From positions 1-42,875 of the IMG/VR virus record IMGVR_UViG_3300048848_000017: a stretch of 42,875 nucleotides of DNA; one strand, given 5' to 3'. Made by a program: the position numbers and the translations under genes. Shown piece after piece: positions 1-42,875 of this stretch; position 1 is the first letter of the stretch, and the number at the start of each line of letters is the position of its first letter. The stretch comes from a virus (lineage: Duplodnaviria; Caudoviricetes). The notes below the pieces were generated by a model. It saw only the letters and a list, made by a program, of their open reading frames with translations, was not told where the DNA came from and ran no database searches.

Positions 1-147
1 TTTCCCAGAGGACGCCGCCTCGTTTGCGGACTGTGCACCACCTGCCGGGACCACGACGCTCAGCCATGGGCGCACTCCCGAATCTGCTTGTCGATGGCCT
101 TCTCGTAGATGCAGTCGTCGCAGAGTTCGCCGCAGTTGATGCAGGTT
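1..147. repeat. Terminal direct repeat (circular assembly overlap), copy 1
   Basis: 1-147 matches 42729-42875 except at positions 19 and 21; 22-147 is an exact match. Confidence 0.95.
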
Positions 148-224
148 ACGAACGCGTGCATATCGCTGAGACAGTCGCTGTCGTTCTCGTCTTTGCCCCA
201 GACGCAAATACTTGGGTCGCTCAT
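60..224 (-). CDS. Small Cys-rich hypothetical protein (54 aa, MSDPSICVWG...CINCGELCDDC...)
   Basis: Hand-translated; ATGA overlap with the upstream ORF; below the ORF-track cutoff. Confidence 0.55.
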   Translation of the reverse strand: MSDPSICVWGKDENDSDCLSDMHAFVTCINCGELCDDCIYEKAIDKQIRECAHG

Positions 225-424
225 CGTGTGCCTCGCTTCACCGACTGATACGCCAACAACGACTTGTCCGCCACACCACGCTCCTGCACGTCGGCAGCCA
301 ACAGGGCTTGGGCGACACGCGGGATGGGGATGTTGAGGAGTGTGGCGATGGCGGGTGAGGGCCAGCCGTTGCGAAAAAGCCTTGCGATCGCGGTGGGTTC
401 GATCGGTTCAGGTCCGGGCATCAC
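221..424 (-). CDS. Small hypothetical protein, possibly HTH-like
   Basis: ORF with a GGGGAG RBS; segment IARLFRNGWPSPAIATLLNIP resembles an HTH. Confidence 0.5.
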   Translation of the reverse strand: MMPGPEPIEPTAIARLFRNGWPSPAIATLLNIPIPRVAQALLAADVQERGVADKSLLAYQSVKRGTR

Positions 425-445
425 ACACTCCCCAGGTACGACAAA

Positions 446-478
446 GGCGCGGCGTTCCCAATGGGAACATTCCGCGCC
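446..478 (-). terminator. Hairpin terminator
   Basis: GGCGCGG..GTTCCCA-A-TGGGAAC..CCGCGCC stem, followed by TTTGT on the minus strand. Confidence 0.55.
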
Positions 479-515
479 AACAGCGACAGCGTAGCACGCC
501 TACCGCACCGATCAA

Positions 516-1196
516 TCACGATGCAACCCTCCTCGGTTTGCGGGCGTGTCGATGATGCGCGTCGAGAACATCGCCAAGACGGTAGAACTTCGGGTCACCC
601 TTGATGAGAGACACGCACGGCCACAACGCTTTGTTGTAGTTCAGGGTCTCGACGCGGCGCTTGTTCAATCCTTTGCCGAGGTCTCCGAGCTTGGGTGCGA
701 TCTTCTCGATCTGTCCGGCCGTGAGGATCTGGCGGTTTGCCTTCTCGATGCGTGCCCGGTCGATCACCACTTCATCGTCGGGAGGCAGGTCGACCATGCG
801 TCGGCATCGGTCTATTGCGTCCCAGATGTCGGTGTAGGCGTCTTTGCTGCCTTCGGTCATGGCGAGGGCGACGATGTTGCGGGTCAGCCACGCGGACAGG
901 CTGATGAGGCTGTCGGTGCCTGAGTAGTCGATGCCTCGCGATTCGCAGGTGGCGCGGACCCAGGTTGCGAGGGTGTTGTGTAGTTCCCATTCGACGTCTG
1001 CTGCCCCGATGTGGAATGGGAGACGTGATTCCATGCGCTTGGGTCGGCGTGGGCTGCCGAGTCCGCGTTTAGTGATGGCGGATTGACGGGTTAGCGTGAT
1101 GGCGAGATCCTCGGCGAGGGATGGGATCTGGGAGAGCTTGTCACAGAGGGTGGATTGTTCGTTGCGGGGCATGTAGAAGTGATCGGCGTCTGTCAT
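516..1196 (-). CDS. Phage protein at the end of the early operon with a C-terminal HTH-like motif; candidate late-gene regulator
   Basis: 226-aa ORF ending ...FYRLGDVLDAH; its position precedes the late operon. Confidence 0.6.
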   Translation of the reverse strand: MTDADHFYMPRNEQSTLCDKLSQIPSLAEDLAITLTRQSAITKRGLGSPRRPKRMESRLPFHIGAADVEWELHNTLATWVRATCESRGIDYSGTDSLISLSAWLTRNIVALAMTEGSKDAYTDIWDAIDRCRRMVDLPPDDEVVIDRARIEKANRQILTAGQIEKIAPKLGDLGKGLNKRRVETLNYNKALWPCVSLIKGDPKFYRLGDVLDAHHRHARKPRRVAS

Positions 1197-1525
1197 GCGG
1201 ACGTTCCTGGCATAGGCTTCGGACCAATGCTGTCCCGGAGCTTCGTGAGGGCTTCACGTTCGGAAGCGAGATCCAGCTTCAGTGATTCGATGACGCCTTG
1301 GAGTTTCTCGACTTTCGCGGCGTGCTCACCCTCAGCCTTCCCGTGCTGTTTGTTGCGCGTCTCGGCATCTTTGACGAGGTGTGAGACCTTCATGGACGCG
1401 GCATTTTCACGTCTGTTGGCGTCCGCCAGTGACCCTTCAAGCTGTTCGACTCTGGCTTCGAGTTGGTTGACGTCCTCGCGGTAGACGCCGAGGAACGCTT
1501 GCATGGTGGTGTCGACGTCGTTCAC
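1193..1525 (-). CDS. Coiled-coil hypothetical protein
   Basis: Heptad-rich ORF; GTG start overlaps the upstream stop (GTGA). Confidence 0.65.
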   Translation of the reverse strand: MNDVDTTMQAFLGVYREDVNQLEARVEQLEGSLADANRRENAASMKVSHLVKDAETRNKQHGKAEGEHAAKVEKLQGVIESLKLDLASEREALTKLRDSIGPKPMPGTSA

Positions 1526-1698
1526 GCGCTTGCCTCCGCCCAGCATCGTCCAGCCTTATCCCGATGCGCCGACGCCTCCCGCAACAACCCCAACGTCCGA
1601 CCGAGCATCCGGTTCCGCCAACGCATCGCCTCACGCTCACACCGTTCGGCTTGGATCTCGTGGAAGTCGGCGCACGCCAACGCCTGCAACGGACTCAT
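1522..1698 (-). CDS. Hypothetical protein (58 aa, MSPLQALACADFHE...)
   Basis: Hand-translated; coupled by 4-nt overlaps at both ends. Confidence 0.5.
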   Translation of the reverse strand: MSPLQALACADFHEIQAERCEREAMRWRNRMLGRTLGLLREASAHRDKAGRCWAEASA

Positions 1699-2000
1699 TC
1701 GGCGCCACCACTCAAGAGCCGAACGTCAGTTGCCCTCGCCCAATTCGACTGCCACTGACCCGTAATGCGCGCCACCTCACGCGCCAAGGCTCCACGTTCG
1801 GAGGCCTGATACAGCAAGTGGGGCTGAATGAGTGCATCGATTGCTGCCAGCTTGGCTACCGCTGCATCGCGTTCATCGCGCACGACGTCGAAGCCTGTCG
1901 GCAGGTCAAGCGGTGTGTGTGACACCCATAGGACGCCGCAGACGCAGCAGGCGGCGTTCTTCTCGTCGGGTATGTACGCGTGCTTCGTCGTCTCGCTCAT
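1695..2000 (-). CDS. Hypothetical protein (MSETTKHAY..., CxxC)
   Basis: ORF with a GGGAG RBS and ATGA coupling. Confidence 0.6.
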   Translation of the reverse strand: MSETTKHAYIPDEKNAACCVCGVLWVSHTPLDLPTGFDVVRDERDAAVAKLAAIDALIQPHLLYQASERGALAREVARITGQWQSNWARATDVRLLSGGAE

Positions 2001-2128
2001 CGCTGCTCCCTCGCATCCCGCCGTAGCTGATCCCGTGCCGTGAACCCTGCCGCCACAATCCATCCGCCGGCGAGGGCCAGGAGGGTGCCGGTTGTGATCC
2101 AGATGGGGTACCACCGCACATCCCTCAT
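1997..2128 (-). CDS. Small single-pass membrane protein (43 aa)
   Basis: MRDVRWYPIWITTGTLLALAGGWIVAAGF...; coupled overlaps. Confidence 0.5.
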   Translation of the reverse strand: MRDVRWYPIWITTGTLLALAGGWIVAAGFTARDQLRRDAREQR

Positions 2129-2238
2129 AGGAGAACGCCGATCAGAATGCCGGCGACAACAGACAGGGCGATTGCCGCCATTGCTGCGATGTCAGGCAAT
2201 GTGCCCTGATCAATGCGTTCGAGGTCGTCGTCTCTCAC
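2125..2238 (-). CDS. Small single-pass membrane protein (37 aa)
   Basis: ...DIAAMAAIALSVVAGILIGVLL*; coupled overlaps. Confidence 0.5.
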   Translation of the reverse strand: MRDDDLERIDQGTLPDIAAMAAIALSVVAGILIGVLL

Positions 2239-2384
2239 GCTGCCACCTCCACGGCATCAGCGGGCAGTGTCTCGTGGGAGTCGACCCAGTACCCGTTGTG
2301 GTCGAGTTCGGCGTACAGGCACCGACCCTGCTGCTTCTTCGGGAGGGTGTGAATGCGGTTGCCGTTGGGGCGTTTCCAGCTCAT
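2235..2384 (-). CDS. Small hypothetical protein (MSWKRPNG...)
   Basis: GGAGG RBS; ATGA overlap with the resolvase stop. Confidence 0.5.
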   Translation of the reverse strand: MSWKRPNGNRIHTLPKKQQGRCLYAELDHNGYWVDSHETLPADAVEVAA

Positions 2385-2752
2385 ACCGTTTCCTCCAGCC
2401 GTTGGCCGGTCAGCATCGCCACCAACTCGCGGACGGTCATCGTCACCCACTGGTCGAGGGGGTCACCTTTGCCGTGGCGCTTGTGCACGATGGCTCCGGC
2501 GAGGGCGCCGTCGTTGCCTCGCTCGGCGTCGGTCTCGGCCATCCACCCGCCGAGGTTGATGCGGCTGGTGTTTTTGCATTCGAGGACGAGGCGTTGGCCG
2601 TGGAGTCGGACGCCTGCGATGTCGCCGCGGTCTTTGGCGCCGGTTTTGACGCGGCGGTCGATGCGGTCGTCGACGTGTTCGGCGAGGCTGTTGGCGATGG
2701 ATCGTTCGAAGCTGGTTCCGGCTTTGCGGGCTGTTGCGCGAGTGCGGGTCAT
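2381..2752 (-). CDS. Holliday junction resolvase (PD-(D/E)xK type)
   Basis: KAGTSFER...DRGDI...VLECKN motifs typical of actinophage resolvases. Confidence 0.8.
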   Translation of the reverse strand: MTRTRATARKAGTSFERSIANSLAEHVDDRIDRRVKTGAKDRGDIAGVRLHGQRLVLECKNTSRINLGGWMAETDAERGNDGALAGAIVHKRHGKGDPLDQWVTMTVRELVAMLTGQRLEETV

Positions 2753-2867
2753 AACCAAATCCTTCGGTCGAGCCCCATTGCCGTGGAGCTTTGCACACCA
2801 GCATACACCCACGCTTGCGCGCACGCCACAACCATGGCACACGAGCGCAGGCGTAACAAAACCCAGC

Positions 2868-3287
2868 TCACGAGGCATCGGAGAGTTGTTTGCGGTGGTC
2901 ACAGCGTGCGACAGCTTCGCCGATGTCGATGAATCCGTTGGGGTCGCAGTCGGTGCACGCTTCGATGGCTTGTCGCGCCGGGTCGAGCTTTCGAACGTCG
3001 GTGTGGCCTGCGTTTTTCTCCTTCTCGGCGCGTTGTCGTCGCAGTTCACGGGCGGGTTTGATGATGTCGGATGGCAGGGTGCGGTTGGTTTTGTCGCGGC
3101 TGTCGTCGGCGAAGTAGCGGATGACAGCCTCGAGGAGGTCGGGGCGTTGCAGGGCATGGACTTTGAAGCATTCTGCCCAGGTGATTGCCATGGCGGCGTC
3201 GGGTTTGGCTGCCCATTGGTCGGCGGTGGCGATTTTGCCGAGGATGATTGCGGCGGTTTCGATTTCGGTTTGTGTTGGGGGGTTCAT
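2868..3287 (-). CDS. Replication accessory protein (helicase loader/inhibitor-like, C-terminal CxxC)
   Basis: Directly downstream of the initiator; AITWAE...LLEAVIRYF...LPSDI pattern; CTDC. Confidence 0.55.
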   Translation of the reverse strand: MNPPTQTEIETAAIILGKIATADQWAAKPDAAMAITWAECFKVHALQRPDLLEAVIRYFADDSRDKTNRTLPSDIIKPARELRRQRAEKEKNAGHTDVRKLDPARQAIEACTDCDPNGFIDIGEAVARCDHRKQLSDAS

Positions 3288-4132
3288 TCGATGGCTCGCT
3301 GTTCGTTCATGAGTTGGTTGGCTTGGTTGGCGATGTTGAGCCAGCCTTGGGCTTTGGTGGTGGCGGCTCCGACTCCGGGGGTGGGTGCTCGGGAGCGGAT
3401 GACGTCGGACAGCAGGTGTGGGAGGGTTCGGGGGCCGAGGTTGGGTTTGGTGAGCCAGAGTTCGAGGGTTGCGCGTACGTCGTCTTCGGGTGTGCCGGCG
3501 ACGAGCATTGCTGATGCTTCGAGGGCGAGGGCGGTTTTGGTGGCTTGGGAGTGTTCGCGGGGGACGACGTTTCGGATGATGGTCCAGGCGTCGATGGGGA
3601 CGGCGGGTCCGCGGCGTTCGTCGTCGGGCGCGTTACTTACGTGAGGTGTGTTCTCTACGTAAGTAGAGATGTCTTTGTTCTTGTTACTGTTACTGTGCCG
3701 TTCGGACTTCACGCGTGATGTGTGCGACTGTCGTACGACTTTTTCGGGTTTTTGGCGTCGTTCTGCTGCTGCTTCTCGGTCGCGGTTTCGCTTTCTGAGC
3801 TGGGCTTCCATCGGTGCTTGCCACTTGTCCCAGCGTGGGAAAAAGTAGGTAACGGATTGGTCTCTTTTGCTCGCGTTTTGTTTGAGAAACGTTCGCGTTT
3901 TGATTTCGTTTTGTTCGCATTCTTTCAGCATTCCGCTGGCGAGGAGTTCTTCTGTGCGTCGTGCGACGGTGGTGAGGCCGAGTTTGTGGAGGGATGGTCC
4001 AGGGATTTCGCCGCTGGTTTCGTTGTCTGCGCACCATGCCATTGCGCGGAGTGCGAGCATCTGTGCGCGCTCTGAGACGCCTTCGTTGTCGAGGTCGATG
4101 TAGAACTTTGACGACACTGCGAACCACTCCAT
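3284..4132 (-). CDS. Replication initiator protein (RepA-like)
   Basis: N-terminal WF..., AWCADNETSGEIP, basic linker, C-terminal helical domain; internal A/T-rich repeats. Confidence 0.7.
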   Translation of the reverse strand: MEWFAVSSKFYIDLDNEGVSERAQMLALRAMAWCADNETSGEIPGPSLHKLGLTTVARRTEELLASGMLKECEQNEIKTRTFLKQNASKRDQSVTYFFPRWDKWQAPMEAQLRKRNRDREAAAERRQKPEKVVRQSHTSRVKSERHSNSNKNKDISTYVENTPHVSNAPDDERRGPAVPIDAWTIIRNVVPREHSQATKTALALEASAMLVAGTPEDDVRATLELWLTKPNLGPRTLPHLLSDVIRSRAPTPGVGAATTKAQGWLNIANQANQLMNEQRAIE

Positions 4133-4474
4133 TTAGGCCACCTCCAACGTTCTGTCGTAGCGGCGGATGGCGCGGTCGATGAGGTTGTTGCCGAGGTGTT
4201 GGTCTGCTCGCGCTTGGGCCTCTGGCGTGGCGTGAACGTACAAGTCGGCGATGGTGATGGATGAGACCCGTAGGTGGCGATCTGGGGCGACGTAGGCGGG
4301 GTCTGCGACGCGGAGGACGTGGTGGATGGGGAGCGTGACGGTGAGGCCTGCGGGTGGGGCGATGATGCCGGGTGGGCAGAGGGTGATTTGTTGTCCGAGG
4401 AGGGTGACCCATTGGCCGGCGATCCAGTGGCCGAGTGGTGTGGTGACGGATTGGGTGAGCTGGGCTTGGGTCAT
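4133..4474 (-). CDS. Hypothetical protein
   Basis: 113-aa ORF in the operon. Confidence 0.6.
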   Translation of the reverse strand: MTQAQLTQSVTTPLGHWIAGQWVTLLGQQITLCPPGIIAPPAGLTVTLPIHHVLRVADPAYVAPDRHLRVSSITIADLYVHATPEAQARADQHLGNNLIDRAIRRYDRTLEVA

Positions 4475-4923
4475 GTGAGGACTCCGTTGCGTTGGAGTCG
4501 TTTGGCGATGGCGTTGGTCGTGGTGCCGAGGCGTGCTGCGATTTTGTCGTCGGTCCAGCCGAAGCCTTTGAAGTGGTGGTATTCGGTGAGGATGTGGTGG
4601 AGGTCGTCATCTTCGGGGGGCGGGGGTGTTGTTGTGGTGGTGGGTGTTCGGTGTCGGGCGCAGTGGGCGTTGTTGCGTGGGAGGCGTGGGCATCCGGGGT
4701 GTTGGCAGTGGGGTGGGAGTGGGTTGCGGGTCCAGCGGTAGTGGACGTCGCAGAGGTTGTTGGCTTTGTGTTTGTTGTCGCAGTCGACGTACATGCATCC
4801 GGTGGCGCGTGTTGGTGCGGTGAGTGTTCCGTAGCGTTGAAGGCGTCGGCGGTGCATGTCGCAGTAGTCGCGGCATCGGCTGTTGTTGGTGCATCCGGGG
4901 GCGGTGCAGCGGAGTGGAGTCAT
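4471..4923 (-). CDS. Cys/His-repeat (Zn-binding) protein with C-terminal HTH
   Basis: Three C-x4-C...C-x2-H units; WTDDKIAARLGTTTNAIAKRL. Confidence 0.65.
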   Translation of the reverse strand: MTPLRCTAPGCTNNSRCRDYCDMHRRRLQRYGTLTAPTRATGCMYVDCDNKHKANNLCDVHYRWTRNPLPPHCQHPGCPRLPRNNAHCARHRTPTTTTTPPPPEDDDLHHILTEYHHFKGFGWTDDKIAARLGTTTNAIAKRLQRNGVLT

Positions 4924-5126
4924 GATGCGGCTCCTTGGGGTTCCCAGGCGGGGGTGTTGTCTGCGTAGGCTTCGAGGTCTGCTCGTTTGAACATGACTTG
5001 TCGTGCGCCTTCTCGGTAGGCGGGGATGTCGCCGGCGGCTACGCGGCGGTCGAGGGTTTTTTCGCTGATGGCGAGGAATGCTGCGGCTTGTTGTTTGGTG
5101 AGGCGGTAGGGGGTGATGTCAGGCAT
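4920..5126 (-). CDS. Excisionase-family HTH DNA-binding protein
   Basis: LTKQQAAAFLAISEKTLDRRVAAGDIPAYR...FKRADLEAY is a typical MerR-like/Xis HTH. Confidence 0.75.
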   Translation of the reverse strand: MPDITPYRLTKQQAAAFLAISEKTLDRRVAAGDIPAYREGARQVMFKRADLEAYADNTPAWEPQGAAS

Positions 5127-5487
5127 GGCGGGTTCCCTTCCAGATGCGGATGACGGAGCCGTGTCGGCTTGGTCGTGTTGGTTTGGTCCAACCGATAGCG
5201 CGGATTCGGTTCGTGCGTGATGCTGCTCCGAACATGGCGGGTAGCAGGTTTGGGTGCAGATCGAGCCATGCGCAGGTTTCCGGAGGGAGGTTTGTTCGCA
5301 CATCTTCAGCGGTGAAACCTGAGCGGCCTAGGTATTCGCGAACTAAAACGCTGGGGTATTTCCGCGTGTAATAGATGAGCGCCTCAAAGTGCTCCCTGAC
5401 TACATCCAGGTGCCGAATGTGTCCGGCAACGGCGGCCGCGAGTGTGGTGTCTTGGCCGTCGATGGCGAGTTGCTGTCCTGTGGTCAT
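5119..5487 (-). CDS. Hypothetical phage protein
   Basis: 122-aa ORF with an AGGAGGAG RBS. Confidence 0.7.
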   Translation of the reverse strand: MTTGQQLAIDGQDTTLAAAVAGHIRHLDVVREHFEALIYYTRKYPSVLVREYLGRSGFTAEDVRTNLPPETCAWLDLHPNLLPAMFGAASRTNRIRAIGWTKPTRPSRHGSVIRIWKGTRHA

Positions 5488-5723
5488 GCTTCTCTCCTCC
5501 TGGGTGTGGTGATTTGGTCTCGGGTTGCGTGCCCGCGTCTGACTGCGGTCGGGGTGTGCCCGATGTGCCAGAGGGCTGAGTTGTAGTGGCAGCGGTACGC
5601 GGACATGTGGTCGGAGTCCGCGATGTGCCGCAACACCTTCCGAGCGCGTTTGCGGGAGCTGTACGAACGCTTCCCACAGTCGGGGCAGGTGTGCCAGGCG
5701 ATGGCGTCGAGCTGCCCGGTCAT
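5484..5723 (-). CDS. Zn-finger-like protein
   Basis: CPDCGKRSY...AYRC...WHIGH motif. Confidence 0.65.
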   Translation of the reverse strand: MTGQLDAIAWHTCPDCGKRSYSSRKRARKVLRHIADSDHMSAYRCHYNSALWHIGHTPTAVRRGHATRDQITTPRRREA

Positions 5724-5830
5724 GACAGCCACCAGATGAGGCCGGCGGGTACCCAGACGGTGGCGATGGACCAGGCGAGGCCGTACACCACTCCTCGGGA
5801 TGCGTTGAGGTCGTCGGGTTCGGGGATCAT
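5720..5830 (-). CDS. Small membrane protein (36 aa)
   Basis: MIPEPDDLNASRGVVYGLAWSIATVWVPAGLIWWLS; ATGA overlaps at both ends. Confidence 0.55.
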   Translation of the reverse strand: MIPEPDDLNASRGVVYGLAWSIATVWVPAGLIWWLS

Positions 5831-6651
5831 GCGTCGACCACTTCGGCGTTGAGGACGTCGGTCAGCGTCTGCTCAGCTTCTTCGGGTGTCGGTTCCGGTG
5901 CGGCGAGTGCTGCGACTCGGTCAGCGCACGCCGCGATCAGGTCGTCGGCGTCTGCGCCAAAGTTGCGTTGCAGCCAGTCCGCGATCTTCTCGACCTTCTC
6001 CATGGTGTCTGCATTGGCGATGGCGTCGGCCGTGTTCGCGGGGATCTGCGGCTTCTCGTCCGGCACCTCCAGCGGCTTCGACTGAGGCTCGGTACGTGGC
6101 GGCTGCGCGGTCGTTATGACTGCGGGCGTGCCGTCTTCGGCGACGTTGGCGCCGATCTCTTCTGGCGTATAGATCACGCCGTAGAGGGCGTCGGATGCCC
6201 ACATGCGTGCGGCCTCGGTGATGGCGCGGGACCGAAGCATGGCGCCGGGGTAGTTCGTCCACGGCCCCTTGGCGCCCCACTTACCCGCCTTGCGCGCCTT
6301 AGCCTCATCCCAGCGGATCGGCTTCGGCACATAGTCGGGATCGTCAGCCCGGATGATGACGGCCTCTGCGTAGGTGTCGTCACCTTCGACGCGGAGCTTA
6401 TGGCCGGCGCGGCGCACGAGGTTGGCGATCAGGTCGGCCGACGCGGTGGGCTTTCCGTCGATCACGTGAATGGACGTGAGAGCGGTGATGCGTGGAATGC
6501 CAAGGGTGTCTGCGTATTCGACGGCGAGGAGGAGGTTGGCGGGGTTGTTCTGGTACGCCCTGGGGAGCATGGACGCCGACGACAGAGCTTTGGAGAACTC
6601 CATCTTTTCGGCGAGGGTGCCGGACGTGTGTTGCGCTATCTCGGTGCTCAT
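5827..6651 (-). CDS. RecT-like ssDNA annealing protein
   Basis: LPRAYQNNPANLL...IHVIDGKP...WTNYPGAML motifs; adjacent to the exonuclease. Confidence 0.8.
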   Translation of the reverse strand: MSTEIAQHTSGTLAEKMEFSKALSSASMLPRAYQNNPANLLLAVEYADTLGIPRITALTSIHVIDGKPTASADLIANLVRRAGHKLRVEGDDTYAEAVIIRADDPDYVPKPIRWDEAKARKAGKWGAKGPWTNYPGAMLRSRAITEAARMWASDALYGVIYTPEEIGANVAEDGTPAVITTAQPPRTEPQSKPLEVPDEKPQIPANTADAIANADTMEKVEKIADWLQRNFGADADDLIAACADRVAALAAPEPTPEEAEQTLTDVLNAEVVDA

Positions 6652-7595
6652 GCTGCGGTCGCTTTCGGGTTGAGTAGTTCGGCTGCCTTGTCGGCCAGAC
6701 CTTTCGAGGCCGCGAAGGTGGGTGGGTTGTCGCCCTTGCCGTTGCGGCGCGTGCCCAACGTGGTGCCGTTCCAGGACGCTGCTTTGCCGTCGCCCACGAA
6801 CTTGGCGACCTCGGCCGACCACCGGGCCTTGTCCCCTTCGATGCGTTTCGTCTCCGACAGCGCGGTCAGGTACGGGATAGCGATCTCGTCAGGGACGTCC
6901 ACGGGCGGCGTGTCTGAGACGGTGGGGTGTTGGAAGCGGATCGCGAGCCGGTCGGGTTCGGTCGTCAGATCCTCGTCCGGTGCGATGTCCAGCTCCAGGC
7001 TTTCGGTGAACCGGAGTGCCGCTTCCCGTAGTCGTGCCGTGGCCTGCGGGTCGTAGGTGATGACATACTCCTTGGGCCGGCGGTCGAATAGTTCGAATGG
7101 GCCGCACACCGCGAAGATGACTGTGTCGATGCCGAGGGTGTCCATCTGCCACTGCGCCTGGCACTGGTAGTAGGACGGGACGCCGTCGTTCCAGTCGCGC
7201 AAGTCGTTGGCGGTTTTGATCTCCAACAGGGCGGTCGGTTCCTGCGGCGGCATGATCTGCCCTCCGTCCGGGATCAACAGCGCGTCGGGGTTGGCGGTCT
7301 GCCACGTACGGAGGTTGTGCTGCCACGTCCCCGTCTCCGCAACAATCCACTCGGGGTGCGAGGCGGCGTACCAGCGGCGGATGAGCGGTTCGAACTCGTG
7401 GCCTCTCCCCTGCGCGTCCGTCTGCTCCGGGGCGGGCATCCGGCCCTGCTTCTTCATCCACAGCGAGAACGGTGTCTCCCACTGCGGCGGGGTCAGTCCG
7501 ACGATGGTGGCGATCTGCGACGCCGACACCGTTTGCAACCACTCCGGCGAGCCGGGTTCGAGGTCGACGTCGAGTTTGTGTCCTGTGAGGGTCAT
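6648..7595 (-). CDS. YqaJ/RecE-like (lambda-exo family) exonuclease
   Basis: SPEW...SASQIA...GHEFEP...ANPDA...LEIKT...YQCQAQWQM motifs. Confidence 0.9.
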   Translation of the reverse strand: MTLTGHKLDVDLEPGSPEWLQTVSASQIATIVGLTPPQWETPFSLWMKKQGRMPAPEQTDAQGRGHEFEPLIRRWYAASHPEWIVAETGTWQHNLRTWQTANPDALLIPDGGQIMPPQEPTALLEIKTANDLRDWNDGVPSYYQCQAQWQMDTLGIDTVIFAVCGPFELFDRRPKEYVITYDPQATARLREAALRFTESLELDIAPDEDLTTEPDRLAIRFQHPTVSDTPPVDVPDEIAIPYLTALSETKRIEGDKARWSAEVAKFVGDGKAASWNGTTLGTRRNGKGDNPPTFAASKGLADKAAELLNPKATAA

Positions 7596-7765
7596 GCGGG
7601 GAACTCCTTGCGGATGTAGGCGGTAGCTTCGCCGAGGGAATCGAAGATGTGGAAGTCGCCACCGGGGAGGTTGGTCACTGCCCAGAGCGGACCGTTCTTG
7701 TTGTCCTGCCAGCCGTCGTGACTGATGCGGGGCTTAAACACGGAGGGTGGGCAGTCGAAGACCAT
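7592..7765 (-). CDS. Small hypothetical protein (MVFDCPPS...)
   Basis: Coupled ORF in the early operon. Confidence 0.55.
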   Translation of the reverse strand: MVFDCPPSVFKPRISHDGWQDNKNGPLWAVTNLPGGDFHIFDSLGEATAYIRKEFPA

Positions 7766-7866
7766 CACCGACCACCTGCCAGGACGTAGCAGACGAATCC
7801 CATGAGGGCGCCGGCGATGACGATCCAGAACCAGGCGTGGACTTCTTGCCAGTCGATGTCGTTCAT
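7765..7866 (-). CDS. Small membrane protein (33 aa)
   Basis: MNDIDWQEVHAWFWIVIAGALMGFVCYVLAGGR. Confidence 0.55.
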   Translation of the reverse strand: MNDIDWQEVHAWFWIVIAGALMGFVCYVLAGGR

Positions 7867-8009
7867 GACGCTGCTCCGTAGAGGGCGTCGAGGCGGGCGT
7901 TCTCGCGGTCCCAGTAGGCGTCGTCCGCTTCCCGGCCACCCTCGATCGCGCAATACGATTCGTGGCTTCCGCCGGCCAGCTCGTCGGCTAGGCCGCATGT
8001 GCACCTCAC
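7863..8009 (-). CDS. Small hypothetical protein (48 aa, MRCTCGLADEL...)
   Basis: Hand-translated; GTGA and ATGA overlaps. Confidence 0.5.
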   Translation of the reverse strand: MRCTCGLADELAGGSHESYCAIEGGREADDAYWDRENARLDALYGAAS

Positions 8010-8302
8010 AGCCGATCACCGGCCAACACGCTCATGTACTTCTGCTGCTCCTCGATGACCGCGGCGTGGCGGCTCTGGATCTCCAGCGGCATGTCAGCGA
8101 TGAGCCGGCCGACCGTGGTGGTCAGCAAGGCCATGGCGTCGTTGATCGCTTCCCATGCCATCGCTTCGCGTTCCTTCTGCGCTTCGGCCATTGCGGTCTC
8201 CCACTGGGCGGTCGCCAACGCTTCAGCGTCGGGCGATTCGGCGTCGACCACGGTCAGCCACACCTCGTCGGCGCGGCGTTCTGCGGTAGTCTTGATGTGC
8301 AT
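8006..8302 (-). CDS. Hypothetical helical protein (MHIKTT...)
   Basis: AAGGAG RBS; first gene after the cro-like gene. Confidence 0.65.
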   Translation of the reverse strand: MHIKTTAERRADEVWLTVVDAESPDAEALATAQWETAMAEAQKEREAMAWEAINDAMALLTTTVGRLIADMPLEIQSRHAAVIEEQQKYMSVLAGDRL

Positions 8303-8334
8303 TTGCGGTTCTCCTTCGGTCCCGTGGATGTGTC

Positions 8335-8367
8335 GCCAGTCCCGTTGCCGCGGGGCTGGCATTTTTT
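8335..8367 (+). terminator. Intrinsic terminator-like hairpin with T6 tail on the plus strand
   Basis: GCCAGTCCCG...CGGGGCTGGC followed by ATTTTTT. Confidence 0.5.
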
Positions 8368-8371
8368 GTGC

Positions 8372-8602
8372 CTATGCCGCTTTGTCGACGACCTCGAACA
8401 GGTCGTAGAAGTCGAGGTGCGGGAAGGCTTTGAGTAGTGCGGCGATGAACTGTTCGCCGGGTGCCGTGTGGCCGAGGAGGACTCGGCTGACGGTGGATTC
8501 GTTGACTTTCATTCGGCGGGCGAGGTCTCGTTTGGTGTCGAGATTGCTCATGCCCATGTACTTGAGGAGTTGTGTTTCGCGTAGGCGGATGGTGGCTGTC
8601 AT
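8372..8602 (-). CDS. Cro-like HTH protein
   Basis: DLARRMKVNESTVSRV HTH; AAAGGAGGT RBS; divergent from the repressor. Confidence 0.8.
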   Translation of the reverse strand: MTATIRLRETQLLKYMGMSNLDTKRDLARRMKVNESTVSRVLLGHTAPGEQFIAALLKAFPHLDFYDLFEVVDKAA

Positions 8603-8609
8603 GTCACCT

Positions 8610-8844
8610 CCTTTGCAAGTCCGCTAGCTGCTGTGTTTGCGTGCAAGCACTACGCTACGCCTGTGTGTGGCGTTTGCGCAAGCGCACACGCAAACCAATT
8701 TTGCGGGCGTGCGAATCACACGAGTGTCATTTTGCTGTCAAGGCTGCGGGGTGCGAAAACACATACGTGTAAGTCCCTCACCAGCCAGGTTTGCGTGCGT
8801 GCAAGCGGCGTGTCGCGGTGAAAACGTGTCCTAGCGTTATCGGC
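8610..8844. promoter_or_regulatory. Lysis/lysogeny switch region with TTGC...GCAA operator-like repeats and a leaderless repressor promoter
   Basis: TTTGCGTGCAAG, TTTGCGCAAG, TTTGCGGGCGTGCGAA, TTTGCGTGCGTGCAAG; -10 TAGCGT at 8832-8837, 7 nt before the ATG at 8845. Confidence 0.65.
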
Positions 8845-9258
8845 ATGACAAGTTTCAGTGATTGGGTCGACGACACGGCCCTGGCCATAGACGGCATCGA
8901 CAAGGATGCAGACATGGCACGACTCTTTGGGGTGCTCCCATCAACTGTCGCCAGGTGGCGCACCGCCGCCGGCCCACCCGACCGAGACACCCTGCGGAAG
9001 ATCTCGGAGGGGCTAGGTGTGCCGATGATCGTGGTCTTACAGCGTGCCGGTTTCCTCACCGAGAGCGAGGCGTCTGTCCGAGAAGTCGAGGTACCGCGGC
9101 GGCTCACCAACAGCGAGCTTGTGGCTGAGATCGACGCCCGGTTGCGGCTCTTGGACGGCGGCCAGGCGGGAGGGGGCGGACTCGATCGGGCGCACGCCGC
9201 AAACAGGGCTACTGCCGCGTCGGTGAAGGGCCTCAAGGTGGAGGGTCAGGGGGGCTAG
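8845..9258 (+). CDS. Immunity repressor (XRE-family HTH, no peptidase S24 domain)
   Basis: DADMARLFGVLPSTVARW...PDRDTLRKISEGLG HTH; divergent from cro; near the integrase. Confidence 0.8.
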   Translation: MTSFSDWVDDTALAIDGIDKDADMARLFGVLPSTVARWRTAAGPPDRDTLRKISEGLGVPMIVVLQRAGFLTESEASVREVEVPRRLTNSELVAEIDARLRLLDGGQAGGGGLDRAHAANRATAASVKGLKVEGQGG

Positions 9259-9363
9259 TTCGTCGGCTGTGAGCGGGGAGAAGTCGATCACTTCCATGAC
9301 GTCTGCGTAGCGGTGGAGCCAATAGTTGGCGTCGTTGTTGATGTCGTTTGCGTCGTGCGCCAT
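9037..9363 (-). CDS. Putative DNA-damage-inducible antirepressor (antisense overlap with the repressor 3' end)
   Basis: 108-aa ORF MAHDANDINN...; GGGAGG upstream; SOS box and PafBC motif upstream (alternative start 9393). Confidence 0.6.
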   Translation of the reverse strand: MAHDANDINNDANYWLHRYADVMEVIDFSPLTADELAPLTLHLEALHRRGSSPVCGVRPIESAPSRLAAVQEPQPGVDLSHKLAVGEPPRYLDFSDRRLALGEETGTL

Positions 9364-9393
9364 GGTTGTCCGGCACCCCTCCCAGATCGTCAT

Positions 9394-9409
9394 TCGAACT
9401 CTTGTTCGA
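9394..9409. promoter_or_regulatory. LexA (SOS) box
   Basis: TCGAAC-TCTT-GTTCGA, a perfect match to the actinobacterial consensus TCGAAC-N4-GTTCGA. Confidence 0.9.
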
Positions 9410-9411
9410 AC

Positions 9412-9433
9412 AACGTAGCTTATGGTCCCGACA
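9412..9433 (-). promoter_or_regulatory. PafBC / RecA-NDp promoter motif
   Basis: Minus strand reads TGTCGG-gaccataagc-TA-cgt-T, i.e. TGTCGG-N10-TA-N3-T. Confidence 0.8.
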
Positions 9434-9550
9434 CCGATCCGGACATTACCCCAACTACTGACCTACTGTGTCATTACTGAGCCTTATCAAACCAGCACTG
9501 GCACAAGCTGATTCAAACCGTATTCAGTTAGCTAAGATAAGGAACTAACG

Positions 9551-10030
9551 ATGAGTGGACCCTACGACCAACAACCCCCGCAGTGGCAGCAACCCCAATG
9601 GGGACCAGCCGGCCCACCACCGCCACCCAAGAAGAACAACCACCTCGTGTGGTGGCTCATCGGCGGCCTCGTCGCCTTCCTCGGGTTCTTCGCCATAGTC
9701 GGCGCAGTGTTCGGCGGATCAAGCGCCGATAACGACAGTCCCACCACCTCCACACCAGCGAGGGCGACAGTCGAGGAACCCGTAGACAACGGCGACTGGG
9801 CCATCCTCGCCTGCCACGACAGCATCGAAAACCAGATGAAAGACCCCGACAGCGCCGACTACAAGAACGAGACCGCCACCCGCGGCACCGGCCAGAACTA
9901 CACGGTGTCAGGGATGGTGAACGGCGCGAACTCCTACGGCGGGATGACCGGGTTCACGGCCTACACATGCACAGCCAGCCTCGACGCGGACGGCGAGACG
10001 ATGCGCGCCACCGCCAACATCCTGGAGTAG
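9551..10030 (+). CDS. Membrane-anchored protein, probably prophage-expressed
   Basis: Pro/Gln-rich N-terminus, one TM helix, extracytoplasmic domain with two Cys; AAGGAA RBS. Confidence 0.75.
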   Translation: MSGPYDQQPPQWQQPQWGPAGPPPPPKKNNHLVWWLIGGLVAFLGFFAIVGAVFGGSSADNDSPTTSTPARATVEEPVDNGDWAILACHDSIENQMKDPDSADYKNETATRGTGQNYTVSGMVNGANSYGGMTGFTAYTCTASLDADGETMRATANILE

Positions 10031-11233
10031 CTAGGCGATCAGCTTCGACAGTTCGCCGAGGGCCGCTCGGGTGAGGGTCTGGTCGACGTGCGCGTATCCG
10101 CGGTGCGCGGCGACGGAGGAGTGGCCGAGGAGTTGCATACGCACAGCCTCGTCCACGCCTGCGCCCTGGAGGAGGGTGGCTACGGTGTGGCGGGCGGAGT
10201 GCAGGGTAGGCACGTTACCGTCTGCGTCGGCCAGGCCCGCAGCAGTAAGGGTGTCTCGCCACGCTTTGGAGTCGTCGCGGTCGAGGAGTGGGGCGCCGCC
10301 GGGTCGTGTCCACACCAGACCTGTGCCCGTGGTGTTCGCTCGGTGAGCGAGTAGCGCCGCTTCGAGGGTGGGGATCATGGGGACGATCCGCCGGGACCGG
10401 GCCGTCTTCGGCGGCACGAGGCAGAAGGATCGCCACACGGGCCGGAAGTCGAACGCGGGCGGAACGTCGAACATGTCACGCGGGTACTGGTCGAACAATG
10501 GGCGTTGCGTCTTGGTCAGCTTGACCCGTTGGAGGGTCCAGGAGATGTCAATCATTTTGGTATCGAAGTCGACGCGCTCCCATTCGAGGCCAAGGCACTC
10601 ACCCTGGCGGGCGCCAGTCAGTAGGGCCATGGCTGTGCGGGAAACCATAGGGTCGTCGCCCAGGGTGGCGAGGTACTGGAAGAGTGCGCGGATGTCGGGA
10701 ATGGACATCGCTTCGCGCTCCTGGTGCAGGGCGGTGGGCCGGTCTACGCGGTCGCAGGGGTTGGACCGGATGAGCCCCTCACGCACGGCATCCTTGAGGG
10801 CTTTAGCGAGGACGTTGTAGGCGATCTGCGTGGTACGGGTGGAGCGGTGCCCCGAGATGGTGATTGTCATGCGTCGGATGTCACAGGGCTGAAGGGTGGC
10901 GAGGCGTTTGTGTCCTAGCTCAGGGATAAGGTGCGTCTTGACCACGGAGCGGTAGGTGGCGTAGGTGCGGGGCTTGAGTCGGGGTCTGGCGATCTCGTCG
11001 AGCCAGCGGACGAGCCATGATTCAACGGTGGCGGTGGGGGCGACGGGCATGAGGCCGTCGTCGATGTCCCGTTGGAGCTGCTTCAGCCTGGCGGCGACGA
11101 CGTTTCGGTCTCGCCCGGACACGGTCTTTTTGGTGCGAACTCCGTTGCGGCCCACGAGATTTACTGCGCCGATCCATACGCCGTCTGCTCGTTTGTAGAG
11201 TGCTCCATCGCCTTTCGGCCGGCGCTGTCCCAT
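10031..11233 (-). CDS. int: Tyrosine integrase
   Basis: RRPKGDGALYKRADG arm-binding N-terminus; catalytic GARQGE, LHSARH, LGHS, GYAH. Confidence 0.95.
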   Translation of the reverse strand: MGQRRPKGDGALYKRADGVWIGAVNLVGRNGVRTKKTVSGRDRNVVAARLKQLQRDIDDGLMPVAPTATVESWLVRWLDEIARPRLKPRTYATYRSVVKTHLIPELGHKRLATLQPCDIRRMTITISGHRSTRTTQIAYNVLAKALKDAVREGLIRSNPCDRVDRPTALHQEREAMSIPDIRALFQYLATLGDDPMVSRTAMALLTGARQGECLGLEWERVDFDTKMIDISWTLQRVKLTKTQRPLFDQYPRDMFDVPPAFDFRPVWRSFCLVPPKTARSRRIVPMIPTLEAALLAHRANTTGTGLVWTRPGGAPLLDRDDSKAWRDTLTAAGLADADGNVPTLHSARHTVATLLQGAGVDEAVRMQLLGHSSVAAHRGYAHVDQTLTRAALGELSKLIA

Positions 11234-11371
11234 GTTGTTTCCTCCCGGCGGTAGGGATTATCCCTATCGTTATGCCTATCTATAGCAGTCCTCGTGCGGT
11301 CAGGTCTAGACAAACCTTGCCTACCAGCACGTTTGACGGCTGCTTACCTGATAAGCATACTCTTCTATACC

Positions 11372-11417
11372 GCTTCCCAAGCTGCACACGCGGGTTCGAT
11401 TCCCGTCATCGGCTCCA
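11372..11417 (+). other. attP common core = 3' half of tRNA-Gly(CCC)
   Basis: GCTTCCCAAGC...GCGGGTTCGATTCCCGTCATCGGCTCCA: anticodon loop, T-arm and CCA with no 5' half; flanked by TGCCTATC-like arm repeats (11273-11280, 11459-11466). Confidence 0.9.
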
Positions 11418-11469
11418 GGTCAGTGCATGTTTCGGGGTTTCGGGTTAAGCCTAAGTTGTGCCTATCGGG

Positions 11470-11679
11470 TCAATGCATGATCTTGTCGGCGAGGAACACG
11501 GGCCACACCACGGCGATGAGTGCCATGATGGCGATGTCACCAGCGAGGCGCTTCCGTTTCTGTGGGTAGCGGATAGCCATACGTATCTCGCGGCAAGTGT
11601 CGGGGGTTGCCGCGACGACGATCACGAGGGTGCCAACTGAGTAGCCAATGAGGATTCCGAGCAGTAGCGCGCCGCTCAC
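11470..11679 (-). CDS. Small two-TM membrane protein
   Basis: Two hydrophobic segments; GTGA coupling. Confidence 0.6.
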   Translation of the reverse strand: MSGALLLGILIGYSVGTLVIVVAATPDTCREIRMAIRYPQKRKRLAGDIAIMALIAVVWPVFLADKIMH

Positions 11680-11819
11680 GGCAGAGGCTCGGGTTCGGCG
11701 GCGGTCTGTAGCGGCGCATCACACAGCGCATAGGAATCAGCGGCGTGGAGCCACACCGAGCCGTCGAGATATATCGCGTTGTGGCAATGCCAGCAGCTGG
11801 TAACGATGTAGTCGCTCAT
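11676..11819 (-). CDS. Small Cys/His protein (47 aa, MSDYIVTSCWHCH...)
   Basis: Strong GAAAGGAAG RBS; hand-translated. Confidence 0.6.
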   Translation of the reverse strand: MSDYIVTSCWHCHNAIYLDGSVWLHAADSYALCDAPLQTAAEPEPLP

Positions 11820-11859
11820 GGCTTCCTTTCGATTGGGGGTGCATCTGACAACGCGGGTT

Positions 11860-12252
11860 TCATAGCCAGAGCACAGCGGCCACGTTGATGAGCATGTGCA
11901 GGATGTTGTCGGCGAGGATCAGTAGCCAGAACGCGAGCCAAGGCGGGGTGTCGTCGGGGTATCCGGTCGCAGTGTGCGCGGGGCGGAATGCCCTCGGTGC
12001 GAACTGGTTCTTGAACCACACCACATGCCGAGCGAGCCTGTGGCGGTCGATGACGGCGTGCGTGCCGACGATCACCAGCAGCGCGAGCGGCGATTGAGTG
12101 ATCAGCAGGAACGGCAACCCGTAGGTGACGGCGTGTGCGATGGCAGGCCACCACCGCTTCGTCTTCTCCGTAGCCATCCAGTGCGACTGGATCAGGTAGT
12201 CGCCCACGAGATGAGCCAGGAGGGTGAGGGCTATCGCGGACGCAACGCTCAT
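11860..12252 (-). CDS. DUF3307-like membrane protein
   Basis: LLAHLVGDYLIQSHWMA...HAVID...DNILH signature. Confidence 0.8.
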   Translation of the reverse strand: MSVASAIALTLLAHLVGDYLIQSHWMATEKTKRWWPAIAHAVTYGLPFLLITQSPLALLVIVGTHAVIDRHRLARHVVWFKNQFAPRAFRPAHTATGYPDDTPPWLAFWLLILADNILHMLINVAAVLWL

Positions 12253-12629
12253 GTCGGTTCTCCTTCGCGGGTGAGTACGTCAAGTAGGACGCCTGCGTAT
12301 GCGCGGTTGGTGGTGCGGGTGTGGAGGTCGTCTACGTTGTCGCTGGCGGTCCAGAGGTGGGCGAGGTGGTGGATGGCGGCGAGTTTGGTTTCAGCGGCCC
12401 GAAGCGCAGCGACAAGAGCGGGTAGGTCGGTCCGGGCGTGCGCGATGAACTCAGCTTCGGCCGGGAAGTGCTCGGGACCGGTGAATGTCTCAGCAACGAG
12501 GACCAGGCCGTCGTCATTGCCGACGATTTCCTGCGGGTAGCCCTTCTCGTTCGCTTGCCATCTCCAGGGGCCTTTGGTCGCGGCGTTGACTCTCGCCTCA
12601 ATGGCACTGACATCTAGTTCGTCAGCCAT
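12249..12629 (-). CDS. Ead/Ea22-like hypothetical protein
   Basis: AIEARVNAATKGPW...AEFIAHARTDLPALV motif. Confidence 0.7.
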   Translation of the reverse strand: MADELDVSAIEARVNAATKGPWRWQANEKGYPQEIVGNDDGLVLVAETFTGPEHFPAEAEFIAHARTDLPALVAALRAAETKLAAIHHLAHLWTASDNVDDLHTRTTNRAYAGVLLDVLTREGEPT

Positions 12630-12870
12630 TAGTGCCTCCGATGATGCGCTCTAGGACGCGACGTCCGGATGGGGTGAGGTCGCCGTGGTGGGTGAGTTCG
12701 ATTAATGCCGCGCTTAGGCGTTGGTTCTTGCCGGTGCCAGACTCTTCCAGTTGCCGAACGCGGGCGATGAGATCGGTGATGTTGGTTCGGGCTATGTCGA
12801 TGTCCCAGCTCGTGTATCCAGCCGCTCGGGCTTCGATGGCGTCGAGGTCGGGTGCGTCAGGGGAACTCAC
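12622..12870 (-). CDS. Hypothetical protein (Ead-like N-terminus, duplicated C-terminal module)
   Basis: DLDAIEARA...; C-terminus shared with 16558-16857. Confidence 0.65.
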   Translation of the reverse strand: MSSPDAPDLDAIEARAAGYTSWDIDIARTNITDLIARVRQLEESGTGKNQRLSAALIELTHHGDLTPSGRRVLERIIGGTNG

Positions 12871-13049
12871 GAAGACACCTCGGGCGAGCGAGACGGGCGG
12901 CGGTCACAGTTAAGGTGACGGTTCTGTAGGTAATGAGCGAACCCGGCATGCTCGAAGCAGTAGCGCGCCCCGTCGTACTCCTCATAGCCGAGGCGGCACG
13001 GGGAGGGCTCCATTGGGCATCCGGGACTGGGGCAGATGCAGACGCTCAT
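12867..13049 (-). CDS. Small Cys-rich protein
   Basis: 60-aa coupled ORF. Confidence 0.55.
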   Translation of the reverse strand: MSVCICPSPGCPMEPSPCRLGYEEYDGARYCFEHAGFAHYLQNRHLNCDRRPSRSPEVSS

Positions 13050-13339
13050 GGTGTTGTCCCTTCGGGGTTGAGTTCAGCATCGGAATACAGCAGGCGGTCG
13101 GTACCGGTCGGCCAGTCAGCGTGGCCCCCGTATCCGTCGCGGCAGTTGGTGCAGCGGTATGAGCCGTCTGGGCGTTGGACTCGCTGATGTTTGGCACGCA
13201 GCGGTGCTAGGGCCTCACGGGCACCCTCCACCCACTGCTCCGAGTCTGAGTATTCGAACTCCCAGTCCTCGGCGTGGCGACTCTTCGTTGGGTCAGCTCG
13301 CCATAGTCGGAACGCAGCATCCTCGGCGGGGTCGGTCAT
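13046..13339 (-). CDS. Hypothetical protein, MTDPA...AREALAPLR family
   Basis: Paralogous to 16065-16424. Confidence 0.7.
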   Translation of the reverse strand: MTDPAEDAAFRLWRADPTKSRHAEDWEFEYSDSEQWVEGAREALAPLRAKHQRVQRPDGSYRCTNCRDGYGGHADWPTGTDRLLYSDAELNPEGTTP

Positions 13340-13701
13340 CTCGGCTCCTCGGGGGTGACAGGACGGACAGCAGCAGCGGAAGCGGCGAGGAGGGCAGCAG
13401 CGAGTTCGCGGGCATCGTCAGCCGTCATGCGCGGATCTTCGAGGTAGCAGCGGACCTTGCCACTGCCGATTGTCGCTGTGACTTCTCGGCCGTTCCATGT
13501 CTCGAAGCCGTCACCCACTTCGTCGGCTTCGGGTAGTTCTACCGCTACTACACCCGCCTCCACCAACATGGACTCAACATGAGCAGCGTGGAGGGTGCGG
13601 AGATCGGGACCGGAAACAGCGAAGACAGCGCCGCAGAGGCAATCCACGCGGTCGTCTTCATTCCAGCCGTGAGCTTCGAGTGTCTCCGTGAACCTGCTCA
13701 C
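13336..13701 (-). CDS. Hypothetical protein
   Basis: CLCG...HAAHV N-terminus; DARELAAALLAA C-terminus common in actinophage ORFs. Confidence 0.65.
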   Translation of the reverse strand: MSRFTETLEAHGWNEDDRVDCLCGAVFAVSGPDLRTLHAAHVESMLVEAGVVAVELPEADEVGDGFETWNGREVTATIGSGKVRCYLEDPRMTADDARELAAALLAASAAAVRPVTPEEPR

Positions 13702-14063
13702 GACACACCACCAGCCTTCTCGAATAGTTCCGCGAGGTCTACCAGATCATTGACAAGGTGGTACGGGTCTTCGGGCGCAGCTTCGGTGCCGCTGATGATT
13801 CGGCCTGCACGGTAGAGGACGCGGGCAGCGTGGGGGAAGTGGGCGCGCAGTTCGTCCCGTTCGGCGATGGCCATGTCCCGTTCCTCTCGGACGGTGCGGT
13901 AGGTGCGCTCCCCGTACTCAGCTTCAGCGGCTCGGGTCTCGGCGGTTTCCAGCGCAGCCAGAAGAGAGCGGGCAAGCGGCTCAGGATTCAGCGCCAAGTC
14001 GAGGTTGTTGGGGTCGGCCAGTGCTTCCCGTGCTCTCGCGGCGATGTCAGAGGAATCAGTCAC
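13698..14063 (-). CDS. Hypothetical protein
   Basis: 121-aa coupled ORF. Confidence 0.65.
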   Translation of the reverse strand: MTDSSDIAARAREALADPNNLDLALNPEPLARSLLAALETAETRAAEAEYGERTYRTVREERDMAIAERDELRAHFPHAARVLYRAGRIISGTEAAPEDPYHLVNDLVDLAELFEKAGGVS

Positions 14064-14242
14064 AGCAACTCACATCCAGCGTCGGTGAACTCCTCAGTCC
14101 ACGTGCTCTCACACGAGCAATACGGACGGTGCAACACCTTTCGCCCAATCGAGCGCGCATGAGCTTTCGCGGCCTCCCGTTCGTGATACGCGGCAAGGGC
14201 GGCAGGATCGCGGAAGAAGGTCTCGGGTCGGACGTTAGCCAT
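14060..14242 (-). CDS. Small hypothetical protein (MANVRPETFF...)
   Basis: GAGAGGA RBS; GTGA coupling to the next gene. Confidence 0.55.
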   Translation of the reverse strand: MANVRPETFFRDPAALAAYHEREAAKAHARSIGRKVLHRPYCSCESTWTEEFTDAGCELL

Positions 14243-14270
14243 TGGGGGTTTCCTCTCGGGGTAGGGGGAA

Positions 14271-14564
14271 TCACACAGGACGATGGAGCACACGGGCAGA
14301 GAGTGAGATGTCGGCGGTCTCATGGCTACGTCTCGAACCGGTCTCGTACCAGAGGTTGCAGGCGGACTTCTCCCAAGTACCGCCCTGCTCCGACTGAACC
14401 ACGGTGCCTTCGGGTAGTGCGTTGAGTTCGGCTTCGGTGGTGACCGTGGACGCCCGCACCAACGCATCGGCGATGAGGGACGCCGCAGCGGGAATCCCGC
14501 CTTGGTGACCGAATGGTTCATCCAGCTCGGACAGCGCATCTGCGATCACGTCTAGCTCGTGCAT
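14271..14564 (-). CDS. Hypothetical protein (MHELDVI..., ELNALPEGTVV motif)
   Basis: GAAAGGAA RBS. Confidence 0.7.
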   Translation of the reverse strand: MHELDVIADALSELDEPFGHQGGIPAAASLIADALVRASTVTTEAELNALPEGTVVQSEQGGTWEKSACNLWYETGSRRSHETADISLSARVLHRPV

Positions 14565-14603
14565 GGTGTTCCTTTCGTTCGGTGCATCTGACAACACCAG
14601 CAA

Positions 14604-14807
14604 TCAGACGGCGTCTCGGGCCTCTAGCCAATCCGCTGCGTCGCTCAGTGCGTCTGCCCATGCCCGTGCGTCTGCCACAGACCGGATGGGGGTCGGCATT
14701 CCCAGCGGCATGATCTGTGGTTCACCCCAGTTGTCTTTGAGTGTGATGCTGAGCTGCGGTCGGGAGTGCTGCTCTTTCAGCGGGACTCGGATCGTGTGGT
14801 CGCTCAT
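14604..14807 (-). CDS. Hypothetical protein (MSDHTIRV...)
   Basis: GAAAGGAAA RBS. Confidence 0.65.
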   Translation of the reverse strand: MSDHTIRVPLKEQHSRPQLSITLKDNWGEPQIMPLGMPTPIRSVADARAWADALSDAADWLEARDAV

Positions 14808-14868
14808 GGTTTCCTTTCGGGGTGGGTAGTGCGGGGGCATCTGACAACACAGGTTTCAGATGGGCGGG

Positions 14869-15138
14869 TCACCAGCCGTCGCCCTCAAATGCGTAGTGTT
14901 CGCACGGCTTCAGATCGGTACCGGCCATGTCAACCGCTGGATACCGAATGTCCCGCAGCACAGGCAGATCCGTTTCCTTGTGGCCCCACTCGGTGAACAC
15001 TTCGGGGTCGCCGAACTCGCCACCCAAGTCGGACCTACTGGCGATGACGCCATACGGGTCAGCGAGCCCGTTGTAGCTACGGCCATAGCGGTCGACCAGA
15101 GCCTCACGCTCCTCGCATGTGATCTTCTGCCAACTCAT
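14869..15138 (-). CDS. Hypothetical protein (MSWQKITC...)
   Basis: ATGA coupling; plausible composition. Confidence 0.6.
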   Translation of the reverse strand: MSWQKITCEEREALVDRYGRSYNGLADPYGVIASRSDLGGEFGDPEVFTEWGHKETDLPVLRDIRYPAVDMAGTDLKPCEHYAFEGDGW

Positions 15139-15302
15139 GGGCGGAACCTGCCCAGCGGCACGAACCGATCCTCGAAATCTGCGAACCCTTCGCGGGGGCT
15201 GAAGGTGTAGCCACCAGCAGGAGCGCCGTCTGCGTGAGGATGACCAGCGCGTACGCCTGACGTGTGGACCCAAGGGATTGGGTCATTCTGGATCCCGTTC
15301 AT
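15135..15302 (-). CDS. Small hypothetical protein (55 aa, MNGIQNDPIPW...)
   Basis: Hand-translated; GAAGGGAA RBS. Confidence 0.45.
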   Translation of the reverse strand: MNGIQNDPIPWVHTSGVRAGHPHADGAPAGGYTFSPREGFADFEDRFVPLGRFRP

Positions 15303-15411
15303 GCCGCTTTCCCTTCCGTGAAGTACATGCCCTCAACCACCACAACCTCCAACCACATCTGACAACACCCGTACCCACAAGCGGGGAGCCCGAAGACCCC
15401 CCGCCCGGCCC

Positions 15412-15609
15412 TCAATCCACGAAGCCGAAGAAGCAACGCGCCGGGTTCGTCCGGTCCCTGAAGGTGAAGTTCTGGCCGTCCGGGTAGTCCAGGCGGCTGA
15501 CCATCCCGATCTCCTCCGCGAGGATCTCCGCCCGGTCCAATCCGTGGTCCAGGTCGCGGACGGTTTCGGTGTAGGTTCCCTCGGACTTGAAGCTGATGGT
15601 GAGTGTCAT
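15412..15609 (-). CDS. Hypothetical protein, first gene of the leftward accessory operon
   Basis: 65-aa ORF followed by a UUCG-loop hairpin at about 15381-15405. Confidence 0.6.
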   Translation of the reverse strand: MTLTISFKSEGTYTETVRDLDHGLDRAEILAEEIGMVSRLDYPDGQNFTFRDRTNPARCFFGFVD

Positions 15610-15643
15610 TGCCTGGCCTTCCGGTTGGTGTCTGGGTATGAAG

Positions 15644-15732
15644 AAAGTATGGCACAGGTGTCATGACACCGCAAGGTTTCGAACAGGCCGCAAGGGGTGG
15701 TAGGTGTCATGACACCGTGATACGCTGTTGGC
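15644..15732. promoter_or_regulatory. Divergent promoters with two perfect 14-bp palindromes GGTGTCATGACACC
   Basis: Palindromes at 15657-15670 and 15703-15716; extended -10 TGaTACGCT ending at 15726, 6 nt before the ATG at 15733. Confidence 0.75.
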
Positions 15733-16068
15733 ATGGAAAACAAAGAGCCGCAACAGATACCCGTCGACCGACCGTCATTGCCTCAAGCGCCCTGCCCGTA
15801 CGGATCATGCGACAGGAGGTACGGACACGACGGCGATCACAGGTGCAGGTGCGGGCGGTTGGTCGACGTGATCGTGGACGAGAAAACCTGCGCTTGGCAC
15901 CGACGACCGACCACCCCCGACAACGAAGCCTTGGACGCAATCGCACTGGCGGTACGCCCGTGGGGTGGTGTGTGGTCCGATCAAGACGGAATCCTGGAGA
16001 GCATCGGGAACATCGTCGAGTCGACCGGTCGCACCGTGGATTGGGAGTATGAGGGGGAAGACCTGTGA
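15733..16068 (+). CDS. Cys/His-rich hypothetical protein
   Basis: 111-aa ORF, probably leaderless. Confidence 0.65.
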   Translation: MENKEPQQIPVDRPSLPQAPCPYGSCDRRYGHDGDHRCRCGRLVDVIVDEKTCAWHRRPTTPDNEALDAIALAVRPWGGVWSDQDGILESIGNIVESTGRTVDWEYEGEDL

Positions 16069-16424
16069 CCGACCCTGCGATCGAAGCCGCACAGAGGGCA
16101 TGGGACCGCGTTGACCTAGAGATTGAGCTGGAGCGTCACCAGCCGGTCGTACGCATGGACGACGGCCGGATTGGGGGCTGTCAATGCATGGATCGTGTCT
16201 TCTACCTAGGTCGCGAGGACTGGAGCACGCACCTCGCCGACGTGGTGGAGCAGCATGCACTCTCCGCTGCCCGCGAGGCTCTAGCGCCGCTGCGAAAGTT
16301 CCACATGCCGTACAACACGGGATTCAAGGGAGGGCCTGTCTATTGCACTACCTGCCGTGGCAGCCAACTCGTGCCATGGCCCTGCGACCAAGCCCGTCTC
16401 ATCTACCCGAGTGAGGAACTGTGA
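16065..16424 (+). CDS. Hypothetical protein, MTDPA...AREALAPLR family
   Basis: CTTC...PWPC...LIYPSEEL; paralog of 13046-13339. Confidence 0.7.
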   Translation: MTDPAIEAAQRAWDRVDLEIELERHQPVVRMDDGRIGGCQCMDRVFYLGREDWSTHLADVVEQHALSAAREALAPLRKFHMPYNTGFKGGPVYCTTCRGSQLVPWPCDQARLIYPSEEL

Positions 16425-16561
16425 TGCCTGAATCGGAGCCGACGAACGTCCAGCACATGGAGATGTACTGCCGCGCCACCAAGCCGGGACCAGCCAAGTA
16501 CGTGGAGCTGATCATGTTGGCGCGCAACCTCGACCGCCTACAGGAAGAGGGCGAGCTGTGA
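16424..16561 (+). CDS. Small hypothetical protein (45 aa, MPESEPTN...)
   Basis: TGATG and GTGA coupling. Confidence 0.5.
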   Translation: MPESEPTNVQHMEMYCRATKPGPAKYVELIMLARNLDRLQEEGEL

Positions 16562-16857
16562 GCGACCTCGACGCCCTACGCGCCGCAGCTGGCATCGAAG
16601 GTAGGGTCACCGCACTCACCACTGGAGTCAAGGGCGGCGATCACTGGTACCTCGTCGCTGACCGTGAGGCCATAGCTTGGATCTCCGCAAACGACGGCGA
16701 AGACGAGGGGCTGCGTCAACCCCGCGCCGAACTGATCGCCGCAGCCGTGAACGCCTTGCCTCGCATCGAGGCGGCTCTAGCCGAACTCACCCACCACGGC
16801 GACCTCACCCCGTCAGGACGTCGCGTCCTAGAGCGCATCATCGGTGGCGCGTCATGA
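16558..16857 (+). CDS. Hypothetical protein
   Basis: AELIAAAVNALP motif; C-terminus shared with 12622-12870. Confidence 0.65.
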   Translation: MSDLDALRAAAGIEGRVTALTTGVKGGDHWYLVADREAIAWISANDGEDEGLRQPRAELIAAAVNALPRIEAALAELTHHGDLTPSGRRVLERIIGGAS

Positions 16858-17123
16858 GCGCCGACAACCCACCTCCGGTAACGAAGTTCAAGTACACGCT
16901 GACGGTCTACGGCAACAGTCACGAGGAGGTCGAGGACGAGGTGCTGTTCATGACCCGTGGCGGCTACCTTCTCGACTCTAAGTATGGCGAGCGCGACGAG
17001 TTCAGAGTCACAGGCGGAAGGTCCACCCGCATCCTTGAGCACACCAACCCGGAGCAGACACCCGAGGCGTACATGCGGGAACTCAAGACGTGGTCATTCC
17101 GGCCTAAGGGTGGCGCGTCATGA
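16854..17123 (+). CDS. Hypothetical protein (MSADNPPPV...)
   Basis: ATGA coupling. Confidence 0.6.
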   Translation: MSADNPPPVTKFKYTLTVYGNSHEEVEDEVLFMTRGGYLLDSKYGERDEFRVTGGRSTRILEHTNPEQTPEAYMRELKTWSFRPKGGAS

Positions 17124-17143
17124 CACCCGCTAAAGTGCGACGT

Positions 17144-17305
17144 GTGCCGAACCAGCCCAAGACACCACAGCGAACGTTCCGCATACCCGACGACGAATAC
17201 ATCCCCGCCAAAGCCGCAGCAGAAACCAACGGCGAATCCCTCACCGACGTCATCCGCCGCGCACTCGTCGGCTACACCAAACGCACCGAACGGAAACACC
17301 AGTGA
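17144..17305 (+). CDS. Ribbon-helix-helix DNA-binding protein
   Basis: PKTPQRTFRIPDD...AAETNGESLTDVIRRAL beta-alpha-alpha pattern; -10 TAAAGT 7 nt before the GTG (alternative start 17120). Confidence 0.8.
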   Translation: MPNQPKTPQRTFRIPDDEYIPAKAAAETNGESLTDVIRRALVGYTKRTERKHQ

Positions 17306-17466
17306 CCGACACTGCGAGCTACACCATGGACGCACTACTGGAAGCCCGACGCGAACAACACGAGCGCAACCGGGCCGTCATCGACACCTACCCAGGGGAC
17401 TCCGACGTGGCGCGCTTCATCAGCTACTACGCCCACCAATGTGGCGGCCCTGACCCCCGCATCTGA
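17302..17466 (+). CDS. Small hypothetical protein (54 aa, MTDTASYT...)
   Basis: GTGA coupling; hand-translated. Confidence 0.5.
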   Translation: MTDTASYTMDALLEARREQHERNRAVIDTYPGDSDVARFISYYAHQCGGPDPRI

Positions 17467-17554
17467 TACACGCGTTGTCAGATGCACGCCTTCGAACCCA
17501 TGTTCTACACTCAACCCCAGCGTTGGATCCGCTTCTGGGAAGGGGACGCATCCA

Positions 17555-17609
17555 ACGACAAAGAACGCCCCTCGCCTGCATCGAACTCAGGCAAGGGGCG
17601 TTCTGTCGT
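17555..17609. terminator. Bidirectional terminator between convergent operons
   Basis: AGAACGCCCCT-c-GCCTG...CAGGC-a-AGGGGCGTTCT long stem. Confidence 0.75.
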
Positions 17610-17648
17610 ACAGGGGTGCGGTCAGCAACTTCGCGTTATGGGCGGGGG

Positions 17649-20237
17649 TCAGGCGGCGATGTCCTGCACCTTGAAGTTGTCGTAACGGCAGGCGATATTC
17701 GAGAACGACGACCGGATGCCGGCGCGAGTTCCCGTGGTGACCGTCGAGTCACTGACCGCGCCACCGGAGATTGCGGTTCCGTTCATGTACGGCACCAGTG
17801 CCGAGCCCTGCACCGACAGGCCCAACGTTTGACCCGCGCCCGGTGTGAAGATCCCAGCCGTCGAAGACCACAGGGCGGTGGTGGTGCCACCGGCTCGGCG
17901 CTCCAGGTACAGCTTCGAGTCCACAGCTGCGTACCGCAGGCTGTAGTAGCTGGCGTCGGACGTGAACCGCGCCGTCACACCGCCCTCGATCGCCGCCACG
18001 ACAGTCTCGACATACATGTCCGTGACACCCACATCGACCGAGGCGAACCGGGTGGTCGACAGGGCGGATGCGCCGACCTGGTTGGACAGGATCTGCAACT
18101 GCCCGGTGACTGACCATGCGAGTGCTGATCCGCCGTCTGCAATATCGGTGGTGCCGAGGCTGCCGGCTGCGGTGTCGGCGCGGTCGAAGCTGTCCGAGGT
18201 GAGCATGACCGGGGTCGGTGGCGCACCAGCTGCGGGAGTGGCGACGGTGATCGTGTCTGACCACCAGCCCGGCCCGGTCGCGTTGATGCCACGGTGGCGG
18301 ACCTTGTAGCTCGTCGACTCAGCGAGACCGCTGATGGTCGGTGAGGTCGACGCCCCGGTGTAGCCGACAATCCACGCGCCTTCACCGATCCGGTACTGCA
18401 CCTCGTGCGAGGTTGCACCGGTCGCCGCGCCCAGGGTGAGCGGGATGGTCGACGAGGTGGGCGTGCCCGCCGTCAGCGCGGCGGGTTTGGCCGGCGTCGG
18501 TGTCGCCGGATCGGCAGGGATCGCGAACGCCGACGTGGGGATCGAGGTGTCCACGGCGGTCAGTGGTGGCACGCCCATCGCGGTCAGGTCCACGATCGTG
18601 TTCTGACCGATGTGCACCGTCGCCGCGCCCACGGTCGAGAACGTCACGTCGAGGCGCACGTCGATCGCATCAGCAGGGATGGTGTCTTCGATCCAGATCA
18701 CCCCGGAGGTGGGGCGGCGGACCTGGTTGAGCGGGGTCAGCGTCTTGAGCGCGGTCCCGCCTGCGCCTCGGAAGATCAGCGCGATAGTCACGTAGGCGTC
18801 GTTGGCGCCGAGGTTCGGGAACTCGGTCTTGTACCGCAGCCCGAACGCGAGACGATCACCAGCGACCGGGGTGATTCCCGAGGTTCCGGCGAACGTCGAG
18901 AACGTCTTGATCATGTTGGCGTTGCCGCCGGAGTCGTTGACCTTGGTCAGGCGCAGCCACTTCCCGGCCTCCAGTCCGTCGCCGCCCACCGGGTCGATGA
19001 TCGCGGGGGTCAGGTTCGCCAGGGAGCTGCCCGAACTCCACCCCGGCGGGTACGCACCCGAGGGGCCGGAGCCGGTGCCATTGAGGAACAGCGGCGACGA
19101 CGCCAGGTTGATCAGGCTGTAGCGGTCCTTCTCCAGCGGCACGGACATCGTGGGGAACAGCGCGAGCAGGGAGTCTTTGACGAAGTCGGCGACCGCCTTG
19201 GCTCCGGCGTATCCCCAGTGCACGCCGTCGCCGGAGTAGCTGTCTTTGAAATTGCCGGTGTCGGGGTCGGTGACCTGGAGGTAGATGTCGACCAGCGGCA
19301 GGCGGTACTTGGCTGCCATCGCCCTGACGAAGACGTTCCACGCCAGGGTGAGTTGGTAGACCTGCGGCCCGGTGTTGGTGGCGGCGGCCGACGTGCGGGC
19401 GAAGTCGCGAGGCGGGATGGTCGCGAGGATCGGTTCGATCCCGGCGGCGAGCAGCGGCAGGATGATTCCCGTCTCGTATACCGATCGGGCGTCGTTGAAG
19501 TGGCTGTAGCCCTTGGTGGTGCTGTTCGACCCGGCCAGGACGAAGCAGCGCCCCGGCTTGCGGGCGATGACCTCAGAGTTCACGCGGGCGGCGATCTGCT
19601 GCACCGTGTCAGATGCAACACCAGCGTTGGCGGCAAAGATCATCCGGCCGGCAGAGGCCCAACACGCCAGGTGCGGGAAGCTGTTGCCGTACGACCGTGA
19701 CGCTTCGGTGGTGCCGATCTGGGTGTTCGAGTCGCCGAGGAACACAATCGACGGAGCGCGCCGAGGTGCGAGCGGCTGGGTCTTGGTCGCGACCGCCGTG
19801 TTCAGCTGGCCCTCGTCGACAGTCGCTGCCACCTCCACATCACCGGTGACCGGATCCACCGGAGTGCCGTTCACAGACCGCACATAAGTCTCGGCGAGGA
19901 CCGCATAGAGCGCTTCGAGTGCGGAAGGGTCGTCGGGTACGCCGGCGAACGATTGCAACAGGGTGAGATAGCGGCCGCCGCCGGAGGGGTTGACGAAGCG
20001 TCCGTTTTCCCATTCGGTGATGGTGCCGCCGTTGATGCGGACGCGGCTTTCGAATAGTCCTTCGGCGAGGTCGATGGTGAAGCCTTCGCCGTTGTTGGTG
20101 AATTTGGCTGCGCTGATGCCGGAGGTGACGATGGTTTGGCCGTTGTCGTCGCGCATGGTGATGGCCCGAAACTCGACCTTCCCACTCGCGAATTGCCCTG
20201 ATTTTGGATGACGCGGTACATCATGGACGACAGGCAT
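17649..20237 (-). CDS. Tail/receptor-binding protein with SGNH(GDSL) esterase and FN3 domains
   Basis: IVFLGDSNT, LAGSN and DGVH SGNH blocks; FN3-like TISGLAESTSYKVR; last gene of the late operon. Confidence 0.8.
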   Translation of the reverse strand: MPVVHDVPRHPKSGQFASGKVEFRAITMRDDNGQTIVTSGISAAKFTNNGEGFTIDLAEGLFESRVRINGGTITEWENGRFVNPSGGGRYLTLLQSFAGVPDDPSALEALYAVLAETYVRSVNGTPVDPVTGDVEVAATVDEGQLNTAVATKTQPLAPRRAPSIVFLGDSNTQIGTTEASRSYGNSFPHLACWASAGRMIFAANAGVASDTVQQIAARVNSEVIARKPGRCFVLAGSNSTTKGYSHFNDARSVYETGIILPLLAAGIEPILATIPPRDFARTSAAATNTGPQVYQLTLAWNVFVRAMAAKYRLPLVDIYLQVTDPDTGNFKDSYSGDGVHWGYAGAKAVADFVKDSLLALFPTMSVPLEKDRYSLINLASSPLFLNGTGSGPSGAYPPGWSSGSSLANLTPAIIDPVGGDGLEAGKWLRLTKVNDSGGNANMIKTFSTFAGTSGITPVAGDRLAFGLRYKTEFPNLGANDAYVTIALIFRGAGGTALKTLTPLNQVRRPTSGVIWIEDTIPADAIDVRLDVTFSTVGAATVHIGQNTIVDLTAMGVPPLTAVDTSIPTSAFAIPADPATPTPAKPAALTAGTPTSSTIPLTLGAATGATSHEVQYRIGEGAWIVGYTGASTSPTISGLAESTSYKVRHRGINATGPGWWSDTITVATPAAGAPPTPVMLTSDSFDRADTAAGSLGTTDIADGGSALAWSVTGQLQILSNQVGASALSTTRFASVDVGVTDMYVETVVAAIEGGVTARFTSDASYYSLRYAAVDSKLYLERRAGGTTTALWSSTAGIFTPGAGQTLGLSVQGSALVPYMNGTAISGGAVSDSTVTTGTRAGIRSSFSNIACRYDNFKVQDIAA

Positions 20238-20833
20238 CAAGACTCCTTGGTTGGTTGTGCGCGCATAAGGCGCTCGTACTGGCTGTCAGCTTCGGCAAGC
20301 CAGTCGATGAACCTGCCGGTTTTTGCGTAGTGAGAACGCATCCCCATGGCGCGATTGCAAGCCAAGCAACGGCGCCCGCCGTCCCGATCGCCTCGCAGGT
20401 TCGGTGCTTCGAGCTTGTGCCCCCGTGGGCAGTGCGTTCGGTTTGCGAGGTGATGGGTGCCGTGTCGAAGCTTGTCGAGATTGTTCTCTGATTTCGTGCC
20501 CCAGCACAGGTTGTCGGCGCTTGAGTTGAGTTGGTTCCCGTCGAGGTGGCGCACCTCTTGTCCTGGCTCTGGTTCGCCATGAAATGCCCGCGCAACGAGG
20601 CGGTGGATGGTGAAGCACCTAGGCTTCATTCCGCCCTTCAGCTTGATGGTGGGGTAACCACTCCTGGGGTTAATCCCGACTTTGAGAACCTTAGCTGCCA
20701 CTGGCATAGGCCAGCCGTTCCGTCTGATCACGGTCCGCGTGACAGACCGCACGTGGCCCAGGTTTGAGACTTCGTAAGAATCTTCGTAGCCGGGTACTGC
20801 ACGCCATTCTTCAGTGCGTTGGGTAGCATCCAT
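20237..20833 (-). CDS. NUMOD4-HNH homing endonuclease
   Basis: EEWRAVPGYEDSYEVSNLGHVRS (NUMOD4); HRLVARAF...VRHLDGNQLNSSADNLCW (HNH); THCPRGH; AAGGAGG RBS. Confidence 0.92.
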   Translation of the reverse strand: MDATQRTEEWRAVPGYEDSYEVSNLGHVRSVTRTVIRRNGWPMPVAAKVLKVGINPRSGYPTIKLKGGMKPRCFTIHRLVARAFHGEPEPGQEVRHLDGNQLNSSADNLCWGTKSENNLDKLRHGTHHLANRTHCPRGHKLEAPNLRGDRDGGRRCLACNRAMGMRSHYAKTGRFIDWLAEADSQYERLMRAQPTKES

Positions 20834-20913
20834 TGCTAGCCCCTCCTTGGTTGAGTCAAGTGGGTGGGTCAGTGGCCGCGTGGTGTTTCCAGCACCTGCG
20901 GCCACGTCCAATT

Positions 20914-20991
20914 CTACAGTAAGACAGGCGTTTTCGGGGTCTGCCATTGGCCGGTTTTGGGGTGGCGGGGTATGTCGTGGACAGCAGGCAT
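20914..20991 (-). pseudogene. Truncated duplicate of the tail-gene 5' end (MPAVHDIPRHPKTGQW...*)
   Basis: 12 of the first 15 aa are identical to the start of 17649-20237. Confidence 0.85.
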
Positions 20992-21341
20992 CAGGGCTCC
21001 TCGGGTTCGGGCGCAGGGGGTGGGTCGGTGATCGTGTAGCCGAAGCGGCCGAACACGTCGGCATGACTGGAGATGTCGGAGAACTGGAACAGCGCCGCCA
21101 AGCCTTCGCCCTCGTACGCTCCGGTTGCGTCCACCGCGAACACTTCAGCGCCGTGCGCGACCCGGACTTCCCCGTGCGCCTCCATCCACTGCGGGAGCTG
21201 CGGAATGTCGACGTCCGCCAACGGGCTCAAGTCACAAACGATGACGTACTCAACACCACCCAGCGGTGGGGCGAGTTGGTAGTGGGTGGCGACACCAGCC
21301 CACGACGCGGTGCCGGTGGGCAAGGGAGTTGCTGTTGGCAT
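20991..21341 (-). CDS. Conserved tail-region hypothetical protein
   Basis: TAATG coupling to the minor tail gene; ...GYTI C-terminus. Confidence 0.7.
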   Translation of the reverse strand: MPTATPLPTGTASWAGVATHYQLAPPLGGVEYVIVCDLSPLADVDIPQLPQWMEAHGEVRVAHGAEVFAVDATGAYEGEGLAALFQFSDISSHADVFGRFGYTITDPPPAPEPEEP

Positions 21342-22279
21342 TACGAGGTCCATTCGATGAGTGCGATGAGTGCGTTGCCGCCTTTGCCGCCGTCGCGGGT
21401 GACACCGAGTGCGCGCCCGCCGTGGCCGCCTGCGCCGCCGGGGAATCCGCCGTCGCCACCGTCAGTCGATCCGCCGACTGTCGTGGTCGTGGAGACGGAT
21501 TGGCCGCCAGCACCGCCGCCACCGCCAGCCAGGCCGGTGCCTGTTGTGGCCGCGTTGGCGCCAACCTGCCCAGGCGAGGCCGAATAGTCACCGCCCGCAG
21601 CGAGCGGCGTAGAGCCACCGTCCTGACCGATCGAAATGTTCGTAGAGCCGCCGGAGCCGGGCGCGGAGTTGTTGAGGTCTCCGTACCCTTCGTGGCTCAC
21701 CTTGGAGCCGGTGCCGTCCGTGGGTGAGGACACAATGGTGCCGAACGATGCGACCGTGGGGGTTGTTGTGCCACTGCCCTTCGCCCGACCCGCCGGGACA
21801 ACGCCGTTTACCGATGCCGGGACGGACGTGCCGGGGAGTTCGAAGTAGATGTAGCCGCCACCGAGGGAGCGGGGCGCCGTGCTGCCGGTGAGTTGCGCGT
21901 TCAGGCCTGCCCCGCCACCGCCCATGACGACGATGCCCAGCTTGACGAGGTTGCCTGGTTTTACGTAGGTGAAGTTGCTGGTGTAGACGGTGCGGGTGCC
22001 GCCGGTGAGTAGCGCTGTGACGGTGTTGTTGGCTGCGGCTGCGGCTGCGTCTGCTGCGTTGGCGGTTTCTTCGACGTCGTCGACCCGGCCGCGGAGTGCG
22101 TTGAAGAATCCTGCGATGAGTCCGCCGTCAGAGCTACCGCCGGAGTAGGTGCCGTTGAACATGTCGAGGAGGTCACCGAGGATGGGGATGTCGCCGAAGA
22201 AGTGCTCCCACAACAGTTCCAGAAGGTTGACGTCGCCTGTGGGTTTCGGGTTTCTGCCTGCCGGTATGCGTGGTGCCAT
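21341..22279 (-). CDS. Glycine-rich minor tail protein
   Basis: VMGGGGAG, GGFPGGAGG and GGNALIALIEW glycine-rich domain. Confidence 0.8.
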   Translation of the reverse strand: MAPRIPAGRNPKPTGDVNLLELLWEHFFGDIPILGDLLDMFNGTYSGGSSDGGLIAGFFNALRGRVDDVEETANAADAAAAAANNTVTALLTGGTRTVYTSNFTYVKPGNLVKLGIVVMGGGGAGLNAQLTGSTAPRSLGGGYIYFELPGTSVPASVNGVVPAGRAKGSGTTTPTVASFGTIVSSPTDGTGSKVSHEGYGDLNNSAPGSGGSTNISIGQDGGSTPLAAGGDYSASPGQVGANAATTGTGLAGGGGGAGGQSVSTTTTVGGSTDGGDGGFPGGAGGHGGRALGVTRDGGKGGNALIALIEWTS

Positions 22280-22956
22280 CAGAGCATTCCCTTCACGTAC
22301 GCCGCAGCCTCCGACAGATGCGCCCCATACATCGGATGGTTCCGGCGGTAGTTACGGACGTCCTCGACAGCGCGGGAGTACTGCTGCCACACCGACAACG
22401 GCTCCCACCAACGGACGGCGACTTGCTGCCACCGTCGTTTCTGGAGGCGGTCTGCGATGTCGGTGAGCCAGGCTTTCGGGTCACCGAGTGCGAACGCCGC
22501 CGACTGATCAGCCAACGTTCTGAGCGGACTATCGCGGGGGCAGTATGGGATCGGATCATCCAACCGCCACACCCACCGCGTGTTCGGCGCATCCTTACCA
22601 CCCGCAATCCCGAACGAGTTGGTACCCCAGTCCGGCTGATGCGGGTCCGCGACCAGGACCGTGCCGCGTAGGTTCCGGTGACCCAGACGAGCCACGTTCC
22701 CCGCGATCGCAGCACCAGCACTGAAGCCAAGTACCACGGCAGGCCCGTTGTCCAACTCCCGCAACAACAACGACTGACCCAACCCCGTCGTCGCCACATA
22801 ACTGTTACCACCAGGACGAGGCACAGGGCCATACGAAGCGGGGTGGGGCAACTCGATCACCTGCACACCAGACAGTTGACGGGTGACACCAGTGAGAAGG
22901 TTGTTGCCGATCTGCTCACCGATCCCGCGCACAGTTACCAAGCGAGTCGCGGTCAT
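22279..22956 (-). CDS. lysB: Lysin B (cutinase-like serine esterase)
   Basis: VRGIGE, YGP, GFSAGA (GxSxG), LVADP; in the lysis cassette. Confidence 0.85.
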   Translation of the reverse strand: MTATRLVTVRGIGEQIGNNLLTGVTRQLSGVQVIELPHPASYGPVPRPGGNSYVATTGLGQSLLLRELDNGPAVVLGFSAGAAIAGNVARLGHRNLRGTVLVADPHQPDWGTNSFGIAGGKDAPNTRWVWRLDDPIPYCPRDSPLRTLADQSAAFALGDPKAWLTDIADRLQKRRWQQVAVRWWEPLSVWQQYSRAVEDVRNYRRNHPMYGAHLSEAAAYVKGML

Positions 22957-23360
22957 GCGTGCTCCGTCCCCGCCGGCTTGTCCGGCTCATCAATCCCATG
23001 CGAAGAGATCCGCTGACGGAGCCGCGCAATCCACAACAACAGAGCCACAATCCGCTCATCGAGAACGTTGATCGTCGCGTCCCGCTTATCCAACTTCTCC
23101 TGCAACACATCGATGCGGCCCTCATAGCGGGCGCACTCCGCGTCATGCTGCGCCTCGGCCTTCTCCAACTCAGCCTCAGCCTCATGCAAAGCGCGCTCCA
23201 ACTTCGCCTTGTCATCCAACTTCGCCTTCGACCGGGCGCCGATGATCGTCGCTACGAAACCCGACAACGCCAGGATCAACGCAGTGAGGATGCCGACATT
23301 CTCAGTCGTCAGGACAGGCTCAGCCGCAACCATCACATTCGGTCCAGTGAACCCAATCAT
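22953..23360 (-). CDS. Lysis-cassette membrane protein (one TM + coiled coil)
   Basis: Hydrophobic helix followed by a charged coiled coil. Confidence 0.7.
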   Translation of the reverse strand: MIGFTGPNVMVAAEPVLTTENVGILTALILALSGFVATIIGARSKAKLDDKAKLERALHEAEAELEKAEAQHDAECARYEGRIDVLQEKLDKRDATINVLDERIVALLLWIARLRQRISSHGIDEPDKPAGTEHA

Positions 23361-23746
23361 CGATAGCCCCGTTCCGCGCAGGAGAACGCTAGGGCGGCGT
23401 GCCCGAACGCTGTCCACACCGCGATAGTCCCCGCCAGAACGGGTGTAGGTGGCTCAGAGAACCACGCTCCCAATAGAATCGCTGCACCGTAGAAGCCCCA
23501 CGTGAAAACTGATACCGCGTGAGCGACGACGAAACCCTTCTTGCGCCAGGACACGAACATCAGCCACACACCCGACAGCACAAACAGGACCGTCCACCAC
23601 GGGCCGACATTCTCGACCGTGACGACAAGGCTGATCTGTTCCGGTGGGAGTGGTCGGCGCACCAACTGGGACGGACCCAGATACAGTGCGCCGACGCACA
23701 CGTTCATTGCCCCGGCGGCACCGGCTACCAGCCGGGTACCGAGCAT
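23357..23746 (-). CDS. Lysis-cassette multi-TM membrane protein
   Basis: About four hydrophobic segments. Confidence 0.7.
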   Translation of the reverse strand: MLGTRLVAGAAGAMNVCVGALYLGPSQLVRRPLPPEQISLVVTVENVGPWWTVLFVLSGVWLMFVSWRKKGFVVAHAVSVFTWGFYGAAILLGAWFSEPPTPVLAGTIAVWTAFGHAALAFSCAERGYR

Positions 23747-24015
23747 CAGCGGGCAGGTGTGTTCGGATCACCGTCGACAATGTCAGCGACGTTGGTGATG
23801 AGCGTTTCGTTCTTCGCGATCCACACCCCGATTGCGGTGGCGCCGGCGATGGCGGTGTTGATCCACGTCAACTGCTCCGCGGGGATGACGTCACCGAACG
23901 CGGAGACGAGTGACACGACGAGCGCGACGACAGCACCGAGGAATGCGACGACGAACTTGGAGTACTGGCTGATGCGCTGCGCCACGGTGGGCTGAGTTCG
24001 TACGGTCATGGTCAA
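23746..24015 (-). CDS. Holin
   Basis: Two TM helices, KFVVAFLG...TAIGVW; follows lysin A. Confidence 0.75.
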   Translation of the reverse strand: MTMTVRTQPTVAQRISQYSKFVVAFLGAVVALVVSLVSAFGDVIPAEQLTWINTAIAGATAIGVWIAKNETLITNVADIVDGDPNTPAR

Positions 24016-25505
24016 TCCTTCTTTCGTGTGATGCGAACCGCGCCTGAGGGATTCCAGGCGAGGGAGTCGTGTTCGAAGTCCTGCATTTTCCCGCCATCGA
24101 AGTCATACTCATTCGAGGTAGGCCAACCCAGGTCGCGGGCTTCAGCGCCGCGCTGGTAGTACGAATCGCCGATGGCGCCAGTGACGTGATGGCCGGGGTC
24201 ATCGCCCAGTTTGCGGAAGACAACCCCACGCTCGAACGCCTGAATATCACCGACGTCCGCGATGTACGTGTGGTTCTTCACCGGGTAGCCCAGAGGGCCG
24301 TTCTCCCAGTTCAGTCCGGCCCAGTACTGGAAGATCCGCAGCGGCACAGCACGCGCACCGAACTTGGGATGCCAGTAGATGTAGCCGCGCTCGAACTGCG
24401 CGTATCGGCCTTTGCCGTCGACACCGCAAGTGCGTTCCTCACCGAGCTTCCCAACACGGGCGCCGAGCCAGTTCGTGGACTTCTCGATGATTCGTTGCAT
24501 CTCATCGATCTGATTCACCACAGGCGGGGGTGGAGGCTTCGCGCCACCATCGATCTGGTTCTGGATGTCGCGGCGGAAGGCGTTCATGTCGATGCCGCCT
24601 GGATCCCACTTGCCCTGCGACGGACCAGCCCATTCCTTGTGGCCGATGACCCGGTCGGCGCGGACGCCCAGGCGCCGGCAGATCGCCGCGCAGACCTTCA
24701 CGTAGGCCCAGTACTGCGCCGCGGACCAACCCTCGGTGCCGTTGTTGTCAGCCTCAATACCGATGGTCACCTGGTTGGCGCCGTTGTCCCGGATACCGGG
24801 CCACCGACCTGAGCCTGCATGCCATGCGATACCCGCGGCAACGACAGACGCGACACCGTTTCGAGCAAGGTAGATCTGCGACACCGGACCCGGCAGATCG
24901 GGGCGCCCGTTCGCGATGGACCCGGCACCGGAGTTGCCGGATGCGCCGGTGTGGTGAGCAACGATGCCCCAGATGTTCCCGAAGTCGCCGTGCCCATGAT
25001 TCTTCCAGTCGCCATACTCGACAGTCGCAACGCCCTCAGCGCGCAACACATCAGCCAGCCAAACGGGATCACCCATATTGGTCTCCTGTGATTGAGTGCC
25101 AGCGGCTTTCAGCCAACCGGCAGGATCGATACGTGCGCCGTCGCCATGTCCGCGAGGCCACACAGTGATGTGAAGATGAGGACCAGTCGAGCCACCGTTA
25201 GACCCGACATAGCCGATGTGCTGTCCAGCAGCGACCTTGCTGCCGACCTTCAGCCCCGCCGCGAATGCGTCCCACATGTGCCCGTACTCGACACACCCAC
25301 CGCCCTGCGCATCGTCGGAGTCGATGACGATCCACTGGCCGTAACCGTCCGCCGCGCCGATGTACTGAACCGTTCCCGCCTGGCACGCATAGAACTTCGT
25401 GCCATCCTTCGCAGCAAAGTCCAGCCCGTAATGGAAGCCGCCCGCCCGATTGCCAAACCCAGACGAGATCGAATACGTCCCAGCCTTCAGCGGGTAGACC
25501 CTCAC
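24012..25505 (-). CDS. lysA: Lysin A (M23 peptidase + amidase_2 + LGFP-like repeats)
   Basis: HYGLDF/GPHLH (M23); HHT, AWHAG, IGIEA, GHKEW..KWDPG (amidase); PLGYP/LGWP repeats. Confidence 0.92.
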   Translation of the reverse strand: MRVYPLKAGTYSISSGFGNRAGGFHYGLDFAAKDGTKFYACQAGTVQYIGAADGYGQWIVIDSDDAQGGGCVEYGHMWDAFAAGLKVGSKVAAGQHIGYVGSNGGSTGPHLHITVWPRGHGDGARIDPAGWLKAAGTQSQETNMGDPVWLADVLRAEGVATVEYGDWKNHGHGDFGNIWGIVAHHTGASGNSGAGSIANGRPDLPGPVSQIYLARNGVASVVAAGIAWHAGSGRWPGIRDNGANQVTIGIEADNNGTEGWSAAQYWAYVKVCAAICRRLGVRADRVIGHKEWAGPSQGKWDPGGIDMNAFRRDIQNQIDGGAKPPPPPVVNQIDEMQRIIEKSTNWLGARVGKLGEERTCGVDGKGRYAQFERGYIYWHPKFGARAVPLRIFQYWAGLNWENGPLGYPVKNHTYIADVGDIQAFERGVVFRKLGDDPGHHVTGAIGDSYYQRGAEARDLGWPTSNEYDFDGGKMQDFEHDSLAWNPSGAVRITRKKD

Positions 25506-25681
25506 GTGCCGCTCCCTATGTCCTTGACGCCGTCCATCCACAGGCCCGACGCAATCGTTTTGATGGTCCTCAACTCCTCAGGCGACGCCGGCACAACACT
25601 GTGCCGCTCCTCATAACGCCTCGCCGCCCGACACACAAACCCGAACACCTCAAAAGGCAACTCAGACAGGAGACGACGCAT
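25502..25681 (-). CDS. Small hypothetical protein
   Basis: 59 aa; GTGA overlap with lysA. Confidence 0.5.
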   Translation of the reverse strand: MRRLLSELPFEVFGFVCRAARRYEERHSVVPASPEELRTIKTIASGLWMDGVKDIGSGT

Positions 25682-25683
25682 GG

Positions 25684-27273
25684 CTAGACGGCGTTCGCCG
25701 CACCGTTGAGGCGGGCGCCCGTGGTCTGGATGGTGGAAACGAGCCGCGACCACGGACCCTTCAGCCGCTTGTCATCGCCCAACACTGGGATCTCCCGGCG
25801 TCGCTCCCCCGGCGCGTCCGTCACGGTCACCTTCGTGATGTGCTTCTCCACAAAGTTGCCGCGGTCCCACAGGTGCACGATGTCGCCGCAGCGGTAGCGA
25901 GTAGGCGAGCCATCGTCCGCGCCGAAGCTATTGCCGCGGCCAGGAAGACCCGACAGCGCGTTGATGGTGATCGCCTGCGACCCGCCCCACTCCTTGAGCG
26001 AAGCCTGACCCGTCGCGTACCCGTCCAGGGACCACGCCGCAGTGTTGTCGGCGAACTTCTCCGGTAGCGCGTCGTCCTTGCCGATGCGATCCCGCAGCGC
26101 ATTGTCCCAGAAGACCTGGTAGGCAAAGAAGATGTCATCGAACAGGTCACCGACCACGACGCCGAGGCCCAGGCCGGGCGCAAGCAGGTTGAGTAGCAAG
26201 GAGATAGCGAGGTTGGCGCCGATCTCGATCACGTCGTTGAGGATCGCGGGTGACTTGCCGCCGACGATCGCGTTATAAGCGAGAGCGTGGGTGCCCTTCG
26301 CGGTGTAGTCCTTGATCTGCCCATCCGCGTCAGTGCGGAACTGCACCTTGCGGTTGTCGCGCTTCTCGTACGTGTCGAAGACGTAGCAGGCGCGGTCCGG
26401 AGTGTCCGACCATAAGCCGCCGCCCACCGACGCCAACCGTGACAGGTCAAGGAAGTGGCCGCTTGTGTAGTCGATGATCGATTGCAGGTTCGACAGGGTT
26501 GCAGTGTTGAACGCGGACGGTGGCGTTCCATGCCCGTCCCACAACTCCAAGCTGATGCCCCACTCCAAGCGCTCAACATCCTGCGCGAACAGTTCATCCA
26601 ACTGCGTGAATCTGGCTTGGGAGAACATGATCGGCTCGGTTACGTCGCCGAGGAAGTCGAACACATCATCCAGCGAGTCGAAGTCGTCGATGTGCAGGTC
26701 ATCCCAAGCGGATGGCTGCCTGATGGGTAGAGCCGAATACACGGGGACGTCGTTGCGGATTGCCACCTTCGTGACGTACGACTTCATGACCGGGTCAGGG
26801 GCGCCGATCTCCACATCCTGCTTGCCCGTCAACCCCACCTGAATCTCAGGAGGGAACAGGTTGTTGACCCAGGCGTACTGAGATTGCAGCCAAATCTTGT
26901 TGCAACGGCCAGTGAAGACGAACCGTTCGCGGCCGGGTTTGCCGGACACCTCGACATCGATCACACGACCTGTCCAGGGGATGCCGTTGTATCCCATGAC
27001 GCCGAGCGGGTTCTTGCCGAGGCGGATGTGAAAGCACGTGTCCTGAACAGCGTCAGTGGTGATGACCGACGTGAGCGGGTGGTCGTAGCGCAGCTCGAAC
27101 GCGAACGTCCCCGGCTCCAGTCCGAACGTCCACGAGAAACCCGCATTGAGGTACGAACCGACTGGCCGCCAATTGATCTTCGATCCGGGGCCTTGAAAGT
27201 CCCGTAGACCGACCTCAATGTTGAAGGTCTGCGGGTCTTCAGTGTTCGGCTTCGCGTACCCAGGTGCGCTCAC
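25684..27273 (-). CDS. Minor tail protein (tail tip/hub)
   Basis: Second gene after the TMP; LFDDIFFAYQ and YRCGDIV motifs. Confidence 0.85.
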   Translation of the reverse strand: MSAPGYAKPNTEDPQTFNIEVGLRDFQGPGSKINWRPVGSYLNAGFSWTFGLEPGTFAFELRYDHPLTSVITTDAVQDTCFHIRLGKNPLGVMGYNGIPWTGRVIDVEVSGKPGRERFVFTGRCNKIWLQSQYAWVNNLFPPEIQVGLTGKQDVEIGAPDPVMKSYVTKVAIRNDVPVYSALPIRQPSAWDDLHIDDFDSLDDVFDFLGDVTEPIMFSQARFTQLDELFAQDVERLEWGISLELWDGHGTPPSAFNTATLSNLQSIIDYTSGHFLDLSRLASVGGGLWSDTPDRACYVFDTYEKRDNRKVQFRTDADGQIKDYTAKGTHALAYNAIVGGKSPAILNDVIEIGANLAISLLLNLLAPGLGLGVVVGDLFDDIFFAYQVFWDNALRDRIGKDDALPEKFADNTAAWSLDGYATGQASLKEWGGSQAITINALSGLPGRGNSFGADDGSPTRYRCGDIVHLWDRGNFVEKHITKVTVTDAPGERRREIPVLGDDKRLKGPWSRLVSTIQTTGARLNGAANAV

Positions 27274-28088
27274 AGGCCAGACCAATACAACTGCGGAACA
27301 GTGACAGTGAGCTTCGTTGCACCACTGGTACCCGTGCCCGTGATGGTGATAGGTACCGCCTCTGTCTCAGCCGGCGCCTTGTCATGCCAGCGTTCCCCGA
27401 TCCATGACCGGTCAACACCCGCTTGATCCCAGATCGCCCAGAAGTCAGGGTTGGTTTCGATGTCCAACCACTGCCCCGCGGTCAGCGATGGAAGGAGAAT
27501 GTCCTCGTCGCCGATCCCGAGACGCGGGTTGGTGATCGGGCCTTCGAGTTTGTAGTGCAGCCACGAGTCGACATCACCGTTGTTGGCGACTGTCGCACCC
27601 GAAAACTCTGCCGCAGTGAATGTCTGCACCTCGGGTTCTGTGCGCCACCACGACTCATCTGACCGCCAGATCACCTCGTCGTAGGCACGCCCGCAATCGT
27701 GCATCTTCGTGAACTCGGCTTTGTTGTTGAACCGCACCAACCGCACATCCTGGAAACGTCCGGTGTCGACGACCGTGAACCGCATCAGCGAACCGCCCGA
27801 ACGGAACGCTCCGCCCCTGCCGTTTGCGCGGCGCCACTCTGCCAAGTACTCGCGGGCGTCCGGGCCACCACTGCGGTGATACAGGAACATCCCCGCCTCG
27901 ATGAGGTTGGGTTTGTTCGTGACGTCAGCAGTGGTGACACCGTCCTGGTCGGCGCCGTTCAGGTCGTCGAAGTCCCACTCCGCGCCTTCGATCCCGCGAA
28001 TGTAGGTGAGCTTGATCCGCGAGTCGACGTCGAACGCCCACTCGTTTCCGAAGATGTCGGTGAGTTGGCACGATACAGAGAGTGGCAT
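27270..28088 (-). CDS. Distal tail protein
   Basis: Follows the TMP; NNGDVDSWLHYKLEGP motif. Confidence 0.85.
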   Translation of the reverse strand: MPLSVSCQLTDIFGNEWAFDVDSRIKLTYIRGIEGAEWDFDDLNGADQDGVTTADVTNKPNLIEAGMFLYHRSGGPDAREYLAEWRRANGRGGAFRSGGSLMRFTVVDTGRFQDVRLVRFNNKAEFTKMHDCGRAYDEVIWRSDESWWRTEPEVQTFTAAEFSGATVANNGDVDSWLHYKLEGPITNPRLGIGDEDILLPSLTAGQWLDIETNPDFWAIWDQAGVDRSWIGERWHDKAPAETEAVPITITGTGTSGATKLTVTVPQLYWSGL

Positions 28089-31000
28089 CAGAGACCCGCC
28101 GCCCCGAGGATGAGACCGGCGCCGCTATTCGGATCAGTCGGATGCACTTTGGCTCCTTCTTCGCGGACGGCCCGCTGGATCTCGATCAGTTGCTTGACTA
28201 CTTCGTCTGCGACTTTCCCGACCATCTGGGAGACGCCGTCTACCGAGTTGGCGGAGGTGTCCATAGTGGGCAGGATGGAGCCGAGGTTGACGGACTTGCC
28301 GAGCGCCATGTTGACGTACGGCATAGCCACCGATGCCGCCGTGAACGCACCACCAACCGCGAGTGCGGCCCAGTCGTAGAAGTTCTCGGGCTTCATGAAG
28401 TCAGACGTCTCTTCGGAGTAGCCGCCGAACCCGACCGTTCCGCCGGCCGCGAACTTGCGGATCTTCCCCGAGTTGATCGCCTTCAGCAGGGGCCGCCACT
28501 CTTCGGCTGGTCCCTTGCGGATGATCTCTTCGCCTGGCATTCCGAGGATGAGTTCGGAGTCTTCGTTGCCGACGCCGGGGATGGTTCCGCCGTTGGCGTA
28601 GGCGACGATTGGGAGTGGTCCGCGGCCGAACACCTCGGGTGGTGCTGCCGCTGCGGGTGCGGGCGCGCTCGGAGTTGACGTTGCAGCCGGAGTAGTCGCG
28701 ACTGGTGCACCGTCAAGACGACCACCCACCACGTACACCTGTTGCACGCCTGTGGGGGCGCCCACGCCCGGATCGCCCGGCGCGGCGGGCACAGTCCCGA
28801 CACTCGGTGCGACCTGATCAAACAGGGCGCCAGCATCATCGGACTGAGACTGGATCTCCGTCAGATACCCCTGGCGACCGTTCGCCACAGCGCTCGCGCC
28901 CGACGTATCCCCCGGCCGCTGCTGCAACCAGAAGATGTCCTCCCAGATGTCGCCGCCCGCTTCGCCCTTGTGCTTCTCGTCGAGGCGGTTGTAGAACTCG
29001 TCGATGTTCTGGTTCGGGTCGTCGCGGCCCGCGTAGCTCTCGTCCTGCTGGAACACGCCGTGCCACGCACCACCACCACCATTCGCCGTAGGTGACAGCC
29101 CGGACTCCTGCATGCCGGTCGCGAGGATCGCCTTGATTTCCTCGTCGGTGTAGCCACGCTTGCGGCCCTGCGCGATGATCGCCCGCGCCACCTCTTCCTT
29201 CGAGGAATCCGTCGACAAGACAGGAACCTCAATCTCAGCAGGCGGCATAGGGTCCATGCCCGCGGGTGCACTGAGTGGCTGCTCCGCCGCGACATGGACG
29301 TGATCATGATGATCACCAGCCCCCGCGTAGTACGAGTCGTCAACGAACGCACCATCGCCAACCTGACGTCCCGAGAACCGCGAGTCGTGGTAAATCAGTT
29401 CGGCGAGCTGTCCGCGGTAGTTGTCGGCCATGTAGTTGGCGAACGCCAGCATGTCGTCGGTGTCGCGGCCACCGCCGGGAGGACCAAAGTCTCCCGCCTG
29501 CCCGGTGTTGTGGTAGCTACCCGGCTCATCACGCACACCAGACGTCAGCGTCAGCGTGGGTGCGGCCTGCTGCTGCACCGTTTGCAGAGAGTCGAGGACA
29601 CTGACCGGACCACCGTCAGCACGAGGGACGCCCAACATTCCAGCGTTGACCATCGCCATGAACTCTTCGCCATACATATCCACGGCCGACGCCTGCATGA
29701 CCCACTCACCATCGGAGGTGGGGGTCAGGATCATGTCATCCTTCGGCCCACCCGGACCGCTGATGGGACCGCCGCCCGCACGCCCCGACCCCGTCATCAA
29801 CCCGCGCTGATTGTTCAGCTTCGCATTGTCTTGCCGGTTAATGATGTCGAAATACGCTGTGGCAGTGACGACCTTGCCATCGATCTCGCGGAGGCTGGTG
29901 TTCAGGTTGTCGACGTCCACCTTCGCCGCCGGTGCGTTCGTCGTGACGATGACGTTCTTGCCGTTGTCATTTCGAACCGAGACCCCGAGTTGCTGCAACA
30001 CCGCCAACACATCCGGCGCCAAGGGTGATTCGACAACAATGTTCTTGTTGTTGTCCGTCGTCACCTTCACGCCAAGTTGAGTGAGGAGGTCAAAGACGCC
30101 TTGACCTCCCGGCGCTGAGATCGCGATGGGATGGTCACGTGGAAGTGCCGCCAACTCTGCATTCAACGCAACAACAGTGTCGGTCACGAGACCTGTCGCT
30201 TGGCCCATGTTCCCAACCGCGCCAGTCGCATCCATCATCCCCGCCTGGTACTGCTCCAGGGTGATTTTGCCTTCACGGAGTTCGTCAGCGAGGCGTGCGG
30301 CGATGTCCGCGCCCTTCTGCACACCCTCAGCGTGAGCATCGATCTTGTCGAGGCTATCGTCGGCGTTCTTCGCGAAGTCCTGCAACGCCCGTCCTGCGTC
30401 CCCAATGGGTCCAGGGACGTGGGACATGCCCTCGCCAATGGTTTCAATGACGTCCACGACGGTGCGGAGGGCACCCGCGAATGCGCGTTCAATTCCGGCG
30501 GCGGCGGACATGCTGGTAGAGGCGACGTCGAGGAGTGCGGCCGATACGGTGATTGCGGCGGCTGCCAACTCGATGAAGAAGTTGAGGATCTGGTCTTGGT
30601 TTTCGGTGACCCATGTCGCGGCGTCGGATGCCATAGGAGCGAACGCTTCCGCGAGCTTCACCTTTACCTCGTCCGCGGCCACTGAGATCTTATTCCGGGC
30701 CGCTTCGAGGGATGCTGCTGCGCCGCCACCGGCGATGTCCATCCCTTCGAGGGCTTTACCAGTGGCGTCGAAACCCGCTGCCGCGGTCGACAAATCCATG
30801 GTGTCGAACGCCCCACCTAAGTCTTCGACCTGCGTACCAAACAGGGCGATAGCCAGTTCGTTGCGCTTGATGGGGTCTTCGATCTCACCGAGCGCATCGA
30901 GGATCTTGTCGGTCATCCCGAACGCTGCGTCGCCCCCCTTGCCCAGTTCGGTTTGCATCTCTTCGGCTGTCATACCGATGACCTCACCGAGAGTGGTGAA

Positions 31001-32206
31001 CGCTTCGGTCGTGGATTCTGATCCATCGATGGCGCGGAGGGAGAACTCCTTGATGGCGTCGGCGGCGATGTCGGTGTCGCGGGCGCCGCCCTGGACAGCC
31101 TGTGCGATCAGACCCATGGCGGTTTGGCCGTCGATCCCGACCTTGCGGAACTGGGTGCCGTACTCAACCATCGTGTCGATGATGTCTTCGGACATGTTGA
31201 GGCCGCGCTGTTGAGCTGCGGTCAGCAGGTCCATCGCTTCAAGGGGTGTTTCGACCATTCCGGTCTTGATCATCTGGCCGGCTGCGCGTGCGACCGCGGG
31301 GATCTCCTCGCCCATAATCCCGGACACGAAGTTGAGTTGTTCGATGAGGGGTTGCATTTCTGCGGCTGTGGCGTTGCCGTCGATGAGTCCGGCCTGTAGT
31401 GCAACACCTGCGGTGTCGAGGTTCGCCGACACGGATTCGCCCCAAGCGTTGCCGAAGGCGTTGCCGGCAGCCTCACCCCACACCGTCATCTGGTAGTCGT
31501 TGAGCCCGAATTGCGCTTGGGTGAAGTCTCGTTCGGCCTGGATCTGGAATCCGTCGTAAACGGAGTCGGCTAGTTTGGCGCCGGCGAGTGCGCCGATGCC
31601 TACGGTTGCGCCTAGTGCGAGGCCGATGGGTCCGGCTTTGGAGCCGAGGGAGGCTACGCGGGTGCCGAAGGATGCGATGAACGCGCCACCACCGGACGCG
31701 CCGGCGCCGTCCGCCGACCCTGCCGCCGACTCCATCGCGCTGGAGAACGCGCCACCGATACCGGAGGCCGCCTGCTCGCCCTGGGCGCCCGCGTTTTCGA
31801 ATGCCCCGCCGATACCCGACGCCGCCGATTCCGCTTGGCTCCCGGCCTGCTGGAATGCGCCACCAATACCACTCGCGGCTGACTCGGCTTGGCTGCCCGC
31901 CTGCTGCCACTCTCCACCGATCCCGGATGCGGCGGCCTCAGCCTGGGAACCGGCCTGTGACCATGCGCCCTGAATGCCTGAAGCGGCAGCTTCGGCTTGC
32001 GACCCGGCCTGCTGCCACGCCGACTCGACATTTCCCGACGCCTGCGCTGCCTGCTGCCCCGCACGATTGAAAGCTGATGCCGCGTTCTGTGCCGCCCGGT
32101 CCGCCTCCTGCGCGAGCGCCCGGAACTGGTTGCCCGCCTGGTCGACGTCGCGCCGAAACTGGGTGGCATCCAGCTCTAGCTCAGCCCGCAACAGTCCAAC
32201 GTCCAC
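28088..32206 (-). CDS. Tape measure protein with C-terminal cell-wall hydrolase-like domains
   Basis: 1372 aa, Ala/Gly-rich; DAIKEFSLR core; SYH..G.A.D...HHDHVH and ATGMQESGL motifs. Confidence 0.95.
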   Translation of the reverse strand: MDVGLLRAELELDATQFRRDVDQAGNQFRALAQEADRAAQNAASAFNRAGQQAAQASGNVESAWQQAGSQAEAAASGIQGAWSQAGSQAEAAASGIGGEWQQAGSQAESAASGIGGAFQQAGSQAESAASGIGGAFENAGAQGEQAASGIGGAFSSAMESAAGSADGAGASGGGAFIASFGTRVASLGSKAGPIGLALGATVGIGALAGAKLADSVYDGFQIQAERDFTQAQFGLNDYQMTVWGEAAGNAFGNAWGESVSANLDTAGVALQAGLIDGNATAAEMQPLIEQLNFVSGIMGEEIPAVARAAGQMIKTGMVETPLEAMDLLTAAQQRGLNMSEDIIDTMVEYGTQFRKVGIDGQTAMGLIAQAVQGGARDTDIAADAIKEFSLRAIDGSESTTEAFTTLGEVIGMTAEEMQTELGKGGDAAFGMTDKILDALGEIEDPIKRNELAIALFGTQVEDLGGAFDTMDLSTAAAGFDATGKALEGMDIAGGGAAASLEAARNKISVAADEVKVKLAEAFAPMASDAATWVTENQDQILNFFIELAAAAITVSAALLDVASTSMSAAAGIERAFAGALRTVVDVIETIGEGMSHVPGPIGDAGRALQDFAKNADDSLDKIDAHAEGVQKGADIAARLADELREGKITLEQYQAGMMDATGAVGNMGQATGLVTDTVVALNAELAALPRDHPIAISAPGGQGVFDLLTQLGVKVTTDNNKNIVVESPLAPDVLAVLQQLGVSVRNDNGKNVIVTTNAPAAKVDVDNLNTSLREIDGKVVTATAYFDIINRQDNAKLNNQRGLMTGSGRAGGGPISGPGGPKDDMILTPTSDGEWVMQASAVDMYGEEFMAMVNAGMLGVPRADGGPVSVLDSLQTVQQQAAPTLTLTSGVRDEPGSYHNTGQAGDFGPPGGGRDTDDMLAFANYMADNYRGQLAELIYHDSRFSGRQVGDGAFVDDSYYAGAGDHHDHVHVAAEQPLSAPAGMDPMPPAEIEVPVLSTDSSKEEVARAIIAQGRKRGYTDEEIKAILATGMQESGLSPTANGGGGAWHGVFQQDESYAGRDDPNQNIDEFYNRLDEKHKGEAGGDIWEDIFWLQQRPGDTSGASAVANGRQGYLTEIQSQSDDAGALFDQVAPSVGTVPAAPGDPGVGAPTGVQQVYVVGGRLDGAPVATTPAATSTPSAPAPAAAAPPEVFGRGPLPIVAYANGGTIPGVGNEDSELILGMPGEEIIRKGPAEEWRPLLKAINSGKIRKFAAGGTVGFGGYSEETSDFMKPENFYDWAALAVGGAFTAASVAMPYVNMALGKSVNLGSILPTMDTSANSVDGVSQMVGKVADEVVKQLIEIQRAVREEGAKVHPTDPNSGAGLILGAAGL
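31748..32071 (-). repeat. About six 54-bp (18-aa) tandem repeats in the TMP
   Basis: [W/F]QQAGSQAExAASGIGGA units. Confidence 0.8.
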
Positions 32207-32208
32207 AG

Positions 32209-33032
32209 CTAAGCTCCTTCGGTTGGGGGTGCCGCAGTCAACGCCTTATGCAGGCGGCTGTCAGGCTGAGATATGAGGTCGACGATCTGCCATTCAAGCC
32301 AGATCCAGGGGCGTTGCTTCATCAGGTCGGAGAAGCAGTCAACGCCGTGGTCGCGGAGGTCGAGAACGATTGCGCGCCAATGGGTCAAGATGTCAAGCCA
32401 AGCGACTTTGCGGTCGGTGTCCTTCTCGCGGCGCGGGAAGAACCAGGCGCGGCCTTGCCATCCGGCTACGGGGTCTGGTTCGCCGCCGCCGGGGTCTTCT
32501 TCGTGGTACGCCCCCGGCCGCGGGTCGTACCACCCGTACTTGCCTTTGACTCTGTCGGGGAGTTCTTCTCCTCCGGGGCCGTAGGCGCGGTCGGTGTCGG
32601 CACTTTTGGGCCTTTGCCGCCTGACCAGTAGGCGATGGCGGAGGGTGCACCAAGTCCGGTGTTGAGTAGTGCTGCTTGGCCGGCGCGCATGACCTGTGTC
32701 CAGGTGACGCCGTTGTCGAACATCTCCGACCAGACTCCGCCTCGGTATTCGCCGCGGTCGACTTCGCGGGTCTTCTCGACGCGCTTACCGTTCTCCATGA
32801 CCGTGAAGGTTTCGGTCTCGATCTTCGGTACCCATTCGGCGCCGAGGATCGTGGCGACCTGCTTGAGGTAGTCGTCGTCGGACAGCTTCTTCATGTACTC
32901 GGGGTCGGTGAAGAACCGGCGAATGTACAAGCCGTCGTGGGCGTTCGGGTCTTTGATGCGGTATTTGATGCCCGCGATTTTCAGGGTGAGTGCGGGGTCG
33001 AAGTAGTCGTCGAGATCGCCTTGCAATTCCAC
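32209..33032 (-). CDS. Tail assembly chaperone, long -1 frameshift product
   Basis: Slippery C CCA AAA at 32604-32610; the -1 frame is open (SADTDRAYG...WIWLEWQIVDL...TEGA*) to a TAG just before the TMP start. Confidence 0.8.
32466..33032 (-). CDS. Tail assembly chaperone, short product
   Basis: Between tail tube and TMP; AGGAGG RBS. Confidence 0.85.
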   Translation of the reverse strand: MELQGDLDDYFDPALTLKIAGIKYRIKDPNAHDGLYIRRFFTDPEYMKKLSDDDYLKQVATILGAEWVPKIETETFTVMENGKRVEKTREVDRGEYRGGVWSEMFDNGVTWTQVMRAGQAALLNTGLGAPSAIAYWSGGKGPKVPTPTAPTAPEEKNSPTESKASTGGTTRGRGRTTKKTPAAANQTP

Positions 33033-33105
33033 TGTGGCCTCCTACAGCGGTTGTGGTTACCTGCGCGCCGCGGCCTCCTGCGACGTGCGGGATAGAACGG
33101 GGGTG

Positions 33106-33867
33106 TTACGCGGGTGCGACTGTGAGCGCCCCGCCGGTGAGCGTTGCCGTGCCAGCCTTGAGGACGCCACCCGGTGTGGACACAACCCAGTTCGGGGCCG
33201 ACCCGGTGACATCCCAGTCGGAGGCGTCGAAGCCGTCATCGAGGGCGACGAGAGCCGTCTTCACAGCGGCAGCGTTCGCGTTGTAAACGATGTTCGCGGT
33301 CGACTGCCCGCCGTAGGACAACTGGAAGTTGCCAGCCGATGCAGCACCCACACCCACGCCGTAGCTGGTTTCCTCGGTCGGCACCTCGAAGTCCTCGTTG
33401 GGCTTACCCATTCCCTCGAACGTGCCCGACCACTCCTGCAACTTCGGGGGCTTCGCCTCATCCAGCGACACCGAACACGTCGCCCGGTAGTCAGCCTTGT
33501 AGTCGAGGGTGTCGTACCGCCAGTGGCGCAGGTGCACGATGCCGGCGTTGCCGAACGTCTTCGCGGTGTCCAGGAGGAACTGCAATCCGGGGGAAATCGT
33601 GCCGTCCCCTGCGCCCTGCGCGACGACGAATCCCTTGGCGGCGGCGGTGAATGCCTGTCCGGTCGGGAACTTCGATGCCCAGCCGCCGTCAGCAAGGGTG
33701 GTGTTGTCCTCGGTGGTCTGCGCGTACTTGGGACCGTATGAAGTCAGTCCGGGCAGTTCGGCCCATGTGGGGGTGCCGGCGTCGGGGGTCATGTCGATCT
33801 GCACGGTGAACAGGCCACCGGTGAAGTTCTTCAGTTCAGATGACGGGGTGGGCTTGAGAGGTGCCAT
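33106..33867 (-). CDS. Major tail tube protein
   Basis: Position; DGGWASKFPT; C-terminal accessory domain. Confidence 0.85.
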   Translation of the reverse strand: MAPLKPTPSSELKNFTGGLFTVQIDMTPDAGTPTWAELPGLTSYGPKYAQTTEDNTTLADGGWASKFPTGQAFTAAAKGFVVAQGAGDGTISPGLQFLLDTAKTFGNAGIVHLRHWRYDTLDYKADYRATCSVSLDEAKPPKLQEWSGTFEGMGKPNEDFEVPTEETSYGVGVGAASAGNFQLSYGGQSTANIVYNANAAAVKTALVALDDGFDASDWDVTGSAPNWVVSTPGGVLKAGTATLTGGALTVAPA

Positions 33868-33869
33868 GG

Positions 33870-34316
33870 TTATTCTCCTGGGGTGAGGCGGATGTAGTAG
33901 TTCTCCGCTTTGGTCCAGCGCACGTTGCTGTCTTGTGCAGGTGGAGCAGAGGATTGGCGTACGACCGAGAGGGCTCGCAAGCCGCCCGGTAGGTTGACCG
34001 GGGTTCGTGGGTTGTGCAGCACTTCGAACGCTGCGTGGGCGAGACGTTCAACGGGATGCTTCTGCGATCCCGGCGCCCGCCACAACAGTTGGACCATGAC
34101 GAGGGGGTTGCCTTCGGTGGTGTCGGGGTCGGGGTCGCGGTTGTAGTGGTTGATGGCGACGGCGAGATCCGGTTTGCTCGGGAGTATTCCGAACCAGACG
34201 GTGGGTTTGGTGGGTGAGGTTGGGTAGGCGTCTGCGTAGACGGCGAGGCCGAGGTTGTGGAGGTATTGGGCGATCGACTTCTCAACTAGTTCGGGGGCGC
34301 CGACGAATGTGGTCAT
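33870..34316 (-). CDS. Tail terminator-like protein
   Basis: IAQYLHNLGL...QDSNVRW; position. Confidence 0.7.
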   Translation of the reverse strand: MTTFVGAPELVEKSIAQYLHNLGLAVYADAYPTSPTKPTVWFGILPSKPDLAVAINHYNRDPDPDTTEGNPLVMVQLLWRAPGSQKHPVERLAHAAFEVLHNPRTPVNLPGGLRALSVVRQSSAPPAQDSNVRWTKAENYYIRLTPGE

Positions 34317-34639
34317 TGGCCGAGGCTCCGCTTGATCTCGTCCGCGATGGCGTCGAAGATCTGGGTCTTGTTGTTGATCAATGCGTTTTCGAGGTACTTC
34401 GCTTCGCGTCCCTGGTCGTGCTGGTAGCCGAGTTCCTCGTGTTGCTTGATGGCGTACGGGGTGTTGTAGCCGACCGCCGCCTTGTTGCCTTCAGCCTTGG
34501 CGACACCGGATCGGATGAGAGCCCCTGTTTCGATGGGGGCCTTGCGGTTCGACTCATCAAGTAGCACTTCTGCGCCCATCGTCATGGCCCGCTCAATGTC
34601 TGCGTCTCCGATGTCGCCGTTCCACGTCAGGTCGGCCAT
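34313..34639 (-). CDS. HK97-gp10-like neck/minor capsid protein
   Basis: APIETGALIRSG...YNTPYAIKQHE...KYLE motifs. Confidence 0.8.
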   Translation of the reverse strand: MADLTWNGDIGDADIERAMTMGAEVLLDESNRKAPIETGALIRSGVAKAEGNKAAVGYNTPYAIKQHEELGYQHDQGREAKYLENALINNKTQIFDAIADEIKRSLGQ

Positions 34640-34648
34640 GACACCCTC

Positions 34649-34972
34649 CTAGTCGAGGTCGATGGAGTAGAAGTTCGGAGTACCAACCGCCCGATGCGGC
34701 GCCTCAGCGATCACCCGACGCGGACTGTCCTCGTCACCGAAGTCGACCAACGAATCCACCGGAATCGCTGCCGTATCAACACTCATCGAAATCGACGACG
34801 CAGACACGACTTCGTTGCCTTCGGTGTCGCGGATGACCTTCGTCTGATTCCGCACCCTGCCGAGCATCTGCGTGCGCGGCCCATACGATTCGCCCGTGTT
34901 CGGGCTGTTGCCGGTGAGGCGACGGACCCAGAACGGTTCCGACCACCACCGGGCCAGCAGGTCAGTAGCCAC
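34649..34972 (-). CDS. Head-to-tail stopper
   Basis: VIRDTEGNEVVS motif; position. Confidence 0.7.
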   Translation of the reverse strand: MATDLLARWWSEPFWVRRLTGNSPNTGESYGPRTQMLGRVRNQTKVIRDTEGNEVVSASSISMSVDTAAIPVDSLVDFGDEDSPRRVIAEAPHRAVGTPNFYSIDLD

Positions 34973-35387
34973 GGACAACCGCCGACGCCAACCCCGCAGC
35001 ACGGAGAATGGACACCGACAAGTCGCAGAGTTCGTTGACCGCGGCGGCTTTCGCTGACGCTGACGCCGCAATCGCCGTCGCATCCAACTCAATCGACGCA
35101 CCATCGATGCTCGACTTCGTTACTTCAGCCTCAACACCGGCAGCGCCCTTCACCGGGTCGATGCCGTTGTCGATCCACGCCTCCGCCTGCGCACACACGG
35201 CCTCCGACATGGCGTCCGAAAGGTCCGGGTCAGATGGTGTGCCGTTCGCTTCGACGTCGTACAGATCATTGCGGCAAGCCCGATGCACCAGCACCGACGC
35301 AGAACGCAGATACTTGCCTACCGAATCAACGTCAGGTTCAGACCCATACCAGGTGGTGAGCTGATCCTCTGTGGCGTACACAATCAC
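34962..35387 (-). CDS. Head-to-tail adaptor
   Basis: YAT..., EAVCAQ, ILRAAGL motifs. Confidence 0.75.
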   Translation of the reverse strand: MIVYATEDQLTTWYGSEPDVDSVGKYLRSASVLVHRACRNDLYDVEANGTPSDPDLSDAMSEAVCAQAEAWIDNGIDPVKGAAGVEAEVTKSSIDGASIELDATAIAASASAKAAAVNELCDLSVSILRAAGLASAVVRGY

Positions 35388-35410
35388 GACGCGACCTCTT
35401 CAGTTGGTGA

Positions 35411-35450
35411 GTCGCCGGGGACAGTGGGAGGCCACACCATCCCCGGCGAC
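35411..35450. terminator. Hairpin after the capsid gene pair
   Basis: GTCGCCGGGGA...TCCCCGGCGAC 11-bp perfect stem. Confidence 0.65.
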
Positions 35451-35458
35451 ACTGGTGG

Positions 35459-35944
35459 CTACTTCGCAGCCGTCTTGGTGGCGGCCTTGCGTGCCGGCCG
35501 TTTGGCCGTCTCCGCGAGGGCTTCCGCCGCGTGCTCTGACTCCGCAGCCGACTGAGTGTCAGCGTCGTCGGACACCACACCCGGCCGGACCGGTTGCTCT
35601 TTCGCGGCATGGATCTGCGGGGCAACAACCTTCGGGCCGTGAGGGTCAGCCTTACCGGCGTTTACCGGCGGTAAGAAGTCCTCGGGCTGCGGGTCGACCG
35701 CGGCGTCACGCGCCTTGGTCCCGATCTGCGTTTCGGTGATGTCGCGTGAGTCGACAGGTTCCGGCGCCTCGGGCTGGTCAACGGTTTTGCCGTCGACCGT
35801 GAAGCCTTTGCCACGCAGGTACGCCAACACGCCTTCGGGGGCGTCTTTGGCATCGGCCACACCATCCTTGAACTTCAGGGTGGTGGAGCCGAACACGGTG
35901 TCACCTGTGAATCCCTCTATCGGGGACTGCACTTTGGTCATCAC
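35459..35944 (-). CDS. Capsid-associated hypothetical protein
   Basis: Coupled to the major capsid gene. Confidence 0.7.
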   Translation of the reverse strand: MMTKVQSPIEGFTGDTVFGSTTLKFKDGVADAKDAPEGVLAYLRGKGFTVDGKTVDQPEAPEPVDSRDITETQIGTKARDAAVDPQPEDFLPPVNAGKADPHGPKVVAPQIHAAKEQPVRPGVVSDDADTQSAAESEHAAEALAETAKRPARKAATKTAAK

Positions 35945-36918
35945 TGGACCTTGACGTTGCGGAGCACAGCCGCAGCCTTGGTGGCCTTGAGTGCGACACC
36001 GATCGGGCCGAGTTCGACCTCACCGGTCTTCACTGCGCCGGCGACCGAGAAGTCCGGGAGCCACGTCTTGACCAGCGATCCGCCTGTGGTGGAGACACCG
36101 TGGAAGGCGTCGAGACCGAAGCGGACGGCGTAGATGTCGGTCGATCCTGCGGCCTGCGCGGGCGGGCCGGTGACAGCGCCGACGCGGACGGGTACGACGT
36201 CCGAAGCCGAACCGGCCTTGTATCCGGCGTCGATCAGGCGGACGTTGCCGTACGAACTGATCGTGGTGTTGCGGGGGCCGGGGGCCTGCACGTACTGCGA
36301 GGTACGGCGGGCAGCCGACTGGATGCGGGCGATGGCCTTGCGGTTCGCGATGATCGCACCCGGCTCACCGTTGAGCTTCGAGATCAGCTCATCCAGCGTT
36401 TCGAGGACCACGTAGCTCTTGGCCTCGTCCATGGTGCCGGACCAGTCGTAGGCGGTGAAGTCCTCTGTGGTGGACCCTGCGAGGGCCTTGGACAGGCCGT
36501 CGAAGCTGTTGGCGGTGACCGCCGAGTCGCCGTTGATGACGGTGTCACCGAACAGTGCCTGGGTGGACTTGATCTTCTGCGACAGGTTCAGTGCCACCGA
36601 TGCGGTCGCGGCCGGCCCGATGTTCGCGAGGATGCGGTCGACCTGGAACGATCCACCGAGCTGCTTGAGGTCCACGTTGTAGCGCTGCGTGGTCACTTCC
36701 TGCGGGCTGTACTCGGCGTTGACCGCACGGAACGCAGCAGTCGACAGGGTCGCGAGGCGGGTGTAGCCGTAGGTGAGGACACCACCGCCACCGATGGGGT
36801 TGACCGCGTCATCGAAGGTGAGGAGGTCGAGGATCTGGTTGGTGCGGAACTCGTCGATCACGTTCAGATCGAGGTCCGTGACGGCGTTCAAAGACGCCTG
36901 GGCAAGGGATACGGGCAT
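35941..36918 (-). CDS. Major capsid protein
   Basis: 325 aa after the scaffold; AGGAGA RBS; VINGD...FDGL motif. Confidence 0.9.
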   Translation of the reverse strand: MPVSLAQASLNAVTDLDLNVIDEFRTNQILDLLTFDDAVNPIGGGGVLTYGYTRLATLSTAAFRAVNAEYSPQEVTTQRYNVDLKQLGGSFQVDRILANIGPAATASVALNLSQKIKSTQALFGDTVINGDSAVTANSFDGLSKALAGSTTEDFTAYDWSGTMDEAKSYVVLETLDELISKLNGEPGAIIANRKAIARIQSAARRTSQYVQAPGPRNTTISSYGNVRLIDAGYKAGSASDVVPVRVGAVTGPPAQAAGSTDIYAVRFGLDAFHGVSTTGGSLVKTWLPDFSVAGAVKTGEVELGPIGVALKATKAAAVLRNVKVQ

Positions 36919-36968
36919 GGTGATTCTCCTGTGTTGTCCCCTACATCAGGCGATTTCGGGGGTATCGG

Positions 36969-37568
36969 TTACTGCGTGGAATAGAACGAGGCGACTGCAC
37001 CGTCGAGGGTGGTTGCCTTTTTCTTGCCGCGGTCGCCGCCCGCTTCCCGGCCGGATGAGTCGGGTGGCGCCGCTTTCTTGAGACGCTCCGCGAGCTTTTT
37101 GGCGCGGTCCTCGATCTTGTCGGCGGGTACTCCGTCGAGTAGTTCGAGGTCGTCTTTGCTGAGGCCGTGGGTGATTGCAGCTTCGGCGAGTGCTGCACGG
37201 CGTTCGGCGGCTTCAGCGCGGGTGACTGCCTCCTGTGCGGCGGCTTCACTCTTCTGCTGATCGGACATCTGCGACTTCTTGAGTGCCGCGAGTTCTTTTG
37301 CGGCGGCCGCGTTCTCTTTGGCTCGCTGCTCGTGCTTGCGGGCCTGGGCTTTCCAGTCGGTCTTGTCGTCGTCCGGCTTGGGATCGTCCTGTGCAGGAGG
37401 ATCAGTCGGCGGGTCGTCAGGGGGGTCTCCTGCTGGTGGGTCTTCGCCGGTGGGCGGGTCTCCGCCTTCCCCGTTGCCGCCGATGACGGGCCAGATGGGT
37501 CCACGCTTGGTCATGCCGAGTGCGGTGAGGCCGGTGACTGGATGTCGAGGCAGGGTCTTGAGGTTCAT
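36969..37568 (-). CDS. Scaffolding protein
   Basis: Acidic/Pro-rich linker and DWKAQARKHEQRAKEN coiled coil. Confidence 0.85.
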   Translation of the reverse strand: MNLKTLPRHPVTGLTALGMTKRGPIWPVIGGNGEGGDPPTGEDPPAGDPPDDPPTDPPAQDDPKPDDDKTDWKAQARKHEQRAKENAAAAKELAALKKSQMSDQQKSEAAAQEAVTRAEAAERRAALAEAAITHGLSKDDLELLDGVPADKIEDRAKKLAERLKKAAPPDSSGREAGGDRGKKKATTLDGAVASFYSTQ

Positions 37569-37772
37569 GAGGGTTTCTCTTCCATGCGGAATAGACCCCA
37601 TGCCATGCGGCGTGGGGTCGAGATGGGTGTTACTGGGTGGCCGTTGCGGCCGATCCTCACCCCGAACGGGGCGGGAAATCTATGACCGGTCCCCTACTCC
37701 GCCGCCCGGAAGCCGACCGCGCCCAGGTTCACTGGGTAGGCGCGCTACTGGGGAGTAGGGATCAAGCTGCTG

Positions 37773-38867
37773 TTATCTTGCGGCGGTGAGGCTTTCGCGG
37801 TTGCGTTGACGCTTAGCCGACGTGCTCGCGACGTGATCGCGGATCTTCGACTGGTACGCGGCGACCTTCTGCTTCGCCTTGCGCGTCCCCTCGGGCGTCA
37901 GCGCCGTCAACTCCTCACGCTTCGCAGCACGCACGCACCGCTCCAGATAGCGGAGCTTCTGCCGAGCCTTGTCACCCTCGGTGTCCGCGGTCTCACCGAA
38001 AGACCGCGTCCGCGGCGTCCACAGGCTGTAGCTATGCCGGCAGTTCGGGTGGAACAGCCCGCGGCCCTTCGCCTGCGATAGCGTGGCGATCACCGGCACC
38101 GCCTTGCCCTTCGAGTCGGTGACCGTGACCGTCTTCCCCGACAAGGTCAGCAGCTTCCCCTCAAACGGCCTGCAACGTTCGCACTCCTGCGGCACATCGG
38201 ACACCACCACCACGTCGAAGCCGTACGACTCCAAGCGTTGCGTGTGCCCTTCGGTCGCCGCGTTCATCAGCGATGTACGGGTGGCCGATTCGACGTAGGT
38301 GGTCATCTCCCAGCGTCGACCGGTGCCATCGGTGTATCCGGTGATCCCTGCGCGGGAGAAGCGTTGCAGCGCGGTCTCAGCGGCTTGGCGTTGTGTCTGC
38401 GCACCCAAGAGTGCGTTGGACGTGACGTCAGCGATCACGCGGCGATAGGTGTCGTCGACGCTGCGGAAGATCTGTCGCCGAGTGTTCGACAAGGTGCCTG
38501 TCAGTTCGGCTGCGACGGCTGCCGCGGCGAAGCTATCCACAGTCGCCATACCAGCGCCCGCAACGAGTGGTGCTTGCGCGGCTGCAGCGATGTCCGCGGT
38601 AGCGACCGCAGCGCCACGATTCACAGCCTTACCGACCGCCTCAGTTGCAGCGGCCGGGGTGTCGGTCATCAGCTTCTCAAGCACAGCCTCGGCTTGCGCC
38701 CGGTATCGTTGCACTTCGATCAACTGCGCCTCCGACCAGTGCTCGCCGTCGATGCCCTTCGTGAGGGCTTTGGCGAGTTTGGTGAGGAGTTCCTGTTCGG
38801 CCCAGCCATACATTTCGAGGAGCTTCGCGAGAAGCGTCTCGGTTTGTACGCCTGGTTGGAGTGGCAT
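37773..38867 (-). CDS. Minor capsid protein (phage minor capsid 2 / MuF-like)
   Basis: CERCRPFEGK...GLFHPNCRHS motifs; follows the portal. Confidence 0.85.
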   Translation of the reverse strand: MPLQPGVQTETLLAKLLEMYGWAEQELLTKLAKALTKGIDGEHWSEAQLIEVQRYRAQAEAVLEKLMTDTPAAATEAVGKAVNRGAAVATADIAAAAQAPLVAGAGMATVDSFAAAAVAAELTGTLSNTRRQIFRSVDDTYRRVIADVTSNALLGAQTQRQAAETALQRFSRAGITGYTDGTGRRWEMTTYVESATRTSLMNAATEGHTQRLESYGFDVVVVSDVPQECERCRPFEGKLLTLSGKTVTVTDSKGKAVPVIATLSQAKGRGLFHPNCRHSYSLWTPRTRSFGETADTEGDKARQKLRYLERCVRAAKREELTALTPEGTRKAKQKVAAYQSKIRDHVASTSAKRQRNRESLTAAR

Positions 38868-38876
38868 CGGTCTAGC

Positions 38877-40484
38877 TTACTGCGGCGGGAACGGCGGAGC
38901 GTCGGCCTCAGCCTCAGGGGCGGGGGCCTCTTCGGTCGGTGCAGGGTCGCCCACCACTGGTGTCTCGCCGGGGAAGTCCACAGCGACAGGTGCGCGGTCG
39001 TTGACGATCTTGTCGACCTCATCCATGACCTGCTCGTCATCCCAGTCGGGGTGAACGATACGGACCTTCGTCTCCGTCGACGCCGCCTCAGCCTGCATCA
39101 ACAGTTGCACCGTCTCCGCGAGCACCTTCGGGGACGCCTGATGCGACTCCGGCCAATCCACCTGGACAGGCTCGGACGGCAACGGGCCGCCGAAGATCCA
39201 CGATTCAGCGTGCAACTGGGCGGTCGCCAAACGGGACAGCGCCCACAGCTTCGTCTTCGCCGACCGCGTGCTGTTGGTGTCACGCTCCTTGGCGTTCACC
39301 TCAGTCGCCGTCGCCGCCACCTCATCCTGCAAACCGAACGTGATCGGGCTATAGCCGGCACGCGAGATCGCACGACGCAACAACCCATCAAAGATGCGGA
39401 GATGCTCATCGACACGGATGTCGAACTGCTGCGCCTCCATCACCGTTGTCATTGAACCTTTCTCGGACGCGGTGCCTACCTTTGAAAATATCGCCTGGTC
39501 CAGGTCGAATGATGTTCCGCGGCCAATGCCTGTGGACGTGAGCAGTGTGTCTGAGATGAACATGCGTCCACGCCCGAGATCCAGATCCCGGATCAGCGAG
39601 GACCACGCTTCGTCACAGGCGTCGAGAAGGTGTAGGACATCGCGGGTTAGGTCAGCGCGGCCCAGGTGTTTGAGTTTCGGTTCGTTCCGCCACTGAGGAT
39701 TCGGACGCCAGTTCGGCATGTACTCCGCGAGTAGCCCAGAGTCGGACGGCACCGTGTAGCCCGAGTTCTGGTCAAGTTTCGCGGCGAGGTGCGCGGTGTC
39801 TGGGTGCTCGTCGAGTGTGACTACCTGACCGATGTTGTCGGCCTTGCCTTTGTATAGGGCGTGGTCGATTCGGCCGCGTTTGCCTTCGGTGGAGTAGTGC
39901 TCGATGTGCCGGTAGGTTGCGTTGTCGTCAGATTCCAGTTCGGTCCAGAACGTGACCTCGGACAGTTGTCCCCATTTGAATGTGGGGATGGCGTGGTCGG
40001 CGTCTACCCAGTCGATCCAGGTGTGGTCGCGGACGTTCTTGTCCCACACGATCCGCCCGAATACACCAGACAGCATGGACGCCGACTCGGCACCGACCAA
40101 CATGCCTGAATAGGTGGCGTCAGTGTTGAGGATCGCATCAATGGTGTCTTGCACCTTGACATCGCCAGACGGGTCAGAAAAGGAGACGGGCTCAGAGAAC
40201 AGGGTGGATGCTGCGATACGACCGATGTCCGCTGCCACGGGGACGTGCAGTCGCTTTGGGGCGTTCGCCGCCGGCCTGGGACGTCCCCAGAAGCCGTCGA
40301 TCGCACCCTTCACGCGCTGCCGAATCCCAGACGGCGACGCCGCATCACCGTGGCCACGGGCGTAGAACGCCGCCAACTTGTCCGGGTCGCCTTCCCACCA
40401 CACTTGCCGTTCCTGACATGCAGCCAACACCACGTCGTGCGGTGCGGGCGGCCACGCGGTGTTGGGGGTGGGTAGTCCGGTCAC
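38877..40484 (-). CDS. Portal protein
   Basis: 535 aa after TerL; TATEV...HPDWDDEQV motifs. Confidence 0.9.
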   Translation of the reverse strand: MTGLPTPNTAWPPAPHDVVLAACQERQVWWEGDPDKLAAFYARGHGDAASPSGIRQRVKGAIDGFWGRPRPAANAPKRLHVPVAADIGRIAASTLFSEPVSFSDPSGDVKVQDTIDAILNTDATYSGMLVGAESASMLSGVFGRIVWDKNVRDHTWIDWVDADHAIPTFKWGQLSEVTFWTELESDDNATYRHIEHYSTEGKRGRIDHALYKGKADNIGQVVTLDEHPDTAHLAAKLDQNSGYTVPSDSGLLAEYMPNWRPNPQWRNEPKLKHLGRADLTRDVLHLLDACDEAWSSLIRDLDLGRGRMFISDTLLTSTGIGRGTSFDLDQAIFSKVGTASEKGSMTTVMEAQQFDIRVDEHLRIFDGLLRRAISRAGYSPITFGLQDEVAATATEVNAKERDTNSTRSAKTKLWALSRLATAQLHAESWIFGGPLPSEPVQVDWPESHQASPKVLAETVQLLMQAEAASTETKVRIVHPDWDDEQVMDEVDKIVNDRAPVAVDFPGETPVVGDPAPTEEAPAPEAEADAPPFPPQ

Positions 40485-41761
40485 AATGCCACCCCCTCAA
40501 GCTGGTTGTCTGGTTGTCTGGTTGCTTCGTGGAGATCGATGTACGACTGCCACATAATTCGGCTTGAGAAGATCGCGTAGCGGAGCGCGTCGACGTTGTC
40601 GTCGTCCGCTTTCACGGGTGCGTCCTCGCCCTTGTCCGCCTTCTTCTCGTCCCACGAGTAGCCGGGTAGCTCGTCGATCAATTCGGTGCATGTGTCCGAG
40701 ATGAACAGGCGCCCAGCGGAAAGCAGTGCGGCGACAATCCCAATGCCGTCCAACACATCTTTCATTGCGTTGAACACGTTCGGAATCCCCGATTGGTGCA
40801 CTTGCAGGATCAGTCCTGCGCCACCGCCGCCGGGGTCGATGAAGGTGAACTCTGGCACGCCGTGCAGTTGGTAGAAGTGGGTCAAGGATGTTGCGCGTTC
40901 CGCTTCGGTCCCTTTGGGTGGGGTCCATTCGGCGATGACGTACAGGTTGCTGTCGACGCCTAGCCCGAGGAGTTGCCCGCGGGTTGGGTGTTGGACTCCG
41001 AAGTCGATGCCACAGGCGAGGAAGCGTTGCATGGGCGGCAGTTCAGCTACGACGTGGCGGTCGGGGTCGAACATGTCATAGATGGCGCCTGCGGCGACTG
41101 ACCAGAGTCCGTCGATCATGCGTTTGCGCCATAGCCCGGTGTACTGGGCGTAGTACGACTCGATTAAGCCTTCGGGGAGGAACTCTCGGTTGTCTTCGAG
41201 GCTGAAGTGGAAGACTTTGTGGCCGCGTTCTTCTGCGCGGTCGATCCACTGCTTCTTAAGCCAGTGGGATGGTCCCCCAGGATTGGTCGTGCAGAACACT
41301 TGCGCTCCTGGTGCTGAGCAGCGGCCCATCAGTTGGTTAAAGAACTCTTCGGCGACGAGGCTGACCTCGTCGACATAGGCCACTGAGACGGTCAGGCCTC
41401 GGATCACGTTCTCTGCTCGCGCATCCGATGAACCAATTACGTGGACGGTTCGCCCTAGGATTTTCGCTGTTGGCGCGCCGCGGTTGTATTCGATGTGGCC
41501 GACGAACATTCCGAAGATGGTTACGTCCATCATCGGGCCGATGATGTTGCGGAACACGGTGTCGCGGGTGCGGCCAATGAGGACGATCTCGCCTGTGGTT
41601 GGCGCCTTGGCGATAGCCATGAGGAACTTCACCAGAGAGCCGATTGTCTTGCCGGATCGGATGGCTCCGTGCCACAGGTTTATTTGCTGTAGGTTCGCTT
41701 GGGCGGTCGCCCCACCGATGCTGCGCCATTGCTTTTCGGTGAAGCCGGGTAGGTCAGTCAT
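40481..41761 (-). CDS. terL: Terminase large subunit
   Basis: Walker A GAIRSGKT, Walker B YVDE, TTNP, GIDFG, DALRY. Confidence 0.95.
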   Translation of the reverse strand: MTDLPGFTEKQWRSIGGATAQANLQQINLWHGAIRSGKTIGSLVKFLMAIAKAPTTGEIVLIGRTRDTVFRNIIGPMMDVTIFGMFVGHIEYNRGAPTAKILGRTVHVIGSSDARAENVIRGLTVSVAYVDEVSLVAEEFFNQLMGRCSAPGAQVFCTTNPGGPSHWLKKQWIDRAEERGHKVFHFSLEDNREFLPEGLIESYYAQYTGLWRKRMIDGLWSVAAGAIYDMFDPDRHVVAELPPMQRFLACGIDFGVQHPTRGQLLGLGVDSNLYVIAEWTPPKGTEAERATSLTHFYQLHGVPEFTFIDPGGGGAGLILQVHQSGIPNVFNAMKDVLDGIGIVAALLSAGRLFISDTCTELIDELPGYSWDEKKADKGEDAPVKADDDNVDALRYAIFSSRIMWQSYIDLHEATRQPDNQLEGVAL

Positions 41762-42248
41762 TGGTCTCGCGGGCGAGTTCTTCTAGGGCCTCTTGCATCT
41801 TGGTCAGTGCTGCCCTTGCGACGTCGGAGGATCGGGCGGCGCCGATGCGTTCGAGGTTGGCGTGGGTGGTGATGAGTCGGTCGACGGCGGCTGTGAACTC
41901 GGCTACGGCTTTGGCGTCGGGTAGGTCGAGGGTGATTTCTCGTGGTCCGTCTGGGCTGTTCGCGATGACCACGTATTCGTCCCAGATGCGTTCGCGGAGG
42001 TTGAGTGCGTCGGCTAGGACGAGTGCGGCGAGTTGTTCGCGTTGTGCTGCGAGGCGGTCGCGTGTGGCTTGCGTTGCCGCTTCGGCTGTTCTGCCGTTGG
42101 GTGTGAGGCCTAGCCGTTTCATGCGGCGGCTGATGTAGCCGACGTTGAGGTTGTCGAGGTGTTGGCTGATGGTGGCTAGGCTTGCGCCTCGGGCGTGGTG
42201 TTCGCGGAGTGTGGAGTCCTGTTCGGGGGTCCATTCGTGTCGCGGCAT
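41754..42248 (-). CDS. Terminase small subunit (HTH)
   Basis: N-terminal HTH; overlaps the TerL start. Confidence 0.7.
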   Translation of the reverse strand: MPRHEWTPEQDSTLREHHARGASLATISQHLDNLNVGYISRRMKRLGLTPNGRTAEAATQATRDRLAAQREQLAALVLADALNLRERIWDEYVVIANSPDGPREITLDLPDAKAVAEFTAAVDRLITTHANLERIGAARSSDVARAALTKMQEALEELARETND

Positions 42249-42316
42249 GGTTGCCTCGCAGGGGTGTTGGGGTGTCCGGCTCCCGTGCGGGTGCTGGTGT
42301 GCCCCGTGCGGGGCTG

Positions 42317-42562
42317 TTAAGGCGTGGGCCTTGAGGTGGTGGTGTCTAGGTTGTGGCCTTGATTGCGGAGTTCTGCGGCGATGTTGTCGAGGACTGGGCG
42401 CATCTGGATTTCGAGGAGTGCTTTTTGGGTGTCGCTTGCCGCGTTGTAGGTCGCTTGGATGGTGGCGAGGACGCGGGGTTCGTAGTTGATGCTTTCGAGG
42501 TGGGCGATGAACTCGGGCATCGTCATGGTGTCGGCCGCGGCGTCGTTGCGGTGCTTACCCAT
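42317..42562 (-). CDS. Hypothetical protein (MGKHRND...)
   Basis: TAATG coupling. Confidence 0.55.
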   Translation of the reverse strand: MGKHRNDAAADTMTMPEFIAHLESINYEPRVLATIQATYNAASDTQKALLEIQMRPVLDNIAAELRNQGHNLDTTTSRPTP

Positions 42563-42795
42563 TACCTGCGTGTCTTTCGTGTGGGTGTCCAGTGGTCGAG
42601 GTCGCCTTCGGTGATGCGTTCGCCGTGCGTGGCTGCGAGGGTGTCGAACTGGGCGCCGGCTGTGATGAGGTCGAGGATGGTGGTGTCGGTTTCGCCTGGT
42701 ACGGGGTCGAACCCTGTGCCCGTGGAGCTTTCCCAGAGGACGCCGCGTGGTTTGCGGACTGTGCACCACCTGCCGGGACCACGACGCTCAGCCAT
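42562..42795 (-). CDS. Hypothetical protein
   Basis: 77-aa ORF with a GGGAG RBS; starts inside the end overlap. Confidence 0.55.
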   Translation of the reverse strand: MAERRGPGRWCTVRKPRGVLWESSTGTGFDPVPGETDTTILDLITAGAQFDTLAATHGERITEGDLDHWTPTRKTRR

Positions 42796-42875
42796 GGGCG
42801 CACTCCCGAATCTGCTTGTCGATGGCCTTCTCGTAGATGCAGTCGTCGCAGAGTTCGCCGCAGTTGATGCAGGTT
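42729..42875. repeat. Terminal direct repeat, copy 2
   Basis: Matches 1-147. Confidence 0.95.

Follow-up and report, generated by a model that had tools for sequence, protein, structure and literature searches.

A candidate DNA-damage induction module with stacked PafBC and LexA elements antisense to a phage immunity repressor

A RecA-cleavable domain is lacking from many immunity repressors of actinophages, and the literature searched gave no account of how the respective prophages sense DNA damage. Several other systems inactivate a repressor by means of a partner protein: Tum of coliphage 186 is a LexA-controlled antirepressor, SinI is a small helical antirepressor of the XRE repressor SinR, the ImmR/ImmA systems of ICEBs1-type elements combine a repressor with a neighbouring inactivator gene, and the ImmA/IrrE M78 peptidases are a known repressor-inactivating class. 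With respect to the promoters involved in damage responses, a -26/-10 promoter without a -35 element needs PafBC activated by single-stranded DNA, and LexA that occupies a start site has to undergo RecA*-mediated cleavage.

According to the accessible text of the cited papers, GfoA and GfhA of the Salmonella phages Gifsy-1 and Gifsy-3 are LexA-repressed antirepressors of non-cleavable repressors (PMC3121763), and in the AimX/AimC system of arbitrium phages AimX has been proposed to replace the partner C-terminal domain of the XRE repressor (10.1101/2025.11.23.689978). The same applies to the promoter elements: the motif tGTCgg-N10-tA-N3-T comprises a -26 element and a SigA -10 element without a -35 element (PMC8635444), and the LexA consensus is TCGAAC-N4-GTTCGA (PMC3381160). 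Dual control of host genes by PafBC and LexA has been published (PMC8223512, PMC8682763, PMC8151990, PMC3381160). The ruvC, Rv2719c and 13E12 genes of M. tuberculosis carry RecA-NDp together with an SOS box, and for ruvC and Rv2719c RecA_NDp is described as giving most of the regulation, mainly independently of RecA, despite the SOS boxes (PMC3381160). The RuvC protein is reported as missing both in recA and in pafBC mutants (PMC8151990). The genes recA (P1/P2) and imuA' are reported to receive both signals, with quinolones favouring PafBC (PMC8682763).

Immunity cassette and stacked promoter

The window, that is the whole stretch of DNA that was analysed, comprises 42,875 nt and represents a siphovirus-type genome with genes for terminase, portal, tape measure, lysin, RecE/RecT-like proteins and a tyrosine integrase, as deduced from Pfam and ORF scans. 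The capsid protein is 88.6% identical to that of Gordonia phage TinyDot, from which we infer a Gordonia-like host, and a soil metagenome, the top read match, may be the source of the phage. TinyDot, the closest cultured relative by capsid, contains a different cassette, and the exact PafBC motif is absent in the 21 kb of its sequence that were read. Searches for tRNA genes and Rfam families gave no match in the 42,875 nt. Upstream of the integrase gene, positions 11371-11420 resemble what we take to be the 3' half of a tRNA gene and are likely to be the attP core; ARAGORN detected no whole tRNA there. About 20 small early-type genes without a known family occupy positions 11470-17300, beyond the integrase and between attP and the tail genes, with a plus-strand minority at 15733-16857, and a NUMOD4-HNH endonuclease is encoded at 20240-21064 within the tail gene region.

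The features of the immunity cassette are given below, together with the evidence on which each assignment is based. Sequences used for comparison are P0003 and P0012 for the repressor, P0155 and P0156 for the antisense ORF, and X2, a 37-kb contig of a related phage that covers the locus and shows 19 letter differences in 9170-9498, 15 of which are listed.

8372-8602, minus strand: cro-like HTH gene, first in the early lytic operon and divergent from the repressor gene (Pfam HTH_3 above cut-off, PHROG 3642)
8632-8806, no strand assigned: set of four related 17-nt repeats, at 8632, 8678, 8700 and 8790, between cro and the repressor gene (repeat families D7 and I1)
8845-9258, plus strand: immunity repressor of 137 aa (Pfam HTH_3, PHROG 3949/5301, AF2 model)
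9178-9258, plus strand: repressor tail, aa 112-137, with changes mostly silent in the antisense frame (P0003, P0012, X2)
9037-9363, minus strand: antisense ORF of 108 aa, candidate antirepressor (without Pfam, PHROG or Atlas family)
9154-9363, minus strand: conserved core of the antisense ORF, about aa 1-70 (homologs P0155/P0156, silent codons in X2)
9376-9383, minus strand: weak purine-rich tract resembling a Shine-Dalgarno sequence, 12 nt upstream of the ATG (sequence)
9394-9409, no strand assigned: perfect LexA (SOS) box of the actinobacterial type, covering the predicted start site (exact match; PMC3381160)
9412-9417, minus strand: SigA -10 element TA-N3-T (exact match; PMC8635444)
9428-9433, minus strand: PafBC -26 element TGTCGG (exact match, unchanged in X2; PMC8635444)
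9551-10030, plus strand: predicted membrane-anchored protein, function unassigned (PHROG 2320)
10031-11233, minus strand: tyrosine integrase (PF00589, PF14659)

With up to four mismatches, the 17-nt repeat has five matches in the genome, four of them inside the cro-repressor spacer, and the spacer repeats are likely to be the operators of the repressor. This spacer differs in X2 by at least 30 changes among those listed. The gene at 9551-10030 is cargo of the lysogeny cassette and lies outside the switch; X2 contains 348 additional letters between this gene and the integrase gene (at 10030/10031). No member of the S24, M78 or Ant families was detected among the 71 ORFs scanned, which comprise 6 plus 65 ORFs picked by hand from ORF lists, one of which holds 124 candidates, many of them shadows.

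The repressor consists of an XRE HTH domain (aa 4-76), a helix (aa 89-109) with the motif L-T-N-x-E-L and a low-confidence tail, and its AF2 model combines a 434/P22-type HTH with the same helix and tail. HTH_3 is the sole Pfam match and PHROG 3949/5301 are annotated as 'transcriptional repressor', while an S24 autocleavage domain is absent in Pfam, the PHROGs and the AF2 model; a fold search gave no match at E<=0.001. These data agree with the preliminary description of the locus, which had reported a 137-aa repressor devoid of an S24 domain.

The exact motif TGTCGG-N10-TA-N3-T at 9433-9412 on the minus strand faces the antisense ORF, and the perfect box TCGAAC-N4-GTTCGA is located at 9394-9409. 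Both had been noted in the preliminary description, and each turned out to be the sole exact match in the 42,875-nt genome; their identification as a PafBC promoter and a LexA box likewise matches the accessible text of the respective papers (PMC8635444, PMC3381160). The box follows the -10 element, with a gap of 2 nt between the PafBC motif and the LexA box. On the basis of nucleotide composition, 0.18 PafBC motifs, 0.0017 perfect boxes and about 2e-6 stacked pairs are expected per genome. The same PafBC motif begins 28-30 nt ahead of an apparently leaderless ATG in eight cultured phages, and with this spacing the transcription start is predicted at about 9403-9405, inside the LexA box, in line with the position near 9405 that had been proposed previously. 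A sigma-70 scan of 8500-10100 revealed no -35/-10 promoter, the fold of the leader RNA is not unusual (z -0.43), and no RNA read sets are listed for this stretch.

In the comparison with X2, for which 15 of the 19 letter differences are listed, the 30-nt leader shows 7 substitutions and 3 indels, the LexA box a single change, which affects the N4 spacer and leaves both arms intact, and 9410-9450 none. The motif comparison with X2 relates to one close relative, in which low divergence runs on to 9498 and does not single out the -26 element; promoter conservation is seen in X2 alone, P0155 and P0156 having been compared as proteins.

Antisense reading frame and repressor tail

The antisense ORF overlaps the final 222 nt of the repressor gene with its codons in register. 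Since this is the frame that is most often open by chance, with a probability of about 0.40 for 74 open codons in this genome, the length of the ORF proves nothing. The homologs P0155 and P0156 begin at the same start and show 82% and 74% identity across about 70 aa, and because they end at 74 and 85 aa, the conserved part corresponds to about aa 1-70 (9154-9363), with an overlap of about 105 nt. Residues 71-108 are the shadow of the repressor, and the distal stretch of about 115 nt of the overlap is shadow read-through. The overlap of 222 nt given in the preliminary description was measured correctly, but about half of it is an expected shadow frame, and as a sign of selection the overlap was rejected for its distal half, in view of the homolog ends and the chance of an open frame. 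An upstream ATG at 9393, which would extend the protein to 118 aa, was also rejected: it lies at the edge of the box, is lost in X2, and the homologs begin at MAHD.

Six of the 15 listed differences from X2 fall into the ORF, where they affect five codons, all of which remain silent (chance about 0.0008); three single-base losses near the start add up to one codon. In the repressor tail, 7 of 10 changes found in P0003 and P0012 can be accommodated without altering the antisense residue, as compared with 5 of the 28 changes that P0003 shows in aa 1-99 (Fisher p 0.005), and in the more distant P0004 and P0005 this holds for 6 of 12 and 4 of 10 tail changes, respectively. The repressor of X2 carries E133Q, a change of two letters that retains Leu in the antisense ORF. 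The substitution patterns thus indicate that about aa 1-70 of the ORF are a selected protein, since the homologs are kept, the changed X2 codons are silent and the changes in the repressor tail spare the ORF, and that the repressor tail (aa 112-137) is in turn shaped by the antisense gene, as its shadow. P0012 joins a Yoshi-like HTH to the C-terminal tail of the repressor of this genome, which suggests that the antisense module may move by recombination within the repressor gene.

Searches of Pfam, the PHROGs and the ESM Atlas assigned the ORF to no family, with no usable match and no homology to a described antirepressor family, and the protein does not contain an HExxH motif. Its aa 1-45 had no match in cultured phages, and no relatives of the repressor or the ORF were confirmed in IMG/VR and the JGI metagenomes. 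Short contigs from the runs X3 and X4 match only 9298-9348, the YWLHRY region of the ORF, and then diverge; they appear from this match to be further ORF homologs in other phages. With respect to a relationship with the repressor, aa 17-37 of the ORF align weakly with the E-A-x-V...L-T-N-x-E-L segment, at positions 73-94 of the repressor profile, in a post hoc match that is reached by 0.3% of shuffles (hhalign P 0.0094, probability 4%). The pairwise score of ORF and repressor does not exceed that of shuffles, 75% of which reach it (7% and 3% for the homologs), and the complex prediction for repressor aa 1-111 with the ORF yielded a score of 0.00, the fold of the partner being uncertain, and speaks neither for nor against an interaction.

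Recurrence in phages and host genomes

A motif scan of actinophages had been suggested in the preliminary description, and the layout indeed recurs, in nine of nine cultured phages and with nine IMG/VR repressors. IMG/VR was searched with four pattern scans, the last three of which yielded 113 loci in 55 clusters; the exact spacing pattern of this genome had no match. The GC-rich loci include nine different short XRE repressors that are encoded on the strand opposite to the motif and terminate at a distance of 69-150 nt from it. An ORF of 35-72 aa overlaps eight of them by 32-153 nt; the exception, L227, has no good ORF. Raw counts are not enriched (36 loci with the true spacing versus 48 mis-spaced loci). 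An immunity-cassette context was found in 12 of 26 true-spacing clusters and in none of 26 mis-spaced control clusters, as judged with profiles that were derived from phages found via two IMG/VR loci and that favour these families.

The cultured set comprises nine Arthrobacter and Propionibacterium phages, which were collected as tblastn matches to two IMG/VR repressors, one per apparent group, from 19 and 93 records, and were not selected by motif. All nine contain, antisense to the repressor, a PafBC element matching at 5-6 of 6 positions, a full -10 element and a LexA box matching at 9-11 of 12 positions, as well as an overlapping antisense ORF of 41-78 aa. The layout occurred in 1 of 1260 shuffles, and the sense strand never reached 9 of 12 LexA positions. 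The minus-strand geometry is shared by all nine phages despite different downstream genes. The small ORFs correspond to Sarge 31, Zucker 41, Maja 31 and ArV2 gp33 and are unannotated in Bridgette, BrayBeast, MargaretKali, Hestia and Anatole; a small-ORF motif is conserved across the Arthrobacter phages with an overlap of just 24 nt. Five of nine IMG/VR and six of nine cultured small ORFs resemble pieces of XRE repressors with scores above those of 95% of shuffles, a control that destroys helix periodicity, and the series runs from complete HTH paralogs (Maja 31, Zucker 41) down to stubs of 35-46 aa. These similarities are suggestive of an origin of the small ORFs of the Arthrobacter/Propionibacterium-type family as repressor-derived pieces. 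No homology was detected between the ORF of the present genome and the small ORFs of other phages, and the function of the former is therefore carried over by position only. The layout of promoter, antisense ORF and non-cleavable repressor is widespread in actinophages. Stacked or near-stacked promoters were also observed ahead of other phage genes, namely a 60-aa ORF converging on a lytic operon (L015/L031), a recombinase-like gene (L016) and a 49-aa basic ORF converging on a cro operon (L020).

The same slot and promoter type serve ImmA-like peptidases in other phages, often without LexA. Five more IMG/VR clusters encode an ImmA/IrrE M78 peptidase with its ATG inside the LexA box; at L026, L027, L219, L230, L233 and L241 the peptidase ATG is part of the box (...ATGTTCG, Met-Phe), so that operator and start codon share bases. 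Nine cultured peptidase phages, drawn from 79 peptidase matches, contain TGTCRG 28-30 nt ahead of the peptidase gene in eight cases, a full -10 element in two and a LexA box in none. BritBrat, Phistory, Lucky10, Spooky, OneDirection, Attis, Che9c and PhorbesPhlower (L325-L331, L333) have an apparently leaderless peptidase gene, and the -10 element is imperfect in six of these eight. Among members of the family of the present repressor, L195 and L201 contain a PafBC motif driving an ImmA-like gene, and the distant relative L192 contains a PafBC motif only. The stacked motif was found antisense to none of the more distant relatives at 44 loci, including the cultured phages Yoshi and CCUG48898T-2; many of these loci are probably chromosomal regulators. 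In REQ3 (L001), an unannotated antisense ORF of 136-147 aa at about 2350-2800 on the minus strand converges on the repressor, the opposite strand being annotated instead, with a PafBC-like motif matching at 4 of 6 positions and a LexA box about 60 nt further upstream. Yoshi gp56 (L002, 2313-2729), present in 11 Mycobacterium phage records, is antisense to the repressor and overlaps its 3' end, with neither a PafBC nor a LexA motif that could be recognised. Its homology to the present ORF was rejected (E 0.69).

The stacked promoter type is present in about 4000 metagenome stretches. Of 401 genomes belonging to the family of a Rhodococcus genome, 105 contain the stacked spacing, a tally that includes the unpublished genome G072, and none gave a match with the reversed control. 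Inspection by eye placed the genes behind the metagenome promoters among DUF222/13E12, ruvC, dnaB and polymerase-operon types, and the recognisable genes at the metagenome and genome loci are presumably host repair-type genes. Profile searches of 119 metagenome loci and 30 genome loci that carry the stacked motif identified no immunity cassette. The stacked promoter is a common host design borrowed by the phage and not an invention of the phage.

Proposed mechanism and comparison with known systems

We consider it fairly probable that the locus is a DNA-damage induction module and that the ORF product binds the repressor and would lift repression of the cro/lytic operon. The antirepressor function is deduced mainly from position, because the ORF fills the slot that is taken by a protease of the repressor-cleaving type in other phages. 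Upon DNA damage, PafBC would recruit the polymerase to the -26/-10 promoter and thus be the input that is obligatory. LexA, bound over the start site, would act as a second lock that lowers leak and leaves after cleavage via RecA*. The ORF protein might then pair, as a repressor mimic, with the C-terminal oligomerisation helix of the repressor; such decoy pairing, by analogy to the proposal for AimX, is our best guess. Inactivation of the repressor would derepress the cro/lytic operon, and convergent transcription into the 3' end of the repressor gene may add to the effect.

The preliminary description had postulated an AND gate of PafBC and LexA. The geometry fits such a gate, but its strictness is weakened because ruvC and Rv2719c are reported to be regulated mainly independently of RecA (PMC3381160) and because sister cassettes use PafBC alone. 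Whether the gate is strict is thus close to an even call, with a slight leaning towards the other version, in which PafBC would dominate and LexA would exert partial damping. Somewhat more doubtful, and put forward tentatively, is the general scheme in which temperate actinophages whose repressors are non-cleavable have in many cases linked induction to PafBC, with a large subset, including this phage, adding the LexA lock. The two sensors would then form an AND gate, the output of which would be a tiny antisense decoy derived from the repressor. The repressor would be hit by both decoy and convergent transcription, and unrelated decoys would have been recruited to the slot independently.

It is unlikely that the promoter is damage-induced while the small protein targets host division, LexA or excision and induction proceeds by another route. 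Such a target would suit an ORF without family or fold and with weak likeness to the repressor, as well as the stacked promoters in front of unrelated phage genes (L015, L016, L020), but the position converging on the repressor, which is fixed across unrelated phages, and the interchangeability with ImmA peptidases in this slot speak against it, and no other inducer family was found among the 71 ORFs scanned. It is likewise rather improbable that transcription itself is the effector, with damage-induced convergent or antisense RNA cutting repressor synthesis and the peptide being secondary. The silence of all five changed ORF codons in X2 (from 15 of 19 differences listed), the sparing of the ORF by the repressor tail and the small-ORF motif kept in Arthrobacter phages at 24 nt of overlap argue for a protein, even though all cases retain a promoter directed into the 3' end of the repressor gene, L227 has no clear ORF and no minus-strand terminator-like site was called in 8500-9400. 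A LexA box serving the plus-strand gene at 9551 or read-through of the repressor gene, next to an incidental PafBC motif, is very unlikely: the box is palindromic and chance would supply 0.18 single PafBC motifs in this genome, but the 2-nt spacing equals that of host stacked promoters, and the minus-strand geometry is found in nine of nine cultured phages, whose downstream genes differ. That the arrangement is vestigial or due to chance and the ORF a shadow, as the often open in-register frames (0.40 for 74 codons) and the unenriched raw IMG/VR counts (36 versus 48) would suggest, is hardly credible in view of the joint chance of about 2e-6, the conserved protein and box and the cassette context (12/26 versus 0/26).

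If the induction module operates as proposed, it would provide a specific, general and cheaply testable mechanism for the waking of dormant actinophages after DNA damage, the cultured phages with this layout being available from collections and growing on harmless hosts. PafBC would then be a signal for prophage induction, and phage annotation would gain a class of antisense minigenes that has been missed. Agent-specific induction would also be predicted, since quinolones are reported to favour PafBC (PMC8682763). The preliminary description knew of no report of this combination as a prophage switch, and neither such a report nor any account of a prophage switch controlled by PafBC was found in the literature searched; subscription journals and supplements could hold a mention. 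The accessible text of two actinophage preprints (10.64898/2025.12.12.693979, 10.64898/2026.10.29.762952) contains no such mechanism. Both ingredients, dual host control and LexA-run antirepressors, are known, and their combined use as a prophage switch appears to be new.

The promoter of this phage has two cis elements in common with the host promoters of ruvC, Rv2719c, 13E12, recA and imuA', whereas its target is a phage lysogeny switch and not a repair gene. For recA and imuA', two separate starts in an OR-like arrangement are described (PMC8682763), whereas a single promoter bears both elements here. The ImmR/ImmA systems and the PafBC-driven ImmA cassettes of Gordonia and Mycobacterium phages resemble the locus in combining a repressor devoid of an S24 domain with an inactivator-type gene in the same slot, and the latter cassettes also share the promoter type. 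In contrast to the ImmA systems, no M78 peptidase is present here (71 ORFs scanned), and the ORF is antisense and without HExxH. AimX and SinI share with the present candidate the proposed use of a small helical antirepressor in place of the partner's C-terminal domain, with binding being predicted and no homology shown in the present case; unlike this promoter, AimX is under AimR peptide control. The likeness to GfoA/GfhA of the Gifsy phages and to Tum comprises a repressor without an autocleavage domain, a small gene behind a LexA box and a predicted damage-triggered inactivation by protein binding, with no sequence similarity to this ORF detected in Pfam and the PHROGs. Unlike the Gifsy genes, which are described as lying outside the immunity region (PMC3121763), the gene is located inside it, antisense to and overlapping the repressor gene, and its promoter, unlike those of the Gifsy and Tum systems, is of the activator-dependent PafBC type.

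Follow-up and report, generated by a model that had tools for sequence, protein, structure and literature searches.

A free-standing HNH endonuclease gene flanked by two versions of a phage gene start: a likely case of homing without splicing

Gene organization of the locus

The window, i.e., the whole 42,875-nt stretch of Caudoviricetes DNA analyzed here, carries a gene for a probable virion-associated protein of 862 aa (17649..20237), in which an N-terminal module precedes an SGNH/GDSL hydrolase domain (aa 164-351); like the whole locus, it lies on the minus strand. The N-terminal module, of about 115 aa, is common to proteins of 126-629 aa with other C-termini. A preliminary description of this DNA regarded the 862-aa ORF as a tail gene. 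Its two upstream neighbours indeed match minor-tail PHROGs, whereas the ORF itself matches SGNH/GDSL lipase families, its match to a tail PHROG being weak (E 1.7e-4); judged from its neighbours, it is a probable tail gene and is called so below. The upstream 120-aa gene (20991..21353) is DUF7572-like (24.9 bits, below the Pfam cut-off of 27) and matches minor-tail PHROG 2235. Its stop codon overlaps, in a TGATG, the ATG of a 25-aa ORF, with a GAGGAG ribosome-binding motif at 20997-21002.

This short ORF (20914..20991) is a relic, opened by the first of two versions of the same 15-codon gene start. Copy 1 (20946..20991, ATG at 20991) spans 46 nt, i.e., 15 codons plus 1 nt, and is followed in the relic by 10 codons of the cassette described below; copy 2 (20192..20237, ATG at 20237) opens the tail gene and overlaps the stop codon of the HNH gene in another TGATG. 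Twelve of the 15 residues are identical, A3, I7, and T13 of copy 1 being replaced by V3, V7, and S13 in copy 2, and 7 of these 12 codons differ synonymously, exactly as first described. At the DNA level, 33/45 nt match (34/46 with the extra nucleotide), the longest in-register identical run is 9 nt, and a 4-nt microhomology ends the duplicated stretch. This likeness is not due to chance: when all six frames of the window are translated, every further stretch of 15 residues shares at most 6/15 identities with the copy-1 peptide. The reported shift of the live copy to A/T-ending codons also holds: from copy 1 to copy 2, five of the seven synonymous changes turn a G/C-ending codon into an A/T-ending one, none goes the other way, and two are neutral. 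Over codons 2-15, G or C occupies the third position in 4/14 codons of copy 2 and 9/14 of copy 1, while this GC3 value is 0.85 in the tail-gene body, where 0/833 windows are as low as copy 2; it ranges from 5 to 12 of 14 in 20 other gene starts of this genome.

Copy 2 is the last part of a 754-nt cassette (20192..20945, with the break drawn after nt 46 of copy 1) that consists of a leader, an HNH gene, a ribosome-binding site, and copy 2. The leader holds a -10-like hexamer, TAGAAT (20911..20916), in which the relic stop codon falls and which may serve as the cassette promoter; there is no full sigma-70 match, and a scan for two-box promoters and terminators found nothing. Similar hexamers lie in the leaders of L018, L023, L024, L029, and mycobacteriophage Ramsey. 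A hairpin at 20872..20905 (z -2.77; 2/200 shuffles equally stable) has the same shape in L023, L024, and Ramsey but is significant in only 2/5 leaders folded, and relic and leader folded as a whole do no better than shuffles (z -0.34). The ribosome-binding site and start codon of the HNH gene (20831..20853) include an 11-mer (20843-20853) for which the window has just one further occurrence, at 20243-20253; there, within the final HNH codons, it provides the ribosome-binding motif for copy 2.

The gene between the copies (20237..20833) encodes 198 aa and is the sole NUMOD4-HNH gene of the window. The preliminary assignment as an HNH endonuclease is well founded: NUMOD4 (PF07463, aa 8-65) and HNH_3 (PF13392, aa 76-118) both score above their curated cut-offs, and residues H96, N108, and N117 are intact and invariant among 32 sequences. 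The protein matches I-HmuI (1u3e, E 3.5e-12) over the N-terminal 120 aa, where NUMOD4 and HNH are shared; in this alignment, His75 and Asn96, which we take to be catalytic, pair with H96 and N117. Judged from domains and motif residues, it is thus an I-HmuI-like NUMOD4-HNH endonuclease. Its C-terminal region differs from that of I-HmuI and holds a short helix and a zinc-finger-like Cys/His cluster (C135/H139/C156/C159). Of note, overexpression of a relative, Girr gp32, moderately inhibits growth, an effect on growth rather than a measure of sequence specificity.

Both copies had been described as TGATG-coupled to the preceding gene, and the overlap is present at both ATGs. The further proposal that coupling to the original upstream gene is preserved does not stand, because the chain breaks at the 25-aa relic. 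Coupling is instead re-routed: the tail gene now overlaps the HNH stop codon, and its ribosome-binding site is supplied by the cassette.

Empty alleles and the original gene start

An empty allele was found in run X2, an independent metagenome that belongs to a study other than that of X1. Window positions 20070-20199 and 20954-21043 are contiguous on a single 1,864-bp contig (junction at record positions 1055|1056), 20199 being joined to 20954 with no letters between, so that exactly 754 nt are absent, in frame. The flanks show 8 and 5 differences from the window, respectively, and no gaps. Placed against this allele, the 754 nt span 20200-20953, and the exact break lies within nt 38-46 of copy 1; the insert therefore sits inside coding sequence rather than between genes. 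The contig aligns to copy 1 over nt 1-38, where at least 5 of the 10 discriminating sites carry the copy-1 letter. A 186-bp contig from X2 is identical to the HNH interior but is given no weight here because of its small size and shallow coverage.

Two protein relatives, 84-85% identical over the first 120 aa, agree with the contig. P0003, which comes from a 1,864-bp contig and shares the V37I change of the empty-allele contig, starts with A3, I7, and T13. P0011, from a different contig, agrees with copy 1 at all 15 residues and then continues into the gene body. The preliminary description had predicted an empty allele in which copy 1 runs straight into the gene, and had named HNH-less relatives with copy 2 as the outcome that would speak against it; the contig and both proteins bear out the prediction, and both close relatives start with copy-1 residues. 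Since these relatives read copy 1 into the gene body, copy 1 is the stranded resident start, and copy 2, on these alignments, arrived with the cassette. The reverse order, in which copy 2 is the original and copy 1 a local duplication or an element-borne fragment, agrees with copy 2 being in frame with the body today, but is scarcely credible given these relatives, the alignment of the empty contig to copy 1, and the GC3 of copy 2, the lowest of the entire gene.

Copy 2 had also been described as recoded. The A/T-shifted synonymous codons are there, but the copy is probably a foreign orthologous start that later drifted synonymously toward A/T, as suggested by a distant natural homolog, P0004, which has V3, V7, and S13, and by a 6-aa insertion common to an HNH-linked lysin B start and the lysin B of cluster O phages. 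These P0004 residues, like the 4-nt microhomology, would also fit a one-off mosaic scar, in which an HNH gene already lying ahead of a foreign ortholog of the tail gene entered through homologous recombination within the gene body and illegitimate recombination at the left side, with the duplication as a by-product and the nuclease not targeting the tail gene. A distantly related donor was likewise proposed by Pope et al. as the context of an HNH insertion that gave a lysin A gene a new end (PMC3706429, in the portion available). We regard such a scar as unlikely to be the whole explanation, for reasons given in the next section, although it may well describe the first arrival of the cassette, which is compatible with later homing.

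It is very improbable that the insert is removed from the RNA as an atypical group I intron, or bypassed by ribosomes, with copy 2 being incidental. Taking out 754 nt would restore the frame, and spliced introns are known from capsid and tail genes of cluster J mycobacteriophages (excerpts of PMC3706429). However, no catalytic core or other Rfam match was obtained at E<=1 in 19800-21400, the insert holds only 80 non-coding nt, and no in-register U/G junction exists in nt 1-46; the only such junctions, at nt 66 and 71, lie beyond the homologous stretch, and their use would remove conserved residues. Moreover, copy 2 comes with a ribosome-binding motif and an ATG of its own, for which an intron would have no use. 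RNA runs were searched as well, and none contained this stretch. The HNH gene is accordingly free-standing, with its own start and stop and with no counterpart in the empty allele.

Searches for further alleles covered several collections. No second occupied allele of the locus was found among viral contigs, metagenome contigs, phages, and genomes, and a degenerate pattern search of viral contigs gave 0 matches. Using the upstream gene, the search of viral contigs, phages, and genomes returned only a Gordonia desulfuricans prophage (48%), in which an unrelated gene follows. The N-terminal module gave 2 weak records among annotated phages, no matches in viral and metagenome contigs, and, in 301 genomes, one distant match (L086) with no HNH gene upstream.

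Recurrence at other HNH loci

A parallel case is found in cluster F mycobacteriophages, where the nuclease and a diverged start of lysin B are found together, joined to different gene bodies. The first 156 nt of Ramsey lysin B match only 22 of 50,697 records, representing about two lineages, and an HNH gene lies directly upstream in all of them (shown for 20 records, inferred for two Eish records). Compared with the HNH-less phage Firehouse51, the 5' tract has 8 identical codons, 14 synonymous and 16 amino-acid differences, versus 67, 4, and 2, respectively, after the tract (p 4e-8); in other words, 30/38 scored codons differ within the tract and 6/73 beyond it. The same tract is joined to different bodies in Ramsey, Leozinho, and L055, and Leozinho retains a TGATG-coupled relic of 4 codons. 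A one-off mosaic scar leaves unexplained both the sharp tract boundary common to these bodies and the absence of the tract from HNH-less phages.

Peptide-level duplications had been suggested to flank other free-standing HNH genes, and this proved to be the case for a minority. An end duplication above the maximum of 320 permuted pairs was detected at 7/79 NUMOD4-HNH loci, versus 1/165 non-HNH control ORFs (p 0.0018), or at 5/77 loci when three terminase loci are collapsed (p 0.013); the other 72 of the 79 have no relic above the null. This enrichment over control ORFs is a third observation that a mosaic scar does not account for. The layout replaces either the 5' or the 3' end of a gene (3' type: L028, L039, L109, and L040), and among the genes affected are those for terminase, lysin B, and DNA polymerase A as well as a helicase-like one.

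The A/T shift of the element-borne copy recurs as well, with 48 versus 16 codons over 11 loci, a count that takes in L023, L047, L029, L024, L018, and L041, none of which exceeds the null maximum and which are candidates on geometry alone. The six above-null loci by themselves give 40 versus 20 codons (p 0.013, with codons not independent of one another). The shift is absent from terminase loci L050 and L056 and from L109 (8 versus 7), and present in the 3'-end replacement L028 (9 versus 2).

These data bear on whether the divergence of copy 2 has to do with resistance to cleavage. The cassette could home while its start diverged for another reason: near-identical repeats would delete the cassette by recombination, or A/T-rich 5' codons might favour initiation just after the HNH gene ends. 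If the two copies recombined, precisely 754 nt would be lost, in frame, and the longest identical run they share is only 9 nt; other gene starts of the genome are also low in GC3. Nevertheless, the diverged lysin B starts persist in cluster F phages that lack the relic or retain just 4 codons of it, and the shift at L028 affects a 3' end, where no effect on initiation applies. We therefore consider a divergence unrelated to cleavage unlikely.

Other searches were less productive. A single-sequence HNH scan gave 3 weak loci, and a scan based on the ribosome-binding motif was unspecific: a NUMOD4-HNH gene stands behind the motif in 18/61 loci, forming 9 groups, of which two exceed the null maximum (L109, and L108, on the same contig as L023). 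L010, L027, L037, L141, L111, and L122 were set aside because their matches were of low complexity or off-frame. In Gordonia phage Adora, no relic was seen by eye at the HNH gene between RecE and RecT.

A model for splice-free homing

As read from the sequences, the locus is likely to be a cassette with a spare gene start that homes without splicing by cutting empty alleles while its own allele is spared. Seated after codon 15 and ending in a new ribosome-binding site and diverged codons 1-15, the cassette keeps the reading frame of the tail gene whole, since it brings a copy of its start. The enzyme, presumably a nickase because of its likeness to I-HmuI, would nick uninterrupted copies of the gene near the junction, around codons 5-25 of the empty allele, and the cassette would be copied in during repair, homology being provided on the left by the upstream gene together with copy 1 and on the right by the gene body. 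The target need not sit at the junction, since free-standing T4 enzymes cut far from their own genes (available text of PMC2988022). The diverged start would protect the cassette's own allele; it may have come from the orthologous gene of another phage before drifting to A/T-ending codons. Once the relic decayed, the locus would resemble an ordinary intergenic nuclease gene beside a resistant allele, as in the intronless homing of T4.

More tentatively, and with somewhat less than even confidence, such cassettes may form a widespread third class of phage homing element, neither intron nor intein, in which an HNH enzyme cuts an essential gene near one end and the gene is rescued by a cut-proof 5' or 3' replacement. 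A relic can be seen at 6-9% of NUMOD4-HNH loci; on this view it would have disappeared from many more, and many "intergenic" phage HNH genes would therefore be older members. With the rescued start placed on the nuclease stop codon, translation of an essential gene would depend on the nuclease frame being intact, and the decay with which the homing cycle normally ends would be slowed.

The cassette would illustrate a way for a selfish nuclease to enter an essential gene of a phage without RNA or protein splicing, and would explain in concrete terms how lysin, terminase, and tail genes in phage mosaics come to have swapped ends. It would also be a natural parallel to engineered cleave-and-rescue gene drives. 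The model predicts that the free-standing HNH enzyme cuts at the boundary of the diverged tract; matched occupied and empty alleles for examining this are already at hand in cultured cluster F phages of M. smegmatis.

Relation to known elements

The published systems below are compared from excerpts of the sources cited. The closest are the yeast WHO elements at Torulaspora FBA1 (10.64898/2026.08.13.744650), in which a splice-free endonuclease gene likewise brings a diverged piece of the target gene and leaves a relic. WHO elements have an HO-like LAGLIDADG enzyme with a zinc finger, are nuclear, substitute the gene's 3' half, and form arrays, and their cleavage and resistance have been demonstrated. 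The window cassette, in contrast, has an HNH enzyme, resides in a phage gene, and replaces a 5' end together with its ribosome-binding site, its homing activity being predicted. Its mode of action would parallel that of WHO elements, to which it does not belong.

Fungal mitochondrial mobile endonuclease ORFs (mORFs), described in Glomus atp6, atp9, cox2, and nad3 (PMC3630166, which also cites a gene hybrid in Allomyces atp6), similarly combine an endonuclease ORF with a foreign copy of a gene end, and the displaced native end is closer to empty relatives than is the inserted copy. The same architecture is seen here, where the diverged copy is the live end and the displaced end resembles empty alleles. 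mORFs are C-terminal duplications with LAGLIDADG or GIY-YIG enzymes in organelles, and the term "N-terminal" is absent from that paper; the phage 3'-type loci L028, L039, and L109 are their direct counterparts, while the window, with its 5'-end replacement, is the mirror image. The replace-the-gene-end strategy of yeast and fungal mitochondria would in this way extend to phages and to 5' ends.

Free-standing Seg and Mob genes of T4 (PMC2988022) share the absence of splicing, frequent overlap with neighbouring genes, and hairpin-containing leaders, and the HNH members MobA and MobE nick DNA and are over-inherited. They are described as intergenic, however, and as cutting at a distance of hundreds to thousands of bp, and no duplicated gene end or stranded relic is described for them in the excerpts of this source. 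I-HmuI, despite its similar N-terminal domains, is intron-encoded and comes from a Bacillus phage (PMC2988022).

Mycobacteriophages, infecting the same hosts, carry free-standing SPO1-like HNH genes (Pham 6944; PMC3706429) that are likely of the same enzyme kind. Lysin A 5' ends beside an HNH gene lack close homologues, a new 3' end of lysin A arose through one insertion, and the insertions were read as repair errors or distant donors adding to mosaicism; the excerpted text describes no replacement start or relic. An explicit phage description of the layout was not found in the literature searched, nor in the available main-text portions of PMC2248197, PMC10448857, PMC12724721, and PMC13056207.

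Finally, the ShiLan-type hidden HNH insertions in actinophage methylases (PMC11855218) are also unspliced insertions inside an actinophage gene. There, as described in the text available, the insertion does no harm because the host gene can be read in an open frame across it. In the window, by contrast, the host frame ends after 25 aa, with a stop at codon 26, and then restarts.

The Two Gene Starts

On the minus strand of the window, a 120-aa gene (20991-21353) is followed by a 25-aa ORF (20914-20991), an 80-nt non-coding stretch, a 198-aa NUMOD4-HNH gene (20237-20833) and an 862-aa gene (17649-20237). The 15 codons carried by the 25-aa ORF (copy 1) recur at the start of the 862-aa gene (copy 2). 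This duplication on either side of the HNH gene, recognized in the preliminary description, is borne out: the copies share 12 of 15 residues and 33 of 45 nt, and seven codons differ synonymously; elsewhere in the six frames of the window, no position goes beyond 6/15 identities. GC3 is 4/14 in copy 2, 9/14 in copy 1 and 0.85 in the gene body, where none of 833 windows is as low as copy 2; 20 other gene starts have 5-12 (of 14). Both copies begin with a TGATG overlap. Preservation of translational coupling, also proposed earlier, thus holds for its form but not for its partner: the start of the 862-aa gene now overlaps the HNH stop instead of that of the original upstream gene.

The virus record (42,875 nt, completeness ~90%) codes for a terminase, a portal, a Gp37-like tail protein, an amidase/M23 lysin and a tyrosine integrase. 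Among the relatives detected, a Gordonia desulfuricans prophage comes nearest (48% for a single gene), so the virus is probably a temperate actinophage. The stretch is present in two public sequencing runs, X1 (soil; it may be the source) and X2 (biofilm, a separate study, 0.09 of words). An SGNH/GDSL domain is present in the 862-aa protein, which is likely a tail protein, as the two genes ahead of its gene match minor-tail PHROGs. Its N-terminal module of ~115 aa (19890-20237), with no Pfam or PHROG match, is joined to unrelated C-termini in proteins of 126, 142, 182, 200, 400, 629 and 862 aa, and is likely a virion anchor for exchangeable cargo domains. Of note, lysis genes (M23/amidase/LGFP lysin, small membrane-type ORFs, alpha/beta hydrolase) lie between the main tail and distal minor-tail genes (22279-25541).

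The Uninterrupted Allele

The HNH-less allele that had been predicted, in which copy 1 runs straight into the gene body, was found in X2. In a contig of 1,864 bp, window position 20199 is fused to 20954 with zero letters between (record positions 1055|1056 are contiguous); this 754-nt skip joins nt 1-38 of copy 1 to copy 2 from nt 39 onward, keeping the frame. The contig differs from the window at 8 and 5 positions on the two sides. The copies differ at 10 sites within nt 1-38, and since the copy-1 side has no more than 5 differences, the contig must carry the copy-1 letter at 5 or more of these 10 sites. Among homologs of the 862-aa protein, P0003, on a 1,864-bp Logan contig, has the V37I change of the empty allele and start residues A3, I7 and T13, and P0011, from a different contig and at the protein level, begins with the full set of 15 copy-1 residues and continues into the body. 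By these two predicted proteins, copy 1 can be regarded as settled to be the resident start. That copy 2 is the original start is extremely improbable; copy-2-type residues are nonetheless present in more distant homologs (V3, V7 and S13 in P0004, 66%; V3 and V7 in P0005), which suggests that copy 2 derives from a foreign ortholog.

Of the upstream gene, only the final 52 nt are matched by the empty-allele contig, which then diverges to a more distant homolog; this is a second mosaic boundary near the insertion (window 21013-21043). A 186-bp contig of X2 is identical to the HNH interior (20380-20565) and longer flanking-gene contigs are ~89-93% identical; empty and occupied alleles may coexist in this run.

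Cassette and Proposed Mechanism

The best explanation, which we consider probable, is that the enzyme would nick the uninterrupted gene near codon 15, after which repair would copy the cassette in, with one homology arm provided by the upstream gene plus relic (the stranded start) and the other by the gene body. Insertion would split the halves of the target site, the diverged copy 2 would keep this site from being rebuilt, and the replacement start would fill the role that splicing has for an intron. We infer cutting, resistance and homing from the enzyme family and the distribution. The HNH enzyme matches I-HmuI (E 3.5e-12) and has all residues invariant in 32 relatives. That the divergence of copy 2 is kept for stability or expression and not for resistance, a reading compatible with homing, is rather unlikely. 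Splicing or bypass of the insert is very unlikely; zero Rfam matches were obtained at E<=1, and no in-register U...G junction was found within the duplicated 46 nt.

In the cassette leader, between relic and HNH, a -10-like hexamer overlaps the stop codon of the relic and a hairpin (z -2.77) is predicted. The HNH ribosome-binding site includes an 11-mer that recurs only at the HNH gene end, immediately 5' of copy 2. Similar leaders lie 5' of other actinophage NUMOD4-HNH genes. On a 2,081-bp X2 contig, the leader only (window 20821-20908; hairpin and ribosome-binding site) precedes a different NUMOD4-like start, so it appears to be a module common to several cassettes. A matching ribosome-binding motif and similar first residues also occur ahead of ORFs outside the NUMOD4-HNH profile (L129, L139, L142, L154), possibly other mobile nuclease types with this leader.

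The cassette works like yeast WHO elements, which swap the 3' half of FBA1 for a carried, resistant version (bioRxiv 10.64898/2026.08.13.744650), and fungal mitochondrial mORFs, which carry foreign C-termini (PMC3630166), but belongs to neither family. In the available text on WHO elements, bacteriophages receive a general mention only (bioRxiv 10.64898/2026.08.13.744650) or none (PMC7282813). T4 free-standing enzymes home intron-free, but their genes are described as lying between other genes and far from the sites that they cut (PMC2988022); ShiLan insertions leave the host frame open (PMC11855218). Pope et al. reported 5' ends of lysin A that lack close homologues, plus a new 3' end, next to HNH insertions, and did not interpret them as a rescue strategy (PMC3706429). 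Searches of the open-access literature yielded no paper that explicitly describes the replacement of 5' ends in phages. The present case contributes an empty allele observed directly, a frequency estimate with controls, examples of both orientations (5' and 3') and a cultured test system.

Recurrence at Other NUMOD4-HNH Genes

A one-off recombination scar is an unlikely account of the locus. Duplications flanking other free-standing HNH genes, for which a search had been proposed, are present at 7/79 loci (L039, L028, L055, L056, L050, L046, L040), versus 1/165 non-HNH control ORFs (p 0.0018). The 79 HNH loci are the top-scoring ones among at least 564 that a scan of viral contigs confirmed as NUMOD4-HNH; at each, the translated 400 nt upstream were compared with 150 nt downstream, scores being counted above the maximum (51) of 320 permuted pairs. 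Control ORFs were picked mechanically (167 before removal of two window ORFs overlapping the locus). With the three terminase loci collapsed, 5/77 exceed the null (p 0.013).

The 5' end is replaced, above the null, in terminase (L046, L050, L056) and lysin B genes (L055, relic fused in frame to HNH); L023, L047, L029 and L024, below the null maximum, are candidates for this form. The 3' end is replaced in a DNA polymerase A gene (L028), a helicase-like gene (L039), at L040 (opposite strand) and at L109 (from a second scan), with L018 and L041 as candidates below the null maximum. At 11 loci, 48 synonymous changes have G/C in the relic and A/T in the live copy, and 16 have the reverse (55 vs 24 with L109 added, 40 vs 20 at the six above-null loci), codons being non-independent; the bias is absent at L050, L056 and L109.

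At L040 (1338-1424 and 2063-2146), the duplicated C-terminus belongs to a gene convergent with HNH. At L055 (1345-1995) and L024 (1345-2019), HNH shares the reading frame of the stranded gene start, and its translation may therefore begin at the start codon of the host gene. At L039 (2013-2126) and L109, the stranded C-terminal relic opens with an ATG that overlaps the HNH stop codon, and translation from it could give a peptide of 36-37 aa.

Lysin B of Cluster F Mycobacteriophages

A NUMOD4-HNH gene lies between lysin A and lysin B in the cluster F mycobacteriophages Ramsey, Hlubikazi, Leozinho, KingMidas and Ruby, and none does in Firehouse51, Saal, Che8, Tweety or Velveteen. Diverged first ~45 lysin B codons accompany HNH at L091 (1695-1850), L089 (850-1620), L087, L088 and L100. 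The first 156 nt of Ramsey lysin B match 22 of 50,697 records (15 phages), of which 15 have an annotated HNH, 5 an HNH match ending 27 nt upstream and 2 (Eish) an inferred one; no more than two or three independent lineages stand behind these lysin B records. In a 60-row spread of 732 records, lysin B genes of HNH-less cluster F and C phages align only from nt 136-145 onward. Between Ramsey and Firehouse51, the 5' tract has 14 synonymous and 16 non-synonymous differences in 38 scored codons, versus 4 and 2 in 73 codons past it.

One tract type sits on different lysin B bodies in Ramsey, Leozinho and L055, and Leozinho still has a 4-codon coupled relic. A 6-residue insertion in the tract is also present in cluster O lysin B, from which the tract differs at 19/31 synonymous-capable codons; GC3 of the tract is 0.45-0.68 versus 0.74-0.87 in the seven empty alleles of that type; the HNH-linked start thus appears to be a foreign start plus drift. 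In Ruby, a second lysin B type has an A/T-rich start behind HNH.
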